NCBI RefSeq assembly: GCF_006345805.1
Contig: NC_043012.1
Span: 35,898,001 to 35,962,000, forward strand
Direction: 5' to 3'
DNA length: 64,000 nt
Source: Octopus sinensis
Taxonomy: Eukaryota
Part shown: one piece after another, positions 1 to 64,000 of the stretch
Position numbering within the stretch: the first letter of the stretch is position 1
How the letters are laid out: the number at the start of each line of letters is the position of its first letter
The notes under the pieces: generated by a model
Databases searched by the model: none
What the model saw: only the letters and a program-made list of their open reading frames with translations
What the model was told of the DNA's origin: nothing
Translations under genes and position numbers: made by a program

Positions 1-63
1 TTGTGTGTGTGTTGGTGTGTGTGTGTGGTGTGTATGTTGTGTGTGTGGTGTATGTGTGTGTGT

Positions 64-125
<62 letters not shown>

Positions 126-208
126 ATGACTATACTTTCACAAATATGATATATATGCTTGTACACAAATATATATTTGAAATATATTTGGATATACATA
201 TGTGTGTG

Positions 209-245
<37 letters not shown>

Positions 246-348
246 AAACATACACATATATATACATATACATCCAGACACATACATGTATACATATGAA
301 CACACATATATGTAAAGAGAATGAGAATAGAAAGTGTAGTAAGCTTTA

Positions 349-432
<84 letters not shown>

Positions 433-468
433 CACTTATCTGTGTGTGTGTGTGTGGTGTGTGTGTGT

Positions 469-882
469 GTATTCTTTAACTTGTTTCAGTCATTTGACTG
501 CGGCCATGCTGAAGCACCGCCTTTAAGTTGAGCAAATCAACCCCAGGACTTATTCTTTGTAAGTCTAGTACTTATTCTATCAGTCTCTTTTGCTGAACCG
601 CTAAGTTACCAGGACGTAAACACACCGGCATCAGTTGTCAAGCAATGTTGGAGGGAGGGGGGGGGGTCAAACACAGACACACAAATATACACACACATAC
701 ATATATATAGAAACATATATATACGATGTGCTTCTTTCAGTTTCCGTCTACCAAATCCACTCACAAGGTTTTGGTTGGCCTGAGTCTATAGTAGAAGGCA
801 CTTGGCCAAGGTGCCACACATTGGGACTGAACCCGGAGCCATGTGGTTAGTAAGCAAGCTATTTACCACACAGCCACTCCTG
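469..882 (-). mobile_element. tRNA-derived SINE family A (tRNA head, CA/TA microsatellite linker, conserved tail)
   Basis: Minus strand head tggctgtgtggtaa (A box)..gggttcagtccc (B box). Further copies at about 10378(+), 12050/14481(-), 15140(-), 16285(+), 19805(-), 36620(+), 42062(-), 45040(-), 58245(+). Confidence 0.8.
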
Positions 883-1263
883 TATGTGTGTATGTATATA
901 TTTATACACACACACACATACAAATCCGGGTGCATATTTGCATGTAGGCGTGCATGTCTTGTGAGAGAAGTGAGAAAGAGAGAAAGAGTGAATCAGAGAT
1001 TGTGAGAATGCTGTGTACCTCTTCAGGAAGATCAACCATTCAAGCTGGGATGGTTTGATGCATCCAGTAGCCCCCGAACATGAATATCCCTTTCTCACAC
1101 GCAATCTTCCCTCAACACTCACATGCAATACACACACATTGAAACAAACACACCCACACAAACACATGTATGAATAAATATGTATTATGTATAGTTAGTA
1201 TGTATGCTTATATGGGTTTAGGTATCTATGTGTGAATGTGTATATTTATATATGTATGTGTGA

Positions 1264-1312
<49 letters not shown>

Positions 1313-2338
1313 ATGTTTGTGCATGTCTGTGTTTATGTGCATGCATGCATGTGTATGTGTGTGTGTCTCTGTGTGTTTGTGTGTGTGTAAATACATATAT
1401 ATAATGCACATGTGTATTAAATGTTTATGTAAACAGATATGTGTGTGTGTACATGTGTGAATATATGTATGCACAAATTTATCGCTGTGTATGCATTTAT
1501 GTGCATGTATACAGATGTATGTATAAATGTGAACGTATGTATATTTGTACATAGAACCATATGTGTGTGTGTATGTGTGTGTTGTGCCATTGCTCCCTCT
1601 GCTGATAGCGACACCTCTAATATTAACCATGTGACCATCACAAACTGCTAGATTTTTCTAGATAAGCTGGTATATTCAGATAAAATATTTACAACACAGA
1701 ATGTTCTTTATCACCTGATAATTGAATAATTATATCAATAAGCTGTGTGTGTATGTGTTTGTGTGTGTGTATGTGTGTTTGTGTGTGTGTGTTTTTATGC
1801 GTTACTCTTTGCATATATATATATATGTGTATATGCATATATATGTGTTTGTGCAGATATATGTATGTAATATTTGCATGTTAAGTTATGCATGTGTATG
1901 CATATTTGCGTGTATGTCTATGTGTGTACTCATATATTATTCTCAGTATGTGTGTACACGTGCATGTGTGTGTGTACATGTGCATGTGTGTGTCAGTATG
2001 TGGATGTGTGTGTGTGTGTGTGTGTGTGTGTTTTACGTCCCCAAACTAGAATGTACAGACACGTGCAGATGGATTGAGGTGTGTGTGTGTTTAATTTCAT
2101 GTTCAAACATGTCATTTTGTGGATATATATATATATATATGTATGTATGTAAATACATGTGTGTATGTGTGTGCATGTGCACATGTGTGTGTATGTGTGT
2201 GCATGTGCACACGTGTGTGTATGTGCACACGTGTGTGTATGTGTGTGTGTGTTATGCATATTGTATGTATGTACGTGTGAATATATATATAGAGAGAGAA
2301 AGATGGAGAAAGAAAGAGAGAGAGAGAGAAAAGGGAGA

Positions 2339-2378
<40 letters not shown>

Positions 2379-2488
2379 CACATATAAATGTGTATATACA
2401 CACATATATGTATATATACATTCTATATATTTATATATATATACTTGTATGTGTGTGTGTTTATATAAATATATATATGTATATACAT

Positions 2489-2529
<41 letters not shown>

Positions 2530-2624
2530 TACATTCATCTTCAAAAAGTATGACTCTGTAGAGGCTTAACAAACCCCGTATTTTCGCATTTCTACATTTT
2601 TCTCTTCCTCTGTTTCCTTTGCAG

Positions 2625-3206
2625 GATGTGCAGCAGCAAACAGCATCACAGCAACCAACTCCACCTCCACCAACGGCAACAACATCCTCATCAAATGAGG
2701 CAACAGGTGGCGCTGAAGCCGGTGTGATTGTCTCTCAGCCACCTTTACCACCGCCACGCCGCAAACTGAGAAAGGCCCATTCCACAAACCAGACCACTTT
2801 GCCCAGCAAGGAGTCGGATGTGAGCGGGAAAGCCACAGCAGAGGTCCACAGCAGTGGCAGTAGTAGTAGTAAGGTTCCACCAACCCCTAAACCGAAACCT
2901 CTCTCCAAATCGGTGAAGCACGCTCACTCAGTCCCTGCACCGACAGACAAAGGAAGGCAGGTGCACAGTGCTGCAACCTCTACAGCAGCGCAGCAGCAGG
3001 AGGAGATGTACCATCAGCAGCAGTAGCAACGGGCATCAGCAGCAATAACAGAGAGACAGGAAGAAAAGCATCGACTGTCTTGTCATCGTCGAAGGGGCTG
3101 TCGTCTGACAAGAAGACGGCGGTCAAGAGTAGTAGTGAGCCTGCTGCTGTGGAACCGGGTGTGGTGTTTCCGTGCCAGTCAGCTGCCGGACCTTCACGAC
3201 TGAGAG
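2625..3206 (+). CDS. PCLO: Piccolo-like gene, internal coding exon (Pro/Ser/Ala/Gln-rich), with an apparent 1-nt frameshift near 2990
   Basis: Polypyrimidine tract + cag acceptor (2623-2624). Open frame DVQQQTASQQPTPPPP...HSAATSTAA continues in another frame as AAAGGDVPSAAVATG...GPSRLR to a strong donor AG|gtgagt (3207). The phase 1 end matches the next exon. Assignment to this gene rests on phase and composition, not homology. Confidence 0.6.
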
Positions 3207-3349
3207 GTGAGTCAAACATCAACCACTTCATTCCTCTTCTTTTTTTCTTTTCTGTTTCTCTTCTTCTTCTTCTCTTTGTCATTGTTCTTCCTCTTCTTCT
3301 TCTTCTTTCACCTCATTTCACTCTTGCCTCTTTGTCTTGTTACAACTTT

Positions 3350-3388
<39 letters not shown>

Positions 3389-3695
3389 CTATTACTACTA
3401 CTTATAATGATGATGATGATGATAAAAATTTCGAATTCAGGCCATCTGTGCAGGTGGGGTTAGTTGTTTTCATTGACTCCAATATTTGACATGTTCCTTA
3501 TCAACCCTCAAATGGATGAAAAGGCAAAAATCAACTCCCACAAAATTTGAACTCAGAACGTGAAGTGGCTGAAGAATCGCTGCTGAGCATTTTGCCTGAC
3601 TCGCTAACAGTTCTTCCAGTTCACCACCACCACCACCACCACCACCTTCTTCTTCTTCTCTCCCCTCCCCCCATCCTCATTATTATTATTATCTA

Positions 3696-3919
3696 AGGTT
3701 GTGAGCTGGCAGAACCGTTAGCACACTGGATGAAATGCTTAGCAGTATTTCCCCCATCGCTACGTTCTGAGTTCAAATTCCGCTGAGGTCGACTTTACTT
3801 TACATCCTTTTGGGGATCAATAAAATAAGCACCAGTTGAAAACTGGGGTCAATGTAGTCGACTTAATCCCCACTCCCCCAAGCTGCCCTTGTGACAAAAT
3901 TTGAAATAATAATAATAAT

Positions 3920-3976
<57 letters not shown>

Positions 3977-5302
3977 ATTAATGTCGTTACTATTGTTATT
4001 ATTTAAGGCGATTTATTTGAGTATACCCACCCCATCAAATCTGTTGCCTTGTCATTTTGTCCTTCCTTATGTTCTGGGTTCAAATTCTGCCGAGAATCAT
4101 TATAAGCCCTTTTTAGGGTTAAGATCTGTGCTAGAACACAGAACAAATGTCCTTGAGCTGATCAACTAACTACCTCCCCCACTAAAGTTTGCTGGTCTTC
4201 TGCCTAAACTAAAGACAGTTATTATAAAGGGTAGCAGACTGGGAATGTGGCAGTGTGTGGCCTAGTGGTTAGGGTATTTTGCTCATGATCATAGGACTAT
4301 GGTTTCAATTCCTGGACCAAGTGATGTTCTCTGTTTATGTTCTTGAGCCAAACACTTCATTTCACATTCCTCCACTCCTCTCAACTGGCAAGAAAATTAG
4401 TAACCCCATGACGAGCTAGTGTCCTGTCTAGTGGGGAATATTTACATCAGAAAATCTGGGAAACTGGCCTTATGAGCTGATGGCTTGGGAAGGACCTTTG
4501 GTCCCCATTTTTTTAGACTAGTAATATTATTTGACAGCCTGACAAAACACCTTGTGGTATTTGTTTCAGATCTTTACTACATGAGTTCAATTTTCTCTAA
4601 GGTCAAGTTTACCTTCCTTCCTTCCTTCTGGGCTTGATAAAATGAACAGCAACTAAATACCTGTGCCAGTCTAAATTGACTGACATCTCACCTGAATTGT
4701 GTAGCCTTGTATAATGTTTCACCTGAACTGATTGATCTTGCCTTGTGTAATATCTCACCTGACTGAATTGTGTGTTATTGTGTAATATCTCACCTGAATT
4801 GTGACTTTGTATGACATCTCACCTGAAATCTGTGATCTTGTATTATATCTCACCTGGATTATGTGACCTTCATTAATATGTCACCTGAATTATATGATTT
4901 TATGCATAAGTTATTATCATCATCATCATCATCATCATCATTATTATTATTATCATTAAGGTAGCAAGCTGGCAGAGTCGTTAGCATGCTGGACAAAATG
5001 CTTAGCAGTATTTTGCCCGTTGCTACATTCTGAGTTCAAATTCCGCTGAAGTTAACTTTACCTTTTATCCTTCGGGGTTGATGAAATAAGTACCAGTTGA
5101 GTACTGGGGTCAATGTAATCAACTGTCCCCCTTCCACAAAATTACTGCCCTTGTGGCAAAATTTGAAACCATTATTATTATTATTATTTATTTTATTATT
5201 ATTATTATTATTATCATCATCATCATTATTATCATCATTATTATATTATTATTATTATTATTATTATTACTATTATTATTATCATCATCATCATTATTAT
5301 CA

Positions 5303-5343
<41 letters not shown>

Positions 5344-5553
5344 GTGTTCTGGTAGAATTGTTACCATACCAGACAAAATGCTTAGTGGCATTTCATCCGA
5401 GGTTGACTTTGCCTTTCCTCTTTTTTGGGATCAGTAAAGTAAGTACCAGCTGAACACTGGGGTTGATCTAATCAACTAGTCACCACTCAAAAAATTTCAT
5501 GCCTTGTGCCTATAGCAGAATGGATTATCATCATCGTCGTCATCATCATCATT

Positions 5554-5588
<35 letters not shown>

Positions 5589-6365
5589 TGTCATCATCAT
5601 CATCATCAAGGCAGCAAGCTGGCAGAGTTGTTAGCATGTTTGGAAGAAATGTTTTGTGAGATTTCTTCTGGTTGACTACATTCATCAGTTCAAATTCCAT
5701 CAAGGTCAACTCTGCTTTTCATTTTTCTGGGGTCAATAAAAAAAAGTACCAGTTGAACACTAGAATTATTTGAAACTGTTATCATCATTACCAATTTTTA
5801 AATGTGTGTGTGTGTGTGCATACAGTATAAAGAAACTTATTTCCATGAAAGTAAGTGATAATAGTGTTTGGTTCTGGGGTGAGGTAGTTATGCCAAGCAT
5901 TGGTAACTAAGAGGAAGTAAATTTAAAGACAAGAGCAGTCCTGATGGGTGGGTCGATAGTATATCAAGCCATGTCATTATTTAACCCAAGGAAAGCAGCG
6001 AGCTGGCAGAATCGTTAGCACACCGGGTGAAATGCTTTGCAGTATTTCGTCTGCCGCTACGTTCTGAGTTCAAATTCCGCCAGGTCGACTTTACCTTTCA
6101 TCCTTTCGGGATCAATAAAGTAAGCACTAGTTACACACTGGGGTCGATGTAATCGACTTAATCCGTTCGTGTGTCCTTGTTTGTCCCCACTGTGTTTAGC
6201 CCCTTGTGGGTTGTAAAGAAATAGGTATTTCACCCATCGCTACGTTCTGAGTTGAAATTCTGCCGAGGTTGATAAATTAAGTACCAGTTGCGTACTGAGG
6301 TTGGTGTAATCGACTTATTCCCCCTACCCCAAAAATTCAGGCCTTTTGCCTTCAGTAGAAAGGAT
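3696..6365 (+). mobile_element. Cluster of SINE family B copies (tRNA head + Deu/Nin-like core) separated by ATT/ATC microsatellites
   Basis: Repeated gagctggcagaa..gttagc..gagttcaaattcc..gactttgcctttcatcctttcggggtcgataaa..agtaccagt..actggggtc at about 3696, 4958, 5345, 5608, 5992, 6230. Also at 17905, 18968, 25120, 32318, 33480, 41536 (+) and 3425, 14565, 52920 (-). The core name is recalled. Confidence 0.78.
4682..4895. repeat. Degenerate minisatellite of about 30 bp with a tcacctg core
   Basis: tcacctg recurs eight times at near-regular spacing. Confidence 0.8.
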
Positions 6366-7254
6366 TATTTAACCCAAGGCCAGATGTCTGATTGACAATA
6401 TTCCAGCAGCCATGAACTACATTATCCTATGTGTCTTATCCATGGTAGGATAAGATTTGATGGTAATTTGCTGCTGTTTCTAGTGAGTCAAGTGACTCTC
6501 TCATTGTGTTGGAAACATAGAAAGTAAAAGCAACTGATGGTAGAAGATGGGTGGGGTAGATGGTGCAGAGGTAAGACAATAACATAAGATGACATTTACA
6601 TTTCAGCAGTGGTGGTCACCATATATTTGATATTAGCAATTATTGTTGTGTTAAGGATTGAAATGGAATTTGGTGAAATACATGAAATATTCCCAACTTT
6701 TTTTTGCTGCTGCATTTAGGGTGTCATATGACATTAGAGAAGTGGTCCCTAATGGTATTTGGGAGCGGGGGGGGAGCAGAACGGTGGTGGTGGGGAGGTA
6801 GAGGAATTACACTAATGAGATGACTCAGAAGTGTGTAACAACCATTTGTAGAGTGGTGGTGTGAAGGGGGAAGGGATGACAAAGGGGCTTATTGGTGGTG
6901 GTGGTGGTGGTTGTGGTGGTGGTAGTGGTGGTGGTAGTGGTGGTGGTGGTGGTGGTGGTGCTGGTGATGATTTGGATCATGATAGGGATCATGACAATGA
7001 ACACAATGATGATGATGATGATGATGATGATGACAGTAACGTTTGTCATCATGACAATGATGATGATGATGAGGAGGTGGTGGAGGGGGAGAAGGAGGAC
7101 AATGTTAGTGGTGGTGATTCTACGAAGATGATTAAAAAAAAAGCAGAAACTCATCTAATTTACTAACATCATGTCAGAGAATCCACATTCCACATGTCTG
7201 ACGTACTTCTTCTCTCCCTCTGTACTCTGTTTTCTCTTTTTCTCCTCTCTCTCC

Positions 7255-7850
7255 TCAGTCAGGGGAAGAAGAAAGAGTTAGAGAGAGAGAGAAAGAAAAA
7301 AAACAGATAAAGAGGGGAAAGAGACAGAGAGAGACAAAGAGAGAGAGAGAGAAAGAAAGAGAGAGAGAAAGAAAGAAGGAGAGGAAGAAACAAAGAGAGA
7401 GAGAAAGAAAGAAAGGGAGACAATGAGGCAGAGACAAAAAGAGAGAGAGAGAAAGAAAGAGACAAAGAGAGAGAGAGAAAGAGAGACAAAGAGAGAGAGA
7501 GGAAGAACAAAGAGAGGGAGACAAAGAATGAGAGACAAAGAGAGAGAGAGAGAAAGAAAGAGAGAGAGAGGAAGAAACTAAGAGAGGGAGACAAAGAGAG
7601 AGAGAGAGAAAGAAAGCAAGAGAGAGAAAGAAAGAGAGAAAGGGAGACAATGAGGCAGAGACAAAAAGAGAGAATGAGAGACAAAGAGGCAGATACAAAG
7701 AGAGAGAGGGAGAAAGAAAGAAAGAGAGAGAGAGAAAGAAAAAGACACAGAGAGAGGGAGCGAGAGAGAGAAAGAAAGAGACAGAGAGAGAGAAGGAAAG
7801 AAAGAGACAGAGAGAGAGAGAGAAAGAAAGAGAGAGAGAGAGATAGCGGC
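7255..7850. repeat. GA-rich compound microsatellite
   Basis: Near-pure purine tract. Confidence 0.9.
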
Positions 7851-8825
7851 AGGAGTTAATAGATATTATTTTCTATCTCTTTGACTTTTTGCTCAGTCGA
7901 TTGATTGATTCTCTTTGTTCTCTCCTACTCTTACAACTCCCCTTGCTCCGTACAACATCATTAGACACGCTACCACCTCTGGAGAGTACTGGCTGTAGCT
8001 TGGCCAGGACAGGTCAGTTCTATTGTGTGAAGTCATTAACTGAACCGTTCCCTCCATAGTGTTGTTGACACTTACTTCCAGATCTATATTTTACACAATT
8101 CAATCATTATTCACCGTTGCGTGGGTTCAAATTGGACCATTGCCATATAACAACCGAACCGACAGTGGGGCAGTAGAGCAGGTGGTCAGAGCATCTATCC
8201 ATCCATTTGTTCATTCATTCAATCATTCATTGCTGATCAATGTCTCTTCTGATCAGGAACACCAGCTGTCGTAGCGCCATCTACTGTCAGAAGATGGAGT
8301 TAACTCCTCTCGCTTGATTGAACATTCCGGAAATTATTGGTTAAGTTTCTCATCACAACAATCATCTTTTACAAACTGGCAACATTCCACCACAGCTCAT
8401 GTGGTGGTGGTGGTGGTGGTGGTGTGTAGTAGGTGGAACGGTGACCCAGAGGTTCCCTCATTGGTTTGTCCCTATGGGGAGATAGAGGTGAGGGGGTGGA
8501 GTAAAAGCAGGTAGAAAAATAGTGAGAATGATATGGAGTGTTTGTGATAGTCATGCCTCTCCTGGTAATGGAAATACCATTAGTACAGTAGTTGAAGCAT
8601 TTAATGTAACTAAAGGCATGAGAAATGTGATGTTGTGATAGGTATGCCTTTCCAAAGATATGGTTCCAAACAGTAGCTAAAACTGAGTCGTGGATTTACT
8701 TTAGGTTGTTGTTACAAAAGCCTTGGTCAAATGTGTTCAAGCAGACCAGGGGCTACTCCACAAGTGATCAGCCAAACAACTAGGCCTATAAACCATCAGC
8801 TGAGTGACCAGAGATTTTAAGGGTC

Positions 8826-9235
8826 TTCTAAAAGGCCTGGTTGGAGGCCCAACCATCTAAGTTCTTTTACAGGGCTTAGAAAAGCTGAAGGACTGCTGCA
8901 ATAAGTGTGTGAAAATGAGAGGGGAATATGTTGAATAAAATCATAACTGACTGATCTGCCTGTATTTTCTTTTACCCCAAAACAGGAACTTTACAGCACC
9001 CTCCCACACACACAAACACACATATATAATATATATATATATGGCATACTGAAAAGGTCCTGGCTTTAAGCGTATCATGAAAGGCCTGGTTGGAGGCCCA
9101 ACACTCTGAGTTCTTTTACAGGATTTAGAAAAACTGAAGAACCACTGCAATAAGTGAATCTGTTGAATAAAATCCTAATTAACTGATCCTCCTGTATCTT
9201 CTTTTACCCAAAGCCAGGAACTTTTCAGCCCCACC
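8826..9235 (+). mobile_element. Tandemly duplicated mariner transposase 3'-end relic
   Basis: Two related units starting aaaggcctggttggaggccc (about 8830 and 9080). The first reads LQGLEKLKDCCNKCVKMRGEYVE*. Confidence 0.6.
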
Positions 9236-10544
9236 CCCTGGTACACTCTGACATAAAGTGATATATTGTGTGAGGTGTAGTGGGAACAGTTTAGACACAT
9301 AGCCTACTGTCAACTGCCCAGCCTTCTTCTGGAAGCCTGCAGATATCAACTGGCAGTGGTCACTGTGGAATCAAGCAAGTGCAGCAGTTGCTGTGTGACC
9401 TTTATCCTACCTTGGTGTTTGGGTTAGTAGGACCATTGACCATGTATCTAGGTTTGTATGTAATGTGTGGGTGGGGAGATGATGTTTATATGCCGTGTAG
9501 TGATAGTGGTGGTGGGGATGGGGAGGTTACGGTGTACAGCAGGAATGATGATAATTGTGATGATGGTGGTGGTGGTGGTGGGAAGAATGGTATTGATGGT
9601 GGTGGTGATAGTGGTTTGTTGTGAAGCTGTGTAATGCAGGTAGTAGTAGAAGTAGTAGTAGTGGTGGTAGTGGTGATGGTGGTAGTAGAGGTTATAGTGG
9701 TTGTGATGGCATGAGTTGATAATCATAGTGGTGGCAGTGGTAGTGATGATGATAATGGTGATGGTGGTGGTGGTGGTTAGTGCTGCTAGTGGTAGTGCAT
9801 AACAATGATGGTGATGGTGTTGGTGATGGTGGAAGTAGCAATTAGTGCTAATGATATACACAATGCATAGTGGTGGTGGTGGCAGTGATGGTTATGATTT
9901 ATGGGTGCAAGTGGTTATGACAGTGGTTGTGACAGTGGGAGTGGGGGGGAGGCGGGGGGGGGCAAACGTGATGGTTGCAATTTAATTAAGCTCAATAAAT
10001 GACCGGTACTTTATGATTTTTTAAGAACAAAGGATAAAATTGACCTCACTACAATTTGAACTCAGGACATAAAAGAACATACCGAAAACACCACACTGCT
10101 CTTGGCAGTATGTCCTCCCTCCCGCTCTCCCTCCCTCCCTTCTCCTCTCTCTTTCCCACCAGCTCTCCTCTTTACTTTTAAAAATTATGTTGTAATTAAT
10201 AAAGTTAATTAACAACATCATCTTTCATATACATATATATGTGTGTGTATATGTGTGTGTATATATATATATATATATATGTATGTATATACACACATAC
10301 ACACACGCGCGCACACACACACACCACACACACCACACACACACACACACATATATACGCACACACACGTAAACGCTGACATAGCTGTGTGGTAAGAAGC
10401 TTGCTTCTGAACCACATGGTTTCAAGTTCAGTCCCACTGCATGGCACCTTGTGCAAATATCTCATGCAAAAGCTTTGGGCCAGCCAAAGGCTTGTTAGGG
10501 GATTTGACAGATGGAAACTGAAAGAAGCCCAAGTCAACTCTGTA

Positions 10545-10690
10545 AAGAGGTTGGCATTATGAAGGGCATCCAGCTGTAAAAGCCATGCTAAAAGAGACAT
10601 TGGAGCTTGGTGCAGTCCTCTGGCTTGCTGGCTCCTGTCCAACCCATGCCAGCATGGGAATCACACCTTAAATGATGGTGATGATGATGA
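10545..10690 (+). mobile_element. RTE 3'-tail fragment
   Basis: gaagggcatccagctgta..ccaacccatgccagcatgg..gatgatgatg, matching 14320-14440. Confidence 0.65.
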
Positions 10691-10839
10691 TATATGTATA
10701 TGTGGTCATGTGTATGTATATATATGTGTGTGTGTGCATGTGTGTGTGTATGTGTGTGTGTTTATGTATATAATACATATTATCTATCTGTCTACCTCCT
10801 CTGTCACATTCCCCTTCAATGCAGCATGCTAATTTTCCT

Positions 10840-10875
<36 letters not shown>

Positions 10876-11234
10876 TCCTCCCACTACATCTCCCTACATA
10901 CAACTTTCCCTTCATAAAGACTTCTCCTTAACACCTCTCTCATCCACAATCACATATAACTATGCTGGTGTAGGAGTAGTGGTGGGGGAGGTGGTTGTGA
11001 TGTGATGACATTGGTGGTGGTTGTGATGGTGGTGGTGGTTGTGGTGGAGATAGTTTAGGGAGAAATAAAGGTATGAGGCCTCTCCCCCACCCCTTCCTAG
11101 TGAAGTGGTCAGGGGATGTGTCAGTGTCTTGTTGAGCAAATAAAACCTCTCAAATTGACTCCAGTGAACAGATACTGATGTAGCATCTCCTCCTCCTTGA
11201 CCTCCTTCATCACCCTCCCCCCACCCCACACACA

Positions 11235-11265
<31 letters not shown>

Positions 11266-12307
11266 CATTGACACAATACATTAAAAGATCAGATAAAGGC
11301 TTGGCAGAGCAACACATGAATGGAATGTCTTGCTAAAACACGCACACACAAGCACGCACGCACACACACACACACACACACACACGCTCAAGCACACATG
11401 CACATGCACACACACACATGCATGCACACTGACACACACACACACACATACATATACCTTCTTGCATGCAAACATATAGCCACATACTTACGGAACAATA
11501 TATACACACACATAGCCGCGCACACACACACACACACATACACATACATATCCACAGACAAACATATTCACATACATGTAGATACACAAGAGCATGCACA
11601 CACACACACACACGAACATGCTAATGAGGTAGTGATTGGGGGGGTGGGGGTGGAGAGCAGGGGGTGGGGCAAGGGATCAAACAGGGGAATTCCGTTTTAT
11701 TCTATAATAGCATTATTTGGACTGAATTTGTCCTGCCTCCTCATTTTCATCTTCCTCTTCTTCTTCCTCCTCCTCCTCCTCTTCCCCCTCCCCCAACCCC
11801 TTGAAATAGCAGGAATAACAAAAGCATAATAATAAAACACCAAATACATAAATTATTTAAAGAAAATTTATAAATGAAAGAAAAGACAATTATACAAAAT
11901 TTTGTCGAAAAGATGAGCCAATGGAGTGAAAACTGGGAAGGGGTGGGGGGCAGGGCTGGATCTGGAGTTATGTGTATGGGTGTTGAGTAACAGGAAGAAA
12001 TAGGGTGATAAAAAATAGATCTGTTCCCATATACATAAATATTCTTTTCTTTTTTTTTTTTACTCGTTTCAGTTATTTGACTGCGCCCATGCTGGAGCAC
12101 TGCTTTTAGTCAAGCAAATCGACCCCAGTTCTTATTATTTGTAGGTCTAGTACTTATTCTATCGGTCTCTTTTGCCGAACCACTAAGTAAACATACCAGC
12201 ATTGGTTGTCAAGCGATGGTAGGGAAACAAACACAAACACACAAACATATACACACACATACATATATACATACATACACATATATATATATATATATAG
12301 ATAGATG

Positions 12308-12385
<78 letters not shown>

Positions 12386-12404
12386 TTAGATAGATAGATA
12401 GATA

Positions 12405-14449
12405 CAAATAATTACAGAGGTATCGAGCTCTTGGATCAGGTAATGAAGATCACGGAGAGGGTCATAGCCCAACTAATTAGGGAGGGAGTCAGTTTGGATG
12501 AGATGCAGTTTGGTTTCATACCAGAGAAAAGCACCGCTGATGCTATATTTCTGGTGAGACAGCTGCAGGAGAAATACCTAGCCAAAGATAAGCCCCTGTG
12601 CCTGGCTTTCGTTGACATGGAGAAGGCCTTTGACAGGGTCCCCCCCCTGATCCCTTATCTGGTGGTCAATGAGGAAACTAGGGATAGATGAATGGTTAGT
12701 GAGAGCCGTGCAAGCCATGTACAGGGATGCTGTCTGTAAGGTGAGGGTTGGCAACGAGTACAGTGAAGAATTCCAGGTAGAGGTAGGGGTCCACCAAGGT
12801 TCAGTCCTCAGTCCCCTCCTATTTATCATAGTCCTCCAGGCAATAACGGAGGAATTCAAGACAGGATGCCCCTGGGAGCTCCTCTATGCTGATGACCTTG
12901 CTCTAATTTCTGAGTCACTAACAGAACTAGAGGAGAAATTCCAGGTGTAGAAGGAGGGATTAGAATCGAAAGGCCTTAGAGTCAACGTAGCTAAAGCCAA
13001 AGTCCTAATAAGTAGGAAGGCAGGCAAACCACAAATCTCTTCAGGTAGATGGCCCTGCTCGATCTGTAGAAAAGGCGTAGGTAGAAACTCTATAAGATGT
13101 ACCCAGTGTAAGCTATGGATACATAAGAGCTGCAGCAATATCAAAGGAAGGCTAACTGGGAGAATAGTTTTCGTATGTGGCAGATGCTCGGGAGCTATAA
13201 ATAATACTGAAAATGTGCAGAGAACAACTTCCGCCACATTCCAGGGAGAAAAACTAGAAGTAGTTGATAGCTTCCGTTACCTAGGTGACCAAGTCAGTAG
13301 CAGGGGAGGGTGCACTGAAAGTGTAGCTGCAAGAATAAAAATAGAGCTCTTACCTCTGCTGGTGACAAAGGGCCTCTCGCTTAGAGTAAAAGGTAGACTG
13401 TACGATGCAAGTGTACAAACAGCCATGCTACATGGCACTAAAACATGGGCCGTGACTGCTGAGGATATGCGTAAGCTCACAAGGAATGAAGCCAACATGC
13501 TCCATTGGATGTGTAATGTCAGTGTGCATACACGACAGAGTGTTAGTGCCCTGAGAGAAAGGTTGGACCTAAGAAGCATCAGATGTGGTGTGCAAGAGAG
13601 ACGACTGTGCTGGTATGGTCATATGATGAGAATGGATGTGGATAGCTGTGTGAAAAAGTGCCACACCCTAGCAGTTGAGGGAACCTGTGGAAGAGGTAGA
13701 CCCAGGAAGACCTGGGATGAGGTGGTGAAACACGACCTTCAAACATTGGGCTTCACTGAGGCAATGACTAGTGACCGGGACCTCTGAAAATATGCTGTGC
13801 TTCAGAAGACTCGGCAAGCGCAAGTGTGACCATAACCTTGTGGCCTATGCTAGGGGTGTAACCAGTCCACTTATACATGCCTTTTCTTCATTGGACACTA
13901 AACTCTACTTGCGAAGACCAGTTGAGGCAAGTGAAATTGAAATCGAAATCAAACTCGATTGCAAAGACCTGTTGAGGAACATGAAATCAATCAAACTCAG
14001 TGACTGGCATTTGTTGCTAGTGGAGCACTAAGAGTACCATACGAGTGAGATCGTTGCCAGAGCAACAAGCTGGCCTTCCTGCCGATGGCCCGTTAAACAC
14101 ACCATTCGAGTGTGATCGTTACCACGTCGCCTTACTAGCACTTGTGCTGGTGTTACATGAAACATTCAAGCGAGGTCATCACCAGTGCCGCTGGACTGGC
14201 TCCTGTGCAAGTGGCACATGAAAAGCACCATTTGGGTGTGGCCGTTGCCAGTACCACCAAACTGGCCTCGTGCCGGTGGCACGTAAAAGCACCCACTACA
14301 CTCTCGGAGTGGTTGGCGTTAGGAAGGGCATCCAGCTGTAGAAACTCTGCCAGATCAGATTGGAGTCTGGTTCACCAGACCTCAGTCAAACTGTCCAACC
14401 CATGCTAGCATGGAAAGCGGATGTTGAATGATGATGATGATGATGATGA

Positions 14450-14480
<31 letters not shown>
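12405..14480 (+). mobile_element. 5'-truncated, decayed RTE-clade LINE (RT domain, PHD-like finger, thumb, 3' UTR, (GAT)n tail)
   Basis: NYRGIELL..QFGF..STADAIF..AFVDMEKAFDRVP, GVHQGSVLSPLLF, LLYADDLAL, FRYLG, RLCWYGH, RGRPRKTW motifs. Frameshift near 12645, in-frame TAG at 12948, (GAT)n tail from about 14428. Confidence 0.93.
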
Positions 14481-14482
<2 letters not shown>

Positions 14483-14699
14483 ATACGACAGGCTTCTTTC
14501 AGTTTCTGCCTACCAAATCCACTCACAAGGCTTTGGTCGGCCCAAGGCTATAGTAGAAGACACTTAATTTGACGACCTTGAAAGGACGAAAGGCTAAGTT
14601 GACCTCGGTGGAATTAGAACTCAGAACATAGAGATGGGTGAAATACCACTAAACATTTCATCTAGCATGCTAATGATTCTGCAAGCTCACTGCCTTAAC

Positions 14700-14758
<59 letters not shown>

Positions 14759-15139
14759 CGATAATGGTGATGATGATGCTACCATCACAACTGCAACCAC
14801 CACTACTACTGTTACTACTTAATATATTCCAGTCGTCCCATACTCCCTACCAACCAGATCCCTACTCCCAAACAACTCCCTTTCAATGTTTACCACATCA
14901 TCTTAATCCCTAACCCTAACACTAACCCCACCCCTCATTCCAGTCCACCAATCCCCTCCCTTCCTCCCTTCCTTAATCAACCAGTATTTCCAATTCCGTT
15001 TTTCGCTGCTGCATCCTCTCTCCCACATTAAGACCCAAATCCCCAAGGTTTCCTCTCGAATTCTTCTTCGTCGCAGTTCTGAAAGCCTTGATGATAATCG
15101 GCAGAATCATGGCCTTGTCACATTCCTTATTCCAGCATT

Positions 15140-15560
15140 GGTATCTTCCATCTTGTATCTTTTTTACTTGTTTTAGCCATTGGGTGGTGGCCATGCTGGG
15201 GCACCCCCTTCAATGGTTCAGTCAAATAAATCAATTCCAATATGTTTTTGCAGCTTTTCTATTTTTTAAAAAAAAATTTCTTATACTTATTTTATCAGTC
15301 TCTCTTTCCTGAACCACTAAGTTATAGGAACATAAGCCAATGCTTGTCATCAAGAAGTGATAGGAGACACACACACACACACACACACACACACATCTAT
15401 GACAGGTTTCTTTCAGTTTCCATCCACCAAATCCACTCCCAAGGCTTTGGTCGGCCCGAGGCTAAAGTAGAAGACACTTGGCCAAGGAAATTGTCACACA
15501 ATGGAAATGAACCTGGGACCACGTGGTTGAGAATCAAACTTCCTATCACCCAGCCACAGC
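15140..15560 (-). mobile_element. SINE family A copy
   Basis: Similar to 469-882 in both halves. Confidence 0.7.
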
Positions 15561-15857
15561 TTATATTGTATCAGAATGCCCACAATTTTCTCAAAATGAG
15601 AAAAATTGTGGTAATGGTTCCCAGGAAGTTTTTGCATGGACAGCAAAGAACAATGAACAACTTGTGAGAAGAGAAATGGGATTGTTTGAAAATGGTGAAG
15701 TGAGGTTGTATGGAATCTTCCCATTGAAACCATAAAAGCCTGAAGTCATTAACAAGAACAAAGTCTGTTTCGGACTGATATGAGTTTGTCAGTTTGATAG
15801 CAGAGTCCAGGAAAAAGGAAAAGTAGTATGTGATGTTTTTAGGCTCAGGCATGGCAG

Positions 15858-16285
15858 CAGCACTTGATTAAGCATTAAACAAAATAAGCATGTGCTTAGG
15901 GCATAAAGGGAAGGAGGGGGGAACCACAGAAATGGTAAATGGTTGACGGCACAAAAGAAATCACTTTAAACTTGCTAAGATAATATTCGGTATGCCTTTA
16001 TCTCTACTGAGTATAGATGCAGATGTGTTACCTAAGATTAATTTTAAGGATCTGATCAAAGACTTTGCAATTCCAAAAAGTAGGAGAAAACTTTTCCAAA
16101 TTTAAATAAAGTGGAAGGAGACAAAAATAAACATTATTTTCCCTCTTACTGTTTTGTCTCGTTTTGAAAAATAAGAATTTATTTTATGGTTTGTTATTGT
16201 TTATATTTTGAATTGCATAATCTTTTATGGGGGCACCAAAATCTTTTAAGTGCTTAGGGCCTCAATGGGTCTTAATCTGGCCCTG
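15858..16285. mobile_element. Probable hAT-like non-autonomous element
   Basis: Right end gcttagggcc..cttaatctggccctg; degenerate left end cagcacttgattaag..gcatgtgcttagggc. Confidence 0.4.
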
Positions 16286-16735
16286 CATGGTAGTGTGGCT
16301 AAGAAGCTTAATTTACAACCAAGTAGCCTCAGGTTCAGTTCTCCTGCATGGCACCTTGGTCAAATATCTTCCACTACAGCCCTGGGCCAACTAATGCCTT
16401 CTGAATGAATTTGGTAGATGGAAATTGCATTGAATCTTTTCATTTCTGTGTGTGTGTGTGTGTGTGTATGTGTGTGTGTGTGTGTGTGTGGTGTGTGTGT
16501 GTGTGTGCGTGCGTGCGTTTGTCCTCCATTACTGCTTAACAACTGATGTTGGTGTGTTTCTGTTCCTGTAACTTAGCAGTTCAGCAAAAGAGACTTATAA
16601 AATAAGTACCAGGCTTTCCAAAAAAAAAAAAAAAAGTAATAAAAAGCATTGGGAGTCAATTCATTTGATTAAATATTCTTCAAAGCGGTGCCCCAGCATG
16701 GCCACAGTCTAATGACTGAAACAAGTAAAAGCTAA
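16286..16735 (+). mobile_element. SINE family A copy
   Basis: gtgtggctaag..aggttcagttc head, (TG)n linker, ccccagcatggccacagtctaatgactgaaacaag tail. Confidence 0.7.
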
Positions 16736-16960
16736 AAGCTAAAAGCTATCATTTTATCATCATCCCACATCCTACATTGGTACGAACAATCCTGTTTATC
16801 CTTCCTTCTCTTGATCCAATTAATCCTTAGAACAAGTTCTTCTGTTACGAAAATCAATCCCTCCTCACTCTCTTTCTTCTTTTTTCAATATTCCTTTCAT
16901 TAACCTAAGACAGCTGTCCTTATCAATCTCTCTCCCTCCCTCTCTCCCTCCCTCTCTCCC

Positions 16961-16991
<31 letters not shown>

Positions 16992-17324
16992 CCCTCTCTT
17001 GTTTGTCTTGCTGTAAAACATTGAATGGAGATTCTTTCCTTCAATGTCTTTTCCTGTTTTCTTTTTGTTCGATTTTTCTTTCTTCTTTTTTTTTTTTTTT
17101 TTACTATTTCAGCTCTGCCAGCTCTGCAACTAATCCAACTCTTCCCATCTCCTTAACAACAACAACAACATCTTCTCTTTCTCTTCTTCTTCCACATAGA
17201 ATCTCAGACTTGTTTTTCTCTCATTCTACAATCTCCTCAAACACTCATTAACCTCCTTCCTGCTTCTGCTCTCCAATATAAACAGTCCACATCTGATTGG
17301 TGGAAGGCAGCTTATTTCTTTCTG

Positions 17325-17504
17325 TCATCATCATCATCATCAAGAGCATCATTGTTGTCGTCATCGTCATCATCATCATCATCATCATCATCATCAAGAG
17401 CATCATTGTTGTCGTCATCGTCATCATCATCATCATCGTCATCATCATCATCATCGTCATCGTCATCATCATCGTCATCGTCATCGTCATCATCATCGTC
17501 ATCG

Positions 17505-17542
<38 letters not shown>

Positions 17543-17905
17543 GTTCATCATCATCATCATATCATCATCATCATCATCGTCGAATCATCATCATCATCGT
17601 CATCGTCATCATCATCATCATCATCATCGTATCATCATCGTCATCATAATCATCATCATGTCATCATCATCATTCATCATTCGTAATCGTCATCGTCATC
17701 GTCATCATCGTCATCATCATCGTCATCATCATCATCATCATCGTCATCGTCATCGTCATCATCATCATCGTCATCGTCATCAATCATCATCATCATCGTC
17801 ATCATCATCATCATCATCATCATCATCGTCATCATCATCATCATCATCATCATCATCGTCATCATCATCATCATCATCATCATCATCGTCATCATCATCA
17901 TCATC
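17325..17905. repeat. (ATC/GTC)n array
   Basis: Direct reading. Confidence 0.95.
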
Positions 17906-18106
17906 AAGGCAGCAAGCTGGTACAATTGTTAGTTTGTCAAACAAAATGCTCACCAGCATTTCCTCCATCTTTTATATAGCTGAGGTCAACTTTGCCTTTC
18001 ATCTTTTCAGGGTTGATAAAATAAGTACCAGTTGAACACTGGGGATTGATGTAATCAACTATCCCCCACCCAACGAAATTTCAAACCTTCACTCTATAGT
18101 AGAAGG

Positions 18107-18156
<50 letters not shown>

Positions 18157-18196
18157 CATTATTATCATCATCATCATCATCATTATTATTATTATA

Positions 18197-18230
<34 letters not shown>

Positions 18231-18278
18231 TTTATATTATTATTATTATCATTATCATCATCATCATCATTATTATTT

Positions 18279-18323
<45 letters not shown>

Positions 18324-18702
18324 TCATTATCATCTTCTTTCGATTCTGTTTCCATTTGTTGCTGAGTGTCTTCCTGACACCTAGGGCAGAGAAATGCACT
18401 GTATACACTGGTAGGCCATTAAAATAAACACGCCAGATAGTTCCTTTACAAAGTCATGTGATAGAGAAAAGGGGGAAGAAAGACAGAAAAAATAGAAGAT
18501 AAAAAAGTAAACAAACAAAAATAAAGAGGATAAAGGGAAAGAACAGCAACAATCCGCTTCATTTGATTAAATATTCTTCAAAGCGGTGCCCCAACATGGC
18601 CACAGTCTAATAACTGAAACAAGTAAAAGACAATCTTTTGTGCTAACTGCAAGGATGGTAAGCTAGGGATCATTGTTAAATAATTTTCAGTTCCCTTTTT
18701 GA

Positions 18703-18754
<52 letters not shown>

Positions 18755-19804
18755 CATCATCATCATCATCATTATTATTATTATAATTATTATGTTATGT
18801 TTTAGTGGTCAGAGTATTTGGCTCAAAACCATGAGATGGTGAATTTGATTTCTGGTAGTGCATTATGGCCTTGAGCAAAACACTTTATATCACATTGCTC
18901 CTGTCCACTCGTCTGGCAAAAATGAATTGTACCTGTAATATCAAGGGCCTGGCGAGTCACATTCTGAGAAGGTGATGAGCTGGCAGAACCGTTAGCATGC
19001 TGGGCAAATTGCTTAGCAGCTTTTCACCTTGCCTTTATTTTTCTATTTTCAAATTCCTCCGAGGTCAGCTTAGCTTGCCATCCTTTCTGGGTCTATAGAA
19101 TAAGTACCAGTTGAACACTGAGGTCAATGTAATCAACTTAACCCCACCTTTGCCCATGAAATTGCTAGTCTTGTGCCAAAATTTGAGACCGTTATTATTA
19201 CTTTTGCTAGATGTTTATTGTAATTAAGGTGAAATTTATAAAATACTGATTACAATACATGGGAGGAGGAGGAGGAAGAAGAGGAAGAAGACGAGGAGGA
19301 AGAGGAGGAGGAGGAGGGGGAGGAGTGTTCTGAGATATAGGTTGAAGGATTTGAAGAATGTCATATTATGAAATGTAGATGTTGTTGTTGTTATTGTTGT
19401 GGATGTTGTAAATCAATTTGATGAAAGGTAATTTGTCATTCGTCACATAACCTCACCTACAATTCACTTGATTGGATCTCAGTGTTTGCCGTTCGTTTAT
19501 TGCGTTCTAGTGAAACGATAAAGGATATGTGCTGTTGACTTCTTGATTAAGGCCTGTGATTGCCGAAGGCTCTTGAACAAACTGGGTGACCACCTGGCTG
19601 CAGAAAATCAAGGACACCACAAATAACTTACGTGAAATTTCTTAATCCAATTACAAACATGGAAACATAAGTAATAAAGAAAGCAGGTGAGGTCACACCT
19701 GGAACAAAGAAGGATGGAAGATGTGGTTTGTGGGGTGAGGTGTTATGACTTGTGACCTGATTCGAAGTGAAGTGTCTCAATGTTTGTCCAGTTATGTGTG
19801 TGTT

Positions 19805-20060
19805 CTTTTATTCTTTAACTTGTTTCAATCATTTGACTGTGGCCATGCTGGAGCACCACCTTTAGTTCAGCAAATCAAAGCCAGGACTTGTTCTTTGTAA
19901 GCCTAGTACTTATTCTGTTGGTCTCTATTGCAGAACTGCTAAGTTATGGGGACGTAAACACACCAGCATCATTTGTCAAGCGATAGTGAGGGGACAAACA
20001 CAGACATAGAAACATATATTACACACACACACATTATACACACATACATACATACATACA

Positions 20061-20102
<42 letters not shown>

Positions 20103-20195
20103 CTTCTTTCACTTTCTGTCTACCAAATCCACTCACAAGGGTTTGGTTGGCCCGAGGCTATAGTAGAAGCCACTTCCTCAAGGTGCCATGCAGAC
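19805..20195 (-). mobile_element. SINE family A copy
   Basis: Similar to 469-882. Confidence 0.75.
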
Positions 20196-20727
20196 ACAAA
20201 CACACACACACATGCACACACACACACACATAGATATATACATATAGATCTATGGATCTCTCTCTATCTCTCTTACACTCTCATATATATATACATATAT
20301 GCGCACGCACACACACACACACACACATACACACACATATACATAGTTATTATGTAGGTAGTTAGGGTAATACGCAGTTGTTTCCTCTTGAAACATACCT
20401 GCTTATTTCATTATCACCATCCAGTGACATAGATATTTATTCACAGGGTGTCAGGTAAAATAAACATCAGAGATGCATTGCCCCACCCAGAAATCACAGA
20501 AGCTGCTCAGTAGTTTCGCAATAAATTCTAAATCCATTTGTGATACTGGGAACCTTTCTGCATCATCAGCAGGTATCTCAGATTAATGAGTGTTTCTCCC
20601 TTTAGCCTGTATGCTTCACCTGTGTAGGGCAGCAAAAACTGAGCTAGTCTTCACCCATGGAAGGATCCCACTTGCAATTTCTTATCGACAGACAGACAGG
20701 TAGATAGATAGAGAGACAACCAGGTAG

Positions 20728-20778
<51 letters not shown>

Positions 20779-21725
20779 GAGACAGACAGACAGGTAGATA
20801 GACCGACAGACAGACAGATAACTATTTACAGGGTCATAAAATTATGCTGATGAACACTGAATTGGCTGAGTTATCAGAGCTACAGTTGGAATGGCTTGTA
20901 GCTTTTATTTTAGACCTTTGCATTATGAGTTCAAATCTTGCTGAGGTCATCTTTGTCTTTTGTATTTTCAGGGTTAATAAAGTATTAGTACTAGGGATTC
21001 TTCTTCTTCTTCTTCTTCTCCTTCTTCTTCCTCTTCCTCTTCTTTTCCTTCCTCTTCCTCTTCTTTTCCTTCCTCTTCCTCTTCTTTTCCTTCCTCTTCC
21101 TCTTCTTTTCCTTCCTCTTCCTCTTCTTTTCCTTCCTCTTCCTCTTCTTCTTCTTCTTCGCCCCCTCTTTCTCCCTTGCTCTCTCTCTCTCTCTCTCTGG
21201 ATTGTTCTTGCAGTTTAAATGTCCAGTTTTGTCATATGCCACCATGTCTATTTGACCTAAGATTCGCATTAAGAGGACACCTAACTCAGGAATACTCAAC
21301 CATTTACCCATCCATTTCACAAGGATTTATTTATCTAAACAACTGAATGCTCTCCATCAAAACCATATGACAATCAACCCCTGCCCTTTCAACAGCCCTG
21401 ATTAAATTGGGCTAAACTGACCTCTGTGACCAGGTTTAGCCAAATAAAAAGTCCAATGGTTACCAGCAAAACACTCCCTGTCCTAGCACAACCTCTTCTC
21501 CATTGTACTAATACTCACAACTCACTAAAGAGCACCAAAGTTCACTGGTGGATCAATGAACCATTTTCCTCTCCCTGTCACACACATCTCACTGATTGAA
21601 GTGCATCCTCTGTTTACCTCACACCTCCCCTCTGGTGCACTACAACACTTTGTCCTCTCTGTCCTCACCGGTGGATCACAAACAACTGATTCTGCATAGT
21701 CAAACGACAGGGATCTGCCATCATT

Positions 21726-21770
<45 letters not shown>

Positions 21771-22051
21771 TGTGTGTGTGTGTGTGTGTGTGCCTGTGTG
21801 TGTGAGTCTATACACGTAGAGTATGAGAGTTTTGGGACATACAGATACACGTGATTGTGTCTATGTAAATACATATATGTAAATACATATGTCTATGTAA
21901 ATACAATATACACACATATATACACACTCATATATATTCATTCTTTGATTTGTTTTAATCTTCATGAACATGTTCATATTGCTTTACCATCTTTAAAGTT
22001 GAATGTTCTATCATATATACACACACATTTATAAATATATATATCCCACAC

Positions 22052-22102
<51 letters not shown>

Positions 22103-24061
22103 ATATACATATATAATATATATATATATGTGTGTGTATATATATATATATATCATTTAATGTACACAGTATAAAAACACAAGCTACTAATAGTTTCTTA
22201 CTTTGGGGACATGTGTCTAGGCAGGTTTTGTAACATACCTTGTGTCTCCAAGCAATTCTCAGGCTCTTAACACATGGTCTATTTTTGTTGATTTTACCTT
22301 AATGGAACAATAAACTATATATAGAAAAAAAATATAGTCAAATACGCTCATTTGTTTCTCAGTTACCTGTATTTGTAAATTCCTTAACCCTACATCAACA
22401 AAACATGTATTTCTGTCTGCATAACAACCAAATCACTATTTCTACATCAACGTACTGAGAGGTTACATTTCACTGAAGAGCTCCAACAAGGTGAAGCCTC
22501 TACAGGTATCTCCCTCACCAGCTAATGACAAAATAAGATTACTATAGAAATAAAATAGATTTTAAATCATTATCTAAAATCAAATTTTATTTCACTGCAT
22601 AATTTGAATCACTGAATTTATTTTGAATGTTTATGTTCTAAACATTGAATATATTCACCTACTTAAATGTCTACTTCTTTATGTATGTGTGTGTGTGAAC
22701 AGATACACTACCAACTTTTCAGCATCCTTGGTTCCAGTGGCACCAGATTCATACCAGATTATCCATTTTATTTTAAAGCCTATAACTGCAATCCTCAAAG
22801 ACTATTACCAATTTCTTAATAACGTTTCACTACTAAACCTTCACGACACACCATTCTTTATTCTCTAGAAACGTTATATGTTTTGAATCTTTCTTCTAAC
22901 TCTTCCACTATAATAATATTGAGATCTAAATATTTAAAACAAAGTCTAATGTTAGACGCTAACCTGCTTACTAGAGGGCCCCTACCCTCATCCAGACCAT
23001 CTCTTGAATGATAACTGTGAAAGGAATATATTTACTTTTCACTCTCCCATGCTGGGATACTGTATTCTCTGCAGTGAAGATAAGATATCTATTAACTGGC
23101 TCTTTATAAAGAGAGAATCCTTAGGGGTTCAACGCATTGTGTTAGATTTAGTTGTAAATATTTGCATCTTTATATTATTATGGTTAGGAAGAGTGTTTCC
23201 ACTTTCTAGTGTTGTTACAAGTGAATAAATAAATGTATGTCAAGAAGGATTTATAGGGAAAGAAAAAAAAATTTAATGATTGCTGGGGAAATTCAACTGT
23301 TTTCACATTGTTATGTCTGGATTAAAAGAGGAAACAGATCATCAGTTTGCTGGAAAGTCAGTAGTGTTCCTGTATGTGTGTGTGTGTGTGTGTAAATATA
23401 TACATATGTGTGTGTATGTATGTTTATGTATATGTCTTTGTATATATGTGTATGTTATATTGAAGATATGGCGTGTTTGAGTTAAACCCATTTTATTATG
23501 AATGACTACGGACCTTTCCCTGTTGTTTTAATCCCTAATGCTTAATTCACATTTATAACATCATTTCTAAGTCTGTTAATATTTCAGGAATTTCTCAGTC
23601 CCATCTCCAGAACGAAGTGGTGATGGTAGTGTTATCATCATATAAAGAAGAAATATTAAAATCATTAATAAAAACAAAGTTATATCTCAAACATCACTTT
23701 GTCTGCAATATTACATTTTGTGTGTGTGTGTGTGTGTGCGTGTGTGTGTGTGCGTGTGTGTGTGGGTGTGTGTTTGCCTATGTATATGTATAGAACTCAT
23801 TTCTGAAGATGGAGAATGAATTTAGCACATGTATATTATTGGTTACAATTGTTTCGGTGCCACTCAGTCTTTACACCATTTGCACGTGAATGATTTCATG
23901 TTGAAAAGTCACGTCATGTTTGCGGTTGATTAAATTGGATCAGCACATCGTCAAACTTGCATCTAAAGGTTGTGTTCACTCATTGTGTATATATATACGG
24001 TCAAACGCATACATACATACATAATATTTATATACATATATATCATCGAATATATATATAC

Positions 24062-24156
<95 letters not shown>

Positions 24157-24167
24157 CATATACATAC

Positions 24168-24198
<31 letters not shown>

Positions 24199-24316
24199 CA
24201 TATACATATACATATACATATATGTATATATATATATATACATATATACACATAAATATATATTCACACACACACACACACATATATAATATATAGATAT
24301 AGATAAATATATAAAC

Positions 24317-24368
<52 letters not shown>

Positions 24369-24621
24369 ATATGTATGTGTATATATTATATATATATATA
24401 TATGTGTGTGTGTGTTTTATTTTATTTTTCTGTTATGTTTTTTTTTTCACTTTTCTGCCAATTGTTTGCATGTGAATGCTTGCCACTGCATCTCACACTC
24501 ACTGATGTATCACTCTCTCTCTCTCTTTCTCTCTTTTGCCTCCACATCAACAGGTGTACTGCTATCTATGGTTGGACCTTGTGGTGAATATTGCTTCTTT
24601 TTTTTAACTACTTACTATATT

Positions 24622-24654
<33 letters not shown>

Positions 24655-24763
24655 TGACATTTTTATTGTTGTTTTTGTTGTTGTTGCTAATGTTATTCTA
24701 ACTACTTGCACACACACACACACGCACCAACATATGTTGCTGCTTAAGAACACGCCCCTTTAT

Positions 24764-24819
<56 letters not shown>

Positions 24820-25544
24820 GTGCTGTTGTTGTTACTGTTGCTGCAGCTATTCGTACATGAAAGCTATTTTGTAGTTTAGCTTGGTTTATTCCGTTGGCTA
24901 TAAATTTACCATTTTCTATTTGATTCCAGTTTGCCGTTATCATTGCTGCTGCTGATGCTGCTGCTGTTGATGTTGTTGTTGTTATTGATGTTGCTGTCAC
25001 TGTTGTTATTGTTGTTATTGTTGCTGTATATATTTAAATGAAAAACATAGAATGTATTATATTTTGTTATTTCTATTGTTGCTGTTGTTGTTGTTGTTTT
25101 TTTTAATGCCTTTTTTTATAGGCAATGAACCGGCAGCTTCGTTAGCATCGTCAGACAAAATCCTTAACAGAATTTCATCCATTTTTATGTTGTAAGTTCA
25201 AATCCTGCTGCGGTCAGCTTTGCCTTTCAGAGTTGATGAAACAGGTACCAGTTGTACGCTGGGGTCAATGCAATTGACATGCCCCTCTCCCCACAAATGT
25301 TTGTGTGTGTGTGTGTGTGTTTGTTTGTGTCTTAATCAAGTGTGGATGACATTAACGTAAATAACTTATTATAATAAGGTAAAACATATAAAAAGCAAAG
25401 AATAATGACTGCATTCACTGAGTCTTGAACTCATACCTTCAGGTTCACTCCTTGGTGCATAGACTTCTGTGTTGTATGCTTTCATGTAAACTCAGCTGCC
25501 AAGATTAACTACTTAAGAGATTATATAGTTGTAATACTGGCATA

Positions 25545-25561
25545 TGATAATAATAATAATG

Positions 25562-25594
<33 letters not shown>

Positions 25595-25605
25595 TAATAA
25601 TGATG

Positions 25606-25649
<44 letters not shown>

Positions 25650-25788
25650 CATAATGAGAATGAGAATAATAATAATGATAATGAGAATAATAGTAATAAT
25701 AATGATAATGATAATAACAATGATAATGATAATAATAATAATAATTATAGTAATGATAAAAATAATAATAATAATAATGATAATAATG

Positions 25789-25823
<35 letters not shown>

Positions 25824-25869
25824 TATAGTAATGATAAAAATAATAATAATAATAATAATGATAATAATG

Positions 25870-25905
<36 letters not shown>
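25545..25905. repeat. (AAT/GAT)n array
   Basis: Direct reading. Confidence 0.95.
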
Positions 25906-26010
25906 GCAACTTGAATGTGGAGCCTAAAAACAGAAACAATTCCTATCATAGTAGGCGCAATAGATATGATAAAAAAATATTCAGACAAATACATAACAAA
26001 AGCATTTGGG
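25906..26010 (+). mobile_element. Small R4/Dong-like RLE C-terminal fragment inside a TAA array
   Basis: Reads MWSLKTETIPIIVGAIDMIKKYSDKYITK, like the PI(I/V)(I/V)GALG motif ending RLE ORFs. Confidence 0.6.
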
Positions 26011-26043
<33 letters not shown>

Positions 26044-26890
26044 GATTTTGGCATATGTGTGTTTGAAGGAAAGGATTAGAAAATGAGGGAGCTGCATCTA
26101 TTTGTGATGGATGCATGAATGTATTTTGAGTCCAGGAATGGATTTTGCTATGAAGTAGCAATGGGGATGGTGACAATTTTGATTTTGCCAGGGGTTGGAT
26201 ACATGTGTCTGTTGATTAGAGGACAGGAAAGGCAGATGCTGCAAACTGACAGGAATATCATAAGAGGGACCTGTCTCTTGTGTCAGTTCACCATGTCTCT
26301 CTTTCCGGTCTCTGGTGCTGAAGAGGAGATAACCACTCTGAAATGCATAAATCTGATTATGGGAATGCTGTGAAAGGACACAGTCTGTTTACACCAACGT
26401 GTCAACAGTGAAAAATTTTCTCCATGATAAAATACAATTGAAGTAGTCCCAGCGCTGTGGGATGCAAAGTTTAAAAAGATAGTATAGGCATACCGCAAGG
26501 GTTAGAGAGAAGGGAGGGTATCATCAACGTCTGCTCATGACTACACAGGCACCTGAAACAATTAATGAAAGCATGGTACAATCTATTATGTCATACTCGA
26601 TTGCAAGTGATGGCTGTGCATTCATGTGTGCAATTTCACTGATAAAAAATAAAAAGGAGCAGTAAACAAACCACAAAGAGAAAAAGAATGCATGAGTGAA
26701 AGATGTCCATAGGGACACTGGACACTGGTCATCTTCTATGCAGAAATTAATTATATCACATGGAACTTCACAACTGAGGACCAGTTTAGCAAAAAGAGAC
26801 TATTTAGGGATCAACTGATGTATTAACATCTCTCAATAGGATCTCTACAGGGCAGTGGGGATTCAGGATACCCAAGTTATTTGTTCAAAT

Positions 26891-26951
<61 letters not shown>

Positions 26952-26982
26952 ATCTATCTATCTATCTATATCTATCTATATA

Positions 26983-27027
<45 letters not shown>

Positions 27028-27088
27028 GCATATACATTTATGTATATATTTATTTATCTATCTAACTAGCTTTCTGCCTGTCTATTTG

Positions 27089-27144
<56 letters not shown>

Positions 27145-27153
27145 ACTATCTAA

Positions 27154-27203
<50 letters not shown>

Positions 27204-27240
27204 GTCTGTCTGTCTGTCTGTCTCTCTGTCTAACCATGTA

Positions 27241-27717
27241 TGAGGATGAGTCAAAAAGTAATGCCATTTTGTTTAGGACAGGTATAATTACCAACATAGT
27301 CACCATTTCTCTCAATAGCAATGTTCCACCTTCGAATGAGAGCATGTATCCTTGCTCTGTAAAATTCTGTTGTTTGTTTTTTGAGCCACTTCTTCACTAC
27401 CTCCACACTCACCAGCTTTAACACCTTCTTCGGTACCATGAAAGAGGGCTTGAGAGGCAAACATCATTCCAGTAATGAGGAAATGAAAACTGTAGTGAAG
27501 AAGTGGCTCAAAGAACAGTTAACAGAATTTTACGGGGCAGGGATACATGCTCTCATTCGAAGATGGAACATTGCTATTGAGAGAAATGGTGACTATGTTG
27601 AGAAGTAGGGATGTGATCCACAGAGGACCAGCTTCATTTTGATGTATGATACATGTTCCTGTGTTGGTAATTATACCTGTCCTAAACAAAATAGCATAAC
27701 TTTTTGACTCACCCTCA
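27241..27717. mobile_element. Mariner foldback derivative (inverted duplication of the transposase 3' end)
   Basis: TA|tgaggatgagtcaaaaagt...actttttgactcaccctca|TA. Both strands encode KKWLK..EFY..IHALIRRWNIAIERNGDYV; the + strand also has FGTMKEGLRGK. Confidence 0.9.
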
Positions 27718-28137
27718 TACCTTTCTATCTATACATTTATCTAAGTGTCTGTGTGTCTGTCTCTCTACCTACCCACCCATCTATTTACCCACCTGTCTGT
27801 CTGACTGGCTGGTTGTCTGCCTGTCTTACTGTTTATCTGTCAGTAACAATATAATTGTACAACACACACACACACACACAACAGGGTATCAACCACAACA
27901 TGTGTCATCAACTCATCATTGTCTTTTGTTTTTAATTGTATCCACCTCTTAATTAGGGAATTTAATTCTAGATTAAATTAGTGTCAAAATATATTTGTAG
28001 TTTTTACAGTATTTCACTCTGTTTGGTCAAATAGCTTTGATATGTCTGATAACTAAGATTATGTTGGATATGAAACTGTTGTTGTTGTTGGATGAGAAAT
28101 GGTTTTGTTGTGCTTCTGTTGTCTACATTGTCTGCTG

Positions 28138-28680
28138 CAGTAGTTCTCAACCATTTTTTCCCAATGGACCCCTTTGGTTCCCATTTTATTCATGTGGACC
28201 CCATAGCTATTATGTTTTAAAAAAATCCTATTATATTTTTATAATTAAATAAAGATAAGGGCAAAGACCCCTTCCGTTACAAATGACAGTGGAATTGCAC
28301 TTCCCTTCTCAGGCACAAGCTGGAGCAAGGTTGTTTACGGAAGATCAACACTTGCCCATGCATACCAGCCCCACCTCTCCACACCACTGATGTTATCCAA
28401 GGGAATGGCAAAGGGGCCGATACAGCTTGGCACCAGTGATGCCGCAACTCATTTCTACAGCTGAGGGAACTGGAGCAACATGAAGTAAAGTGTCTTGCTC
28501 AAGGACACAACACACAGCCTGGTCTGGGAATTGAACTCACTACCTCAGGATTGTGAGCCTGATGCTCTAACCACTGAGCCATGCGCCTTAGGAAACGCAT
28601 ACAGACAATTGTTAAAATATTTGGTGTATTGTAGAAGTATGACCTCCAAGGGTCATCTGGTCCCTGGTTGAGAACAACTG
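28138..28680. mobile_element. hAT-type MITE with a nested CORE-like SINE (28253-28590, minus)
   Basis: TIRs cagtagttctcaacc / ggttgagaacaactg; flanks gtctgctg / gtctattg fit a decayed 8-bp TSD. Confidence 0.75.
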
Positions 28681-28754
28681 GTCTATTGTGTATGGTGATG
28701 TTGAGCGAGGAATGTCAGCCGTTTATGTTGAATGTCTGCTGTATTTTGAATATG

Positions 28755-29055
28755 AAATGCTTATTGTATGCTGAATGTTTACCATGATTTATGTTGAGTG
28801 TGAATTGCTTTCTGTGTGTTGATTGTGAAATATTTACTGTATGTGTAGAATGAAATGCTTACTGTATGTCAAATGTGAAATATTTATAATATGTTTAATG
28901 TGAAATCTTTTACTGTATGTTCATAAAGAAATGTTTGTTGTGTTAGATGTGAATTGTTTACTGTATGTTTAGTTTATGATAAACATGAATTGTTTTCTGT
29001 GTTGTTGACTGTGAAATGTTTACTGTACATTTAACTTGAAATGTTCACTGTATGA
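28755..29055. repeat. Degenerate minisatellite (tgtgaaatgtttactgtatg-like) just upstream of the giant exon
   Basis: About ten diverged copies of tgaaat(g/a)tttactgtatg. Confidence 0.75.
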
Positions 29056-29100
29056 TTGCAATGATGACCTCATTCTAGAGCAAGCCTGTTCCTTTTTAAG

Positions 29101-32090
29101 GTGCAACATCTACGAGGTCCAGAAGTGACTCAGAATGTTCCGATCCTGTGTCCGAAGTTGACTGGGAAGAAATGACAATGAGTAAATACCACTCTGAAGT
29201 GACCAGTCCAGATGGAAGTAGTGCTGAAGATGAAGAGGATGAGGACTACGATAGGGAAGGAATCATTAGCGGTAAACCTCTCCGTAGAAAACACCGACCG
29301 AGATTTCTCAATATTAGCCGTTCTCTTAGTGTGACATCTTCTGATGATGAGGTGGATGAGAAGAGCTACAAATTAGCTCAGTTAGAACATGTTAAACATG
29401 TGTCTGCCAGTGAAAAGTCTTCTGAAAAGATCAACAGCAATAATAAAAGTGATTCAGACGGTAGTCTGAAAGAGGGGAGGGGATCGGATGGTATAGCATA
29501 CCATGCCGAGTCTGTGAAAGGTCAACTGGTGCAAGAACAACAACATCAGCAGTCTATGGACTTTTTAAGTGATGGAAAAGCTGTCCGCAGTCCCAGTCCA
29601 CCCAGAAGTCCGAGCTGGCGAGAAGGTCTTGACAGTCCCCCCTTTTCCCCACGTAGAAGGGATTCATATCCGGCTAAGAAACGCGGACATATTTCCCCTT
29701 TATCACCAAAAGATAAAAAATTCCAGTTTTCATATGTCGACACATCTCCGACAAAACGCCATCTATCTACTGAAGACTTATATGACAGCAACCACCAAAG
29801 TGAGATTTCACCTTCAAGATCTCCACTTACTCCTGAAGAACTGAAGAAAGCATTTGGTGCTGTATGTGGCCAGAGCACACAGAAAGAAAGCTCTAGCTCT
29901 GATAGTTCCAGAAAGTCAACACCATCTTCAGTATTGTCCATACCACATCATCGTGATACTAATACAAAAGACCAAAAGCCATTTGCCTTAGGTATGGACA
30001 CCGAAGTCATTGATTTAGCAACTTATGCGGCAACCATTGCCAGCAACACAGCTAGCTTAACGTCCCTTAGTGCATCCCCGACTAACCTCCCAACGTCCAC
30101 AATAGAAGGACCTGACAGCATTTCTCCTGAATCGATTACGAGCACTGACAGTACGTCCCCTATATCTCCCAATTACTACGATGGTTCCCAGTCTGAAGAG
30201 GGAGACGTAGAACTAGCAGACCCTTCAACAAAATCTATTGATTATCAAGGTACTAAGAGGCAAAAACAAAGGCCACCGTCATCTGATTGGTCTCCAGTTA
30301 TTGATCTGTCACCAATCATTGATGTCTCGCCTTCAGTCGAGGAGGCAGAGCAACAAGAAATGTTGGCGCAGCAGCGGGAAGTTCTTCGTAAAAGAGAATC
30401 GGATGCTGCTTCTGAGTCAGAAGAGGAGGATGGAGAAAATTCCAGTCCAGAAAAGAAAAACTTAGACAATTATGAAATTCCTTGCTTAAAACGGTACATG
30501 AACTTCGAAGATATCAGTAAAATATGTGAAGGAAAGATTCCAGATGAGAAGAAGATTGAACGAATAAGCGACATGTTGAGTGATTTCCAAAAAATCAATC
30601 GTAATATTGATATATTAACTTATCCAATTCTGAGATCGAATGGTGATAAGGAAAATATTATAACAACAACAAGTTCTGCATCAAACCCTAGATCGGGGAC
30701 GAGTGACGTTGTCACAACCCTTCCCATTGCAAGACCACCATCAGCTACATACACAATGGCACCTATCTCAACGTCAGTGACAACATCCCCTGTTACTATG
30801 ACAACTGTTTCTGTATCAGAGGAAGAAAACGATCGGATTATTCACCCATTACCATCGAGAGGGATGCGGCCAACCATATCTACGTCATCTTTGTCAGAGC
30901 TTATGGATTCTGGTGGCGAGGAATCTGAATTAATGACTGCATGGAACTTGGCTCAGTCTAATGTCACGTCAAAGACATTACCATCTCTGCAGACATCCAC
31001 ATCAGTTGTTACTGCAACGTCCTTAGCCATGTCTGCTACTGTTGTCACAAGTGCTGGCTCCAGCTGCAGCGTGTCGAGAGCAGAACAAGGTGATCGGTCA
31101 GCAACCACGAAACCAATGAAACCAGCTATTGCCCCGAAACCGACAGTAGCAGCCAAAAACATGCCTGCAGGTAAAGCAGCAGAGGTGAAACCTGCTGCTA
31201 AACCGGCACCAACTGATAACAAGCCGGAACCACCACCTCGTGTTAGGCGGAAATTACCCGAACCAACACCTGAAATCTTGGCCACTCAAAAACCACCGAA
31301 ACCTCCTAAACCAGCACGTACACCGTCGACTTGCGTGTCGACAACACCCACCACACGAACTGCTCCTGTAAACGTCGTCCCAGGGCAGCCCACGAGGCCA
31401 TTGCCTCCCCCTCCAGCCGGTAGCAAGTCTGTCAAGCTGTTAACCGAAGCATTTGAAGTGAAAACGGCTGCTCAAGCACCTCCGGAGATCAAACCCAAGC
31501 CAGCACCTGCTGCTGTCGCTGCTGCCACTGCTGCTGCAGTACCTGTCACTACTACCACCACTACTGCAGTAGCAGCAGCTGCTTCTACTACTACAACTAC
31601 CACAACTACTACTACTACTACTATTAGGACTACAACTACTGCTGCTACTGAACCCAAACCGCCAAGTCCAGCTGTGGAACCTAAACCAGCTAAAGCGCAC
31701 CCTATAAAAGCAGAGCCTGAAAAGAAGAAGGCGAAGGATATAAAACCGAAACTGAGGTCCCAACAGAAGCATGGAGAGCAGTCTTATTCCCCCTCCCAGT
31801 TAAAAGTATTGGACTCTCCTGTAACACCCCCAGAGCCTTCTGTATCTGTTCTGAAACGCGAATACTCTGACAGTACATCTGTCTCTCCCTCTTCCTCTCC
31901 TGATCATGAGCTTGACGCTTACCCTTCTCCGGGGACCCCACCAGATTCTGATACATCTCCGCCAAAAGCGTTGTCCCCATCATCTCCCAAAGGGAGTACT
32001 GCAACAACAAGAACTGTGAAGCCCATAAGTTCCCAGCCAGCTACTGATCCGAAGAAACTCCGACCTGTCTCTACTCCCAGAACAACTGTG
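29101..32090 (+). CDS. PCLO: Piccolo-like gene, giant 2990-nt coding exon (Ser/Pro/Thr-rich, Piccolo/Bassoon-like LSPIIDVSP box)
   Basis: tttttaag|GT acceptor (phase 1), uninterrupted ORF of about 1000 codons, donor GTG|gtaagt (phase 0). Contains DLSPIIDVSPSVEEAEQQEM, resembling Piccolo/Bassoon LSPIEDASPTEELRQAAEM (recalled). Confidence 0.88.
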
Positions 32091-32177
32091 GTAAGTTAAG
32101 TTTTTGCAATAAGTTCTTCAGAATATTTGGGGAACTGAATTTGGGCAGAAGGTAGGGAGATGGGTAGATAGGTAGAG

Positions 32178-32209
<32 letters not shown>

Positions 32210-32629
32210 GAGTGAGAGATACAGCTATAGTATTTGCATTACAGTATCCAAATCACAGTGATGCCAACATTTAAATTTGTTCTGAGATCAATAAAAGAAA
32301 TTTCATCATCATCATCATGTCAGAATTGTTAGCACATCAGGTAAATGCTTGGCAGCGTTTCGCCCATCTTTACACTCTGAGCTTAAATTCTGCCAAGGCC
32401 GAGTTTACCTTTCATCCTTTCAGGGTCAATAAATTAATTACCAGTGAAACACTGAGGTCAATGTAATCAACTCAACCCTCTCCCCCGAAATTGCTGGCCT
32501 TATTCCAAAATTTGAAGCTATTATTAAGAGCATGTGGTGGTGGTGGTGTGGGGGGTGATGTTATTAACGAGCTCTTCCCAAATTTCAGGCTTTCTACTTA
32601 TAGTAGAAAGATTTATTATTAATATTATA

Positions 32630-33275
32630 ATTATTGCCTTTGCACAGCTTCTAACGCTGGAGATGTATTACAGTATCAGCTGTTCACTACCAGTGAACTA
32701 AGGTAACACTTCTTACTTTTTGAGCACCTTCCAGAATATTTGAGCGATTCCAAGCAGTGCTGTTTTCTGCAAGTGCTCCACACTTATTGCAGCCCCTATT
32801 TTTTCCATGTACTTCTCGAAATTTTTGCTCACTGTTCCCAGGCCTCCGACAATTATTGGTACTACTACCACCTTTTTTCATCAACCATAACTGCTTAACC
32901 TCCCAAGCTAACCTGTCATATCTCTCAACTTTTCTTTCTTCCTTATCGCATACCTTGTTGTCAGCTGGGCATGTTATATCTAGGATCCAGTATAGTTTGT
33001 TTCCTTTCTCAATTAAGACGGTGTCTGGCTTCCTATTCTCTATCTCATGGTCGCACTGAATCATAAAATCCCATAGGATCTTTGCATTTCTATTTTCGAT
33101 GATGACTTCAGGTTTGTGGTCGTACCAATTTTTTGCTCTGTCAAGTCCATACTTGTTGTAAAGTGTCCAATGGACAAGCCTGGCTATATTTTCATGACAT
33201 CTCTTATATTCCTTCTGGGCTAGTGGTGTACATTGGCTGGTAATATGCCATATGGTTCCACCGTTTTGTCCACAG
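32630..33275 (-). mobile_element. R4/Dong-like non-LTR retrotransposon 3' fragment (CCHC knuckle + restriction-like endonuclease)
   Basis: C..TIWHITSQCTPLAQKEYKRCHENIARLVHW..KILWDF..RKPD..ILDITCP..EERKVERY; after a frameshift near 32875 continues VVVVPIIVGGLG. Flanked by TAA/ATT tracts. Confidence 0.85.
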
Positions 33276-33336
<61 letters not shown>

Positions 33337-33984
33337 GCTGTTGTTCTTTTACCCTTTCAGGGATCAATAAAATAAAGTTCCAGTCAAGGACTGAGGTTGA
33401 TTTCCTCAATTACCCCCACCCCATCCCACCTCCAACCAGCCAACCAGTTTCAGGCCTTGTGCCTATTTTAGAAACCATTGAGGTAGCAAATGGTTGAATC
33501 ATTAGCATACCAGATGCTTAGCAGCATTTCTTCTAGCTTTACATTCTGAGTTCCAATTCCTCTGAGGTCGACTTTGCCTTTCATATTTTGAGGTCGATAA
33601 GATAAGCACCAATTGAGTTTTGGTGACAATGTAATCCACTGTAACCCATTCCTAAAATTTCAGGTCTCTTCCCAAAGTAGGAAGAATTTTCCCCTCCACC
33701 TATTTGCACACAATATGCCCTTGTTAAATCCCTTCCTCCCACCTCTACCTCCCACTCTCCTCCTGAAATCTTGTGAACTTACCCTCATCAATCTCTGATC
33801 CACTTCATTTTATGCACCACCCTGTAACTTGGGTGTACGGCCCTTGCCCCCTCTCTGTCATGTCTTCACCATCATTCCATTGTCTCTCTTCTCCATCTGA
33901 GGAAGCCATGTCTCGCTTCTAATGTAAGACTCCTTTCTGTTCCCTCAGTATTACTCCCCCCAGTTGTGGGGGTCTTGTCCTGCA

Positions 33985-34215
33985 AGTTATTTGGCAACCC
34001 TCACTGCTGTTGGTGCCACATGAAAAGCACCCATTACACTCTTGGAGTGGCTGGCACTAGGGAGGGCCATCCAGCCATAGAAACCATGCCAAAACAGATA
34101 GTAGAGCTTGCTGTAGTCTTCTGATTTGCCTGTTCTTGTCAAACCATCCAACCCATACCAGCATGGAAAATTAGACATAAATTGATGATGATGATGATGA
34201 CGACAATGATGATGA
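33985..34215 (+). mobile_element. RTE 3'-tail fragment
   Basis: aaaagcacccattacactc..ccaacccataccagcatggaaa..gatgatgatg. Confidence 0.7.
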
Positions 34216-35348
34216 AATATTACTATTGTTGTTGTTGTTAGCAGAGTTCTGTTGGCAAAGACTGGATCTTTGAATTAGTTCCTGCCATTTACCTTTTTGT
34301 TAAAACATTTATTAATCTTCTTGGGATACTCTTTGACCTCTCATTAGTTTGTTTCAAGTGAAAAAAAAAAGAAAAAGAACAGGAAATGGTTTTCTTTTTA
34401 ATCTCGAAACATAAAGAAGACATAATTTTCAAGTGTGAGGAATGAACTGTGTCAATAAGTCAACTTCTGTTTGATCTGTTACAATAAAGAACACGGAAAT
34501 CTATTTGAGATTTTTTGATAAAAAGATATTTATTTTTATTGTAAACAAAAAAATGTTGTTATTACAAATATCAACAAGTACCAAGATATTTTCAAAGCTT
34601 ATTGTTCTTGGCTTATGTACATTAGTAGTAACTGTTGTGAGTTTCTTGGTGTTAGCTGATCATTGTGTGTTGCTGCCACTGTTCGTCCATTGTTATTGTG
34701 CAGAGACAGTACTCTGGTTCTGCTACTCTCTGCTGACTGCCATTTTCACCGCCCGGTCTGATTTCTGCCATCTGGTGGTAGTGGCTAAAATGCACTGACT
34801 ATATAGTGGGGGTCTTACTCAGAAAAATGTGCACCAATGATGAAATTGTTAGTTCTGATTGCAAATGAAGTCTTGAAGGGTCAGAATTTTTAATGACGTT
34901 GGTAATATTCTAGAAATCGCAATCATATTCTTGGGTTACTTTTCTCGCACTGGATACAGTCATCTGGATTCAGTTGCTAAATCTTCCTGCTACAGATCCC
35001 TAATCATTTTCAGTTCCATCTCCAATCATCTTCAGTTTGATATCTAATCATCTTCAGGTGTCTTAGTTGCTGGATGGGATCAGACTGGATTAAAATTAAG
35101 AATTTTTATTTCAAAAATAAGATTTAAATCGTTCTTGTTCATCAGTGACCTAGAGCAGATAATAATAATAAGGCAGTTTAGAAATGAAAGTTTTAAAAGT
35201 TTGCAGTTCAACTCCTACTTGGTAAGAAATATTGTTTTAAGAACCTTCTTTCTGGAAAGAAAAAATATTTTCTGATCTCATCTTATTCAAAAAACACTTT
35301 GTAAATAATCTCTCTTTCCATACACAAACATCTCTCTCTCTCTCTTTG

Positions 35349-35393
<45 letters not shown>

Positions 35394-35420
35394 GTCTATC
35401 TGTCTATACACATACACACA

Positions 35421-35514
<94 letters not shown>

Positions 35515-35708
35515 TATACATACATGTACATTTGTATATATATGTATATATACATATGTCTTTATATATACACACACACATCTATGTGTGAATGCATGTC
35601 TGTCACTATCTTTCTCTTTCTCCCTCTCTCTTTTCCTCTATCTCTCTCTCTCAATCTCTCACATTCTTCCCTAATTCACCTTCATTATGCTTCTTTCCTA
35701 CCTCTCAG

Positions 35709-36060
35709 CCTGACTCACAGAAGGCCAAAGATGGCAACAAGAAAATACGAAGGAAACTTCCTGCCATCCCAGCAGATGAAGAACCAGTAACTGCACCGAG
35801 GGCCCTTGGTGTTAAGAAGGGTCCTTTATTCAACACACCACCAGCTCCAAGTCGTAAGGCTCCAACACTCAAGACTGGAAAGCCCGCTACCAACATTGAT
35901 CCTGCACTCAGAGCAGATGAGAGTATTCGTGAGAGTATTTATGCAACTCCGGTGACCCAATTAACAAGTATGGATACATCAATGTCAGCACAACCAAATG
36001 GACGCAGTAGCAACCCAAACGTTGGTCACAAACAGAAATTAGGGCCAATTACTTCAAAAG
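35709..36060 (+). CDS. PCLO: Piccolo-like gene, coding exon ([10 protein letters not shown]3-ligand motif); second in-frame acceptor at 35721
   Basis: Long CT-rich tract + cag acceptor (phase 0). [24 protein letters not shown]...GPITSK. Donor AAAG|gtcagt (phase 1) matches the next exon. Confidence 0.8.
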
Positions 36061-36619
36061 GTCAGTTAAAATGTTACAGATGAATTATTCTTATTTTATT
36101 TCATTTATCTCTTTCCTTCGCTTTTATTTTTTTCATAGCATTTTGTCTTTCTTACCACCTGTTTCAATGAATCAAACGACACAAGTACCAGTAACATATT
36201 CTTCTTTAATCCTCCTTCTTGTCATCATTGTTTTAAAGCCCACTTTTTCCTTCTTGCATGGGTCAGACGATTTGTTGAGGCAGATTTTCTACAGCTGGAT
36301 ACCCCTCCTGTCATCAATCCTCACCTGTTTCCAAGCAAGTACCAGTAATGTACTGGGTATGTTTTACCATGTGTGTTTGTCCAAACAGTTGTAGTTGAGG
36401 AGAATACGAGGATAGTGATGTGGTGGTGGATCAGAAAATATGGAGACAATGTGTGGGGGGAGAGGGAGTGAAGGGATGAGAGAGAAATGAACAGTGAAAG
36501 GGATGGATGTCAGAGGTATGTAGTAGAGGCTATAGTGAGTGGGTGGCATGTATATATATATATCATATATATACATATATATGTATTATATATATTATAT
36601 TATATACATATATAGGTAG

Positions 36620-36789
36620 GTGTATGAGTGGCTGTGTGGTAAGTAGCTTGCTTACGAACCAGATGGTTCCGGGTTCAGTCCCACTGCATGGCACCTTGGG
36701 CAAGTGTCTTCTACTCTAGCCTCAGGCCGACCAAAGCCTTGTGAGTGGATTTGATAGACAGAAACTGAAAGAAGCCTGTCATATATATG

Positions 36790-36790
<1 letters not shown>
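36620..36790 (+). mobile_element. SINE family A head
   Basis: gagtggctgtgtggtaagtagcttgc..ccgggttcagtcccactgc..gaaactgaaagaagcc. Confidence 0.75.
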
Positions 36791-36823
<33 letters not shown>

Positions 36824-38489
36824 ATATATATATATCATCATCATCATCATCGTTTAACGTCCGTTAAACGATGATGATGATGATGATGATATATATATAT
36901 ATATATATGTATGTATGTGTGTGTGTATATATTTGTGCGTCTGTATTTGTTTTGGTCACTCTCTTGGTTACTGTAGCAGGTTCCGGTGGTAAGCATTGCC
37001 AAAATGACTGCTACTGTTTTGAATGCAACTTTTACTCCAGATTACCTTTCTTCTAAAAGAGCTGAAGTCCCCCATAACCTTCTCTGCCCCTGGGAAACGT
37101 GTTTAACTTATAGCTGGGAATGTGACAAATACTACCGTTCTGGGTGGGAACGATTATGGTAATGAAGGGCTGACTGCACTCTCCCCACAACTTCAGAACT
37201 CCCAAACTGCAGCCTCACCACAGGATGCAGTTTGATGTCATACTCAGGACATAAATACATACGTCAGTGTTTACTTAGATGCATACATACATGGATACAT
37301 GCATAGCTACATGTATGGATAAATTCACACACACGCACATACACACACAACAACAGCAACAACAACAAGTTTGCATTGTAAAATTCCATCTCCAACATAT
37401 TTATCAACCGAATGCACACGGTGGAATTGAACCTGGAATCATTATGGTCGCAAAGCAGACTTCTTAACCACGCAACCATGTCTGGCGGAGGCTCAGACCT
37501 GTGTCCTCATTAACCAAGGCCCTGTGGCTCAAACAGGGCAAAATGTTCGTAAAAGTTTTGTTAGCAGTATGAATAAACCCTGAAGTCACATGCTTCTCTC
37601 TTCACAATCAGACGCGAGAATATACTAAAGTTAGACGACATCAAGTATTGATCATAAATATATTGACCCAGCTCGAAAAATATAACCCACAACCGTTAGC
37701 TGAAAGATCAACTCTTGCTTTCACATCAATTCAATACATTATATATTTTTTATTTATTTATTTATTTATTTATTAATTTTTGTTGTTGTTGGTCTTTGGT
37801 CCATTGTGTTCGGTCGTCATGGCAATAATAACGGAGAGAAATTAATATCTTGGACATTTGCCAGTCTTTGCGAATATTTAATGATATGATGTCACTGAGT
37901 AACATCGGGTTTTTGTTTGAAACAGAACAATTTAGTTATTGAAGCAGTGGATGTATAGCAACTGGGTATGTAACACACATATATATGTATATACATATAT
38001 ACATATATATTTATATTTCTTCATTTCCCAGTTTGTTGTTTTTACTTTTATTTCTTTTCATGGAGCTGTTTGTAGTAGGTTTATGTGAAACAAGATGTCG
38101 AAATGGTTTATGAGACTTTTAAAGGCAGCTGATTAATGCCGCTGTAATGGTTGTATAAACAGATGCGAGGATGGAAAAAAAAAATCAATTCCAACATTTC
38201 TGAATGATTGCTTAATTACTCCTGACAGCTTGGTGAACTGCAGTAACGTCGGATAAAATATATATTTATAGACACCTTGTGATTTGAACTCCTGAGCTGT
38301 GAGTACATAGACCAATACCTTATCCTCTCAGCCATCTCACCTTTCTTATGTAACTTCAGTACAGTATCAGTCTGCACTATAAACATAACAAGACCACTGA
38401 CTATTAGTGAACTGCTGACCATATGAGGGAGCTACTGTGGACTGCATTTAATCAAATGACAAATAATTATTAGAGTCAAATGTTAAAAT

Positions 38490-38705
38490 GGACCCAACAC
38501 CACTGACTGACCATAGTGTGACAATAATATATGTACAGTGTAATCTCATACATGACTGACCATGGAGTACTATCATATATTAGTGTGCTGCCACATGTGA
38601 CTGACCACAATGTAAAGTAATATGCATTGTGGATTCACACTTGACTGACCACTGTGTAACAACATAAATAATTGTTTTTCACATAACTGACCATAGTGTA
38701 ACATA
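38490..38705. repeat. Degenerate minisatellite with a tgactgacca core
   Basis: (t)gactgacca / aactgacca recurs five times at about 45-bp spacing. Confidence 0.65.
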
Positions 38706-39134
38706 ATGATATACAGAGAGGTCTCCAACAGAATTACCAATTGACATATCAAATACTTTCAGTTTATGGTCCAGCCCATCTCCCTCCCTCCCAAAGATCA
38801 ACTGGACAAACAGCAGGTTTAGCCACCAAAACTGGCTCACAATTAATGGTTTTGAGTCAGCAGGAATTACATTACAAAACAGAAACTAAACTTAAAGTGC
38901 TGGTGGAGTGGGGTGGGGTAGGGTATATTACTTAAGGATTTGAAATCTCTGCCATACAACATGTGAGTTGCAACTTTCTTTTTTTTTTTTACTTCTGGAG
39001 CATTCTTCACTAAAATCTCTCAGAATGTAACAACAGCACCATATATGTATGTATATGTATGTATATGTATGTGTGTACATGTGTACATATATATGTATGT
39101 ATGTTCATATATATGTATGTATATGTGTGTGTAC

Positions 39135-39165
<31 letters not shown>

Positions 39166-40416
39166 TTTATATATGTATGCATATGTGTGTATATGTATAT
39201 ATAAATTTATATTCATATATATATATATATATATTTATATGAATGTATATGCATGTGTGTATATATATATATATGTATGTATGTATGAATGTACATATGT
39301 GTATATATACATGTATGAATGTATATGTGTATGTATGTATGTATATATATATATATATATATAATATATATATATATATATGTATGTATACATAAATACA
39401 TATATGCATATACATGTGTGTCTGTATGTATGCATGTATGTATGTAGGTAGGTAGAACACACACACACTCTACTACACTCTCTCTCTCCTGCATGATGTA
39501 ACAATGCTGTATAGAATGGTCTGTGGTGGCATGGGATAGTGTAGTGGTGGTGCTTGTTGTGGTGTGTGTGGTAGTATGTTTTCATAGTGGTGTGTGGTCA
39601 AAGATCAAATTAAAGTATGGCGTAATCTTGTATGTTTCATTGGTTACCTCCATATCTTAAATCTCATCAAGCATAACAGACTAGGTATACTCAGCCACAC
39701 GAAACGATCTAAATGCAATTGCCAGGTAAATAACAATACCAGAATTGGCAGGTAAAGAGAAATGGTTTGGCCATGAGACATTATTAAATTATGTTGTGGT
39801 ATTTCTATATAAATACAAAAAACAATGTTTATTTTGGATTTTTCCATCTATTCTGGCACTTCAAAGAAAATCGGCCACTGCACATCAACTTGGTGTGTCA
39901 GGAATACTCGCAGAATCGCTAACGACTCACAGAATGTTTTTCGAATAGAGAATAGACACAGTTTTGCTTTGTTTTTTTGCGGTTAACATCTGCTAGTCAA
40001 CTTTTTAATTACTATTTTATATTTTTTTAATGCGTTCTTCTTTTAAAAGTTTGATGCCGGTCAGAGGAAACGTAAAAGATTTTAATTGGAAAGTTTTCTC
40101 CTAAAATTTAGGATGAAAATCCTGAAGTTAAAGCGAGAGGAGAGGGATTCTTGGCCAACCAAATTCTTGCTTTGATGTTTTGTGTGGATAAACAGTGATA
40201 CATATGTTCACCATTATCTTACTCCAGGAGGTGGGGTGGAGGACAGGGGCTAGTTAATATTTGAGGAGAGGAAGTGTTAAGAAGTCTATAAGTTGGTAAG
40301 AATTAGTTTAGCAGCAGAGGCCAAGTGGATAAAACAGACACGTGAATTAATTTTGCAGAAAAACCACTTCTTACGCCATCTCCAGCATTCATCTGTAGAA
40401 ATCTCTTCATTTATCC

Positions 40417-40484
<68 letters not shown>

Positions 40485-40638
40485 CTATCTATCTATCTAT
40501 CTACCTATCTATCTATCTATCTATCTATCTATTTCTATCTATCTATCTGTCTGTCTGTCTAGCTAGCTATCTCTCCCTGTTTATCTATTTGTCTATCTAT
40601 CTATCTATCCATCCATCCATCCATCCATCCATCCATCA

Positions 40639-40675
<37 letters not shown>

Positions 40676-40676
40676 C

Positions 40677-40763
<87 letters not shown>

Positions 40764-40814
40764 GCCTATCTATCTGTCTGTCCGTCTTTCTATCTATTTA
40801 TCTATTTATGTATG

Positions 40815-40845
<31 letters not shown>

Positions 40846-41469
40846 ATATGTATCTATCTATCTTTCTATCTATCTCTCTGTCTGCCTATCCTTATATGTG
40901 TGTGTGTGTACACATATACCTGTACAAGTTCTGGAGTTGATGTAATTGACTAACCTCCTTCTCTTTAAAATTTCTGGTCTTGTGCCTAAATTAGAAACTC
41001 TTCTTCTTCTTATTATTATTGTTGTTGTTTCTGTTTTCAAGTATCACATACATTAAGATAATCATATTCGATTATAGGGAGATTTGACTGCTGTTTCTAG
41101 CCATTTGATCCACCATATAATGACACCTTTGCCGACCTGTTATGTACACCCTGTGTAATGTGGAGCAGAGTAAGGTGTATTAAACTACAGAATATTCGGT
41201 CATCATATAAAAAAAAAAGACTGGACTGCGGAATGGTGTTCAGGGTACCACACTGTACATTACGTTAGCCTGTGTGGAGTGGAGTATGGTGGCTAGGGTA
41301 GCACACTGGAATATGTATTCCACAATGGGTGGTCATGGTTTGAATGTCCTTTCGTCATAGGTCAACTGGATAAAAGCTGACCTTGGGCTAAACAACAACA
41401 CATTATGGAAGACTGTCACTGTTGAAGATGCTAGAAGGTGATTGGGGTGTATGTATCATGTTGATCACC

Positions 41470-41935
41470 ATCATAGTTGTTTAACGTCTACTTTCCATGC
41501 TGGCATGGGTTGGACAGTTTGACTGAGAGCTGGCTAAGGCGGCAAGCTGGCAGAAACGTTAGCATGCCGGGCGAAGTGCGTAGCCGTATTTCGTCTGCCG
41601 TTACATTGAGTTCAAATTCCACTGAGGTCGACTTTGCCTTTCATCCTTTCGGGGTCGATTAAATAAGTACCAGTTGCGCACTGGGGTCAATGTAGTCGAC
41701 TTAATCTATGTGTCTGTCCTTGTTTGTCCCCTCTGTGTTTAGCCCCTTGTGGGTAGTAAAGAAATAGGTTTGACTGAGGGCTGGCAAGCTAGGAGGCTGC
41801 ACCAGGCCCCAATCCAATCTGACAAAATTTCTACAGCTGGATGCCCTTCCTAACGCCGACCACTCTGTGAGTGTAGTGGGTGCTTTTTACGTGTCACTGG
41901 CACGGGAGCCAGCCAGGTGGCACTGGCAGGAGTTC
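41470..41935 (-). mobile_element. RTE 3'-tail fragment interrupted by a Deu/Nin-core SINE (41536-41770)
   Basis: tttccatgctggcatgggttggac..tgactgag resumes after the SINE as tgactgagggctggc..gagtgtagtgggtgctttttacgtg. Confidence 0.72.
41536..41770 (+). mobile_element. Near-complete SINE family B copy
   Basis: aaggcggcaagctggcagaaacgttagc...gggtagtaaagaaataggt, closely similar to 5992-6230. Confidence 0.8.
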
Positions 41936-42578
41936 TTTTCCCAGTGGACTCCTTGGATTCTTTTTTTTTACTCTGCTGGACCCTCATAGCCATTTAATGA
42001 TTAAATAATTCTGTTGTATTTTTATAATGAAATATTTTTAGGAATTGTATAAAAAAATATTATTCTTTTACTCTTTTATTAGTTTCAGCCATTTGACTGA
42101 GGCCATGCTGAAGGGTTTTAGTCAAACAATTGAACCCAGGACTTATTCTTTTTTTAAGCCTAGTACTTATCTTATCGGTCTCTTTTGCTGAACTGCTAAG
42201 TTACACGGACATAAATACATCAATAATGGTTGTCAAGTGGTGATGGGGAACAAACACTGACACAAAGACACACACACACACATACATATATGTATATATA
42301 TATATATATACATACATACATATACATACATAAATACATACATAAATCTACCAAATCCACTCACAAGGCTTTGGTCAGCCTGAGGCAATAGCTGAAGACA
42401 CTTTCCCATGCAGTGGGACTGAACCCAGAACCATGTGGTTGGGAAGCAAGCTTCTTACCACACAACTACAACAAAATCTTATGTGAACCCCCAAGTGTCA
42501 TACAGACCCTCAAGGATCATGTAGACCCTCCCAAAGGTCATTTGGACCCTCAAGGGTCATATGGTTGAGAACCACTGC
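41935..42578. mobile_element. hAT-type MITE copy interrupted by a SINE (42062-42470)
   Basis: Body similar to 28150-28250; right TIR ggttgagaaccactg about 70 nt before the 42650 acceptor. Confidence 0.55.
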
Positions 42579-42649
42579 TTTATATATTCTCTTTCATCTG
42601 TTTTATATTAACATATTATTTATTGTTTGTTGTTTATTTCTTCCACCAG

Positions 42650-44437
42650 GTGGCAGTACTCGGAATGGGAAACCAACAGAAAGTGGTGCAACCGGTAAAA
42701 TTGCCGCTTCATCTCATGCAAAACAAGGTTACGTACCTGACCAACCACCAAGGAGTGATGCTGAGGAGATAAACATTTTGTTCAGTGAGAGGAAAATGAT
42801 GAATCCCGAAGACAATATCAGACAGTATAGATCTGCAAGCTTTTCTGAATATCAGAGGCTGACTTCAAAACGGTCGGAACTGCATGGAGCCAGCACAACT
42901 CTGTTGCATGAGGAATTCTCACAAGACGAGAATGACCAAATCATAGATTCATTGGTCAGCATTTATGGAATTCCAATTAGTACTGCAATGAAGTCATTAA
43001 AAAGAAGACTTCAAGATGAGTTGCGAAAAGTTACGGAGAGTCGGAGGCGTAAGATAGAAGAACTTGAGGAAATCCACGCACTTGAGCAACAAATCGAAGA
43101 ATTAAAACTGGAATCAAAATCGGATTCTAAAGCTGCTTCATTTCTTCCAAATGGTCACAAGTCTCGATCCCTTCCAAGAAATGGCCGTGGCTTGGTGACG
43201 TCATCTTCATTCGATAAATCTACTGCAGTGCGTTCTTCTCCACAAATCATACCCAGACGTTCACGTCATCGGCGACAGGCATCAGATCCAATGATAGCAA
43301 AGTTTTCTCCTATCAAGGAAGACAAAGACATTGAAGCTGATTTTCAAGCTAAAGCTAGTGAGGCTTACGATGGTAAGTTCTCAAAGTATTCCACCGATGA
43401 CAGTTCCCAGTCAGGACTCAGTGATACGGAAAGCACTCGATCCGAGCCGACTGGAGAATCTTTGAACTCTGCCTACAAGAAGATCAAGCCTTCAGCTTAC
43501 GCCAAAATGTTTTACACTGGTCGAGCCCAGTCCACTGAACGAATTCACTCTTCAGACAGTGCACAGTACTTGTCATCCTCTGCTCCTTTGTCAAGCAGCC
43601 AATCAGAGTCGTTCCTTTCTGAAGGCTATGCTGGACATTCGAGAACACCCACTTACTTCTCAGATGATGAAGAGAAGCGAACTAAGGAGGAAAAAAGACA
43701 GATATTACAGTATGAAATAGAAAAGAGAAAGAAACAGCTTGAAGAGACTGCACGCTTGCAGCACGAACTTATTCGACTTTCTCGTGCTCGACAAGCTGTG
43801 GCCCACAGCTATGATGATATCCCCAGACGTTATGCCTATTCCACTAGTCCCAGACATGTACCGACTGGCATCATTAAGCCCTTGGATGACGAACTACCCT
43901 ATCAATTAGAACGCTACGTACAGAGCAGTCACGACATACATAAATCCGATAGTATGGACGCTAAACGAGCCCAGGAACTCGCTCAAGCTCAAGCTAACTA
44001 CAGCTCCACCGAATATCTAGCTCACAAACAAGAGCTTGCTCGGCGCCAGTTGTATGACGATTACTCCACTTATGGTTCGTACCCACCTTACGATGCAGGC
44101 TTAGGACAATCTCAGGTTTACCCTTCATCTCCAAACCTGATGAACCGCAGTGACTCTGGTCCTGTTATCATTCAATCAATGCCCCCCACTTTACCGTCAT
44201 CTGGAATCTCTGGTAGTGTCACTCTACCAGAAATCAACAGGTCAGACATGGATATTATGCCTTCCAGAGACCTACATCAACATCAGTTCTCCTCAGATAC
44301 AGATAACAGCCCAGCAAGTGATTACACACCTGCTATGCCGCTGTTGGATGATATCACCACCAGATCACGTAAGATCCTACATGATATTGGTAACCGACCC
44401 CTGTCTGCTGAGTTTAACTTGCCTGGAGGTGTTGATG
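42650..44437 (+). CDS. PCLO: Piccolo-like gene, 1788-nt coding exon with two coiled coils and an AKFSPIKEDKDIE box
   Basis: ccag|GT acceptor (phase 1), donor GATG|gtgagt (phase 1). Coiled-coil-like segments MKSLKRRLQDELRKVTESRRRKIEELEEIHALEQQIEELK and EEKRQILQYEIEKRKKQLEETARLQHEL. DPMIAKFSPIKEDKDIE resembles Piccolo DPKMSKFSPIQESRDLE (recalled). Confidence 0.9.
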
Positions 44438-45441
44438 GTGAGTGCAACTTTCTTATACACAATTCAATCATTAGTTTTTAATTAACAATGCATAATTAAT
44501 CATCCTTATTTGTTTTAACATCTACTTTTCCTTACTTGCTTATGTCAAATGAGACTTTGCTGAGGCAGTGTCTTCGCTGGTTCAATTCTCTCCTTGATGC
44601 TGATCCTCACCTGTTCCCAAGCAGTTTAATTATTTCCTTTGCCTGTTGAATAATGAACAGCCCAGCATGCTTTTGCAGGGGACTGCTAACAAATGACACA
44701 CCTCTCACCCTGCCAACTACTGTCCTATTGCACTCATTTACATACACCCCTTCCCACACACACACACATATGTATATATTGTATAAAAAGAACATAAATG
44801 GGGTTTTTACACCTACCCCACACCCAGAACCTACCCTGAGTCAGATCTACAGTTTAAACTGGTTTTGCTATTTACATATCAGCAACATGCTACCAACACA
44901 TGATACTTCGTGGTTGTTTTACCTCACTGTGAACCCTATGTTATGGTACCTAGCTAGTTCTGGCATCCTACGTGTTGATGTGCCTGGATTCTAATGACTC
45001 TGTAACTAATTTACACACACACACACACACACAGACATATATATATGTGTGTATGTAAGATAGGCTTCTCTCAATTCTCTTCTACCAGATGCATTCATAA
45101 AGCATTGATTGGCTTGGGACTCTGGAAGGCACCTATCCAAAGTGCCATGCGGAGAGACTGAACCTGAAACCATTTGGTTGGGAAGCAAACTTCTCTACCA
45201 CAGAACAAAAAAAAAAATGATAAAATAGCAAATTTGCAAAGGTGTTGGGGAGGGTTCTAATGGTTCAGGCAGTGTGTTTAATTGGAGAAATTAAGAGAGA
45301 TTTAACTGTGAGGCATTCATCTGTGGGAAAGTGGGATGGGGAAAGGGTTTGTGTTGATCAGGGCTCAAATCTCTCAGTAAAAATCATTTTATATTTCATA
45401 GTGGACATTGTTTTCTATTTTATATTCTATGTTTTGTGTAG

Positions 45442-45563
45442 ATTTAATGAATGCCATGTACCGAGTGGAAAGTGACAATAGTGTCGATGCTGATGAACCA
45501 ATCATGAAACATATGACAGAAGGAGGTGTCACCATTTTGAAACAGCTGGAACGGAAGAAACAG
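45442..45563 (+). CDS. PCLO: Piccolo-like gene, coding exon (DLMNAMYRVE...KQLERKKQ)
   Basis: tgtag acceptor (phase 1), CAG|gtaatt donor (phase 0), open frame joining both neighbours. Confidence 0.8.
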
Positions 45564-46042
45564 GTAATTTGTCAGCTCTTCCTCTCTCCCACCCTCTCTC
45601 ACTTACTCTCTTTCTCTCACTTACCCTCGCTCTCGCTTTCTCTTTCTGTATTTGAGTGAGTATATGTATATAGATGTGTGTGTGTATGTGTGTGTGTGTG
45701 TGTGTATGTGTGTGTGTAAGGATTCCGAAGATAGTGTAACAGTTCTTGGCTGTTGTGATGTTACAAGAATACACAAAACCAAAATGCTGGCAATCGGTAA
45801 GAATGTTAACTGAAAGACTTTTAGAGCATGAGAGAATTCTTGCACTTATTTGCAGCGATGATAAAAAAATGGAGAATAAAAGTAAATATTTTCTTTAAAA
45901 TTTTGAAAATTTCTTGATGCTTGAAGTTGGAGAACTCTGTAAAATTGTTGGCCTTGATTCAACTTGAAAAACAATATTTTTTTATATTAGATATTTGTTT
46001 AGCACAATTTAAAGCAGAAATTTTAATAAAAGACCATTCCTT

Positions 46043-46135
46043 TGGTCATACAGAACCCTATTAATTGCACCTCTGTGGTCATACAGCACCCTATTAATTG
46101 CACCTCTGTGGTCATACAGCACCCTACTGACTGCA
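46043..46135. repeat. 33-bp tandem repeat, about 3 copies
   Basis: ggtcatacagcaccctattaattgcacctctgt repeated. Confidence 0.85.
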
Positions 46136-46341
46136 CTCCTGAGACCAGAAATTCAATTCCATTGAAATCCAAATAGAGTTTGGAGTTTATGCATCATTTC
46201 CTTGTGCTGAATAAGAGGAAACTTTCAGCAGATTTCATGAAAGAATTTCACTAAAAGATTATGGAATTTTCACTTGTGCCTTCTTGGACCAAAATCAAGT
46301 AATCTCCACTGCAAGGGGATTGGCACAGACTGAAATCAAAT

Positions 46342-46536
46342 TTAACCCTTTAACATTCAGATTACTGTCATTCAGATTGCTTATTCAGATGGTTTTGAGT
46401 TAATCATGCGTTATTTCATAACTGTGATTATTTTATTACATTGTAGGGTTGGTAGGAGAGGTAGGATGTGGTCAGTTTGACTGTAAAACAGAATAATTTA
46501 GGCTGGATATGGTCAGTTTAAATACTACAGGGTTAA
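46342..46536. mobile_element. piggyBac-like MITE (TTAA-CCCT...AGGG-TTAA)
   Basis: ttaaccctttaacattcag at left, aatactacagggttaa at right. Confidence 0.6.
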
Positions 46537-46605
46537 GATTTTAAAATAAGGGAAGGGACTGAACCTGACTGCTTGGATTTGGAGATTATAATGAAAAGAA
46601 AGTGG

Positions 46606-46850
46606 GGGTGTGTGGCTTGGTGGTTAAGGGCGTTGGACACATGAGCGCAAAATTGTGGTTTCAATTCCTGGACCGGGTAATGCATTGTGTTCTTGAGCAA
46701 AACACTTCATTTCATGCTGCTCCAGTCCACTCAGCTAGCAAAAAGGAGTAACCCTACTACCGACCAATGTCCCATCCAGGGATGTGAGGAATATATATGC
46801 CACTGAATCCTGGAAACCGGCCCTTATGAGCCTGGCATGGCTCAAGAATG
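46606..46850 (+). mobile_element. SINE family C (tRNA head + CORE-like gtgttcttgagcaaaacactt)
   Basis: gtgtggcttggtggttaag..ggtttcaattcc..ttgtgttcttgagcaaaacacttcatttca. Relatives at about 4250, 18810, 28253(-), 61090(-). Confidence 0.65.
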
Positions 46851-47178
46851 AAACAGTTATTTTTATTCTAATGAAAAGAAAATAATTTGATTGAGTATAT
46901 TAGGAGAATGAAAGTTGTTACAGAGAAAAACCTAGAGGAACAGATGGACATCGATAATGAGGAACCTGTTGCTTATCAAGCAACTGACCGGGAAAGAGTG
47001 GACATGATACAAGATGGTGAGTAAAGAAAAAAGCAAGATGATGATGATGATGAAAATGTAAAAGAAGAACTAAGAAGCATAAGAAAGAATTTCCATAAGA
47101 AACTGTATCCAGAATGAGCAGAGATTTAATAGCAGGATTAGGACAGAAGGACTCTAAAACAGAACAAAAATATCATCG

Positions 47179-47189
<11 letters not shown>

Positions 47190-47211
<22 letters not shown>

Positions 47212-47345
47212 CATGTCCAATTTCCAACCCTGACATGGGTTGAACAGTTTGAGAGGAGTTGGCAAGCCAGAGAGCAACACCAGGCTCCACTTGTCTCTTT
47301 TGGTATGGTTTCTACAGCCGGATGACCTTCCTAATGCCAACAATT
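47190..47345 (-). mobile_element. RTE 3'-tail fragment
   Basis: (ATC)n followed by gacatgggttgaac..ttctacagccggatgaccttcctaatgccaac. Confidence 0.6.
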
Positions 47346-47686
47346 TTACTGTCCATTTATTTGATTCAAACAGAATTAATTAGAAGGAAATCTAAGAACC
47401 AGAAGCAAAGTAGCGGGCAAAAGTTGCTGGTGAGGGTTGTTTAACAATGTTGCCAAGGTGCATTCCAACACACAAACTTCCCGTCCCTATATTTCTTCTG
47501 GTCTTGATGTGTATTTGGGGCTGGGTGTACTTGTTGACCATGGAGATCCTGATCATCCTGTATACCATGTCAAATATTGTGTGTTTAAATAATGTCAATA
47601 TGTATATATATGTGCTTATATGATGTATGTAGAATATATATATATAGTAATGAAATGTTGTCATATATTTGTGGTCTCTGTTACAG

Positions 47687-47771
47687 CCAGCACCAACACA
47701 ACCTAAACGGTACCCATTCATCACAAAAAGAATCTTACTTACAAGAGATCCAAAGGACAAGTCAATCAAAG
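47687..47771 (+). CDS. PCLO: Piccolo-like gene, exon encoding PDZ beta-A (PAPTQPKRYPFITKRILLTRDPKDKSIK)
   Basis: ttacag acceptor (phase 0), AAAG|gtttgt donor (phase 1). Peptide parallels Piccolo YIFPHARIKITRDSKDHTVSG (recalled). Not in the supplied ORF track; found by reading. Confidence 0.88.
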
Positions 47772-48136
47772 GTTTGTAACTATGGTTAATATATACATGT
47801 GTGTGTGTGTGTTACTGTTTTTGGCCCCGGGGAAGGGGCTGTGCCCGTAGCTTCTTCAAGCCCCACCAAAACCAGTGAAACCAACATAGTGAGTGCTCCT
47901 CTTGGACAGCTGCATGTTGATGGCCACAGGGGCAAAACATGGAGGGGGAAAGAATCGGGAGGGTGGATGTTGTGGGAGTGAAGAAGGACTGGAGAAATGG
48001 TTAATGGTGGTGATGGTGGAAGAGTAGAGACATTATGGGTGAAGTGAAGAGGAGGGATGAATGCATTAGTAGGTCCTGTAAAATGGTCATCATTGCTCCC
48101 CTTTCTCTTCTGACTAATAACCAACCCACCAGCCGA

Positions 48137-48192
<56 letters not shown>

Positions 48193-48282
48193 AAAAAGGA
48201 GATGTGGAACACGAGTTGTGATATATAAAAAAGGAAATGAAGAAAATGCTGACAAAATAATTTGTCAGCATTTTCTTCATTT

Positions 48283-48322
<40 letters not shown>

Positions 48323-48342
48323 TTATCATAAATATTATTCAA

Positions 48343-48532
48343 TGTACACAATATAAAGATACAAGCTATTTCTTGCTGTGAAGACACATGTCTTGGTCAG
48401 TTTTTATGATATGCCTTGTGTCTCCAAGCAATCTTTGGGCTCCAAGACACAAGGCATGTTATAAGAACTTACCAAGACACGTGTCTCCATAGCAAGAAAC
48501 TATTAGTGGCTTGTGTCTTTATACTCTGTACA
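48343..48532. mobile_element. Imperfect foldback MITE (a one-armed relative lies at 22157-22330)
   Basis: tgtacacaatataaagatacaagc..tttcttgctgtgaagacacatgtcttgg..tgccttgtgtct pairs with agacacaaggcatg..ccaagacacgtgtctccatagcaagaaa..gcttgtgtctttatactctgtaca. Confidence 0.65.
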
Positions 48533-49004
48533 CTAAATGATATTTATTTCTCACTTGATGGGGTATTTTAGTAATTAATGGAACAGTAAACTATATATAT
48601 ATATAATTAATCAAAGGACATACTAAGTATGTTTACCTGCTGGAAATAACAGTCAAAACTCTTATTTTCTTGTCACTTCAGTCCACACAGCTGGCAAAAG
48701 TGAGTTGTACCTGTAATTCAAAGGGGGAGGGGGCAGCCTTGTCACATTCTGTATCATGCTGAATCTCCCTGAGAATTATGTCAAGGATACATGTGTCTGC
48801 GGAGTACTCGGCCACATGCAAGTTAATTTCACAAACAGGCTGTTCAGTTGATCAGATCAACTGAAACACTTGTGGTGACTGATGGAATGGCAGTTGTCAT
48901 AAAACCGTTTATTGCCATAAGAATGTGCTCATCCATGGAACACTTGTTCATTCTCTGCCTCGTGACTCCACTGAAGAAAGGGATCACCAACTCTCATCAA
49001 AATA

Positions 49005-49350
49005 TGATGAACATCATCATCTTTATCATCTTTTACATCATCATCATCATCTTTTTTATCATCTTCATCATTATCTTCATGATCTTTTCCATCATCATCA
49101 TTGTCATCTTCCTCGTCTTTTTCATCATCATGTTCATCATCTTCATCATTATCATCATCATCTTTATAATTATCATCATCATCATTGTCATCGTCATCAT
49201 CATTTTCATCATCTTTTTCATCATCATCATCATCATCATTTTCATCATCATCATCATCATCCTCGTCTTTTTCATCATCATCATCATCATCTTCATAATC
49301 ATCATCATCTTCATCATCTTTTTAATCATCATCATCATTTTCTTTTCATC
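49005..49350. repeat. (ATC/TTC)n array
   Basis: Direct reading. Confidence 0.9.
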
Positions 49351-49975
49351 CTATTTTGATGAGGGTTGGTGGCCCACTTCTTCTTCAGTACAGTACCCCG
49401 GCATGTGGACTCTTAAACATGATTCTGCTTGTATAAAAAAAAAAAGTAAATAACTATGGCATAATTATATCAGCTCATTAGGCTGGGGTCTCCCTGGGTT
49501 TCCATCATCCATAACTGACCAACAGTGTGCCATTCACCCTCATGCCACACCACGAAAAGGATGCCATTCCATTACAGAGTGAACCTGCAGGGGTTAGGCC
49601 ACATACCTTCAGACACTGTGTACTCCATGACACTTGCCACATGCACAGACGTATAACATATTAGTGTAGACAAACACACACACACATAATATACTTGCAA
49701 CATTAACAGAGTGTTGAAGTTCTTAAACTCAGTCACCCTTATCTCCCAGAAAAGAGTGTGTGTGCGTGTGTTGGTGGATAGGTGTTATAGGGCCATCATT
49801 TGGCTGGGGACCCAACTACTATTTGTTGGCTCAGACTAATGAACAAAGCACAAATTAGATGTTCACAATGAAAACACTGTCACCTCCGCATCATCTCCTC
49901 ACTTGAGCAACATGGAACTACTGTCATAACATAACGAGTTTCCTTATAACTGATACGTACACATGTATATATGTG

Positions 49976-50011
<36 letters not shown>

Positions 50012-50031
50012 TATGTGTATATATATATGTA

Positions 50032-50082
<51 letters not shown>

Positions 50083-50234
50083 GTATATATATATATATAT
50101 GTATGTATGTATGTATATATATATGTATGTATATGCATACATATATATAGATATATCTATATATATGTATATATTTGTTGCAAAGATCCTCAATGTTATA
50201 ATTAGATATAATTTTATACACATGCATATATATA

Positions 50235-50282
<48 letters not shown>

Positions 50283-50374
50283 TATATGTATATGTATATA
50301 TATATGTGAGTGCGTGTGTGTGTGCATGTATGTGCACCCTGCAATATACATATATATTGTCGTCGTCATCATCA

Positions 50375-50575
50375 CCATCATCGTTTGACGTCCGCTTTCG
50401 ATGCTAGCATGGGTTGGACGATTTTGACTGAGGGTTGGTGAACCAGGTGGCTGCACCAGGCTCTAATCTAATCTGGCAGAGTTTTTTACAGCTGGATGCC
50501 CTTCCGTACACCAACCACTCCGAGAGTGTAGTGGGTGCTTTTACGTGCCACCGGCATGAGGGCCAGTCAGGCGGT
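50375..50575 (-). mobile_element. RTE 3'-tail fragment
   Basis: catcatcgtttgacgtccgc..gctagcatgggttggac..ccactccgagagtgtagtgggtgc. Confidence 0.75.
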
Positions 50576-50581
50576 ACTTTA

Positions 50582-50650
<69 letters not shown>

Positions 50651-51464
50651 GATGGATACAGATGTGTGTATATATATATATCCATCTATATATAAAAGCA
50701 TAATTACACGTAGGTATCTATGTATCTATATCTATATATGTATGTATGTATGTGTATATATATATATGTATGTATACATGCCCATACACATATATATATA
50801 TATTGAAATCTGTATAAACAAATATGTGTATACAGTTTACTTTACATGTCAAAAATTGAAAAAGAGATGGGATCCACTTCCCCAAATATTTTTTTACCCT
50901 CCCCCCCATATTAAGCATCTGGAGATGCAAAGAGGCAGAAATGATGATGTCATATCAGTAGGGTGGTCAGTTTTTACTGTCTAACAGCAGTCAACGCTGT
51001 TGCCCTTGTAGTAGTGGTGGTGGTGGTGGTGTGGTGGTGGTGGTGGTTGCGGTGTGAGGAAAGTACCTAGAAAGTTCCTTCATGTAGAAAACTGTTCCCT
51101 TAATTCAATAATTTCTTCCAGGCCTCGCCCATCCTGCCTCTAACCCTTCCAAAAACAATCTTATCTTAACAAATTGCTTTGTTATTTTTCTTCACACCCT
51201 GCTCTCCCCTTTTATATTTATTTAATTCTATTTGTTTTATTTCATTTTGTTTTTCTCTATCTTTCTCTCAGGGAATATCTGTCAAACACAAACATTCACA
51301 CTTTTTTCCATCCCTGCCATGACATCCACCCCAACCCCTAGTCCAAGCACTATCTACCACCCCAGCCTGTGCAATTAAACATAAACAGCTTATTAAGGTC
51401 TCCATCTCTCTTTGTAGAACCCTACCAACTTTCCACTGGGTCTCCAGTAAGGGTGGTTTTTAGG

Positions 51465-52185
51465 TAGTAGTGATGGCGGGAGGGGTGGGAACTGTGGTAC
51501 TTTCAGTAGTAATGGTGGTGGTGGTGGTGGTGGTGGTGGTGGTGATGGTGGTGGTGGTGGTGGTGGTGGTGGCGGCGGCGGCGGCGGTGGTGGTGATGGT
51601 GGTGGTGGTGGTAGTAGTTGTAGTCATAGTGTTGCTGTCATTCAACCCCAGCTCAGTTTTGATCAAGAAATTCTATCTTCAAAAGCCATTCCAGCCATGC
51701 CCATCTTATCTAGGGCTACTTTGTCCATTGTGTCCTTTGTTTTGGGGGGGTTTTTTTCTTCAGATAACAGTATGTAATCAGTGAGTGTTTGGTTTCTGTT
51801 TCTAGCAGTTTGGAGTGACTGTATAGAGACTCCCTGGTTGTTCCTGGAGGTAGTGGTGTTGGATAATGGTGGTGAGAAGGGGATGGTGAGGTGGCAGGGA
51901 TATGGAAAAGCGATGGTGGTAGTGGTGGTGATTGTGATAAAGGTGGTAGAGGTGTTGTTATTGTTGTTGTTGGTGGTGGTGGTGGTGATTATGGTGAAAG
52001 TGTTGTGATGGTAGTGATGGTGGTGGTGGTTGTGATGATGGTGGTGGTGGTGGTGAAGTTGTTGTTGCTGTTGTTGGTGATGGTAATGGTGGTAGAGGTG
52101 GAGGTAGTAGTGGTGATGATGGTGGTGGTGTTGAAGGTGTTGTTGCTGGTGGTGGTGGTGGTGGTGGTAGTGGTGGTGGTGTAGG
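51465..52185. repeat. (GGT)n-rich arrays
   Basis: Direct reading. Confidence 0.85.
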
Positions 52186-53184
52186 AGATAGCAGTGTGAA
52201 TTTGTCACTCGGAAGAGAGCTGTCTTTCTGTTTATTTATTTTATAATTTCTTCCCATCTCATCTCCACCACCACAACCACCGTACACCACCATTGCCAAT
52301 ACCATGCACCAATACACCACCACCACCACCACCATAATCTCTTCCTCCTCTTCCCTCTCCCCATGGTATGGGACAAAGGGAGATGAATAAAAAAAATGGG
52401 GTGCAAATTACAGTTTATTTTCTCTTATTTTGTTTCCACAATTTCATGTCTGTGTGTGGTGGGGGTGGTGGTCTTTGCTTTCTGGTTTTTTTTTTTTGTA
52501 TTTCTATTTATTTTATTTTCATTGTTTCTCTTTTGTTATTTCCCATACTCCGAATTAAGTTTAGAAGACGGATAAAAGACAGGAATGTTCCCAAGAGACC
52601 TGGGAACTGATTCTTTCTTTAACAAACAACTAACTCAAATGTCCTTTCTTTCGATTCGAAAACACCCACAAGAATTGTCTACAGCAGAGTTACACTTGGC
52701 AATATTTGAACTAGAGGTGATGCAGTGGCTTTTATCCATTTGCTTAGTTCATCTCGAAGCAAAACCACTCCCCTCCGCAAAAACCCAACTGCAAAATTAA
52801 ATGATAAATAAGTAAATAATAATAATAATATAATAATAATAATAATAATAATAATATAATAATTATAATAATAATAATAATAATAATAACGATAATAATA
52901 ATAATAATAATAATCCTTTCTGTTATTGGCGCAAAGCCTGAAATTTTTGGGAAGGAATGAGTGAGTCATTTACATCAACCCCAATGTTTATTTGGTATTC
53001 ATTTTATTGCCCCACCATAAAATAAGAGAATGAAAGGCAAAGTTAACTTTGGTGGGATTTGAACTCAGAACTTGAAGAGCCAAAAGAAATGCTACTAAAG
53101 CATTTTGCCCAATGTGCCAATGTGCCAGCTGACCACCTTTTTGATGATGATTATGATGATGACGATGATGATAATAATGACAAT

Positions 53185-53355
53185 AATCATAATCATCGTT
53201 TAACGTCCGCTTTCCATACTAGCATGGGTTGGACGAATGACTGAGGGCTGGCAAACCAGATGGCTGCACCAGGCTTCAATCTTGATCTGGCAGAGTTTCT
53301 ACAGCTGGATGCCCTTCCTAATGCCAACCACTCCGAGAGTGTAGTGGGTGCTTTC
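53185..53355 (-). mobile_element. RTE 3'-tail fragment
   Basis: catcgtttaacgtccgctttccatactagcatgggttggac..ccactccgagagtgtagtggg. Confidence 0.75.
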
Positions 53356-53414
53356 ATTATAATAATAGCAATAGATAAATAAATAAATTAATTTCTGTCG
53401 TAGTAATAATAATG

Positions 53415-53445
<31 letters not shown>

Positions 53446-53769
53446 TGATGATGATGATGATGATAGTTAATAAATAAAATCAAAAGGATTGAAATAAAAG
53501 CGAAGCTTTTTAAATTCCCCCACCATCTAAACCAATTCTTTGTAATCCTACTCTGCCTTAACATAATTCTGAAAACCATTAGAAATGAGAGAAGCAGGAC
53601 TAATATAACTACATATATACATACATACATATATGATATATATATATGTGTGTGTGTGTATATATATATGGATATGGATATATTAAAAGAAGAGAGAGAG
53701 TTAAGCCAGGAGGGTAATTGGTGCCTTTGCTAACCAGCATCAATTGTTCTACCACTCTGCTTTTTCTAG

Positions 53770-53805
53770 GTGGCCACAGAGATCCAAAAGATCTATCAAT
53801 GAAAG
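53770..53805 (+). CDS. PCLO: Candidate 36-nt symmetric cassette exon (GGHRDPKDLSMK) duplicating the PDZ loop motif
   Basis: CTAAC branch-like site at 53730, tttttctag acceptor, AAAG|gtttgt donor identical to the 47771 donor, phase 1-1. Encodes RDPKDLSMKG versus RDPKDKSIKG in the preceding exon. Confidence 0.7.
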
Positions 53806-54323
53806 GTTTGTGTGCTATTTTTATTTATTAATTTCTTTCCCCCTCTCTCTCTCTCTCCCCCTCTCCAATGTTCTTGATCTATCCCCCATCATCGTCAAAC
53901 CGTGAAAGTGCCGCTGTTGCTATATAGTCCCCGCCCCCTGCTAATTCCACGTCCCCTTCTTCTTCTTTGCTCTCTGCAACTGGTTTTCATAACCAGAAGC
54001 GTTATACACTTTATTCTGACCGGGGCATTTTAAGAAACCCCTTAACCCTTTTATTACCACATTTCTCTTGAAGTACACAGTTTGTATTCATTATTTGAAA
54101 ATAATAAATAATTTTAAAAAATTAATTTTGTTATTATTAAGCTGGAATTTGGAACAAACAGTAGTAGGAAATTTCGATAGAAGGCTTTAATTAAGGTCCT
54201 TTTAAAACAGGGAGTTTGTATCAGAGAAGCAGGGGCAGTTTCAAGCAGGTTCATATCAAATGGCTCAAAATGCAGTTAGCAGTTTTGGGGATGGTTTTCA
54301 AAAGCCATATATATATATTATAT

Positions 54324-54365
<42 letters not shown>

Positions 54366-54376
54366 TATATATATAT

Positions 54377-54410
<34 letters not shown>

Positions 54411-56437
54411 CATATATATGTATATATATATATATATATATATGGATATAGATATATAGATATAGATAATTATATATATATAATATAAATATAGATATAA
54501 ATATATAGATGTATGTTTTTATAATGTAAAGGAATTGGGATTTGAAATCTGGGCACCCTGATACAATCCAGATCTGCCTAACCACATCAATTAATAAGGA
54601 ACATTAAGAATCATTTCAGATAAACATTAAACTTTCTAACTTTCTGGGTGCAATCCCATGGTCATTTATGACTGAAGGGGTTTCTATACATACACACATA
54701 CATACATACATACATGCATACATACATACATACATACTACATACATACATACATACATACATACATACATACATACATACATACATACATACAATTCATG
54801 AAAGAATGTGATGTAGTAAAGCTTATCAAAATTTTAAAACTGTACCCACCTTATGTGGCCCATTCACAACAGTGCAATGTATTATTATTCTGATGCATTT
54901 TAATAAAGCTATGGGTGTGTCCCTTCATATTATGGAACAACTTATCAGTTAGGGTCAGGGTTATTATTGGAGGGACAACACATTGTGTGTTTGTTCTGTG
55001 ATGTTTCAGTTATTCTGTGTGCGCCTGTTAACCATATCCTCTGTATGTGTGTGAGGAGTGAGGTTAGTTAGGGTTTGCTTGTATATTTTGTTTTTATAAT
55101 TTCTTAGTGACTTAATCAGAGGTGAGAGGGTATCATCCATGGTTGGTGGAAATAAGGAAATTCATTACCCTCAAACCATAATCCAAGCTTACATCCTTGA
55201 AACAGAGGTAGAGACCAAAAAGTAGCTAAGGAAATGGTATTAGTGTTAAAATGGACAATCCATTAAGTCCTATATCCCACAAACTCCATCTCTCAGATGC
55301 AATTTTTGTGGAGTAAGACTTAATCCTGTCTCCCAGACAGGCTTCCTCACAATTTCCCTCCACCAAATTATGCTTGCAATACTTTGATCAACCCAGTGCT
55401 ATGACAGAAGACACTTCTCCATTGTGCTGTGCAGAAGGATCAAACCTGAAAACATGTATTTGGGAAGAAAAGGTCTTAAGCATGCTTTGTTGGGATGAAA
55501 AACCACCACATGACACACCCTCACCCTGCTGCCCCATATGCAACACTTCCTCACTTCCACATGCTCTACCATTCCTGCACAACATTACTGCCCACTCAAT
55601 TTGTTCCTACTACAGCATTATGCCCTATGCATAACATGCCCTCACACTCATACGACACCCCACAACATCCCTTCACTATCACTCTGTATACCCTACAGTA
55701 ACACTTTGACCCCAGGCTACACTAAACTATAGTAACAAAGAGAAACTGTGGGACCCCAGGCAACTTGTGATGGTATGAAGTGGTACAGAGGAAAGTCACA
55801 AAGCAGAATAAATTATATTTCAATGTAAGGAATGAGCAAAGTGTGCGATTTGGGGGCAGAGACCCTTCAGACGAAGGGCTTGGCCCTCAACATTAGATTT
55901 CTATCCCTTCTCATAGTACAATAATCAGCTCTTATTTTGTGAATGTTTTCAACAAGACATTAGATGGTTGAGAGCATCAGTGTGTTGCTACAGAGTAAAT
56001 AACTAGTCATCTCTCTCTCTCGTGTTGACCATATCTATTGACCACCACACTTATCAACTTGGCCCAAACCAGTACAGCATCACACTGAGCCATTTCTCTA
56101 TCCTATGGAAATTTTAGCTCTCCAAGGATCGACTTAGCTTCTTCTCCCTCTGGGGTTTGATAAAATAAGTACCAGTCATAAACTGTGTGCCCCTGACCAA
56201 TAGCTTTTGTCCTTTTGCCTTCATAATAAACCATTATTGGTCCCTATATCTAAGAATTGAGGATCTCATCGAGGACTTTCCTTTATACAATAGCAAATGT
56301 CTATAACAGCATACTATTATAATCTTCCATAGATGATGCATTAAATTATTAAGGTCATCCATACTTATGTCAGCATGATCTTACAACCTCCCATACATTC
56401 AGTAATGAGTTATTAAGGTCGTCCGTCTTTCTTTGTA

Positions 56438-56688
56438 TTGGGTTGGTGCATAATTATTGCGGAATTTTTTGCAACAAATTTTATTCAACAAAAACAATAA
56501 CAATATTTAATAAAAACATCTTTAAATGACGGCCTGACTTTCTTCCAAGCAAATGGGAAGCTGTAATTGAAGTAGATGGTGAATATGCTCCAGAATAATC
56601 ATTTAAAGATGTTTTTGTTACATGTTGTTGTTTTTGTTGAATAAAATTTGTTGAAAAAAAAAGCCACAATAATTATGCACCAAGCCAA
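56438..56688. mobile_element. Mariner-type foldback MITE
   Basis: TA|ttgggttggtgcataattattg...caataattatgcaccaagccaa|TA with long imperfect arms; loop encodes LPSKWEAVIEVDGEY, like a mariner C-terminus. Confidence 0.85.
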
Positions 56689-57070
56689 TATATAAGTCAT
56701 CACAATTGAGAGGTCAACATTGGGCCATCAGTGACCAAAGCTCAGTTGGAACCCCTCACTTCATCATTGCTCTCTGTGTCTGTCAGACAAATTAAAGCTT
56801 CTCACTATTTGTGCTGCCTGCTTTCTTACCTCCTCCTCTCACTCACCCTATCATCGTCACACTCTCTTACTCCTCCTCCTTCACCTCACTAACACTCTCC
56901 TCTTCCTCCACCTCCTCCTTCCTCTCTTTACACTTATTTTCCCTTTTACCATTTATTGTCTTCTGATATATTTTATAAGTCTTATGAATCTGTTCTTTTC
57001 TTTTTTATGTTTATGTTTGTGTGTGTGACTAATAACATAAATAGATATATACATATGCATACATACATAC

Positions 57071-57112
<42 letters not shown>

Positions 57113-57120
57113 TACATTAT

Positions 57121-57392
57121 ATATAAGGGCTTAGTAAAATAAATTACTTTGCCACATACTGAACTCATTAGAAATAGCAGCTAAAGAAATTTCTTCAGCT
57201 ATTTCTAATACTTAAAGAAGATCTCTCTCAGATAGTGTTTGCCTAAACTAACTCACAAAAGTTAGTTTAGGCAAACACTATCTGAGAGAGATCTTCTTTA
57301 AGTATTAGAAATAGCTGAAGAAATTTCTTTAGCTGCTATTTCTAATGAGTTCAGTATGTGGCAAAGTAATTTATTTTACTAAGCCCTTATAT
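57121..57392. repeat. Perfect inverted repeat: 133-bp arms, 6-nt loop (cacaaa)
   Basis: 57121-57253 is the exact reverse complement of 57260-57392 by manual comparison; imperfect extension to about 57110/57402. Confidence 0.95.
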
Positions 57393-57489
57393 TAATGTAA
57401 TATTTTGAATTCGCCTATAATGGTCCCTTTACATACTGAATACTTGGTGAAATTGATTAATAATTAATTAATTTTACCCTCAATTGTTG

Positions 57490-57534
<45 letters not shown>

Positions 57535-57769
57535 ATATTATATATATATATATATACTTATATATATGTGTGTGTATATATATATATATATGTGTGTGTG
57601 TGTATACATATATATATGTGTGTGTGTATACATATATATGACTGTTAGCTCCTAGGTCTTATGTGCATGTGGTGGAACAGTGAGGTAGAAAGGGCCATAA
57701 AAAAAGAAGGGACAAGTTTGGAAATAGTGGAAAGATGGAGGTTGCAAAGAACCCTACTGAATAGTTACA

Positions 57770-58245
57770 AAAGCAAGAGGTTTATCTAGCAAAATATTCT
57801 TGTCACCATTAGGACAAGAATAAGATGGCGAAATTTCAGAGAGCCAATACCTGTGTTGGCAACAAGAAGCCAGTCGTAACTTTGAGTGAAAGGTAGATTG
57901 TATGATGTTTGTATATGGACAGGTAGTGAGACAAATGCAGAGGACATTGTGAAGGTTGAGCAGGAACGAGGCTAGTGTGCTCTTCGGATGTGCAGTGTTA
58001 GTGTGTTTGTACGACAAAATGCAAATGTATTGAGAGAAAAGTTTGGCATAAGAGGAGTCAGAGTAAGCAGGAGAGGAGACTGTGCTGGTCATGTGATGCT
58101 GGTCATGTGATGAGGACAGTTGTATGAAGAAGTGCCAGACATTTAGAGTGGATGGAATTTGTGGAAGAGAGGGATCCAGGGAGGCATGGGACAAAGTATT
58201 GAAGGCTGATCTCAAGATGCTGGTCCTTACAGAGGAGATAGCATA
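57770..58245 (+). mobile_element. Degenerate RTE LINE ORF-end relic
   Basis: Similar to 13370-13770 (gtgctggtcatgtgatgagg..tgaagaagtgccagac..tggaatttgtggaagag..gcatgggacaaag). Confidence 0.65.
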
Positions 58246-58590
58246 GTCCCTGGTTCAGTCCCATCATGTGGCACGCTGGGCAAGTGTCTTCTACTATAGC
58301 CTTGGAGTGGATTTAGCAGACAGAAACTGAAAGAAGCCTATTGCACATATATGTATCTCTGAGTGTGTGTGTGTCTTTGTGTCTGTGTTTGTCCCCCGCT
58401 ACTGCTTGACAACCAGTGTTGGTGTGTTTATGTCCCTGTAACTTAGTGGTTCAGTTAAAGAGACCGATAGAATAAGCACAGGTTTTACAAAGAAACAATA
58501 AGTACTGGGGTCGATTCATACAACTAAAATTCTTCAAGGCCATGCCCCAGCATGGCCACAGTCTAATGAGAGAAACAAGTAAAAATAAAG
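58245..58590 (+). mobile_element. SINE family A copy
   Basis: ggttcagtcccatcatgtggcac..gaaactgaaagaagcc..ccccagcatggccacagtctaatgag. Confidence 0.7.
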
Positions 58591-59015
58591 ATATGTGTAT
58601 ACACACACACACACACACACCTTCATCAGTACCAATTCAACAGAGTGGAACATTTACTTGGTCCCTAACACCTAATGTTCATCTTCCTGAAACCCTTTGC
58701 TTTTATAATCCTGTTCACTCTAAAAGCAGTACAATAATAAATGGTCAGAATTCCTGTTAGAATCCACAGAAAACCCAAACTGTAGACAAATAAGACAATA
58801 GTCAGGGCAGGAGACAGAATGTTGTTCCTGGAACTGATGGCACCACAAATGAAATATCCTGACTTCCAATTTGTGCTCTTGTTTATGTTTTGTTTTGTAT
58901 TTTTGTTTTGTTTTCCCAATCTCTGCTTTTTGTGATTTATTGTGAATCAGTGGCTTTCAATAATGCCTTGTCCAATGTGTTTTTAATCTGCTGTGGTTTC
59001 TCATTTGTCTGGCAG

Positions 59016-59141
59016 GAAATGGAATTGGGATGAAAATTGTTGGAGGTAAACAGCAAGGACCTGACGAAGAGATGGTGGCATATGTAGCAGCCATTTATCC
59101 TGGAGGTATTGCAGAACAGCTACATGGAGAGCTGGAAGAAG
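59016..59141 (+). CDS. PCLO: Piccolo-like gene, PDZ exon (GNGIGMKIVGGKQQGPDEEMVAYVAAIYPGGIAEQLHGELEEG)
   Basis: ggcag acceptor, G|gtaaga donor, phase 1-1. Close match to the Piccolo PDZ [43 protein letters not shown] (recalled). Confidence 0.92.
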
Positions 59142-59164
59142 GTAAGAACCATTGCAAAACAACA

Positions 59165-60010
59165 ACCATTTTTTGCCTATGGACCCCTAATGATTCTTAA
59201 GGACCCTCATAACCATTTGATATTTTTAAAAATCCCATTACACTTTTATATTTGAATTCTTTAATTAATTTAATTCATCGTTTAACGTTCATTTTCCATG
59301 CTGGCATGGGTTGGATGGTTTGACTGAGGTCTGGGAAGCCAGGCAACTGCACCAGGCCCCATTCTGATCTGGTAGTATTTCTACAGCTTGATGCCCTTCC
59401 TAATGCCAACCACTCTAAGAGTGTAGTGGGTGCTTTTTACATGTCACTGGCACAGGGGCCAGAGGAGCTGACATCGACCATGATCGGATGGTACTTTTTA
59501 CATGCGCCGGCATGGAAGCCAGTCAAAGTGGCACTGGCATCGGTCACGTTCAGATGGTGCTTTTTACGTGCTACTGGCATGGGGGTCACAACTACAATTT
59601 CCATTTGATTTGATGTTGATATATATGACTCAATAGGTCTCCTCAAGCACGGTATGTTGCCCTACAATCCAAGGTGGGCTGGTTATGTGACACTGGTGTA
59701 AGTTACAGCTGTGGACTCACTTTATTTGCCAGTTCTTGTCAGTCACAGCATACCTCCAGCAGTCTCGCTCTTTTGTCATTGCCTCTGTGAGGCCCAACAT
59801 TCAAAGGTCATGCTTCACCACTTCATCCCCTGTCTTCCTGGGTCTCCTTCTACCCTAGATTGCTTCCACTGTTTGGGAGTGGCACTTCTTCACACAGCTC
59901 TAAATATCATTAGGCATTGTATAAAAAAAATTTTAATATTTTGTATATTGTAGAAGTAAAACCAGTATTTTAATAATAAAATCTTATATGGACCCCGGTT
60001 GAGAATCACA
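59165..60010. mobile_element. hAT-type MITE copy split by the RTE fragment
   Basis: caaccattttttgcctatggacccc..gaccctcataaccattt on the left; gaccccggttgagaatcacag on the right. Confidence 0.5.
59268..59895 (-). mobile_element. RTE LINE 3' fragment (ORF end + 3' UTR)
   Basis: Reverse complement matches 13650-14430 (KKCH..RRPRKTGDEVVKHD, cccactacactc..ttaggaagggcatc, ccaacccatgccagcatggaaa). Confidence 0.8.
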
Positions 60011-60349
60011 GTTGTCCTTGTATTTCGATGGTGGGTTATTGTTGTTTAGCAGAGGGACATATCACGTCTGATGAAACAGATGAGGGAACATCACATCCTT
60101 CTCTCTACTATTGTATTCTATCCAGTGTGTCACTCCATTTCCGAGATTTTTTACTATGATTTGAGGGACATTTGGTTGCTATATTTAGAAGATTAAACAA
60201 CCATGTAGCAGGTCTTTTGTTGTTTTTAGTGAAGAACTGATGCTTGGGCACTGACAGACAACAAGGGATAACAGAGCAGGGAGCCCGAGAGTTTTAAAGT
60301 AATTGGCTGCACTGTAGAGTTTAGGACAATTGGAGCTGATGCAAGGAAC

Positions 60350-60700
60350 CATCATCATCATCATCGTTTAACGTCTGCTTTCCATGATAGCATGGGTTGG
60401 ATGAATGACTGAGGACTGGTGAACCAGATGGCTGCACCAGGCTTCAATCTTGATCTGGAAGAGTTTCTACAGCTGGATGCCCTTCCTAACGCCAACCACT
60501 CCAAGAGTGTAGTGGGTGCTTTCACATGCCATCGGAACGGGGGTCAGTCAGGCAGTACTGGCAATGACCTCGCTCGAATCTTTTACACATGCTACTGGCA
60601 CAGGTGCCAGTAAGGCGATGCTGGTAACGATCACGCTCGAATGGTGTCTTTTACGTGCCACCGGCACAGAGGCCAGATAGCCGCTCTGGCAACGATCACC
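60350..60700 (-). mobile_element. RTE 3'-UTR fragment with internal subrepeats
   Basis: catcatcgtttaacgtctgc..gagtgtagtgggtgc..ttttacgtgccaccggcac, reverse complement of 14000-14430. Confidence 0.75.
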
Positions 60701-61935
60701 CTGGCAATGATCCAGGATGTAGTAAATGCTGGAACATATAGCTAGCCTACAAGAATATTTGCAACCACATGTATGATGATATCAGGGGTTGTGTTCTATG
60801 CCTTGACCTGAGTATAGGACAGGGCTCACCTCTTTGAGCTGGGAAATGAATGGAATGTCTGGTGTGTGTCTTGTGACCACTCCTCCAAAAAAAATGAGGA
60901 ATAGGCTTTGGTATATGAAGAAAAATATGTATGATGGTAGAGTGTTGCACATCCAAAGAAGATGGCTCTGCAAATTCTGGCCAAACAAATGATTTGTTTG
61001 ATAATGATCAAATGGTTGTGCTGTGCATTAGCTCACTCTGTCTCCATCAAATCAACGTTGCCTGAACAGATGCACGGTGTACCACATGTCAGGTTTCAAA
61101 GTGATAGCAGAGCAACATGTTTTTGCTCAAGAACTCACTGAACCACCCAGTTCAGGAATTGAAACCACAATCATGAGATCATGAATGCAGCACCCTAACC
61201 ACTAGCCCATGCACCCTCCCAATAATCACATGCATGGCCTGTGGGTTACTGATAGCAGAAATTACTAGGTAACCATGATAGCACTACATGTAGAAATTAT
61301 GACCTTACGTGTTAACTGTAAGGTTCTTAGCAAAGGGCAAAACCCGTTGTGTGGTGTGTTTTTTGTAGTAGAGAGTAAGGATCTCTGTGCCAGCCACATG
61401 TATATTAGTTATGAGTTGCCCATAAGAGGGGGCAAGTGTAAATATTAGGGCAACTCATTTACAGGGTACGTATAGCCTGAAGATAAGGGTATAGACAAGG
61501 GTAACGTGTATGAAAGTATAAGGTTACATTTCAGGGGTGGGGTACGGATGGGGGGGGGGGATAATATTTTGGAAGTTGGTAGGAAAGATAGATTTCCTGA
61601 GGGAAGAATCAATGCAGAAGATGGAAATGATGTGAGCCCACACATCACGTGATGAACATATCAGACATGGAGATGGAAGTGTGTTTTTATATGCGTCTCT
61701 AGTTATACTCTATGCAGATGTGCATGCACAGAATACTCAAAAATATAGTATACATACATACATACATAGATACATACATGTGTGTGTGTGTGTATGTGAG
61801 TATGTGTGTGTGTGTATGTGTGAATTTACACACACACAATCACACATACGCACATAACCTGATGTAACTTTCATGCAGGTATATGTAATCCGGGTTAAGA
61901 CAATCCCATATGTAAATATGTGTGTGGTGTATATA

Positions 61936-61979
<44 letters not shown>

Positions 61980-62370
61980 GGTGTGTGTGTGTGTGTGTGT
62001 TGTGTGTGTGTGTGGTGTGTGTGTGTTGCGTTGTGTGTGTGTGTGTGCGTGTGGTGTGTGTGTGTGTGTGTGCGTGTGTGTGTGTGTGTGTATATATGTG
62101 TGTATAAATGATTTTGTATACAACACAATATCATCATGTATGTAGGTTTGTATAAATATAAGTGTGTGTACATACACACGCCACACACACACACTGATAT
62201 GTATACTTGTGTACATAAAGATAGATACATCTGCATATATAAATACATGCATGCATACACGTGCACGTGTGTGTACATATATATGTACATAGAATGATAG
62301 ACAGACAGACAGACAGTAAGATTGACAGAACGAGGGAAACAAGTTGCAAACACACACACATTTATATGTT

Positions 62371-62408
<38 letters not shown>

Positions 62409-62885
62409 CACTCACTCATGTGTTGTTGGTTAAAGAGTATATAAGTTTAAGTCAGAAATTAATTGTAAACAGATGGAAATGTTTCGCACGATGCATACAA
62501 ATTTAGTGTGTATGCTTCCGTGTGTGATACGTCTGTGAGTGTATAAATATTCATATTATACATGCACACACACACTCACCATCTTCTTCATGTGCATGTT
62601 TATACATATATGTATGCCTGTATGTATGTGTGTCTATACACACACTCACACACACATACATATATAAAAATATATGTTATACTTATACGACACACACCTA
62701 TACATGCACATAGCACATATATATATATCCATATAACACACAATGTATATATTTTATATATATACATATACATCTATATACATGCATGTATGTATTTGTA
62801 TGTACATCTTTCATTGTCTGTCAAGATACACTTTGTATGTACACATGTATCTATGTATGCTTATGTTTATCTCTACCAATATCTA

Positions 62886-62928
<43 letters not shown>

Positions 62929-64000
62929 TATATATATACTTACATCATACATACACACACACATATAAACATGCATGTTTTATAGTATATAGACAGACAG
63001 ATGTATTTCATTGTATTCTGGCGGACACACCTATTTCTTTCTAAGTAGATAGACAGATGTCCCAGTCCTGTGTATACAACCATATATATATAAATGTGTG
63101 TGTGTGCATATATATATGTGTGTGTGTGTATGTGTATGTTACAGTATGTAGATGATGCTATGTGTTGCAGTGTACAAAGGTTTACAAAATTATGCAACGG
63201 ATGTTATTCAAGGCACCGGCCCAACTCCGTTTTTCTGATAATAAGACCTACAAAGGACAACGTTATCCAATCGCAGTTCTTTGTTTTTCTTCTGTGTTTA
63301 TAAGTTGGTTTGTCGAATGTTATATGTTGACAAAATGAATCAAAGCAGATTGGTGGTTGGAGATAATACATATAATCTAACCGATTTGTGTTATACAAGG
63401 AGAGCAGGCGGTGGGGAGGGGGTATATGCTCCACCCACCCCATCCTGAAACAAAGGGAATACAAGCCATTTGTGTATACAGTCATGGAACCCTTAAATTC
63501 AACGATTGCAACAACTTGAAAAATCTTATTTTTATTCAAAATACTGCATTATTTTCTGGCTGTAATGTTTCAACAGCTGTCTTCAGTTCTTGTGTCATGT
63601 CTGCTGCAAAACTTGGCAAGATATCTTTCAAGGAATTTTCTCTATGTTGTTGTTGTTGTTGTTGTTCTGTGGTTCTGTGGCAGTGGGTAGGGGTTGGGAA
63701 GGGGTGGGGTGAGGTGGGGGATTATGTCTGCATGATGTAGCAATGGTTTTGTCTTGGGAGAAGAATGTGCTGCCACAGAATACAAAATGCCAGTTGGCTA
63801 GATTTTGGTAAATGTTAGAGAGATAAGGGTGAAGAAGTATGACATGGTTCTGAAATTAGGGTCAGTGGTAAAAGTTCTTCAAATGTTGCCATTGTGATAA
63901 GAAGGGTCGACGGGGTTGGGCAGGGATGGGCAGGATTGGAGGAGAAGGATAAATAGGAGAATTAAGTAAGTTTTAAAGACACTCATCATTGGCAGGAAGT

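What the first reader, a model, noticed from the sequence alone, without database searches (positions are those of the whole stretch)
53725..53812. A duplicated 36-nt mini-exon that would insert a second RDPKDxSxKG copy into the PDZ carboxylate-binding loop
Seen: the exon at 47687-47771 ends ...LLTRDPKDKSIK-G|gtttgt. Six kb downstream, an isolated 36-nt segment reads (G)GHRDPKDLSMK-G|gtttgt with the same donor, its own tttttctag acceptor, a CTAAC branch-like site about 35 nt upstream and a TGC just before the pyrimidine tract. It is phase 1-1, so inclusion or skipping keeps frame with the GNGIGMKIVGG exon. Known: this position is the beta-A to GLGF-type loop that grips the ligand C-terminus; vertebrate Piccolo uses a 9-residue alternative insert to switch C2A calcium binding; UGC near the 3' splice site marks Srrm/eMIC-regulated neural microexons. 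Inference: exon-end duplication created a splice switch that lengthens the PDZ binding loop by 12 residues, a possible lineage-specific tuner of active-zone interactions.
Basis: partly seen in the sequence, partly recalled or inferred. Interest (0 to 1): 0.8.

Follow-up and report, generated by a model that had tools for sequence, protein, structure and literature searches.

The report
Candidate duplicated mini-exon in Piccolo-type PDZ
A 36-base partial copy of the preceding exon's end sits in an 11-kb intron of a cephalopod Piccolo-type synaptic scaffold gene; it has full splice signals and would add 12 residues to the ligand-gripping loop of the PDZ domain, but whether it is ever spliced in could not be tested here.

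Summary
Window 53770-53805 is a 36-nt, stop-free, phase 1-1 segment. Its last 28 nt plus the donor GTTTGT (53778-53811) match the end of exon 47687-47771 at 28 of 34 positions. Sixty local shuffles gave at most 26. The decamer AAAGGTTTGT occurs only at these two sites. The segment has a CTAAC branch-like site and an acceptor richer in pyrimidines than those of the neighbouring real exons.

The gene encodes a Piccolo-type PDZ; the only PDB hit is 1UJD, human Piccolo. The insertion point lies in the betaA-betaB (carboxylate-binding) loop. The copy keeps every residue that mollusc orthologues conserve and differs only at variable positions. The flanks show no homology. Both points argue for selection on the peptide.

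Usage is untested. No cephalopod transcript or orthologous intron could be reached. The one annotated cephalopod orthologue, from Acanthosepion pharaonis, has the skipped form. Four complete A-C introns and one partial one from non-cephalopod animals lack a copy, but several of those species vary the length of this loop at the same spot.

Verdict: a plausible cassette exon derived from a partial exon duplication (about 0.5), against a silent relic (about 0.35). The Srrm/eMIC and ligand-tuning ideas remain inference. Interest is moderate to low until junction reads exist.

The parts
47687..47771 (+). Exon A, the parent exon. It encodes PAPTQPKRYPFITKRILLTRDPKDKSIK(G): PDZ strand betaA and the first part of the betaA-betaB loop. 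The donor is AAAG|GTTTGT.
   Evidence: tblastn of the Acanthosepion protein P0039 and four mollusc proteins maps here.
47744..47777 (+). Parent copy of the 34-nt repeated core: AGAGATCCAAAGGACAAGTCAATCAAAG|GTTTGT.
53730..53734 (+). CTAAC, a branch-point-like motif. The branch A is 36 nt upstream of the acceptor G.
   Evidence: CTRAY occurs at 3.2 per kb in the window, so about 0.1 is expected in a 30-nt zone.
53750..53769 (+). Pyrimidine tract and acceptor, TACCACTCTGCTTTTTCTAG. It has 15 of 18 pyrimidines, a TGC at 53758-53760, and no AG in the 15 nt before the acceptor AG.
   Evidence: The acceptors of exons 45442, A and C score 12, 12 and 13 of 18. Only 34 sites this strong exist in 64 kb (5.3e-4 per nt).
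53770..53805 (+). Candidate 36-nt cassette exon, phase 1-1, without a stop codon. It would insert 12 residues, giving ...KSIKG-GHRDPKDLSMK-GNGIG...
   Evidence: Usage in mRNA was not tested.
53778..53811 (+). Daughter copy of the repeated core including the donor: AGAGATCCAAAAGATCTATCAATGAAAG|GTTTGT. It matches the parent at 28 of 34 positions.
59016..59141 (+). Exon C. It encodes GNGIGMKIVGGKQQGPDEEMVAYVAAIYPGGIAEQLHGELEE: the GLGF-type motif plus betaB and betaC of the PDZ. It starts in phase 1.
   Evidence: It is 85% nt identical to the cuttlefish-like contig L001.

Best explanation
The 36-nt segment is a frame-preserving cassette exon that arose from a partial duplication of the 3' end of the preceding PDZ exon. 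The duplication carried that exon's donor with it. A new acceptor and branch site lie 8 nt upstream of the copied core.

When included, the exon adds 12 residues. This makes a second copy of the conserved RDPKDxSxKG segment in the betaA-betaB loop of a Piccolo-type PDZ domain, immediately before the GNGIG motif. The loop grows from about 14 to about 26 residues.

Because the insert is a repeat of the loop itself, the sequence next to betaA (LLTRDPKD...) and the sequence next to the GLGF-type motif (...S-[I/M]-K-GNGIG) stay the same in both isoforms. The fold should therefore tolerate the insert, while access to the peptide-binding groove, or its geometry, is likely to change.

Shown here: the duplication, the reading frame, the splice signals, the position in the loop, and a pattern of differences that fits selection on the peptide. 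Inferred only: inclusion in mRNA, tissue regulation and any effect on binding.
For: 1. The homology is real: 28/34 identical, above all 60 shuffles in an all-exon scan, and a unique shared decamer AAAGGTTTGT.
2. The flanks are not homologous while the core is 82% identical. Uniform neutral decay of a large duplication does not give this pattern.
3. All six nucleotide differences spare the seven residues that mollusc orthologues conserve (R, D, P, K, D, S, K). Two are synonymous and four fall in the two variable positions. Random placement achieves this in 0.1-0.2% of simulations, or about 3% by my hand estimate if AAG>CTA counts as one event.
4. An acceptor as strong as this one occurs at 5.3e-4 per nt. 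The chance of one lying in frame within 30 nt upstream of the core is about 0.5%. A CTAAC sits at the right distance.
5. The length is a multiple of three and the phase is 1-1, whereas the 85-nt parent exon could not be co-included in full.
6. The insertion site is a low-confidence loop (pLDDT about 57) between betaA and betaB in the model of the cuttlefish orthologue, and it aligns to the same loop in 1UJD.
7. The loop tolerates extra residues at exactly this spot in other mollusc-type relatives: +3 through a distal tandem donor in the Patella vulgata model, +3 in L009, +1 in transcript-derived P0092, and a longer insert in the Pomacea model.
Against: There is no transcript evidence of any kind. 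No protein in the 5.8-billion or 1.84-billion sequence sets contains the insert. These sets hold almost no cephalopod transcripts, so the negative result is weak.

The only annotated cephalopod orthologue (Acanthosepion pharaonis, P0039) has the skipped form.

Conservation in other cephalopods could not be examined. The Acanthosepion gene range was too long for DNA to be returned. Contigs of the close relative stop 9 kb short.

Exons of 36 nt are hard to define, and the GTTTGT donor is weak.

The 8 non-homologous nucleotides form a perfect palindrome, GTGGCCAC. That could be a repair-junction scar of a short templated insertion, an origin that needs no selection.

The selection test is post hoc, and the finding was noticed because the peptide looked conserved.
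Confidence: 0.5

Rival explanations
1. Silent relic or pseudo-exon. A short patch of exon A plus its donor was copied into the intron, for example by a templated insertion during break repair or by capture within a mobile element. It happens to lie behind an acceptor-like tract and is never, or only negligibly, spliced in.
For: Homology is only 34-35 nt with sharp edges. A perfect 8-nt palindrome, GTGGCCAC, sits exactly at the left junction. The intron is full of dispersed repeats and microsatellites. The Acanthosepion model lacks the insert. No expressed sequence containing it was found. From general knowledge, pseudo-exons with good splice sites are common in long introns.
Against: This reading needs three coincidences: a rare long-distance short-patch event, a strong in-frame acceptor (about 0.5%), and substitutions that all spare conserved residues (0.1-3%). 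The copy is already 18% diverged yet remains open and in frame.
Confidence: 0.35
2. Constitutive small exon. In this species the segment is always included, so the normal protein has the 26-residue loop, and gene models without it simply miss a short exon.
For: The acceptor is stronger than those of the flanking constitutive exons (15 of 18 pyrimidines against 12-13), and the donor is identical to that of exon A.
Against: The cuttlefish model and all other mollusc proteins and transcripts join A directly to C. Very short exons with weak donors are usually skipped at least in part (general knowledge).
Confidence: 0.07
3. Recursive-splicing or intron-subdividing site. The AG|GT junction at 53769/53770 helps stepwise removal of the 11.2-kb intron, and the 36 nt are removed again rather than kept.
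For: An acceptor is directly followed by GT (ctag|GTGGCC) near the middle of a long intron.
Against: The 5' splice site regenerated after the first step would be AAAG|GTGGCC. It lacks the +4A, +5G and +6T consensus positions. Recursive splicing also would not explain why the coding residues are preserved.
Confidence: 0.04
4. Chance resemblance.
For: None beyond the AT-rich composition of the window.
Against:: 28/34 exceeds every shuffle. The shared decamer is unique. The position, strand and frame all fit.
Confidence: 0.01

Closest known systems
Alternative exons derived from tandem exon duplication (reviewed in PMC8373072)
   Same: An intronic copy of a neighbouring exon sequence, on the same strand, with its own splice sites, encoding a homologous peptide.
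   Different: Classical cases duplicate the whole exon and are mutually exclusive substitutions. Here only the last 28 nt plus the donor are copied. Parent and copy differ in length modulo 3 (85 against 36 nt). The only in-frame use is therefore additive, giving a tandem peptide repeat.
PTP-BL (PTPN13) PDZ2as, a 5-residue alternatively spliced insert in a PDZ loop (PMC4365404)
   Same: A short, alternatively spliced insertion inside a PDZ domain, next to the binding groove. In that case it leaves stability intact but lowers ligand affinity.
   Different: That insert (VLFDK) is in the beta2-beta3 loop and is experimentally proven. This one would be 12 residues in the betaA-betaB (beta1-beta2, carboxylate-binding) loop, is a repeat of the loop itself, and is unproven.
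Piccolo C2A 9-residue splice insert (Garcia et al. 2004, cited in PMC4709825)
   Same: The same protein family. A short alternative insert retunes a folded domain of an active-zone scaffold.
   Different: A different domain (C2A, not PDZ), found in vertebrates, and not derived from duplication.
Srrm/eMIC-dependent neural microexons (PMC8797185)
   Same: The described cis code of these exons includes a UGC close to the 3' splice site, a CUAAY branch site and a UCUC-containing pyrimidine tract. This site has CUAAC, CUCU and UGC at -12. The host gene is synaptic.
   Different: At 36 nt it is longer than the classical limit of 27 nt (my own knowledge). Its 3' splice site looks strong rather than weak. 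The AG exclusion zone is only about 31 nt. Neural specificity and Srrm dependence are untested.
Loop-length variation at the same intron in other mollusc-type relatives
   Same: Extra residues appear exactly at the exon A / exon C junction: the Patella model uses a distal tandem donor (+3 aa), L009 has +3 aa, and P0092 has +1 aa.
   Different: Those arise by donor shift or in-exon insertion, not by a separate duplicated exon, and none repeats the RDPKD motif.

Membership tests
Piccolo/Fife-type member of the RIM superfamily (host gene) | PDZ domain closest to the Piccolo PDZ | tested here: met
   The only PDB hit at E<=0.01 is 1UJD (KIAA0559, human Piccolo PDZ), E 1.7e-12. Orthologue P0039 carries PF00595. 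The AF2 model shows PDZ-like secondary structure.
Piccolo/Fife-type member of the RIM superfamily (host gene) | C2 domain(s) downstream of the PDZ | tested here: inconclusive
   These lie outside the window. Orthologous loci and transcripts do have them: L003 has C2 ORFs about 7 kb downstream, and P0092 has PDZ plus PF00168.
Piccolo/Fife-type member of the RIM superfamily (host gene) | Assignment to Piccolo rather than spiralian Fife (molluscs have both, PMC9282427) | not tested
   No phylogeny was run. Source names are mixed: 'protein piccolo' for Elysia and 'regulating synaptic membrane exocytosis protein 2' for Patella.
Alternative exon derived from exon duplication | Significant sequence homology to a neighbouring exon of the same gene, on the same strand | tested here: met
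   28/34 identical, above all shuffles.
Alternative exon derived from exon duplication | Own splice sites and a frame-compatible length | tested here: met
   tttttctag|G acceptor, CTAAC, G|GTTTGT donor, 36 nt, phase 1-1, no stop codon.
Alternative exon derived from exon duplication | Mutually exclusive use with the parent exon | tested here: not met
   85 nt against 36 nt differ modulo 3, and the copy lacks the first 57 nt of the parent. Only additive inclusion keeps the frame.
Alternative exon derived from exon duplication | Both isoforms observed in transcripts | not testable with these tools
   No cephalopod transcript of this gene is in the searchable collections.
Srrm/eMIC-dependent neural microexon | Length of 27 nt or less (classical limit, my own knowledge) | tested here: not met
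   The segment is 36 nt.
Srrm/eMIC-dependent neural microexon | UGC close to the 3' splice site, strong CUAAY branch site, UCUC-rich pyrimidine tract (PMC8797185) | tested here: met
   TGC at -12 and two more within 50 nt (0.64 expected), CTAAC at -40 to -36, and CTCT in the tract. The statistical support is weak.
Srrm/eMIC-dependent neural microexon | Weak 3' splice-site region and a long AG exclusion zone | tested here: not met
   15 of 18 pyrimidines, stronger than the neighbouring exons. The AG exclusion zone is about 31 nt.
Srrm/eMIC-dependent neural microexon | Neuron-specific inclusion dependent on Srrm | not testable with these tools
   This requires RNA-seq or perturbation experiments.
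Recursive splice site / RS exon | A strong 5' splice site regenerated at the AG|GT junction | tested here: not met
   The junction would read AAAG|GTGGCC, which does not match the consensus at +4 to +6.

The most novel reading that the evidence does not exclude
A cephalopod-lineage-specific, regulated cassette exon, born from a partial exon duplication, doubles the bilaterian-conserved RDxKDxSxxG segment of the carboxylate-binding loop in a Piccolo-type PDZ. It thereby switches the ligand access or specificity of an active-zone scaffold between neuron types. This would be a splice-controlled beta1-beta2 loop repeat, for which I found no precedent in PDZ domains.
Probability: 0.2. Interest if true: 0.55.

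Novelty: new member of a known kind. Interest (0 to 1): 0.35.

Why it matters
If the exon is used, it would be a clear example of how a partial exon duplication can create an in-frame loop-repeat isoform inside a folded interaction domain. It would also give cephalopods a lineage-specific way to diversify a core presynaptic scaffold by splicing.

The repeat preserves the sequence context at both ends of the loop. This suggests a general route by which insertions into binding loops become tolerable.

If the exon is not used, it is an ordinary intronic relic. The result then mainly warns that good-looking splice sites plus peptide similarity are not evidence of expression.

Tried and rejected
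1. Transcripts or proteins carrying the insert. Three word-indexed searches were run: the 82-aa A+mini+C peptide, the 619-aa spliced model, and a concatenate of ORFs around the mini-exon. One exhaustive HMMER run against 1.84 billion representatives was also done. None contains the insert. The sets hold mostly genomic ORF fragments, so the negative result is weak.
2. Orthologous cephalopod intron. The Acanthosepion gene spans 118 kb and no DNA was returned. Contigs of the close relative are 2.5 kb. The cuttlefish-like contig L001 has only 1.3 kb upstream of exon C. Exact look-ups of window ORFs found nothing on record.
3. Degenerate DNA pattern scans of JGI metagenomes and GTDB genomes. The result was nothing, or one unrelated bacterial hit.
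4. Extended homology beyond the core. Only microsatellites align. The possible terminal inverted repeats flanking the segment (arms at 53567-53597 and 53962-53992, 71% complementary) are at chance level by my estimate.
5. Structure prediction of the inclusion isoform. Only the skipped cuttlefish PDZ was modelled.
6. The Pomacea locus, to check its annotated insert. It is not on record.
7. Rbfox GCATG motifs within 400 nt of the segment: none. Rfam and tRNA scans of the window: nothing.
8. Identifying the species through run accessions in the literature: no hits.

Full report
**Observation**

- Exon A (47687-47771, 85 nt) encodes PAPTQPKRYPFITKRILLTRDPKDKSIK and ends AAAG|GTTTGT.
- Exon C (59016-59141, 126 nt) starts in phase 1 and encodes GNGIGMKIVGGKQQGPDEEMVAYVAAIYPGGIAEQLHGELEE.
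- In the 11.2-kb intron between them, 53770-53805 reads ctttttctag|GT GGC CAC AGA GAT CCA AAA GAT CTA TCA ATG AAA G|gtttgt.
- This segment is 36 nt, phase 1-1 and free of stop codons. A+C and A+mini+C both stay in frame. Inclusion gives ...RDPKDKSIKGGHRDPKDLSMKGNGIGMKIVGG....

**Is it more than chance?**

Window 53778-53811 matches 47744-47777 at 28 of 34 positions.
- A degenerate 34-mer finds only these two sites, and none of 100 shuffles did as well.
- I compared every 34-mer of the five mapped exons with the whole + strand. This pair is the top hit at 28, and the best unrelated hit is 24. Sixty locally shuffled windows gave maxima of 23-26.
- AAAGGTTTGT occurs only at these two places.
- Homology is confined to 34-35 nt. 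Upstream and downstream flanks align only through TA/TG microsatellites.

**What gene is this?**

- The only PDB match at E<=0.01 is 1UJD (KIAA0559, the human Piccolo PDZ), where [22 protein letters not shown] aligns with TRDPKDKSIKGNGIGMKIVGGK.
- A spliced model of the window exons finds an annotated 946-aa protein of the cuttlefish Acanthosepion pharaonis. It is reported as 90% identical with 100% query coverage and carries a PDZ.
- Weaker hits (54% identity and below) are mollusc proteins named 'protein piccolo' or 'regulating synaptic membrane exocytosis protein 2'.
- Window exons map at 35709-36059, 42649-44437, 45442-45563, 47687-47771 and 59016-59141. The last PDZ exon and the C2 exons lie beyond the window.
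- Molluscs have RIM, Piccolo and Fife (PMC9282427). I did not resolve Piccolo against Fife.

**Where in the fold?**

I modelled the cuttlefish orthologue's PDZ with AlphaFold2 from a 6-sequence alignment (mean pLDDT 76).
- betaA is KRILLT.
- A low-confidence loop is RDPKDKSIKGNGIG.
- betaB is MKIVGGKH.
- The exon junction (K|G) is inside this betaA-betaB loop, two residues before G-I-G-M, the GLGF-type motif.

Inclusion would lengthen the loop from about 14 to about 26 residues.

**Exon-likeness**

- The acceptor tract has 15 of 18 pyrimidines, YAG, and no AG in the 15 nt before the acceptor AG. The three neighbouring real acceptors score 12, 12 and 13.
- Only 34 sites in 64 kb are this strong. 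An in-frame one within 30 nt of the core has a chance probability of about 0.5%.
- CTAAC sits with its branch A 36 nt upstream of the acceptor G. About 0.1 such motif is expected in that zone.
- The donor is identical to the presumably constitutive donor of exon A.
- Three TGC lie in the 50 nt upstream, against 0.64 expected.
- These features resemble the eMIC cis code described in PMC8797185: UGC near the 3' splice site, a CUAAY branch site and UCUC tracts. However, the exon is 36 nt and its 3' splice site is strong, so membership of that class is not established.

**Signature of constraint**

- The copy differs from the parent at six nucleotides.
- Two are synonymous (AAG>AAA, GAC>GAT).
- Four fall in the two positions that also vary among orthologues (K>L, I>M).
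- The seven residues that mollusc orthologues keep (R, D, P, K, D, S, K) are all retained.
- Random placement of six substitutions achieves this without a stop in 0.1-0.2% of trials. By my hand estimate it is about 3% if AAG>CTA is one event.
- Together with flanks that have lost all similarity, this favours either selection on the peptide or a short-patch origin.
- The test is post hoc and the finding was noticed because of its peptide, so I weight it moderately.

**Comparative evidence**

- The annotated cuttlefish protein has the skipped form ...RDPKDKSIKGNGIG....
- A cuttlefish-like Logan contig (L001) shares exon C at 85% nt with unalignable introns, but reaches only 1.3 kb upstream.
- A close relative (Logan SRR11869384/90/91) is 94.1% nt and 99% aa identical in the large exon. 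That is an ideal distance for this test, but its contigs are 2.5 kb.
- Non-cephalopod animal loci show the same phase-1 intron and no second copy: L003 (298-nt intron), Patella L007 (about 0.96 kb), L009 (about 3.5 kb), L010 (about 0.5 kb) and L011 (4.7 kb examined).
- The element is therefore not an ancient molluscan feature.
- Loop length nevertheless varies exactly here. The Patella model uses the distal donor of ACAG|GTACGACAG|GTAAAA (+3 aa). L009 encodes RDPKDRSLSGRK|G (+3). The transcript-derived P0092 has KAGNG (+1). The Pomacea model has a longer, unverified insert.

**Interpretation**

The data fit best a cassette exon born from a partial duplication whose breakpoint fell inside exon A. 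The 85-nt parent could not be co-included in frame, but the 36-nt version can. Because the insert repeats the loop, both loop ends keep their native neighbours.

A proven parallel exists for a short spliced insert in a PDZ loop that lowers ligand affinity without destabilising the fold: PTP-BL PDZ2as, in the beta2-beta3 loop (PMC4365404). A short insert also retunes the Piccolo C2A domain (Garcia et al. 2004, cited in PMC4709825).

The functional effect here is inference. The review lists only Epac2/cAMP-GEFII as a partner of the Piccolo PDZ (PMC4709825).

**Rivals**

- A silent relic remains a serious alternative at about 0.35. The patch is short. An 8-nt perfect palindrome, GTGGCCAC, forms exactly the non-homologous part at the left junction. 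No expression evidence exists.
- A constitutive exon (0.07), a recursive-splicing site (0.04; the regenerated donor AAAG|GTGGCC is poor) and chance (0.01) are less likely.

**Verdict**

If real, this is a new member of a known kind: an alternative exon derived from duplication, and a spliced loop insert in a PDZ. Interest is 0.35 until junction reads or cephalopod conservation are checked.

Noticed in passing
window 53770-53777: The 8 nt of the mini-exon that are not homologous to exon A form a perfect palindrome, GTGGCCAC, exactly between the acceptor and the copied core. This may be a repair or hairpin junction scar of the duplication event. It encodes Gly-Gly-His.
   Followed up: partly
L007 3480-3499 (Patella vulgata OW026354.2): The orthologous exon ends with tandem donors 9 nt apart: ACAG|GTACGACAG|GTAAAA. 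The annotated protein uses the distal one and adds TGT (3 aa) to the same PDZ loop. The proximal donor would give the canonical loop length, so this is a possible alternative 5' splice-site pair.
   Followed up: partly
L009 14855-14895 (ENA ERZ25071447 ctg84775): In this mollusc-like genome exon A encodes RDPKDRSLSGRK|G, three residues longer than in the window, with a GTAAGA donor. The loop length is not fixed across species.
   Followed up: partly
P0048 (Pomacea canaliculata) and P0003 (ENA, 627-nt contig): The Pomacea model reads RDPKDRSLYFPWVVPSTGNGIG, a different insert at the same spot, which could not be checked. In P0003 the exon A and exon C sequences are contiguous in one genomic ORF (RDPKDRSVAGNGIG) while the next intron is present. 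That suggests loss of the A-C intron in that lineage.
   Followed up: no
window 53270-53356; copies at 60438-60524, 14286-14369 (-), 59353-59436, 50457-50541, 41803-41886: A dispersed element of about 85 nt, SINE-like, with copies 86-97% identical. Several copies lie in this gene's introns, one of them 400 nt upstream of the mini-exon.
   Followed up: no
window 42467-44611 against L004-L006 (Logan SRR11869391/90/84): The large coiled-coil exon is 94.1% nt but 99% aa identical to a related species, so nearly all differences are synonymous and purifying selection is strong. The alignment ends about 175 nt into the intron.
   Followed up: partly
window 47772-59015: The A-C intron is 11.2 kb here, against 0.3-3.5 kb in four non-cephalopod animals. 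It is packed with TA/TG, TAA and CT microsatellites, for example at 53401-53454, 53637-53680 and 53838-53865.
   Followed up: no
P0039 (Acanthosepion pharaonis, GCA_903632075.3): The annotated cuttlefish protein ends shortly after the PDZ and has no C2 domains, whereas orthologues (P0092, P0042, locus L003) continue into C2. The model is probably truncated or split, so its lack of the mini-exon carries little weight.
   Followed up: no
window 53467-53479 and 53819-53831: A 13-nt perfectly complementary AT-rich pair (TTAATAAATAAAA / TTTTATTTATTAA) brackets the mini-exon. It is probably chance in AT-rich sequence, but it could loop out the exon in pre-mRNA.
   Followed up: no
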